From contig CAZVZC010000041.1 in NCBI GenBank assembly GCA_964631415.1, positions 1 through 16,775 of the forward strand: DNA of 16,775 bases. The letters run 5' to 3'. Below, piece by piece: positions 1 to 16,775 of the stretch. Both the position numbers and the translations under genes were made by a program. Each line of letters starts with the position of its first letter. Position 1 is the first letter of the stretch. The DNA is from an uncultured archaeon. Lineage in GTDB: Archaea > Asgardarchaeota > Thorarchaeia > Thorarchaeales > Thorarchaeaceae. The notes under the pieces were generated by a model. The model worked only from the letters and a program-made list of their open reading frames with translations. It had not been told where the DNA came from and ran no database searches.

Positions 1-1
1 T

Positions 2-94
2 CAGACACAAGACGGAAGCATCGTAATCCCAAAGGCTTTGCACAAGTACCTCCCGCCAGAAATGAGAGAGATACATCCTGGATCAAGGAGCTAA
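2..94 (+). CDS. serS: Seryl-tRNA synthetase, C-terminal end (partial; gene starts before the window)
   Basis: Frame 2 reads QTQDGSIVIPKALHKYLPPEMREIHPGSRS*, matching the typical SerRS C-terminal QxxDGSVxIPxxLxxY motif. Not in the ORF track. Confidence 0.8.
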   Translation, partial: QTQDGSIVIPKALHKYLPPEMREIHPGSRS

Positions 95-346
95 ACACTC
101 AGCAAGCAGGATGGTGACACGTGAATCCCTTTTCAAGTGCCACTCGGACTATCTTCCATCAAGCCCTGCAGCTGTACTGGAAGCAGCGACAGAGGCTCGG
201 CAAGACCATTACTTCTTCGTGTATATCCCCATTGTCTGTGCTGACTCAATCTTGTGAGTTTCACACATCTCTCGAAAGTTCTTCCTGGTTGCGCCCTTCA
301 GAGCCGGGACATTCAATGTATATATGGTGAAGAAGCACCTATGAGT

Positions 347-534
347 ACCGTTCATTGTAAGTTGGACAAAGTTGGACACAGGAGTCTTTGTCCGCCCAGA
401 AACGGCACTGGGGTCTTACTCCTTGAGGCCAGTCTGTGTCGGGTCAACCTCAAAGAGATGTGTGGTTCGAGCTATTTAAGCCCCTACTCGAAAATGTCCA
501 AGATTGTCCAACTTCTACTCAGCTGTTGCATACC
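347..534 (-). mobile_element. Non-autonomous insertion element (MITE-like, IS607-type ends), copy 1: 182-bp body 350-531 flanked by ACC (GGT on the minus strand)
   Basis: Differs from copy 2 by 14 substitutions and no indels. Sits precisely inside a gene. AAGTTGGACA x2 at 359-378 and an inverted TGTCCAAGAT-TGTCCAACTT at 495-514. No transposase. Confidence 0.9.
348..451 (-). ncRNA. Predicted structured RNA within the element (omega-RNA-like scaffold candidate); also present in copies 2 and 3
   Basis: CTTAAATA TATA box at 480-473 places a predicted TSS near G451. Hairpin 453-445/431-423. Second hairpin 422-418/385-381 with inner stem 412-408/399-395. Loop hexamer 440-435 is complementary to 380-375 (pseudoknot) and invariant in all copies. 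Confidence 0.5.
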
Positions 535-961
535 CGATGGTGGTGCAGGACCACCCCACTTCTTCTCCCGAAAGTCGTTCTCCTCTTGCACACCGGGCAC
601 AGGCCCACCAGACTGTATGGACTTCGTTGTCGGGGATATGCTGTGCACCAGCCAGTGTATCCAGTCGCCTACCGGTGCATCAGGGTCGTTGCAGATCAGG
701 GCAAAGCTCTTGGTCCCTGCAGGAACCTGATCCCATGCCAAATGCGGGCTCGTGTTTCCCTTCCTGTACGCACATCTGTCAGGAATGGGTGCCCCTTGGG
801 CGAAATCACTGGATGACAATTTCACGGGCGTTCAACTCCTTCAACGTCCACTACTACTGTACAAGCTCGTACTTCTGTCTTACCATCTACTCACGTTAGC
901 GGAGGCGTCTTCTTCAGGGGTCTATGTCGCCACGCTTAAAACCGGTCCCGTGTTCGCTCAG

Positions 962-1444
962 ATGGGAATTCCATTGACGACAGTCCAACAGTCCTTCGAG
1001 AAGCTAGTATCGCTTGCGATAGACAGAGAGAAGGAGGCATATGAGTTCTACACGGAGTCAGCCAAGCTGGCAGAACTGTCCTCGTCCACGAAACTCCTGA
1101 AAGAACTTGCCGAACAGGAAGTAGTGCATCGCAAGAAGCTGGAGGGTGCTTTGAAGGAGGGTGTCTGCAAGATGTTCGCCTGCAAGACTACCGTCCAGTT
1201 CAAGAAGATGGATCTGGGTAGGTATCTCATATCCATACCATTGAAACCCTCGTCTACACCTCAGGACGTATTGATAGTTGGAATCAAGAGAGAGGAGGCA
1301 TCTTACGATTTCTACGAGGCGCTCTCTGGATTGACAACTGATGCCCCCCACAAAGCGGTGTTTGAAACACTGGCTCGCGAAGAGATGAGTCACAAGGACC
1401 GACTGCAGAAGCTGTACGATGACAATTTCCAGCAGTGGATGTAG
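962..1444 (+). CDS. Rubrerythrin/ferritin-like di-iron protein
   Basis: Duplicated AIxxExxAxxFY...LAxxExxH motifs (AIDREKEAYEFY...LAEQEVVH; GIKREEASYDFY...LAREEMSH). Start at ATG 962 is preferred over 752: there is a TATA-like CTTAAAA at about 935-941 and no overlap with the ybhB-like gene. Confidence 0.85.
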   Translation: MGIPLTTVQQSFEKLVSLAIDREKEAYEFYTESAKLAELSSSTKLLKELAEQEVVHRKKLEGALKEGVCKMFACKTTVQFKKMDLGRYLISIPLKPSSTPQDVLIVGIKREEASYDFYEALSGLTTDAPHKAVFETLAREEMSHKDRLQKLYDDNFQQWM

Positions 1445-1554
1445 TCCGAATACCGTCGCCTCAAATGCCTCACGAAATCTGTGACAGTTCGATAGAGAAA
1501 CCATCTTGTTCCGTTTGTCGGAGCAGCCCACGCAGTATAGCGTGGCGACACAAA

Positions 1555-2835
1555 CTAGGCCTTGTGGAGGCTTGGCGCTGCGATGAAGGCCAATCCGCGC
1601 TTTGTAAGCTCTTCGGCGGTCCTGTTGACAGCCTGGTGTTTGTCCAAGTAGTTCTGAAGCAGTAGCTGCATCTCACCCTTCTGCTCAATCTCACTCTTCT
1701 GCCTGAAGTAGTCTAGAATGTCGCTTGGATGGCTTCGAGTAGACTCGACACTGGCAATCCCGCCCTCGTGCTTAGCACTTATGTTCATCACATGGTCAGC
1801 CAGCTCCAGGAGCTGGGGCAGTCGGTCATAGGGCTGGCGGACAATACTCTTGTACGTTTCCGTGATGTGATGCTCGATACGAACGACGTCCTCAAAACCG
1901 AAGCTCTTTCGAATGTACGCCGCGAGCTCGATTGTTTCGTTGTCTACACTGTTGGAGAGGTTGAATCCTATCAGGGGACTACTGCCATCGCTTCGACTGA
2001 AGAGCTTCGCGGTCATCATTGTCCATAGACATGCAAAGGGATTGTCGTTACCGGTGAAAACGGAGATCTTGAACTCCATGTCTATCCCTAACTTGTGCAT
2101 CATATAGCCGACAAGTATGCTGCCAGAGTTTACATTTAGCACCTGCTTCACTCCATAAGTGGTGTAGTAGTGAAGGTACTCGTCAGCCCACCTAAGAGGA
2201 AAGTCGTTTGGCATCCCCACGCCGCCGAAGTATCCCGTGATTGTTGCAGGGCCACCAAGATGGACATTCGCGGGGGCCCCATCACGTCCGGGCATCGTCC
2301 CTTTCGTGTCGAGTGTTTCGACATACGAAGAGCCGACGATTTGCATGGCCGCAGCAAAGGCGATCACTTGATCATCTGCAGTCTGTTCCTTCATGTTCCG
2401 TACACGAATGAAACGTCCGGGCATCAGATCTCGTTCTTCAATGGCATGACGCGCTTCTTCGATCACCCATGGGAAGTATTGGCATGCGCTTATCTCTAGG
2501 GTCACAGCAAAGCTGTCATCAAACTTCATCGACCCTGCTCGCTCACCAAGTATCCTTGTTCGATAATCTGGGATGCTGATGAAGGCACTCTCATCACGTT
2601 GCTTCTCTAGCCATCTCAAATCTCGTACGAATGGTGACTTCTTTGCTTCAAGTCGAGCAATCAGGTTCTCTAGCTTGCATGCTTCGCGCGCTTTTTTGTT
2701 GACCTCGTCAACACCGCCATATTTGTCGATCACTTCGAGGAGACCAGTCGTGAGTGGGTTGTCATCACGCACGAGAAAGTCGTTGATCTTCCTTAGATTC
2801 TCGGGACCTATTCTTAGCCTCTTTCTATCAATCAT
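1555..2835 (-). CDS. Hypothetical protein (~426 aa), probably an enzyme
   Basis: Long, soluble-looking ORF with motif-like blocks (PGRFIRVR, YVETLDTKG, HLGGPATITGYFGGVG, RIEHHITE, SAKHEGG). Start chosen at MIDRKRL. Function not recognised. Confidence 0.75.
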   Translation of the reverse strand: MIDRKRLRIGPENLRKINDFLVRDDNPLTTGLLEVIDKYGGVDEVNKKAREACKLENLIARLEAKKSPFVRDLRWLEKQRDESAFISIPDYRTRILGERAGSMKFDDSFAVTLEISACQYFPWVIEEARHAIEERDLMPGRFIRVRNMKEQTADDQVIAFAAAMQIVGSSYVETLDTKGTMPGRDGAPANVHLGGPATITGYFGGVGMPNDFPLRWADEYLHYYTTYGVKQVLNVNSGSILVGYMMHKLGIDMEFKISVFTGNDNPFACLWTMMTAKLFSRSDGSSPLIGFNLSNSVDNETIELAAYIRKSFGFEDVVRIEHHITETYKSIVRQPYDRLPQLLELADHVMNISAKHEGGIASVESTRSHPSDILDYFRQKSEIEQKGEMQLLLQNYLDKHQAVNRTAEELTKRGLAFIAAPSLHKA

Positions 2836-2977
2836 CAAGGGGGACCTTCTGGCGTTGACTTGGACCTTGTTCATGGGCCGAGGAGTATTCAGGGCGCATC
2901 CAGATAAAAGATTCTGACAGCCAGTCCGTCTGAAATCAAGGGGCATCAAAAGAGGCCCGGATTTTGCCATTCATTGA

Positions 2978-3586
2978 CTAGGCTCTGTCGACAGGGCGAT
3001 TGTCAGATTGCAGATCCTCAATGGTCCCGACTTCCTCACCTTCGGGCCAATATGTTGTTCCCCTTAGATACTCCCTGATGACAGGCCCTGCCAAGACTGT
3101 CGCAATTGCGCCGCTGATTACCTGTACTGAGTTGATTGAAACCAGCTCCACGAGTGCCACCTCCCATGTGAAGCCGAGTACGAGGACCTCTCCGAATAGG
3201 TATCCCATCAGCATGGCAGTAGCGCCAAGGAGCAGTCCAAGTATGTCCCACAAACCCAGTTTCGTGCCCCTTCCGGTGCGACGACTGAAGAATCCGACCA
3301 TTGCTCCTTCAAGTCCCTTTGACAGGAAAGTGATAGGTGCATAGACTGGCGCCGCAATCAGGTCGGCCATAGCCGAACCAACGCCCCCAGCAACGAAACC
3401 CCCAACTGGACCTAGGAGGAAGCCGCTAATCATCACCAGCGAATCGCCTAGGTTGAAGTATCCCTGTGTTGTCGGGAATGGAATCGCTAGAATGAGCGTG
3501 GCAACAGTTGTCAACGCGGTTAGTACAGCCAGCAATGCGACATAGAACGCCGGGTAGTGTCCAAAGGCACGTGATTGCTTCATCAT
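2978..3586 (-). CDS. ECF transporter S component (DUF1393-like)
   Basis: Hydrophobic protein with A-L-x-x-V-A-T, IPFPTTQGYFNLGD, GPVGGFVAGGVGSAMADL and KGLEG motifs typical of S components. Start at MMKQ (3586). Confidence 0.88.
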   Translation of the reverse strand: MMKQSRAFGHYPAFYVALLAVLTALTTVATLILAIPFPTTQGYFNLGDSLVMISGFLLGPVGGFVAGGVGSAMADLIAAPVYAPITFLSKGLEGAMVGFFSRRTGRGTKLGLWDILGLLLGATAMLMGYLFGEVLVLGFTWEVALVELVSINSVQVISGAIATVLAGPVIREYLRGTTYWPEGEEVGTIEDLQSDNRPVDRA

Positions 3587-3602
3587 GGCCGACCAACACG
3601 AA

Positions 3603-3671
3603 GAGGTTTTGCCGAAGGCGAGATCCCTGTCGGCAGCTACTGTCAGAACAGATGTCACGACAGTGAACCTC
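3603..3671 (-). promoter_or_regulatory. Candidate cis-regulatory RNA (three-way junction) in the ECF S-component leader
   Basis: GAGGUU/AACCUC closes ACUGUC/GACAGU and UGCCGA/UCGGCA. The two 14-nt loops are mutually complementary. The structure ends 16 nt before the ATG. Confidence 0.4.
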
Positions 3672-3709
3672 CATTGTGCCTTCAGCACCTAGCGCACGCT
3701 TGAGGATGA

Positions 3710-3737
3710 TATATAAGCGTGTGCCTATATATAGGCA
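3710..3737. promoter_or_regulatory. Divergent promoter region: TATA-like box (3710-3717) plus perfect 16-bp palindrome TGCCTATATATAGGCA (3722-3737), candidate operator
   Basis: Perfect palindrome read directly from the sequence, lying between divergent genes, one of which encodes a wHTH domain. Confidence 0.55.
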
Positions 3738-3744
3738 GGATTCT

Positions 3745-5238
3745 ATGTCCTTCGTTAGTACACTCAAATGCACTCAGTGCGGCCGTGAGTACGCATCAGA
3801 TGAACGAATCACTACTTGTGCTGTGTGCAATGGCGTGCTCAATGTGACTTATGACCTCATTCAGCTAAGAAGGCATTTCAAAAGCACTGAGCTTGAGCGG
3901 CGGTTGCCGAGCATCTGGAAGTACTTTGAGCTTCTCCCAGTCGTAAACCTTGACACGGTTGTTTCTCTGGGAGAAGGTGGAACTTTTCTTCACAAGTGTG
4001 ATGGACTGGCAGGAAGTACCGGGATGCAGGAGCTGTATCTGAAGGACGAAACTACTAACCCAACCGGGGCATTCATTGACAGAGGAACCGCAGTGGAGGT
4101 TTCAGTCGCAAGGGAGAGAGGGTTCAAGTCGATGTGCTGCGGATCAACCGGTAATCTGGCGGCTTCTCTTGTCGCCTATGCCGCAAGAGCTGGACTCAGC
4201 AGCAAAGTCTTCATTCCACAAAGAGGGGGTGTGGACGTCGGGAAGTTCTACCAGATTCTTGCATATGGGGGAGATGTCGAAGTTGTCAGGGATCATGAAG
4301 AGGCTGAAGCGAGAGCGAACCAAGAGGCATCTCACAGCCGCATCATCAGTCCATCCAGTCCACATTTTCTTGAGGGCGTGAAAACCACGGTCTATGAGGT
4401 GTGCGAACAGCTTCAGTGGACCGGACCGGACTGGATCATAGTCCCGATGGGAAATGGCGGTCATCTCTCAATGATATGGAAAGGACTCCGTGAACTCAAT
4501 CAGGTTGGCCTCCTCGAGAACAACAAGACGAGGCTTGTGGGTGTGCAGGCGAAGGGCTGCGCTCCAATCGTGGAAGCCTTTGACAGCAATGCGGACGAAG
4601 TCAGCCCATGTACGACCGTTTCAACACTGTCGCTCGATATCAGTGTGAAGAAGCCATCTTGTGGGTGGATGGCCCTCAAGGCCATACGTGAATCGAAGGG
4701 ACATGCAATAGCTGTCCGTGACAGGGACACCCTGAAGGCGCTGGGTGATCTGGCTCGACAAGAGGGAGTGTTCGCTGAACCTTCATCAGCGACGTCGATT
4801 GCCGCACTGAGGACACTCATGGAGTCAAAGGAGATAGGCCGGACAGACAGCGTAGTTTGTATCATAACAGGCATGGGACTGAAATACCCTGAGATTGCCA
4901 GAACGCTGGTGAAGGGCAGAGCCGAGCTTGAGAACCTGCTCAGTCAGGTCGAGGATCGACGATTCACTACCCATCTAGGAAAGACCAAGGTGCATATCCT
5001 CCACATTCTGGTCAAAGGTGAATCCTATGGATACGAAATCTGGAAGAGTCTTCAGGAGGACCACGGGGTCAGAGTCAGAATCCCGAGTGTATACCAACAC
5101 CTTGTGGAATTGAAGACAAGTGGCCTCATTATTAGTACTCGGTCTGAACGAACCTTCGATGGTAGAAATCGAAGATACTATGGGCTGTCAGAACGTGGGA
5201 AATGGACGCTGAATCAACTGGAACGGTTGTCTGACTGA
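3745..5238 (+). CDS. Threonine-synthase-like (PLP fold type II) protein lacking the catalytic Lys, fused to a C-terminal PadR-type wHTH; putative transcriptional regulator
   Basis: N-terminal CxxC...CxxC, SLGEGGT, NPTGAFIDRG (canonical NPTGSFKDRG), STGN, VPMGNGG, EPSSA, TGMGLK. C-terminus ILHILxxGESYGYEIWK...SVYQHLxELxxxGLI...RRYYGLSERG. Confidence 0.88.
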   Translation: MSFVSTLKCTQCGREYASDERITTCAVCNGVLNVTYDLIQLRRHFKSTELERRLPSIWKYFELLPVVNLDTVVSLGEGGTFLHKCDGLAGSTGMQELYLKDETTNPTGAFIDRGTAVEVSVARERGFKSMCCGSTGNLAASLVAYAARAGLSSKVFIPQRGGVDVGKFYQILAYGGDVEVVRDHEEAEARANQEASHSRIISPSSPHFLEGVKTTVYEVCEQLQWTGPDWIIVPMGNGGHLSMIWKGLRELNQVGLLENNKTRLVGVQAKGCAPIVEAFDSNADEVSPCTTVSTLSLDISVKKPSCGWMALKAIRESKGHAIAVRDRDTLKALGDLARQEGVFAEPSSATSIAALRTLMESKEIGRTDSVVCIITGMGLKYPEIARTLVKGRAELENLLSQVEDRRFTTHLGKTKVHILHILVKGESYGYEIWKSLQEDHGVRVRIPSVYQHLVELKTSGLIISTRSERTFDGRNRRYYGLSERGKWTLNQLERLSD

Positions 5239-5244
5239 TCCAAG

Positions 5245-5432
5245 ACCGTTCATTGTAAGTTGGACGAAGTTGGACACAGGAGTCTTTGTCCTCCCAGAAA
5301 CGGCACTGGGGTCGTACTCCTTGGGGCTGGAATGTGTCGAGTCAGCCTCAAAGAGACGTCTGATTCGAGCTATTTAAGCCCCTACTCGAAAATGTCCAAG
5401 ATTGTCCAACTTCTACGCAGCTGTTGCATACC
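5245..5432 (-). mobile_element. Insertion element copy 2 (intergenic; body 5248-5429 flanked by ACC)
   Basis: Full-length, ~92% identical to copy 1, with the same boundaries and orientation. Starts 6 bp after the stop of the thrC-like/PadR gene. Confidence 0.9.
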
Positions 5433-5538
5433 CTTCTCTTGTGTAACATAGGAGAAGTGTTTTAACAGCTGGTACATAGTGAATATAGAGGACAGACCTC
5501 AACGGATGTCCTGTATTGTGACATAGAGGTTGGGAAGA

Positions 5539-5931
5539 ATGCCAGACAAGACATGGATGCAGACTGCTGATTGGAAGAGTGAAAAGCACGTGCCCGTGAT
5601 AGAGGCTCCTGATGCTGTGAAGAAAGGAGAAGTTGTTAAGGTGACAGTTTCTGTGGGAAAACAGATTCCACACCCCAATGTCACGGAGCATCACATAAAG
5701 TGGTTGGACCTGTTCTTCTGGGCTGATGGAGAGAAATTCCCGATGGAGGTCGGCTATGCCACGTTCGACACACACGGCGAGTCTACTCAAGGCCCGAACA
5801 CGGGTCCGCTGTACTCCGAACCCTTCGCAGTATTCGCATTCAAGATAACGAAACCAGGAACTCTCATGGCGACTTCTTACTGCAACATCCACGGTCTCTG
5901 GAAGAGCGAGAAGGATATCGCAATCAAGTAG
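5539..5931 (+). CDS. Superoxide reductase-like protein (class II SORL / desulfoferrodoxin Fe(II) domain)
   Basis: EKHVP, HPNVTEHHIKW and YCNIHGLW iron-ligand motifs. GAGGT RBS at 5526-5530. Confidence 0.9.
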   Translation: MPDKTWMQTADWKSEKHVPVIEAPDAVKKGEVVKVTVSVGKQIPHPNVTEHHIKWLDLFFWADGEKFPMEVGYATFDTHGESTQGPNTGPLYSEPFAVFAFKITKPGTLMATSYCNIHGLWKSEKDIAIK

Positions 5932-6014
5932 TTCCTACACCAGACTATGCGAGGCCTGCCAACCGGGGCAGGCCTTGATTCTGTTTTAGCTGAAGCGTAT
6001 TCAGTAGTTGACAC

Positions 6015-6320
6015 TCACTGTTTGCGGCTCAAGCCCTTTGCCTTAGCAGGACGCTCGGCAGAACGCGAAACAGGTTTCGTGTCATGTGAGACCTGTTCTG
6101 GCGGCATCAGACTGGCCTTCCAGATGGTGTGACCGTCGGTAGCACCCATTGCTGTCATCCGCCTCCCCAGGTTTTCTGCGAAAACCCCGGAGCCAAAGTC
6201 TGGGGAAACTGCTTCCCATGGGTGTATCGCGGAGAGTTCGTATTGTGTGCCGTCATCAGCAGTGATCACATAGCGGTTCATGATCTTCGATATCAGTCCA
6301 GTGACAGCTACATCCTTCAT
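6015..6320 (-). CDS. Small hypothetical protein
   Basis: Protein-like beta-rich segment MKDVAVTGLISKIMNRYVITADDGTQYELSAIHPWE. Start is uncertain (6320 vs 6416). Confidence 0.55.
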   Translation of the reverse strand: MKDVAVTGLISKIMNRYVITADDGTQYELSAIHPWEAVSPDFGSGVFAENLGRRMTAMGATDGHTIWKASLMPPEQVSHDTKPVSRSAERPAKAKGLSRKQ

Positions 6321-6464
6321 CCGCGGGCTCAGTCCTCTCTCGACTATCCGTTCGTGACAAGTGTGTGCGGCCTTGGTCAAAGGCATTGTGGTGGTTTGTT
6401 CAACGAATATGGCCAATCCGCTTGTCGTGACTTGTGGCAGATGGGCGGAGAGAAGAGCAGTGTC

Positions 6465-7061
6465 TTAGGTCCTGATTATCCAGCTTACCATCTCAGCGTA
6501 GATCGGATTCTCCTTCATGAATGCATCCTGATAATTCTTGTTTGTGAAGTCCAACCAGATGTTCTGCAGGCCTGCATCGAAGCCAACTATCCGGACTGCC
6601 GCTTCGATTGGCCGAGGCCGGAACGCCACCACAGTAATGATGAATGATGTCACAGCCAATGCGACGACAGCATAGGCCCAGACACTGCTGGCTTGTCCTT
6701 GCCACAGATTGCCACCAACTATCATCAGAGCAAACACCAACATAGCCATCAGGAGTCCATCAGATACTAGACAGAGAAGCTTGTATCGGCAGTCGTCTTC
6801 GCTTGAATAGAAGTGGTCCTCACATACGGGAATCAAAAGAGCCATCGGGTTCCCTAGGGTCAGTCCGAGCCGTTTCCTGACACTGGGCATGTACATAGGG
6901 TCCCAAGAAGGTCGTAGGTATTGCTTTCTTCCGGGTATCGTAGTCACTCGAAGGAACTTTGTAGCCCGACCTCCACACACGGGACATATCCTAGGGAACT
7001 GTATCTTGCCCATCATGACCCTTACTATGGGTTTCTCAAAGACCTCTCTCCGTGGGCTCAC
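6465..7061 (-). CDS. Hypothetical membrane protein with N-terminal zinc-ribbon-like motif
   Basis: FPRICPVCG ... IPVCEDH, followed by two hydrophobic helices and a C-terminal FxNxxYxxxFxxxN tail. Confidence 0.7.
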   Translation of the reverse strand: MSPRREVFEKPIVRVMMGKIQFPRICPVCGGRATKFLRVTTIPGRKQYLRPSWDPMYMPSVRKRLGLTLGNPMALLIPVCEDHFYSSEDDCRYKLLCLVSDGLLMAMLVFALMIVGGNLWQGQASSVWAYAVVALAVTSFIITVVAFRPRPIEAAVRIVGFDAGLQNIWLDFTNKNYQDAFMKENPIYAEMVSWIIRT

Positions 7062-7489
7062 AGATTAACCTCGAAACAGTCCTGAACACTGGTCCTTCTC
7101 TCTGTCTAGATTAGTCTGTCGAATGGCGCCATACTGACACCCGCTGGCCACTAGGTGGTCATTAAACTGGTCATTGAGTATCAGTACCAGCATATCGAGT
7201 GACCAGCTCATGGTTACTTGTGAATCAATATGGCACACGAAAGCAACTCCCAGAACTTGCCTATGTTCTGCATCAAGAAACCGGCGACTAGGCAATCGAC
7301 TCAGGCACTCGCCTATGCGTACAGGACATTCGTCAGAGCATAGACTGAACAAGAGGAATCGACTGAATTGTGGCCGTCATTCCCACGACTTTGGCTGTGG
7401 GACGACCTGTCAGTCGATACTCTTGAGAGCCATCACGGGCGCTCCTAGTTTGCACAGACTTATCTGAAAGCTGCGCCATAGGTCGGGCT

Positions 7490-8059
7490 ATGTATTCTGG
7501 CCAGTTGATTCGGCTTCGGGCTCTTGAGATGACCGACCTTGCCAACATAATGAAAGGCTGGAACAACTTCGAGATGCGTCGCTTCCTTGCATCCATGTTG
7601 CCCATGTCAGAGAATGCTGAGAGAGAATGGCTGGACCGTGCGACAAAGTTCGATCCTTGGAGGGACGGGAACATGGTGTTGGCCATTGAGGATAAGAAGA
7701 CAAACGAATTCCTCGGCACTACTGGCCTCCACTCGATTTCTAGGCAGGACAGGAAAGCAGAATTTGGGATTGCGATACATGATCCGAGGAACTTCGGCAA
7801 AGGGTATGGAACAGACGCGACAAGAGTGACTCTGTGGGTTGGTTTTCATGTTCTCGGCCTAAACAGCATCTATCTACATGCTCTGGCCCACAACTCACGT
7901 GCCCTACACGTCTATGAGAAGAACCACTTCAAGAGAGTGGGTGTCCTTAGGCAGGCGTTGTTCGTGGAAGGCGAGTTTCGTGATACTGTGATCATGGACA
8001 TACTGAAGAGCGAGTTCATGAGAGAGTACCCCCCGGGTTCCAAGATTGGGGAGCCATAG
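7490..8059 (+). CDS. GNAT N-acetyltransferase, RimJ/RimL family
   Basis: IRLRALE, AEFGIAI...FGKGYGTDA, LGLNSIYL...NSRALHVYEK..FKRVGVLR. Confidence 0.9.
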   Translation: MYSGQLIRLRALEMTDLANIMKGWNNFEMRRFLASMLPMSENAEREWLDRATKFDPWRDGNMVLAIEDKKTNEFLGTTGLHSISRQDRKAEFGIAIHDPRNFGKGYGTDATRVTLWVGFHVLGLNSIYLHALAHNSRALHVYEKNHFKRVGVLRQALFVEGEFRDTVIMDILKSEFMREYPPGSKIGEP

Positions 8060-8087
8060 TCCCACTTCGCAAGCACGAGTTCCGGAA

Positions 8088-8750
8088 TCACTGCTGCCTT
8101 CTGGCCGCACTGAACCTTGGATGCAGCCTGCCTGTCTTTGCGGCATACTGACTATATGCTTCACCGAACAACACACCCAGCTCCGTTTCTTCCTCGCGAA
8201 CCTGACGCGGAAGAGAAACCCAGCCGATTGCCGTGACTGCAATCAGCCAGATTCCTGTTGTCAAGAAGATGAAGAGAGTTTCTCCAAGGTATGAAACATA
8301 CATGGGATGTCTTACAAGTCTGTAAGGGCCACCTGTGGCAAGCACATAGGTCTCCGGCATTGGTTTGTACAATGGCGTGTAGTTGACATTGTAGTAGTAG
8401 ACACCCACGCCCATGACAAGATGGCACCAGATGCCGACCAGCCCGATTACGTTGAGGTACCAAGGAAGGTCCCATGTCACATTCAAGAGTGCGTTTTGCA
8501 GAGGGTCGAAGAGAAGCCCTCCGATGACTGCAAGCACAAACACTATGTTGCCTCCCATGGCCAGTGTGACGCCAAACTTGGACCAAGTCATGCCTGGTGC
8601 GCGGCGCACTATCCCCGAATCCGGCCGCTCGAGCGCGATGGAGCCTGATGGCAGACTATGACCTCTTCTTCTTCTCAAAACGCCTGTGACCACGCCAGAA
8701 ACAATCCATGCCCCGAGTATTCCAATGAGAAGGACGGGTCTGTCAAGCAT
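8088..8750 (-). CDS. Isoprenylcysteine carboxylmethyltransferase/PEMT-family membrane methyltransferase
   Basis: LATGGPYRLVRHPMY, REEETEL..LFGEAYSQY...TGR motifs; multiple transmembrane segments. Confidence 0.85.
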   Translation of the reverse strand: MLDRPVLLIGILGAWIVSGVVTGVLRRRRGHSLPSGSIALERPDSGIVRRAPGMTWSKFGVTLAMGGNIVFVLAVIGGLLFDPLQNALLNVTWDLPWYLNVIGLVGIWCHLVMGVGVYYYNVNYTPLYKPMPETYVLATGGPYRLVRHPMYVSYLGETLFIFLTTGIWLIAVTAIGWVSLPRQVREEETELGVLFGEAYSQYAAKTGRLHPRFSAARRQQ

Positions 8751-8977
8751 GTTCGTCAGAGTTCATGCAGTAGCTCTTAAAGCCTCATTATTCCCAACGC
8801 CTGTTGCCCTTGGGCCAGTGGTTTGAAACAGAAAACCCCGGCAGAGTTGTTTTGCAGGCAGCTCGATGCAGGTCGCGATTCTCTATGATTGACGAGAGAG
8901 CTCGCCCGAATCTCACGACAGGTCTTTCTGGTTTCGATACCGTAGCCGCACTGTTAGCACGATGAGGTAAGAACATC

Positions 8978-9457
8978 ATGACTCAGAGGACTGACGTGAC
9001 AATAGCCTATTGCGGCGTCTGTTGCGATCACTGCGCCATGCGGGAACGCGTGCCCAAAATGGCCAAGGACCTCAAGAGATTCATCGACGCTTACGGCTAC
9101 GAACAGTGGATCCACAATGTGACGAACGAGTTCGACTTCGACAACCTCATGAAAGGACTAGGATGGTTCATGTCCTCTGGTTGTAGGGGTTGTCCTAGTG
9201 GAGGTGGTATGCCCCACTGTGAGGTGAGAGAGTGCTGTTCAGGACTCGGGAAGGACAATTGCTACTCGTGTGCGGATTTTCCGTCCTGTCAAAAGCTCAT
9301 CTACCAGAAGCAGACATACATAATCGATGACAACCATGCAAGAATCATGGAAACAGGCTATGCGAAATGGCTGAGAGAACAAAGTCGGAAATCCAGAAAG
9401 GGGTTTGACAACATCGAGTATCTCGAACAGACCTTGAAGATGGAGAAGCGCGAATAG
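8978..9457 (+). CDS. DUF3795-like Cys-rich protein
   Basis: AYCGVCCDHC ... CRGC ... CEVRECC ... NCYSCADFPSC. GAGGT RBS upstream. Confidence 0.8.
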   Translation: MTQRTDVTIAYCGVCCDHCAMRERVPKMAKDLKRFIDAYGYEQWIHNVTNEFDFDNLMKGLGWFMSSGCRGCPSGGGMPHCEVRECCSGLGKDNCYSCADFPSCQKLIYQKQTYIIDDNHARIMETGYAKWLREQSRKSRKGFDNIEYLEQTLKMEKRE

Positions 9458-9669
9458 ACCACCCAGATCTCACTAATTCCAGAACAGGACCATTTTCTGC
9501 GGTTCATCTACTGCCTAGGCGGCAACTAACCTCACAGGCAGCGTGCACTAGTCTGAACGGATTACAGGTGGAAATCGATTGGAGAAACGCAACAACCAAA
9601 AGCAGCGTTTATCCACCGCCCGGACAGCAATCCAGTGCTCCGTCAGAGAACGCATGAAGGATACCTCTC

Positions 9670-11682
9670 ATGTCATCTATACCCACTATTCAGGACAAGG
9701 CCATTAACACAATACGCTTCCTAGCAGCGGACGCTGTACAGAATGCAAACTCAGGTCACCCTGGAATGCCCATGGGCACAGCTGCAATGGCCTATGCTCT
9801 TTGGACACGACACCTACGCTTCAACCCTCAGAATCCAGCTTGGCCAGACAGAGACAGGTTTGTACTGTCAGGCGGGCACGGCTCCATGCTCCTCTATGCT
9901 CTCTTGCATCTCACGGGCTATGAGTTGCCGCTCGAAGAACTGAAGGCTTTCCGCCAATGGAAGTCGCGGACTCCAGGTCACCCTGAGAGAGGACTGACGC
10001 CAGGGGTCGAGGTCACAACAGGACCTCTAGGCCAAGGCTTCGGTAATGCTGTCGGCATGGCAATCGCTGAAACCCACCTAGAAGCAGAGTTCAATCGTAC
10101 AGGTCACAAAGTCATTGACCATTACACGTATGTCATAGCCACGGACGGCGACCTGATGGAGGGACTGTCATACGAGACCGCCTCCCTTGCAGGGCATCTG
10201 CGTCTAAGCAAGCTGATCGTGCTTTATGACGACAATCGTATCTCCATTGATGGCAGCACAGACCTTACGTTCACAGAAGACCGAAAAGTACGTTTCGAGG
10301 CCCAAGGCTGGCATGTGCAAGCAGTTCAGGACGGAAATGATGTCGATGCTGTCGACAATGCCATCAAGAAGGCAAAGGAGGATTCTCGCCCTTCGTTGAT
10401 CATCTGTAGGACTCACATAGGCTATGGGTTGCCGAAGAAGCAAGACACCGCCGAGGCTCACGGCGAGCCGCCTGGTGAGGAGGAACTCAAGGGTGCCAAG
10501 CTCAAGCTTGGTTGGCCACTCGAACCGAGGTTCTACATACCTGACGACGTTCTCAAACACTTCCGCGAAGCCATAGGGCGAGGAAAGAAACTGGAGTCAG
10601 AATGGAAGATGCGTATGGACCGTTATCGTCAGGCGTACCCCGACCAAGCAGCCGAACTCGAACGTCGTCTTGCAGGCAGATTGAAGGCGGGCTGGGACAC
10701 AGACCTGCCATCTTTCCCAGCAGACCCAAAGGGAATGGCGACTCGAGCCGCATCCGGTAAAGTGATCAATGCACTCGCCGCGCGGCTCTCTGAGATGATG
10801 GGGGGCTCAGCAGATCTCACGACCTCCAACAAGACCTGGATTGACGAAGGCCCTGCATTTCAGAAGGATACCCCACAGGGGCGGAACCTCCACTTCGGGG
10901 TCCGCGAACATGCAATGGGAGCAATCGTGAATGGCCTCGCTGTCCATGGCGGCATCATCCCCTTCTGCGGGACCTTCTTGGTCTTCGCAGACTACATGCG
11001 GCCAGCAATACGGCTGTCTGCTGTTTCGGGATATCCGAGCATCTGGCTCTACACGCATGACAGCATAGGTCTCGGAGAAGACGGCCCGACTCATCAGCCA
11101 GTCGAGCATCTCGCCTCGCTCCGGGCTATCCCGAATGTTGTGGTCATCCGACCCGCGGACGCAAATGAGGTGACAGAGGCGTGGAAGATTGCCGTCGCTC
11201 GCAGAGATGGTCCGACCATTCTGGTGCTCTCGCGTCAGAACTTGCCAGTCCTAGATCGAAAGACGGCCGGCGCAGCAAGTGGCCTGATACGCGGTGCGTA
11301 TGTGTTGGCCGACTTGGGCGGCCACCCACCAGAGGTCATCCTAATGGCATCAGGCTCGGAGGTGGGCCCAACTCTGAAGGCGGCCGAGAAGCTGGCCTCC
11401 GAAGGGATCGGAGTGAGGGCGATTTCCTTTCCTAGCTGGGAGCTCTTCGCTGCTCAAGACAAGAACTATCGTGACTCAGTCCTGATACCCAATGTCACTG
11501 CCCGGCTTGCTGTTGAAGCCGGTGTTTCTCAAGGATGGGCAAGATGGACTGGCGATAAGGGGGCCTTCGTTTCTATTGAGAGATTCGGAGCGTCGGCGCC
11601 GTCCCAGGTTGTCTTTGAACAGTACGGCTTCTCAGTCGACAATATTACCAAGCGAGCCAAGGAGTTACTTGCAAACCAGTAA
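9670..11682 (+). CDS. tkt: Transketolase (single-chain, bacterial type)
   Basis: [45 protein letters not shown] and [16 protein letters not shown] motifs; 670 aa. Confidence 0.97.
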
Positions 11683-11736
11683 TCCATAGATCGTGCACTC
11701 AATCGAGCATCATCTGCTAGGGAGCACGTGCAGATG

Positions 11737-12960
11737 CTAGGAGGAACCCGCCAACCGCGGTTCGGAAATACCCGGCGCCATCGCCCTGAGAGCGTCTGAA
11801 GCAGCTACTCTCAACTCCTCGTCCAAGTCAAGACTTGCGCGAGTGAGAGCAGGGATTGCTCGACCGTCCCCAATCAGCCCAAGGGCTTCAGCAGCCAGTT
11901 TCCTTGCCACTCTTGCTCTCTGAGTCAGTGCCGCCTCAAGACTATCTAACGACCTAGGGTGAGATACTTCCGCAGCCTGAAGCGCATCTGCATACCCAAT
12001 TTCACGTGCATGAGAAAGCAGATCAATGAGGACAGGGACTGCATCATGCCCGATTTTGGCCAGACTCTGTACGGCTTCGGTCTGGACACAGGAATCGAAA
12101 TCATTCAGTGCTTCAACGAGCACTTGCCCACTCCTTGGCAATGCAATCTGACCAAGTGCAGTGACGGCCGTCTTTCGCACCCAGGAATACTGGTCCTTCA
12201 CGGCCGCACCTAGGTAGGGCTCAGCTCTCGGGTCACCAATCTTCCCCAGCTTCTCGGCTGCAACAGCACGCTCAGTCGAGTTCCTACCGGTGAGCGTAAG
12301 AATGGCCCTCAGCAGCTCTGCACCCTGTTCTGATGTGTTCGTGAAGGAAACCTGGGCCGGATCGAGATCGCAGCTTGTTTCGCACGGTATGTTAGTACCA
12401 TCAATCCCTAGCTCGCTTAGAAACCTCTCGAATCCTGTGTGGGGTAACCTGTCCCTAATGGTAGAGGTCATGAACGCGAAGCCATAGTATGTGGAAGCGA
12501 GTGAGCAGGTATCAATCGAGCCCCTGCAAGTGCGCTCGATCTCAACGCGTCTGGATTCGAGAATGTCTGGAATCAGAACAGCCGCAGATGATTTCTCAAG
12601 AGAGCCTACATCCAAGAAGAACGTATTCCCATTGGAAACCTGTTCACGAAGAAGACGGACTGCAATCGCCCTAGCGGACACAATTCCTCGATTAATCTTA
12701 AGACGCCCCATCTCCTCGATGATGTCGATAGGATTTCTATCCAGTCCTTGTAGGTCAGAGATGTTGAGGGCGTCGAATACTGTATGCCTGCATAGACCCC
12801 ACCGCAATCGAAACTGTTGTGTTAGCGATAGTTTCCGAAGACGACCAACAAGGTCAAGGACACCGTTGCCAGCGAGATCCTCTTCAATCACATCTCTTAG
12901 CCGGTCCGCCTGTCTGTTGAGAATCACATCAATAATCTCGGCGGGAGGCATTTCACTCAA
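11737..12960 (-). CDS. HEAT/PBS-lyase repeat-containing protein
   Basis: Repeats such as RAVAAEKLGKIGDPRAEPYL, VRKTAVTALGQI and ARKLAAEALGLIGDGRAIPAL in the C-terminal half. N-terminal domain unknown; start uncertain. Confidence 0.8.
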   Translation of the reverse strand: MSEMPPAEIIDVILNRQADRLRDVIEEDLAGNGVLDLVGRLRKLSLTQQFRLRWGLCRHTVFDALNISDLQGLDRNPIDIIEEMGRLKINRGIVSARAIAVRLLREQVSNGNTFFLDVGSLEKSSAAVLIPDILESRRVEIERTCRGSIDTCSLASTYYGFAFMTSTIRDRLPHTGFERFLSELGIDGTNIPCETSCDLDPAQVSFTNTSEQGAELLRAILTLTGRNSTERAVAAEKLGKIGDPRAEPYLGAAVKDQYSWVRKTAVTALGQIALPRSGQVLVEALNDFDSCVQTEAVQSLAKIGHDAVPVLIDLLSHAREIGYADALQAAEVSHPRSLDSLEAALTQRARVARKLAAEALGLIGDGRAIPALTRASLDLDEELRVAASDALRAMAPGISEPRLAGSS

Positions 12961-13139
12961 CTCGGAATACTGGAGAAGAACCTTGGTTTCGCATATAACG
13001 TTGCTTTTGCGTGTTCGGTGATCTCACGCACTCATGCACTGTCTGTGCTCGTGTGTTCAGAATTGTCACTATTGTGCAATTAATAAGGGACCTGTACTCC
13101 ACGGTGTGCTGGACACAGTCTGGTCCGAGGATGACAATT

Positions 13140-13556
13140 ATGGCGTCGAAGGAACTGATTGACCTAATGAACAAGGGAATCTCAAGAGAGATACAGGTAA
13201 GCATCCAATACATGTGGCAGCACGTGCGGATATACGGCTTCAACCATCTCCCTATAGCAGATGAGCTGAAGAAGATAGCAATTCAAGAGATGAAGCATGC
13301 CGAGAGCATCGCCGACCGAGTCGACTACTTGGGTTTCGAGCCCACGACCGTACCCGCTACGATAACTGTTGGCAAGGCAGCTGAAGAGATGATTGCAATA
13401 GACAAGAAGGCCGAAGAAGAAGCCATCACGCTCTATAGACAGATCATTGAGAAAGCGTTTGCCGAGAAGGATCATGTCACAAGGGAACTCTTCGAAGACA
13501 TACTTGAAGATGAAGAGGACCACCACAACGTGTTCAGCACACTGTTGGAGAAATAG
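13140..13556 (+). CDS. Bacterioferritin/ferritin-like protein
   Basis: E-x-x-x-x-x-QY, EMKHAESIADR, EEEAITLY and EEDHH ferroxidase pattern. GAGG RBS at 13127-13130. Confidence 0.9.
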   Translation: MASKELIDLMNKGISREIQVSIQYMWQHVRIYGFNHLPIADELKKIAIQEMKHAESIADRVDYLGFEPTTVPATITVGKAAEEMIAIDKKAEEEAITLYRQIIEKAFAEKDHVTRELFEDILEDEEDHHNVFSTLLEK

Positions 13557-13904
13557 AACCACCTAGTCTAACCGGTTCAGTCTGGAGGCAGTGACATAGC
13601 ACAAGTGGAACTGCCTGCAGACCGAACCGACTGCGCTTCTTTTCTTAAGTGATTTCTGTCCTGAATGACTCTGACGGGTTCATAATATGCCCACAGATTG
13701 CAGGCCGAATGACGATTGACAGAGGTGGTTTCATGGTCCCAAAAAGGACATCGGGGTGCACTCATCAAGGCCGGGGTCCGTCACTCGATGCCAAATGAAA
13801 ACCCGGTCAAGAGCTATTTAAGACTGCATTCAGATTTCCCGCACTGTCCATCTCCTAGTGAACTTCTACATGCCGTGCATTAATCCTGCGGCCGGAGCGG
13901 TGCT

Positions 13905-14915
13905 ATGCGACCAATGAGCCAGAACAGGTCCACAGTCGGGAATGACGAGGCGGCTGTCATGCCTTCAAAGTCGCTGCAGAGCAGTCATACATTCGCAGTG
14001 ATGGAGGCGCTCCTGGTCACAGTCCTCTGGTCCTCCTCATGGGTTCTTATCAAGTTCGGACTTCAGGACGTCCCGCCGTTGATTTTCTCCAGTCTGAGAT
14101 ACTCAGGCGCCTCAGCGATTCTCTTGGGTGCGATACTCGCAAAGCCAAAACACCGGACCTTCCTCAAGAGCAGGAACAGGCGATGGTGGGGGTCGATAGC
14201 AGCATATGGTACGATATTCATCGCAATCACTCAGGGGGCTCAGTATGTCGGACTTGGAGTCCTTGATGCTATCACTGTTTCCATGATGCTGAACCTCACA
14301 CCCATACTCGTGCTATTGCTTGGCAGTTCTCTCTTGAGGGAAGTACCCTCGCGTCGCCAAGTCGCACTGATTCTTCTTGGTGTACTTGGGGCTATGATCT
14401 ACGTGTATCCCGTCGAATTTGATGCTTCACAGGCAATTGGGTTAACGGTTGTAATAGTAGCAGTCATTGCCAACGCCGTGTCGTCGATAATGGGCAGGTC
14501 GATAAACAGAGCACGTGACTCACCACCACTCATAGTCACGGGACTAAGTATGGCGGTCGGTTCGATTCTGCTCCTAGTTGCGGGACTTGCCGTTGAAGGC
14601 ATTGTGTCATTGACCCCCATATCGATAATCTATGTAGTGTGGTTGAGTGTGGTGAATACAGCCTTTGCCTTTACGCTGTGGAATGGAGCCATGCAGACGC
14701 TTCGAGCTGTCGACATGTCGATCATCAACAGCACTATGATGCCACAGATCGCTCTGCTCGCGGTCTGGTTTCTCGGCGAGATGCCTACTATCTTGGACTG
14801 GGTGGGATTGGCGGTGCTAGGCATCAGTGTGACTCTCGTGCAAGTGGATCAAGCCCGCAGACTCACCTCTAATCAGGAGACCAAGACAGACAACAGCCCA
14901 ACAGACCCAGAGTGA
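13905..14915 (+). CDS. EamA/DMT-family transporter
   Basis: LWSSSWVLIKFGL..VPPL...LRY, LLREVP, FLGEMP; about 10 transmembrane segments. The true start may be 13959 or 14001. Confidence 0.9.
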   Translation: MRPMSQNRSTVGNDEAAVMPSKSLQSSHTFAVMEALLVTVLWSSSWVLIKFGLQDVPPLIFSSLRYSGASAILLGAILAKPKHRTFLKSRNRRWWGSIAAYGTIFIAITQGAQYVGLGVLDAITVSMMLNLTPILVLLLGSSLLREVPSRRQVALILLGVLGAMIYVYPVEFDASQAIGLTVVIVAVIANAVSSIMGRSINRARDSPPLIVTGLSMAVGSILLLVAGLAVEGIVSLTPISIIYVVWLSVVNTAFAFTLWNGAMQTLRAVDMSIINSTMMPQIALLAVWFLGEMPTILDWVGLAVLGISVTLVQVDQARRLTSNQETKTDNSPTDPE

Positions 14916-15036
14916 GCTCTCACGGCTTTCGGAACACGTGTTCCAACGAATCTACCTCAAAAAAGAGTACCGACGGGGTTTCGTGGAGCGAAGTACGTCT
15001 GCAAACTCACCGAGCGAAGGCATACCGTTCTCTACA

Positions 15037-16065
15037 TCAGAGTCCGCTCAGCATCTCCTGATACAGCTGCAGAGCCTGGCTTGCCGTACTGACACCTTTG
15101 ATGATGGCATTTCCACTCTGCATGATGGTGATCTGCGCACCGGCATCTGTTTCGACTCTCACAAACCCCGGTCGCTCGACTGTCTTGTGCTTCCCTCTCA
15201 CGCGTCTTGCCACAGCAGAGGTGTCAATAGCTGTGGGTCCCACAGGGGATACGTTGAAGCTCCCCGAACAGAGCATAGTGACAGCTGGAGAGTCGTGTTT
15301 CTCTGCCGCTCTTTTTGTTGGGGCTGAACATATGGGACACCCTTCCACGCGCCCTATGTCAAAGAAGTCAAAGGCCAAGTCGTTCATGTCAATTGCCATC
15401 AGCCGTCCGGCCAGACGAGGATGCCGATTCACTGCTATCAGGACTGCCTCTTGAACCTCTACAGAGGCTGCCATCGGCAACAGCATCGGTGAAACACCCA
15501 CCGTTTGACAGGTGTTGTCAGGGTTGTCTTGAACATCACCCATCATGCACTGCAGACACCCAGTCTGTCCCGGGAGGAATGTTGTGATGTTGGCATAGTA
15601 CTCGATTGCACCTGCGAACACATAGGGAATCTTCAACCTGACACTTGCAGAGTTGACAGCCCGTCTTGACTGAACAGTGTCCAGACCGTCGAGTATGACG
15701 TCCGATCCCTTCAACAGTTTCTGAGCGTTGTTCGTGTCAATGGATACCGTGATCGGTTCAAACTCCACATCGGGGTTCATGAGCGCAAGGTTAGAGGCGG
15801 CTGCGTCGGCCTTTGGTCGGCCGATATCACTTGTATTGTATACAGTCTGTCGTTGAATGTTGGACAGCTCCACTATGTCGCGGTCTATGATACGGACCTT
15901 GCCAAAGCCCATGGCGACAAGAAGGCGGAGTGCCGGGCTGCCTAGTCCGCCGGCCCCGACCACAGACACCGTGGTTTTCAAGACAGACGCCATTTCTTTC
16001 TCTCCGAAGTCACGGAGAGCAAGAGTCCGGGAGTATCTCTCCCTCTGTTCATCAGTCAGCGCCAT
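15037..16065 (-). CDS. ThiF/MoeB/HesA-family E1-like adenylyltransferase
   Basis: RYSR, VVGAGGLGS, DRDIVELSNIQRQ, DGLD, CLQC...CPIC zinc ligands, plus an extra C-terminal domain. Confidence 0.92.
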   Translation of the reverse strand: MALTDEQRERYSRTLALRDFGEKEMASVLKTTVSVVGAGGLGSPALRLLVAMGFGKVRIIDRDIVELSNIQRQTVYNTSDIGRPKADAAASNLALMNPDVEFEPITVSIDTNNAQKLLKGSDVILDGLDTVQSRRAVNSASVRLKIPYVFAGAIEYYANITTFLPGQTGCLQCMMGDVQDNPDNTCQTVGVSPMLLPMAASVEVQEAVLIAVNRHPRLAGRLMAIDMNDLAFDFFDIGRVEGCPICSAPTKRAAEKHDSPAVTMLCSGSFNVSPVGPTAIDTSAVARRVRGKHKTVERPGFVRVETDAGAQITIMQSGNAIIKGVSTASQALQLYQEMLSGL

Positions 16066-16134
16066 CTGTTTGCCCCATCCAACTACTACTAGTCATGACT
16101 TAAACAACGTGTTCTGCACCGCTGGCAGAATACG

Positions 16135-16675
16135 TCAGAGCTGCAGTGGTTTCTCCCATTCCTCAAGAACACTCTGAGTTTCCCGTCGTACCTTCTCAAG
16201 CACTCTCTTGGATTTCTGTGTCACATCGGTGGACAGTTCCTCGTCACAGCGTCCCAGCAACATCTCAAGATGCTTTAGCGGTTGCTTGGCGCAATCGCCC
16301 CAGTCCCAGACACAACACCAACGGCGTCCTATGTCAGCACCATAGGCAGCCTCGGCCTTGGCTCTGATCTCAGGAGAGAGTATGGTACCCGGATGAAGCC
16401 AAGGCATGTCTGTGCCATTTGACTCGACACCGAATATCGCGTTCGAGAAGAAGAGATAGATAGGAACATGCATGCGTTCAGCGAGTTGTTTCAGACGCTG
16501 AGCTCCTATCAGACCGCCTGCAGTGGAATAGACAATCACTGCACGTATGTCTGGACCGCGGGCGAGTGGGGCGTCGAAGATACGTTCGATGGCTCCACCA
16601 GTGGCTATTGCGTACCCCACTAAAATCACAGATTCAGGCGATAGCGCCTCGAAGTTCTCGTAGGCAAGCTCGGTC
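16135..16675 (-). pseudogene. 3' part of a type I phosphoribosyltransferase (UPRTase-like) gene interrupted by repeat copy 3
   Basis: VILVGYAIATGG resembles the PRPP-binding loop (hhhhD.hATGG). The ORF begins abruptly at the element junction and lacks an N-terminal half. Confidence 0.6.
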
Positions 16676-16775
16676 ACCGTTCATTGTTAGTTGGACAAAG
16701 TTGGACACAGGAGTCTTTGCCCTCCCAGAAACGGCACTGGGGTCGCACTCCTTGAGACTGGAATGTGTCGAGGCA
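16676..16775 (-). mobile_element. Insertion element copy 3 (truncated by the window end)
   Basis: ACC-GTTCATTGTTAGTTGGACAAAGTTGGACAC...; 7 differences from copy 2 over 97 nt; same orientation and boundary. Confidence 0.88.

Follow-up and report, generated by a model that had tools for sequence, protein, structure and literature searches.

The window, i.e., the whole 16,775-nt stretch of DNA analysed here, is the entire contig C41 of G000, a Thorarchaeota (Asgard archaea) MAG of 2.16 Mb in 81 contigs that is 85% complete. Four copies of a protein-free element of 185 bp, without any gene, lie in it (Table 1), and all four of them share one orientation. Three of the copies, at 347, at 5245 and from 16676 onward, had been reported as free of indels by the initial annotation and were found again at 91-93% identity: copies 1 and 2, delimited as 347-535 and 5245-5433 in a repeat search of the window, are 93% identical and ungapped, and copy 3 is 91-93% identical to the full copies. 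Eight contig ends in G000 stop inside the repeat, so that the shortness of copy 3 is ascribed to truncation by the assembly. Copy 1 disrupts a PEBP/YbhB-like gene at the Gly codon of ...PPSG/THR..., and once 185 nt are deleted from it, a PEBP/YbhB-like frame of 143 codons results, which runs collinear to the intact gene in the sister genome G002.

Table 1. Coordinates of the element copies, their parts and the related genes (window positions unless a locus is named)
Feature	Position	Strand	Description
Split PEBP/YbhB-like gene	209-825	-	pieces 535-825 and 209-349, split by copy 1
Copy 1	347-534	-	182-bp body 350-531 between GGT 347-349 and GGT 532-534
Copy 1, left end	495-531	-	17-nt terminus ATGCAACAGCTGAGTAG, then two 10-bp putative TnpA-site repeats (AAGTTGGACA ATCTTGGACA)
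Copy 1, TATA-like box	472-480	-	CTTAAATAG, about 21-25 nt before helix P1
Copy 1, omega-RNA-like scaffold	347-453	-	ends at the right-end boundary
Copy 1, helices	P1 445-451/425-431; P2 418-422/381-385; P3 hairpin 395-412	-	
Copy 1, pseudoknot	436-440 with 375-379	-	436-440 in the P1 loop
Copy 1, right end	350-378	-	repeats TGTCCAACTT x2 (359-378) and 9-nt terminus ACAATGAAC
Copy 2	5245-5432	-	intergenic; anatomy as copy 1
Copy 2, parts	left-end repeats 5393-5412; TATA 5370-5378; scaffold 5245-5351; right-end repeats 5257-5276	-	
Copy 4	13698-13871	-	decayed, CTTAAATAGCTC still visible; profile match E 2e-5
Copy 3	16676-16775	-	right end and scaffold only, cut by the contig end
TnpA of the parent	L037 1501-2127		208 aa; MerR-HTH/HTH_17 and resolvase (Pfam PF00239, E 6e-17)

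An nhmmer profile search of the genome found ~37 credible copies or fragments in G000, a number far in excess of chance; ~26 of them are near full length. The copies occur once in ~58 kb on average and take up roughly 0.3% of G000, a moderate expansion and not the large one that had first been supposed. The density in the window, with four copies in 16.8 kb, is ~14 times the G000 average. The copies in G000 are 84-94% similar, while the G002 copies show 96-100% identity to copy 2 of the window; judged from this lower similarity in G000, transposition activity looks older there and recent in G002. The element was found in 18 of the 24 searched genomes of the same family (Thorarchaeaceae) and in none of the 16 genomes searched from other families of the phylum. 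The exact 23-mer of its right end (RE), sought among 185,579 species genomes, occurs only in archaeal MAGs, Candidatus Thorarchaeota among them.

Ends and insertion sites

The copies read GGT-ATGCAAC...ACAATGAAC-GGT on the minus strand, the layout that had been described before. The two termini, ATGCAACAGC... and ...ACAATGAAC, are unrelated and terminal inverted repeats are absent, in agreement with the initial annotation; inversion between the ends is confined to the subterminal 10-mers. In copy 1, the tandem AAGTTGGACA x2 at 359-378 lies 9 bp from one end and the inverted counterpart repeats at 495-514 lie 17 bp from the other end, exactly as had been noted. The left-end architecture of copy 1 recurs upstream of tnpA both in the parent element L037 (see below) and in contig C76 of G000, and the subterminal repeats are kept in 27 parent right ends.

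Each insertion adds 185 nt, namely the 182-bp body and one GGT. Three clear empty sites were found in all, each with a single GG(T/C). Two of them are in G002, where the site of copy 1 reads GAGT-ACC-AGACGG, with a single ACC/GGT, and that of copy 2 reads CCAAG-GCC-CTTCC, with a single GCC/GGC. The third one, AAAAA-GGT-TCGG, is in G000 (contig C1) and is occupied by a copy in G003, a genome of the same genus. This last site came from the reverse search, in which the flanks of 22 G002 and G003 copies were compared with G000 and yielded one clear empty site, two shared occupied sites and one site that was too diverged, the others being unmatched or too diverged. The empty sites with a single trinucleotide, which had earlier been reconstructed from the copies, are thus matched by real ones (GGT and GGC in G002, GGT in G000).

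The left flank on the tnpB strand reads R-a-G-G-G-T, with G at -4, -3 and -2 in 23/26, 21/26 and 22/26 copies, respectively; the base after GG is T in 17 and C in 6 of these 26 copies, and 21-22 of the left junctions have the GG. At the right end, ...AATGAAC-GG-T, the GG is present in 27-28 of 29 junctions and is followed by right flanks of random sequence in the copies genome-wide. Young copies in G002 and G003 show nAGGGT at the left junction. The genome-wide flanks therefore display the (G)GG(T) preference and no longer duplication, as the initial annotation would have it. The left base after GG co-varies with the left-end subfamily, which fits a crossover at GG with the next base being part of the element. 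A target-site duplication is apparently absent, yet the repeated unit GGT is formally compatible with a 3-bp duplication, and one of the empty sites is GGC.

A second subfamily of mini-elements was observed in G003 (L019:3630-3817 and L020:418-605). Its left half, GGGT/CGCGGCGCGCCGAAAATCTGGACAAACTTGGACA..., is unrelated, and its TATA position and scaffold are unchanged. Such an unrelated left half with a common scaffold shows that the left part has arisen repeatedly or has been turned over. The matches in G003 that span only positions 80-189 were considered as parent right ends and rejected; they belong to this second gene-less subfamily with its different left half.

The parent element and its proteins

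An element of 8.15 kb in G003 (contig C3, L037 1424-9571), which interrupts an N6/N4 DNA methylase gene, has ends that are near-identical to those of the mini-element, with GGGT/TGACAACAGCTGCCTAGAAGTTGGACAATCTTGGACA at the left and ...TTTGTCCAACTTACAATGAACGGT/ at the right. It is a long copy with shared ends enclosing a serine tnpA and a tnpB, and bears out what had been proposed for the parent. The best solved relatives of its TnpA in the PDB are the IS607 transposases ISC1904, ISC1926 and IS1535 (E 3e-25 to 4e-17). Its TnpB is split into frames of 506 and 185 aa and has PF07282 at the C-terminus. Two minus-strand cargo genes, of 312 and 1223 aa, are located between tnpA and tnpB, and neither has a match in Pfam, NCBIfam or PDB, Cas1 included. 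A spacing of ~8 kb from tnpA to tnpB was also observed in G006, G011, G022 and G023.

The left end of the repeat on the plus strand of the window is the RE that follows tnpB, and tnpB 3' ends run into the mini-element's right end at 27 loci of kin. Within G000, contig C2 contains the 3' part of a TnpB with an in-frame TAG that runs into this right end, and contigs C32 and C19 read ...HADVNAARNIL... and then RE. Contig C76 (L008:2-560, minus strand) contains a fragment of an IS607-type tnpA (PF00239, E 2e-15); upstream of it, GGT, 17 nt and then AAGTTGGACA AAGCTGGACA form the left-end layout of the mini-element. TnpA residues 1-146 are fused in frame to the tail of TnpB (...DRLARFGGVWIVNPAWTSQTCS) in this contig, which is therefore a deletion derivative. 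The left end also adjoins tnpA in G011. In G009 (contig C1), overlapping matches to TnpA and TnpB suggest a similar fusion.

One intact cognate tnpA and one intact cognate tnpB are assembled in G003, the latter with a 725-aa frame in contig C16 (L111:1-2079). Neither G000 (85% complete, repeats unassembled) nor G002, the genome with the youngest copies, has an intact cognate TnpA or TnpB in its assembly; these are incomplete MAGs. The TnpBs tied to the right end of the mini-element (L111, L090-L103) have frames of 710-770 aa, roughly twice the usual size of TnpB, and are recognisable only in the C-terminal part with RuvC and zinc finger (PF07282; weak Cas12g/TnpB matches in the PDB). A TnpB-like protein of 562 aa in contig C59 of G000 (L006:1093-2781, minus strand), with PF07282 and a weak OrfB_IS605 match, was considered as the cognate one and rejected, as it has 27% identity and is without a matching right end.

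By every sequence-testable criterion, the element is a non-autonomous derivative of the IS607 family. Insertions are polymorphic between the sister genomes, the G002 copies are 96-100% identical, and the shared ends flank a serine TnpA in G003; we infer a mobilisation in trans by an IS607-type TnpA. The initial annotation had called the element a non-autonomous IS607-type MITE. The IS607-type derivation stands, with the serine TnpA lying between the shared ends, but the strict label of MITE falls, because terminal inverted repeats and a target-site duplication are both lacking; the term is suitable only if taken loosely, for a miniature element that is not autonomous.

Fold and TATA-like box of the interior

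Beyond the initial annotation, the interior does not appear to be filler: it has a TATA box and a covarying fold, and probably encodes an omega-RNA. Between subfamilies, conservation is much stronger in the right 107 nt than in the left half. Of this right part, the last 65-70 nt are common to the RE of 27 tnpB loci from kin and are the only part that is clearly shared with the sequenced parents. P1 and P2 align weakly to tnpB 3' ends in 5 loci, and the codons PSAVSGRT are still readable in the stretch shared with the tnpB 3' ends.

The fold is composed of two helices, a hairpin and a pseudoknot (Table 1). Among the 47 copies within the genus, 91.7% of cells are paired vs 32-49% with the partners slid, and double changes occur in 12 pairs vs 0 of 500 shuffles; the copies are kin, which inflates the shuffle tests both within the genus and across genomes. 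A covariance model built from the fold finds full-length matches in 30 of 41 family genomes, up to 64 per genome. In the cross-genome alignment (A3), which takes one match from each of these 30 genomes and is fitted to the model, so that its pairing counts are inflated, 95.2% of cells are paired vs 79% in the shuffled alignment, double changes occur in 14 of 17 pairs, and compensatory cells number 73 vs 15.7 expected. The P3 hairpin co-varies among the 27 tnpB loci (CCCAG/CTGGG, TCCAG/CTGGA, GCCAG/CTGGC and CCCAC/GTGGG), and in two lineages the pseudoknot has GACAG/CUGUC in place of GACAC/GUGUC. G-U pairs in the fold outnumber A-C mismatches (39 vs 10), which favours an RNA on the tnpB strand. 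Single sequences of either strand did not fold more stably than shuffles (z 0.0 to -0.5). An RNAalifold consensus from the full-length alignment contained the fold in part only, and the search of Rfam, at gathering and with E up to 10, found nothing relevant, RAGATH-18 included.

Gene-less copies of many genera have a box of the form TTTATATA/TTTAAATA ~25 nt before P1; its distance is fixed, and it is kept while the surrounding sequence diverges. Matches inside tnpB have coding sequence in place of the TATA box. The covarying fold, the right-end continuity with tnpB and the TATA box together lead us to read the element as a left end, a promoter, an omega-RNA scaffold and a right end. It is most likely, as judged from these features, that the interior carries its own promoter and a TnpB guide-RNA scaffold.

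Proposed mechanism, alternatives and known systems

We regard it as likely that the repeat is a non-autonomous IS607-family element carrying a promoter and a TnpB omega-RNA scaffold. TnpA dimers supplied by an autonomous copy would bind to the TTGGACA repeats of the two ends and bring these ends together; conservative exchange within the GG core would then release the element in circular form, and the circle would insert at another (G)GG without target duplication. The TATA box may drive a ~105-nt RNA (P1, P2, P3 and pseudoknot) on the tnpB strand. As the predicted RNA ends exactly at the transposon boundary, read-through would extend it into the adjacent host sequence, which would serve as a guide. 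A TnpB produced elsewhere could then use the RNA to cut element-free alleles, with a TAM of about AGGGT plus the right flank, and repair would copy the element back, a step borrowed from published IS605/IS607 work.

A bolder and rather doubtful extension is that the mini-elements constitute a dispersed, self-renewing guide-RNA library, in which one ~720-aa Asgard TnpB would police dozens of loci; in polyploid cells, its cutting of alleles that lack the element would lead to the gene-less elements being copied back. If true, this would explain why mini-elements outnumber the parent by more than ten to one, and it would amount to a natural system of RNA-guided homing with multiple guides in the Asgard archaea, the archaeal lineage nearest to the eukaryotes, in which Fanzors arose from IS607-linked TnpBs.

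The element might instead be a plain IS607-type MITE with an interior devoid of RNA function, whose stems are owed to descent from a few master copies, to leftover tnpB 3' sequence or to DNA needs of the transposase. We hold this to be unlikely. Its appeal lies in a folding energy no better than that of shuffles, in shuffle tests inflated by the kinship of copies, in the cognate TnpB not being assembled in G000 or G002, and in the overlap of the 3' strand of the pseudoknot with the TnpA-site repeat, which is hence constrained anyway. However, P1 and P2 lie outside the putative TnpA sites and their pairing is kept through many double changes across 13 genera, the asymmetry of G-U over A-C is strand-specific, and a canonical TATA box persists at a fixed distance amid diverging sequence. 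The own promoter, the many copies and the 3' ends that differ by locus could also suit a host-domesticated small RNA or a dispersed array of guides that would act on other loci in trans, in regulation or defence, instead of being selfish, and RNA-guided repressors derived from TnpB exist (bioRxiv 10.1101/2023.11.30.569447). Such domestication is nevertheless highly improbable: copies decay, the sister genomes differ in their insertions, a gene is destroyed by copy 1, and the 20-nt right flanks are without a second match in G000 beyond chance 14-17-mers, which fits selfish homing and argues against a host guide array.

Least credible of all is that another enzyme mobilises the element, whether a Y1 transposase, a DDE transposase with a constant 3-bp duplication, or an Asgard Cas1-like integrase linked to TnpB elements. 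In formal terms, a site-specific cut-and-paste enzyme could leave a constant 3-bp direct repeat; Asgard archaea do have aCas1-TnpB elements (PMC10691335), and the 8-kb parent has two unannotated cargo genes. Against this, the cargo proteins match neither Cas1 nor another family, and a genome search of G000 found no gene for a Y1 transposase, one of the alternatives that the initial annotation had named. The shared ends flank the serine TnpA in G003, the left end adjoins tnpA in contig C76 of G000 and in G011, and inverted termini are lacking. A GG core, a preference for (G)GG and subterminal repeats at unequal spacing together make up the IS607 signature (PMC6188088).

Compared with known systems, the element read as an IS607-family carrier of an omega-RNA scaffold adds one more example to an already known type of hitch-hiker and involves no new mechanism. 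IS607 has no inverted termini and makes no duplication, has GG at its ends and target with (G)GG preferred, and carries subterminal repeats (PMC6188088). The Thorarchaeota element resembles insertion sequences of this family (IS607, IS1535, ISC1904/ISC1926; PMC6188088, PMC4058570) in its termini, GG junctions and (G)GG preference, in short subterminal repeats at unequal distances (here 17 nt and 9 nt), and in a partner TnpA with MerR-HTH and serine recombinase. In contrast to them, it is a gene-less element of 185 bp in an Asgard archaeon, with a parent TnpB of about 710-770 aa and, in some parents, ~5 kb of cargo of no recognised kind.

Mobilised omega RNAs that stand alone are functional in trans (PMC10691335, citing Altae-Tran 2021; bioRxiv 10.1101/2023.03.14.532601). 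Together with PATE-like IS200/IS605 derivatives, they are likewise described there as protein-free and multi-copy, with both ends and a right-end scaffold, and as dependent on TnpA and TnpB from elsewhere (bioRxiv 10.1101/2023.03.14.532601; PMC10691335). In these same accounts, those elements have palindromic ends and move as single strands by Y1, whereas the Thorarchaeota element has IS607-type ends and a GG core; it also differs from them in an evident archaeal TATA promoter fused to the scaffold.

In the case of CboIStron, CboTnpA integrates strictly at GG and the TGGG motif is the TAM (bioRxiv 10.1101/2023.11.20.567912). Its mini-IS is likewise an element without tnpA and tnpB that is moved by a serine TnpA; the strict GG with an upstream G (TGGG, here AGGG(T)), which doubles as the TAM of TnpB (here a predicted one), and an omega RNA with a pseudoknot (likewise predicted here) are further likenesses. 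The CboIStron mini-IS was engineered in the laboratory, measures ~800 bp and includes a group I intron, whereas the Thorarchaeota element occurs naturally, has 185 bp and lacks an intron. RAGATH-18-derived reRNAs (PMC11061315) are likewise guide RNAs at the 3' end of IS607 tnpB; in view of the lack of an Rfam match to RAGATH-18, the scaffold seems to be a different one. In the literature searched, we found no description of a natural gene-less omega-RNA element of the IS607 type or of this Asgard family.

With a left end of 37 nt, a right end of 29 nt and a defined target logo, the element offers a clean, natural and minimal substrate for an archaeal IS607 serine transposase. It also offers a candidate for the guide-RNA scaffold of an unusually large Asgard TnpB, which is compact and has a fold backed by covariation. 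It also accounts for many contig breaks, one disrupted gene and signals of 'conserved intergenic RNA' in Thorarchaeota MAGs.

Copies in tandem were seen at two places in G000. At C14:41172-41519, a decayed copy is directly followed, head to tail, by a young copy (...ACAAAG-GGC-TGACAACAGC...), and at C16:34770-34795 a lone 20-nt remnant of a left end lies after the right end of another copy. Head-to-tail arrangements are to be expected because GGGT is regenerated at each left junction, if GGGT is itself a preferred target.

Follow-up and report, generated by a model that had tools for sequence, protein, structure and literature searches.

A gene-less IS607-type element of Thorarchaeota with its own promoter and a predicted omega-RNA scaffold, probably supplying guides to a TnpB-like nuclease in trans

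Introduction

IS607 elements are recognised by a GG target with a (G)GG preference, the absence of target duplication, short subterminal repeats without terminal inverted repeats, and an N-terminal DNA-binding domain (PMC6188088). In CboIStron, an IS607 element for which Zedaveinyte et al. describe the omega RNA of TnpB together with 'minimal' constructs, TGGG with a GG core is the target of the serine recombinase and TGGG likewise the TAM of TnpB, the scaffold ends in UCGG, and position -3 spares the occupied site (bioRxiv 10.1101/2023.11.20.567912). Another IS607 TnpB is accompanied by a RAGATH-18-derived reRNA, a structured RNA located directly downstream that ends at the right end (RE) of the element (PMC11061315).

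Guide RNAs also occur on mobile elements that encode no protein. The stand-alone omega RNAs of OMEGA systems (Altae-Tran et al. 2021) are described, in the passage of PMC10691335 that deals with them, as being mobilised without the effector and acting in trans, and the gene-less PATE-like elements of Geobacillus stearothermophilus often encode omega RNAs that need TnpB in trans (PMC10055086). Asgard hosts, a TnpB and a guide region at the element end are furthermore found in the aCas1-associated TnpB systems (Cas1H-Asgard groups; PMC10691335).

Here, we analyse a repeat of a Thorarchaeota genome that shares features with each of these systems. Like CboIStron, it has a GG core in an NGGG context, (A)GGG here versus TGGG there, lacks target duplication, and has a predicted scaffold ending in NCGG (ACGG versus UCGG). 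It differs in having no group I intron, in its host, an Asgard archaeon rather than Clostridium, in natural copies that lack genes and bring an archaeal TATA promoter of their own, and in a nuclease of 650-720 aa, known here from sequence alone, whose N-terminal ~480 aa belong to no family. With the stand-alone omega RNAs and PATEs, which are reported to work in trans with compatible effectors, it has in common a protein-less layout of transposon ends and omega RNA, the nuclease being encoded elsewhere in the genome; those elements are however IS200/IS605 or IscB derivatives moved by a Y1 transposase, whereas the present one is IS607-type and spread across an archaeal family. The RAGATH-18 system offers the combination of an IS607-family TnpB and a conserved structured RNA ending at the RE, yet the scaffold described here is another, shorter RNA (~105 nt).

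Results

Element boundaries and insertion sites

The window, i.e. the whole stretch of 16,775 nt that was analysed, is one contig (C41) of a genome assembled as 81 contigs totalling 2.16 Mb, 85% complete and with 52.7% G+C; a thermosome gene on another contig (C70) agrees with an archaeal host. The repeat comprises 189 nt on the minus strand at window positions 535-347 (copy 1) and recurs twice in the window (Table 1). It gives 33-38 BLAST matches in the 2.16-Mb genome, approximately 12 of them complete, several cut by contig ends, indicating that the repeat breaks the assembly, and the rest older, diverged copies. With a covariance model built from 22 own-genome copies, 39 sites are detected in the same genome. 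Among 36 further genomes from this Thorarchaeota family, the motif is present in 25, with up to 62 copies per genome, and it is found in none of the 24 genomes searched outside the family.

Table 1. Features of the repeat in the window (positions of the whole window; features belong to copy 1 unless stated)
Feature	Position	Strand	Remarks
GGG adjoining the left end, target/TAM-like	533..535	-	Holds the GG crossover core common to RE; logo of 93 copies
Left end (LE) with two subterminal TTGGACA motifs (511-505, 501-495)	495..532	-	Sharp boundary in 15 own copies
Predicted archaeal promoter: purine-rich BRE-like AGGGG (485-481) and TATA box CTTAAATA (480-473)	473..485	-	
Hairpin 1 (451-445 with 431-425)	425..451	-	Helix 90.3% paired; 5 of 7 pairs changed on both sides
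5' pseudoknot strand GACAC in hairpin 1 loop	440-436	-	
Hairpin 2, outer stem	423-418 with 385-380	-	92.4% paired; 4 of 6 pairs changed on both sides
Hairpin 2, inner stem	412-408 with 399-395	-	97.7% paired; pair 55-75: CG 74, UA 22
Hairpin 2, conserved loop UGCCGUUU	within 380..423	-	
3' pseudoknot strand GUGUC	375..379	-	Pairs with 440-436; 91.5% paired, alignment unfitted
Right end (RE), also 3' end of predicted RNA scaffold	347..378	-	Terminus ..ACAAUGAACGG(U)
Predicted guide, flank past scaffold (ACUCAUAGGUGCUUC...)	327..346	-	Right half of the empty site in G002:C71
Copy 2	5245..5433	-	TATA 5378-5371, RE end 5245, guide from 5244; 93% identical to copy 1
Copy 3, cut at contig end	16676..16775	-	RE end 16676, guide from 16675

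The boundaries of the element are sharp in an alignment of 15 own copies and were further defined by junction logos of 93-97 copies drawn from 18 genomes. At the left junction (93 copies), an A in 50 is followed by GGG, conserved in 87, 80 and 79 copies at its three positions, and then by T and the element, while the sequence further out is random. At the RE, AATGAACGG is kept in 88-96 of 97 copies, the terminal CGG in 93-96 and the next T in 88, with random sequence beyond. The original prediction of a GGG-type motif at the insertion site thus agrees with the (A)GGG of the left flank, the sequence after ..ACGG(U) being random. The tips of the element are unlike, TATGCAAC.. at the LE versus ..AATGAACGG at the RE, and terminal inverted repeats are absent; instead, the TTGGACA motif is present twice at each end, at the RE in inverted orientation relative to the LE as TGTCCAA (378-372 and 368-362). 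In copy 1 the terminus ..ACGGU is reached at 347 and the flank, from 346, reads ACUCAUAGGUGCUUC. From TnpB biology we infer that 327..346 would act as a guide, and the guide starts given earlier for the three copies are correct.

Both complete copies of the window are missing at the orthologous loci of a sister species (genome G002), in which the empty sites read ..GTCTGGT/ACTCATAG.. and ..GAAGGGC/CTTGGATC.. (slash, junction). The locus of copy 1 in this genome, on contig C71, keeps a single (T)GG(T), and the empty site of copy 2 is situated on contig C8 at about 14407-14412. Occupied and empty sites consequently differ by a clean 185-nt insertion, with only GG(T) in common and no target duplication, i.e. 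insertion is precise at the GG core beside (A)GGG. In this comparison, the guide flank joined to GGG rebuilds the vacant site, as had been proposed for each insertion and its own empty site. The sister species has copies that are 97-100% identical to copy 2, which shows that the family was recently active.

Copy 1 interrupts a PEBP/YbhB-type gene (window 209-825, minus), with which it shares its orientation. On G002:C71 the orthologue is an intact 143-codon ORF, and the insertion lies in its ..PPSG/THRY.. codons; joining the window flanks of copy 1 yields no ORF of at least 130 aa, the frame being read from the orthologue. These surroundings bear on the idea that the element has been domesticated by the host, with the outward promoter or the RNA regulating neighbours through antisense, read-through or TldR-like repression rather than serving transposon retention. 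Compatible with such a role, RNA extended past the RE of copy 2 would run antisense to the 3' end of a PALP-PadR ORF whose stop is only 7 nt away, and copy 3 points into an ORF at 16135-16677. The PALP-PadR ORF (window 3676-5238, plus) encodes 520 aa and combines a PLP-dependent enzyme domain (PALP, 211 bits) with a PadR-type regulator domain (48 bits) at its C terminus. However, the flanks are random past GGG and T, copy 1 merely disrupts a gene that the sister species keeps whole, and vacancy of both sites in that species means that no locus-specific conservation is seen. The associated nuclease moreover retains the RuvC residues D, E and D, unlike nuclease-dead TldR, and we consider domestication very unlikely.

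RNA scaffold

The predicted RNA, read from the minus strand, folds into two hairpins joined by a pseudoknot. The sequences singled out in the original prediction are located where it had placed them, namely CTTAAATA at 480-473, the G at 451, GACACA at 440-435, GGAGU at 422-418, CCCAG at 412-408, CUGGG at 399-395, ACUCC at 385-381 and UGUGUC at 380-375, and three details call for adjustment. Hairpin 1 has the described form GAGGCUG/CAGCCUC in other copies and is GAGGUUG/UGGCCUC in copy 1 itself; copy 2 has one A.C mismatch in this stem, for which the earlier figure of four G-U pairs out of five substitutions is right. Across the family the pseudoknot, proposed as GACACA/UGUGUC, is best drawn with 5 bp, GACAC/GUGUC, because U380 pairs with A423 and thereby extends hairpin 2 (pair 42-90: AU 40, CG 36, GC 3).

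The fold was evaluated on a MAFFT alignment of 97 distinct copies from 18 genomes that was fitted to no structure, the pseudoknot being absent from the covariance model as well as from this alignment. Hairpins and 5-bp pseudoknot together are 92.7% paired, compared to 30-45% with slid partners, and counting sequences rather than independent events there are 159 double-change cells versus 49 in shuffles and a covariation score of 0.28 versus 0.145, values that 0 of 500 shuffles reach. When thinned to 45 representatives below 85% identity, the copies are still 90.6% paired, a level reached by 0 of 1000 shuffles. The structure of the repeat is therefore far beyond chance, and in both sets the two hairpins and the pseudoknot covary at the RNA level, as the earlier proposal of a pseudoknotted RNA required. 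Pseudoknot pair 25-91, for example, is CG in 79, GC in 6, UA in 3 and UG in 3 copies, and the variants GACAU/AUGUC and GACAG/CUGUC occur beside the common GACAC/GUGUC. On the sense strand of the element, G-U cells exceed A.C cells in the 97 copies (184 versus 45), so that pairing is better on the minus-strand transcript, as expected for RNA.

The strength of this result depends on the copies of relatives: on the 22 own-genome copies the named structure is only weakly above controls, and it becomes decisive with the 97. RNAalifold, applied to the same 22 copies, kept the inner hairpin only, and the single-sequence fold of copy 1 scarcely stands out (z = -1.26) and favours partly different pairings. 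The subfamilies L071 and L187 have a short hairpin 1 loop without a pseudoknot partner. We note a candidate second tertiary pairing between the loop GCCGUU (401-406) and the 3' end AACGGU (347-352), which adjoins the predicted guide; 96% of its cells are complementary in the 97 copies, a value that 133 of 500 shuffles reach, and as both sides are almost invariant, covariation cannot test it. Rfam models run on the whole window at gathering score gave no match, RAGATH-18 included, and at E <= 10 gave only a chance snoRNA match of 12.7 bits and again no RAGATH-18; scanning the window for tRNAs detected none. Elsewhere in the window, a 32-nt inverted repeat (11257-11288 and 12146-12177; 78% complementary, arms 857 nt apart) spans the end of the transketolase gene and the HEAT-repeat gene and may well have arisen by chance.

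Promoter

In 74 of 97 copies (18 genomes), the distance from the start of the best TATA-like octamer to the first G of hairpin 1 is 29-32 nt. The octamer reads TTTATATA or CTTAAATA and follows a G-rich stretch. The spacer between the octamer and hairpin 1 is not conserved, and the distance is nevertheless fixed across diverged subfamilies. The promoter originally assigned to the cassette is accordingly a conserved part of the element. Its distance places the predicted RNA start within a few nucleotides of 451, and we take the start to lie at about 451-455 on the basis of this spacing. A TATA-like box also lies a short way inside the LE of relatives that carry genes, suggesting that the mini-element, as we here call the gene-less repeat, most likely arose by a deletion joining the LE promoter region to the scaffold.

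Parent element and recombinase

On contig C76 of the own genome, an LE of the mini-element type is followed by a tnpA with a MerR HTH (PF00376, 32.1 bits) and a Resolvase domain (PF00239, 58.3 bits). In relatives, tnpA lies upstream of a tnpB-like gene on the same strand on 20 contigs of 16 genomes, at a spacing of ~2 kb or ~7.5-8 kb or with the genes fused by deletions, and in 11 of 11 tnpA loci the mini-element LE is found 40-60 nt before the start codon. The full-length order is LE, tnpA, sometimes an ORF of ~1,700 aa as cargo, the TnpB-like gene and RE. All five IS607 traits listed above are present in the element or in its tnpA relatives, and the accessory tnpB downstream of tnpA on the same strand is a further IS607 feature. 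Judged from these sequences, the parent belongs to the IS607 type, having a serine recombinase and GG crossover, and not to IS200/IS605.

An IS200/IS605-type PATE, in which the hairpins would be DNA structures for a Y1 (HUH) transposase and mobility would proceed through ssDNA, might have been expected, as PATEs are the published gene-less elements bearing omega RNAs (PMC10055086) and TnpB is most often linked to Y1 transposases. Yet PF01797 (Y1_Tnp) has 0 matches in the own genome (85% complete), the linked transposase is a serine recombinase, and repeated TTGGACA motifs with a GG core are found at the ends in place of the subterminal hairpins that mark both ends of PATE/IS200-IS605 members together with a Y1 TnpA. 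The excess of G-U cells likewise fits RNA rather than DNA pairing, making a PATE origin extremely improbable.

The cargo ORF is represented by a 1708-aa frame (L208:290-5416, minus; the same locus as G003:C16), which in a 7.6-kb element separates the LE from the tnpB-like gene and is encoded on the opposite strand. Searches of Pfam, NCBIfam, PADLOC, PDB sequences and Atlas gave no match for it, and the ~7.5-8 kb tnpA-tnpB spacing in at least 9 genomes suggests that it is a common cargo. Parentage of the Cas1 type finds no support in sequence searches of this ORF, which gave no Cas1 match, or in the insertion sites, where target duplication is absent; the present family further departs from the aCas1-associated TnpB systems in its MerR-HTH serine recombinase and in having no conserved motif after the variable flank.

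Internal deletions of the parent are graded. In the C76 locus (2-508, minus), a deletion fuses tnpA in frame to a C-terminal TnpB motif, with similar tnpA-tnpB fusions in G009, G013, G015 and G032, and a gene-less variant of ~640 bp with both ends is found at G000:C6:40787-41431.

TnpB-like nuclease

The same RE is shared by nuclease genes. Contig C2 of the own genome contains a C-terminal TnpB-like remnant (Cas12f1-like TNB domain, 56 bits) that runs into it, and contigs C32 and C19 end inside two further tnpB-like copies with the same RE, which overlaps the stop of the tnpB-like gene on all three contigs and in the G003 loci. In relatives, 23 of 23 cognate tnpB loci have a covariance-model match at their 3' end, and in an alignment of these loci that was fitted to the model, the stems reach 82.7% pairing and 82 double-change cells. 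The last ~105 nt of the nuclease gene, into the RE, therefore correspond to the scaffold, and the similarity to tnpB 3' ends that the original prediction called for is borne out on C2, C32 and C19 and, with the covariance model, in the relatives. Since the loop of hairpin 1 is similar to the stretch of codons that follows RuvC-III (motif ..AARNI..) in the tnpB-like gene, the scaffold appears to begin inside the coding region of the parent. A tnpB-like gene is present in 20 of 25 motif-bearing and 0 of 11 motif-free genomes, a comparison of related genomes that are not independent samples.

The cognate nuclease is a 722-aa protein (P0002) encoded at L208:5600-7768, i.e. G003:C16, with open frames of 650-760 aa in relatives. 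TnpB/Cas12f models are matched only by the last ~240 aa of the nuclease, at residues ~480-700 (PF07282, 52 bits; NF040570, 61 bits, below the cut-off), and the N-terminal ~480 aa match no family. A zinc ribbon is present, as is the RuvC triad. In the own, 85%-complete genome, an intact gene for it was not assembled, the C2 remnant and the two 3' ends at contig breaks being all that is represented. Mini-element scaffolds score 70-139 bits with the covariance model versus 24-70 bits for tnpB-linked ones, so that compatibility between the mini-element RNA and the nuclease is an assumption of our model.

A second, unrelated TnpB-family gene is located on C59 (G000:C59:5005-6744, minus; 580-aa open frame, TNB domain 54 bits). 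We rejected it as the nuclease acting in trans, as it shares just ~29% identity with the cognate protein in the RuvC region and the covariance-model search of the genome gave no match on C59.

The descent of the scaffold from a nuclease gene raises the question whether mini-elements are inert relics, mobilised by their ends alone, in which promoter and fold are idle leftovers of the parent and no functional guide RNA is made. The lack of an assembled intact nuclease gene in the own genome would be in agreement with this, as would the A.C mismatch in hairpin 1 of copy 2 and the poor TATA boxes or broken stems of several diverged copies. Against it, compensatory changes kept arising among mini-element subfamilies after their split from the gene-bearing parent, and the TATA distance has been kept while the spacer diverges freely. 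In addition, the central ~110 nt are outside the subterminal motifs bound by IS607 TnpA (PMC6188088), yet they are conserved in 18 genomes. We consequently regard the inert-relic explanation as improbable.

Discussion

Based on the combined analysis of ends, fold, promoter and relatives, we propose that the repeat is very likely a gene-less, non-autonomous internal-deletion derivative of an IS607 element of Thorarchaeota, consisting of LE, promoter, omega-RNA scaffold and RE, which would provide a guide for TnpB in trans. Transcription, nuclease binding and cleavage we infer by analogy with described TnpB systems. Transcription would start near 451 and cross ..AACGG(U) into the flank, so that the 3' end of the RNA of each copy would be complementary to its own right flank. 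Following excision by the serine recombinase, a TnpB-like nuclease supplied in trans would cut the vacant site, composed of (A)GGG and flank, and repair from the occupied sister chromosome would then bring the copy back. With ACGG instead of AGGG at the RE, the occupied site would escape cleavage.

The original prediction of a stand-alone omega-RNA cassette is thereby supported at the level of sequence, where all of its predictions held; what it missed is the IS607 parentage and that elements of this kind had been published. No new principle is involved, as stand-alone trans-acting omega RNAs and guide-bearing gene-less IS derivatives are already described. New are the host and the element family; in the literature searched we found no description of this Thorarchaeota IS607 family. 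The repeat nonetheless represents a clean natural case of a protein-less IS607 derivative with its own promoter and a compact predicted scaffold, and its diverged copies are numerous enough, in the hundreds, for sequence comparison to settle fold, pseudoknot, (A)GGG motif and precise boundaries. It also makes an Asgard trio of TnpA, TnpB and omega RNA directly testable, including an unusually large TnpB-like nuclease with an N-terminal two-thirds outside any known family, and accounts for many of the contig breaks, split genes and 'orphan structured RNAs' met with in assemblies of Thorarchaeota.

Mini-elements outnumber the nuclease gene several-fold to ~50-fold in the assembled genomes of the family. 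A bolder and rather doubtful extension of the proposed mechanism is that they are more than degraded copies and form a selected 'guide parasite' layer, with one large TnpB/Cas12f-like nuclease loaded with dozens of different trans guides. If this were true, it would constitute a natural arrangement of multiple guides and a single effector, intermediate between TnpB with its one guide and CRISPR-Cas12 with its arrays, and this in the archaeal lineage that is closest to eukaryotes.

Copies can also meet one another. At G000:C14:41263-41519, two are arranged head to tail, with the LE of the younger one beginning at the cut RE of an older, diverged copy (..AACTAACAAAGGG/CTGACAACAGCTG..), and the younger copy seems to have inserted into or beside the RE of the other.

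Follow-up and report, generated by a model that had tools for sequence, protein, structure and literature searches.

A gene encoding a fusion of a lysine-less threonine synthase (ThrC) domain with a PadR-type winged helix-turn-helix (wHTH) was identified in the genome of an uncultured archaeon of the Thorarchaeaceae. The product is best read as a homodimeric transcription factor that consists of a dead ThrC sensor and a C-terminal PadR-type wHTH and is controlled by vitamin B6, a model to which a probability of about 0.7 is assigned as a whole. The window, i.e., the whole stretch of DNA that was analysed, comprises 16,775 nucleotides. The features of the window that bear on this model are as follows:

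2978 to 3586, minus strand: gene of an ECF S component (PF07155), PdxU/HmpT-like, predicted B6 vitamer importer and regulatory target (Pfam E = 1e-30; 4HZU)
3710 to 3716, both strands: TATA block, TATATAA on the plus strand and TTATATA on the minus strand, 6 nt from the palindrome, with fixed spacing in about 60 loci; putative promoter element
3723 to 3736, no strand assigned: palindrome GCCTATATATAGGC of 14 bp, genome-unique and conserved across phyla; candidate operator
3745 to 5238, plus strand: lysine-less ThrC-fold/PadR-type wHTH fusion gene, candidate B6-responsive regulator (Pfam, NCBIfam, AlphaFold and structural matches)
3769 to 3828, plus strand: N-terminal CxxC...CxxC (C9, C12, C25 and C28), 95-100% conserved in the fusions and in the Lys-bearing enzymes
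3961 to 4872, plus strand: PALP (fold-type II PLP) domain, residues 73-376 (Pfam, E = 3.6e-62)
4075 to 4077, plus strand: ATT codon for Ile111 where the Schiff-base Lys is expected, NPTGAF-I-DRG (alignment to solved enzymes)
4444 to 4464, plus strand: PMGNGGH PLP-phosphate loop, kept; equivalent of GNAGN 187-191 of Thermus thermophilus ThrC
4636 to 4638, plus strand: Asp298 (Ala240 in T. thermophilus ThrC), candidate ligand-specificity residue on the ground of its conservation
4972 to 5232, plus strand: PadR-type wHTH, residues about 410-496 (Pfam PadR and AlphaFold model)

The open reading frame is intact, as a sequence-only reading of this DNA had claimed, and encodes 497 amino acids. An alternative GTG start at 3676 was rejected because homologues begin at the ATG at 3745 and the longer form would cover the promoter. 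The nearest relative, from a Thorarchaeota genome, is 93% identical. The AlphaFold model (mean pLDDT of 88, pTM of 0.78) has threonine synthases as its top structural matches (Foldseek E 1e-28 to 1e-30), and a ThrC-type fold-type II PALP domain is present in the protein. The wHTH, which had been placed at about 4960-5238, was recovered at nearly the same position. Its Pfam core (residues 418-490, nt 4996-5214, E = 1.3e-12) scores 48 bits against PF03551, the gathering cut-off of which is 27, solved PadR proteins are also matched, and the domain begins near residue 410 (nt ~4972) in the model. The N-terminal cysteines probably form a zinc ribbon, a putative zinc-binding element that is common to the Lys-bearing archaeal ThrC-like enzymes.

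The replacement of the canonical Lys by Ile, noted earlier from the codon, was borne out by alignment to four solved threonine synthases: Ile111 stands at the position of their Schiff-base Lys, numbered Lys61 in T. thermophilus, and the SFKDRG lysine by which a threonine synthase is recognised is absent. The query and its 120 closest homologues, nearly all of which carry PadR, contain Ile (106 proteins) or Leu (15 proteins) at this site, with three Ile codons (ATT, ATC and ATA) in use across the genomes. A sequencing error or private mutation was rejected, since all 120 close homologues have Ile or Leu and the Ile codons vary. A wider comparison was made by a profile search of 50%-identity representatives, counting proteins with a residue at the Lys site. 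Lys is missing in 69 of the 71 fused representatives (I, L, V, M, T, F, R and others) and kept in two, whereas it is present in 76 of the 80 unfused ones, the other four being without the C-terminal part. Whether the loss co-occurs with the fusion was a question left by the sequence-only reading, for which retention of Lys in fused homologues would have told against a regulator. By this comparison Lys has been lost across the fusion family together with the wHTH fusion, and retention is confined to the two proteins mentioned.

In a tree of the PALP domain, built by a quick method with a midpoint root from which the order of events is not readable, a branch with an SH-aLRT of 96 splits the Lys enzymes from all fused forms, and an Arg class (support 94) includes both Lys-bearing fusions. 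The Arg-class fusions (L029-L035, L099 and L168-L182) are found in Thermococcales, Jordarchaeia and Bathyarchaeia and belong to NCBIfam PRK05638. They often adjoin a PF07155 S component and often lie in a housekeeping context (MCM/GINS). Genomes with both Arg-class and hydrophobic-class fusions also occur (e.g., G301).

The other PLP-contact motifs, earlier said to be kept, were all found, namely STGN (134-137), PMGNGG (234-239), EPSSA (345-349) and TGMGLK (375-380). The PLP contacts retained relative to T. thermophilus ThrC are N137 (N87), G236-H240 (GNAGN loop), E345 (E287), T375 (T317) and F110 (F60), whereas T88 is replaced by L138, N154/S155 by S202/P203 and R160 by F208. T88, K116, N154, S155 and R160 bind the substrate phosphate of O-phosphohomoserine in the T. 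thermophilus enzyme, and K116 alone is kept, as K167. Residue by residue, this alignment shows that the PLP ring and phosphate pocket is kept in the fusion protein. Across the wider family the PLP-phosphate loop is variable, and the STG of STGN is degenerate (S134 in 32% and T135 in 32%). Position 298 is D or E in 99% of the hydrophobic-class fusions and A, G or S in the enzymes. A hydrophobic residue in place of Lys, combined with the new acid Asp298, would suit an amine such as PMP.

The possibility that the protein is an active or bifunctional threonine synthase, or another PLP enzyme, as annotated, is scarcely credible. It agrees with the database names, with a PRK08197 score of 321 against a cut-off of 303, with NCBIfam PRK05638 'threonine synthase', which covers the full length of the fusion, and with the two fused representatives that keep Lys. 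However, Ile, Leu, Val, Met, Thr and Phe are unable to form an aldimine or to serve as acid/base, no substitute conserved Lys lies near the motif, and the substrate-phosphate residues are lost. The genome also contains three further ThrC-like genes with Lys (on contigs C9, C2 and C6), which bears on the earlier question of a separate intact thrC.

Homodimer prediction gave a score of 0.84, compared with 0.01 for the best control, with a contact agreement between runs of at least 78% and a pLDDT of at least 83; 20 of 30 solved homodimers pass the mark applied, as does 1 of 23 monomers. The predicted interface is ThrC-like, with confident contacts in the ThrC domain and in the helix (395-405) that links this domain to the wHTH. 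K167, Y169 and Q170 lie inside it, which would explain their conservation. As the interface equals that of ThrC, the homodimer result may reflect recall of solved structures. A homodimeric state of the fusion protein is thus supported at the level of the predicted model.

The palindrome GCCTATATATAGGC is separated by 6 nt from the TATA box of the divergent S-component gene, on the upstream side of this box. It is the sole site at two mismatches or fewer in the 2.16 Mb genome, where 0.003 exact copies are expected, and it precedes the regulator gene, 6-7 nt from the TATA block, in all 27 of the closest loci (Thorarchaeota, Hermodarchaeota and Bathyarchaeia). Its conservation extends from Asgard archaea to Thermoproteota and includes the GCC/GGC flanks. 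The composite operator pattern gave 37 matches and no control matches in 301 Asgard genomes, and a strict pattern gave 34 matches against 3 control matches in 401 Thermoproteota genomes. Among 151 typed Thermoproteota genomes, all 17 operator matches fall within the 27 carriers of a hydrophobic-class fusion and none within the other 124. The operator is absent from the Arg-class fusions (Thermococcales and some Bathyarchaeia), and the conclusion is therefore limited to the hydrophobic class. The Thorarchaeal-family loci that were read have the composite at the regulator gene, plus one extra site before a GNAT gene: one Thorarchaeal genome (G005) contains two regulator loci and a third operator (L066:11949-11962), which has an HTH_10 regulator on one side and a GNAT acetyltransferase on the other and lies close to an Asp/Glu racemase. 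A threonine regulon was rejected, as no operator was found near the Lys-bearing paralogues or elsewhere in the genome.

The core TATATATA of the palindrome is TATA-like and lies between divergent genes, and the element could be merely a back-to-back core promoter with two TATA boxes, the wHTH binding elsewhere or non-specifically. This is very improbable, because the GCC/GGC flanks are conserved across phyla, a separate TATA block lies 6 nt off, and the element occurs once per genome (more often in G005) and only in genomes with a hydrophobic-class regulator. The fusion protein is almost certainly a transcription factor. That it might be an active synthase without specific DNA binding, an objection which accompanied the sequence-only reading, finds no support in a conserved, genome-unique palindrome that tracks the protein.

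The only PDB relative of the S component is 4HZU, HmpT/PdxU2 (E = 3e-10), and the preferred substrate of HmpT/PdxU2 is pyridoxamine (PMC4860826). The S component has D/K/E at the HmpT substrate positions E41/H84/Q, and some operator-linked S components carry H. It is predicted to import a B6 vitamer; PF07155 spans several substrates. In 25 of the 27 close loci, the S-component gene comes first or second on the divergent side. At the shared promoter of some loci (L021, L022, L024, L027 and L046), it is accompanied or supplanted by GNAT, EamA and radical-SAM genes, for which reason an amino-acid ligand was considered at first. ECF T components are encoded in the genome and pdxS was found in none of the 77 genomes of the Thorarchaeal family, so that uptake is the expected target here. 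A pyridoxal kinase (PF08543) gave at most a weak partial match in this genome, with no clear kinase. An HMP/thiamine module was rejected, no thiamine gene recurring among the identified neighbour clusters.

A link to B6 synthesis genes was found in other archaea when neighbourhoods were examined for pdxS and pdxT, as the sequence-only reading had proposed. In five Thermoproteota genomes (L144, L146, L147, L148 and L216; four of them within the 151-genome sample), the regulator gene and pdxS-pdxT point away from each other on either side of the same element. These five genomes may form one clade, and related genomes in general do not count as independent. In two further genomes, pdxS lies on a separate contig with an upstream site, which is strong in L196 and weaker in L186 (scores of 29.8 and 16.7; training minimum of 27.9). 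Remote sites, away from the regulator gene, precede S components in L205 (458 kb away), L218, L222 and L231. None of 11 pdxS promoters has the operator in genomes without a detected hydrophobic-class regulator (10 sampled without the class and one with the Arg class). Eighteen new sites, found blind, lie before an S component (15), pdxS (one), a GH18 gene (one) or nothing (one). Six of these 18 sites have no regulator gene at their promoter; in three of the four genomes checked, the regulator was located elsewhere. Because sites occur at B6 supply promoters that have no adjoining regulator, the element follows the B6 supply genes and not the regulator alone.

A B6 regulon is very likely for the fusion protein, and a B6 vitamer is probably the direct ligand. 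The sequence-only reading had suggested a sensor of B6 vitamers or of a phospho-amino acid that acts on the divergent S component, possibly in B6/HMP uptake. The B6 option is the part that appears to stand, whereas HMP and a phospho-amino acid are disfavoured, since the operator fronts pdxS-pdxT elsewhere, the solved relative of the S component is HmpT/PdxU2 and the substrate-phosphate residues are lost.

Seven Thermoproteota loci (L149-L153, L156 and L215) contain an operator-bearing regulator that faces a GH18 gene and not a B6 gene. No pdxS was found in this group, in which the B6 target seems to have been lost or to be located elsewhere. In L205, L217 and L218, an amidohydrolase (PF04909), possibly an enzyme of B6 salvage or degradation, is encoded after an S component that has the operator in front of it.

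A transcription factor with an amino acid, a phospho-amino acid or a PLP-amino-acid adduct as its ligand would instead control a module of amino-acid uptake, acetylation or export, and the pdxST link would then be a local re-wiring. The GNAT, EamA and radical-SAM genes at the promoter in five loci, the extra site of G005 before a GNAT gene near an Asp/Glu racemase, and the retention of the STGN carboxylate loop and K167 in Thorarchaeota are in line with such a ligand. Nevertheless, this reading is improbable. The protein has lost the substrate-phosphate residues, STG is degenerate across the family, K167 may be conserved for its place in the predicted dimer interface, and the operator is absent from the thrC-like paralogues but present at pdxS both in cis and in trans. 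Bacterial B6 regulons contain pdxST, pdxU, RimI/RimL acetyltransferases and DMT transporters (PMC5320631). GNAT and DMT genes are thus regular members of B6 regulons, the RimI/RimL and DMT genes of the PdxR regulon resemble the GNAT and EamA genes found at the shared promoter of some fusion loci, and the amino-acid reading loses most of its force.

In the B6 model, the dead pocket would hold PLP or PMP, the vitamer being phosphorylated and no Schiff base being formed, Asp298 would favour the amine of PMP, and the dimer would recognise GCCTATATATAGGC. The order of elements toward the target is operator, 6-7 nt, TATA and gene, also in stand-alone promoters (L186, L196, L205, L217-L222 and L231), and the order toward the regulator is TATA, operator and start codon. 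In archaea, activators that contact TFB usually bind immediately before the BRE/TATA, and sites past the TATA block initiation. The operator lies between the TATA and the start codon on the regulator strand and would thus block transcription of the regulator itself. Relative to the supply gene it occupies such an activator position, directly ahead of the BRE/TATA, so that activation is the most likely effect on this gene, and activation is held to be somewhat better than an even bet. At low B6 the uptake gene would be activated, and the vitamer would switch activation off, as with bacterial PdxR; the target in the pdxS-less Thorarchaeon would be the S component. The family as a whole has an even chance of being an archaeal B6 regulator in the full sense, an independent PdxR-like switch from a fold-type II enzyme that reads the vitamer (possibly PMP via Asp298) non-covalently since the Lys has been given up, activates pdxST/pdxU next to the BRE and represses itself.

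The same regulator and regulon could also work by plain co-repression, in which the vitamer-bound protein blocks TFB/TBP at the shared TATA and shuts both promoters in a ThiR-like manner, without activation. PadR-type proteins are mostly repressors, which agrees with co-repression, and the operator is so near the TATA block (6 nt) that a dimer footprint could cover the BRE. Co-repression is, however, the unlikely alternative, because the site in stand-alone target promoters is always upstream of the TATA at a fixed distance of 6-7 nt, and such rigid spacing suits TFB contact better than a steric block. The divergon layout also matches that of the activating PdxR of bacteria, the apo-protein of which activates pdxST and represses pdxR, with PLP as the anti-activator (PMC5320631).

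MocR regulators are stated to be absent from Archaea (PMC5320631). The fusion is like PdxR and other MocR/GabR regulators in combining a wHTH with a sensor derived from a PLP enzyme and in forming a divergon with pdxST. In MocR/GabR proteins, a GntR wHTH at the N-terminus is joined to an aminotransferase-like domain of fold-type I, whereas in the fusion the ThrC domain (fold-type II) comes first and the PadR-type wHTH is C-terminal. In keeping with this, the fusion gave no GntR match and its sensor is not of fold-type I, while a divergon or regulon with pdxST or pdxU was found. It also differs from MocR/GabR in that it has no Schiff-base Lys and that its site is one 14-bp palindrome by an archaeal TATA box. 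By these comparisons, the fusion would belong neither to MocR nor to the threonine synthases, although it appears PdxR-like in its working.

The ThrC enzymes of T. thermophilus, Aquifex aeolicus, Bacillus subtilis and Mycobacterium tuberculosis share with the fusion the fold, the dimer interface and the PLP ring and phosphate pocket; the fusion differs in lacking the catalytic Lys and the substrate-phosphate residues, in having Asp at the Ala240 position and in the attached wHTH. PRK05638 models the fused architecture but names it an enzyme. A PF03551 wHTH, with a score above the cut-off, and a palindromic site are shared with the PadR family. Known PadR proteins, however, are small, stand alone and dimerise via their own C-terminal helices, whereas the fusion is neither small nor stand-alone and is predicted to dimerise and sense by its ThrC-like domain.

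ThiR is an archaeal enzyme-derived vitamin regulator that is similar in kind to the fusion, with another vitamin and fold. RbkR is likewise an archaeal one-component regulator with an HTH and a vitamin-pathway enzyme domain, both RbkR and ThiR acting on genes for the synthesis and uptake of their vitamins, but it keeps kinase activity and differs from the fusion in vitamin and fold (PMC5397151). The sensors of RbkR and ThiR come from the vitamin's own pathway enzymes, whereas that of the fusion comes from a cofactor-using enzyme.

No paper on a ThrC-PadR fusion or an archaeal B6 regulator was found in the searchable literature, and subscription papers may mention the fusion. If the model is true, the gap of an archaeal B6 regulator would be filled by a named protein together with its 14-bp operator and a list of targets, and many archaeal ECF S components would have B6 as their likely substrate. 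A widespread misannotation would also be corrected, as PRK05638 and 'threonine synthase' entries would inflate threonine-pathway calls in Asgard archaea, Bathyarchaeia and Thermococcales. The fusion would further show clearly how a PLP enzyme can become a cofactor sensor through loss of the catalytic lysine.

Several other elements of the window were noted. The S-component gene has a leader of ~100 nt (3590-3690, minus strand) with two hairpins inside a closing stem, which is confined to this genus, having been seen only here and in the 93%-identical relative, most relatives having a much shorter one. An Rfam scan of 3400-3900 gave nothing near the gathering score, and the leader folds no better than shuffles (z = -1.16), so that a riboswitch is unsupported so far. 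Downstream of the S component lies a gene (1555-2835, minus strand) for a protein of 426 amino acids, and the same order occurs in 23 of 39 loci. This protein has no Pfam or NCBIfam match and no B6 link was found for it. It has at least 8000 homologue clusters and a TIM barrel fold with weak aldolase/transaldolase-like matches, and it is a member of a large, conserved, unnamed enzyme family.

An element of 189 bp, present in three copies that are 91-93% identical (347-535, 5245-5433 and 16676-16775), looks like a small non-autonomous mobile element. One copy begins 7 nt past the regulator stop codon and is unrelated to the regulator. Nearby genes at 752-1444, 5530-5931 and 13062-13556 encode oxidative-stress and iron proteins (rubrerythrin-like, desulfoferrodoxin-type superoxide reductase and ferritin/bacterioferritin-like), which are syntenic in Thorarchaeota without the operator. 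Elsewhere in the same genome (G000, contig C16:14846-14936), a tRNA-Sec (TCA) was identified by ARAGORN.
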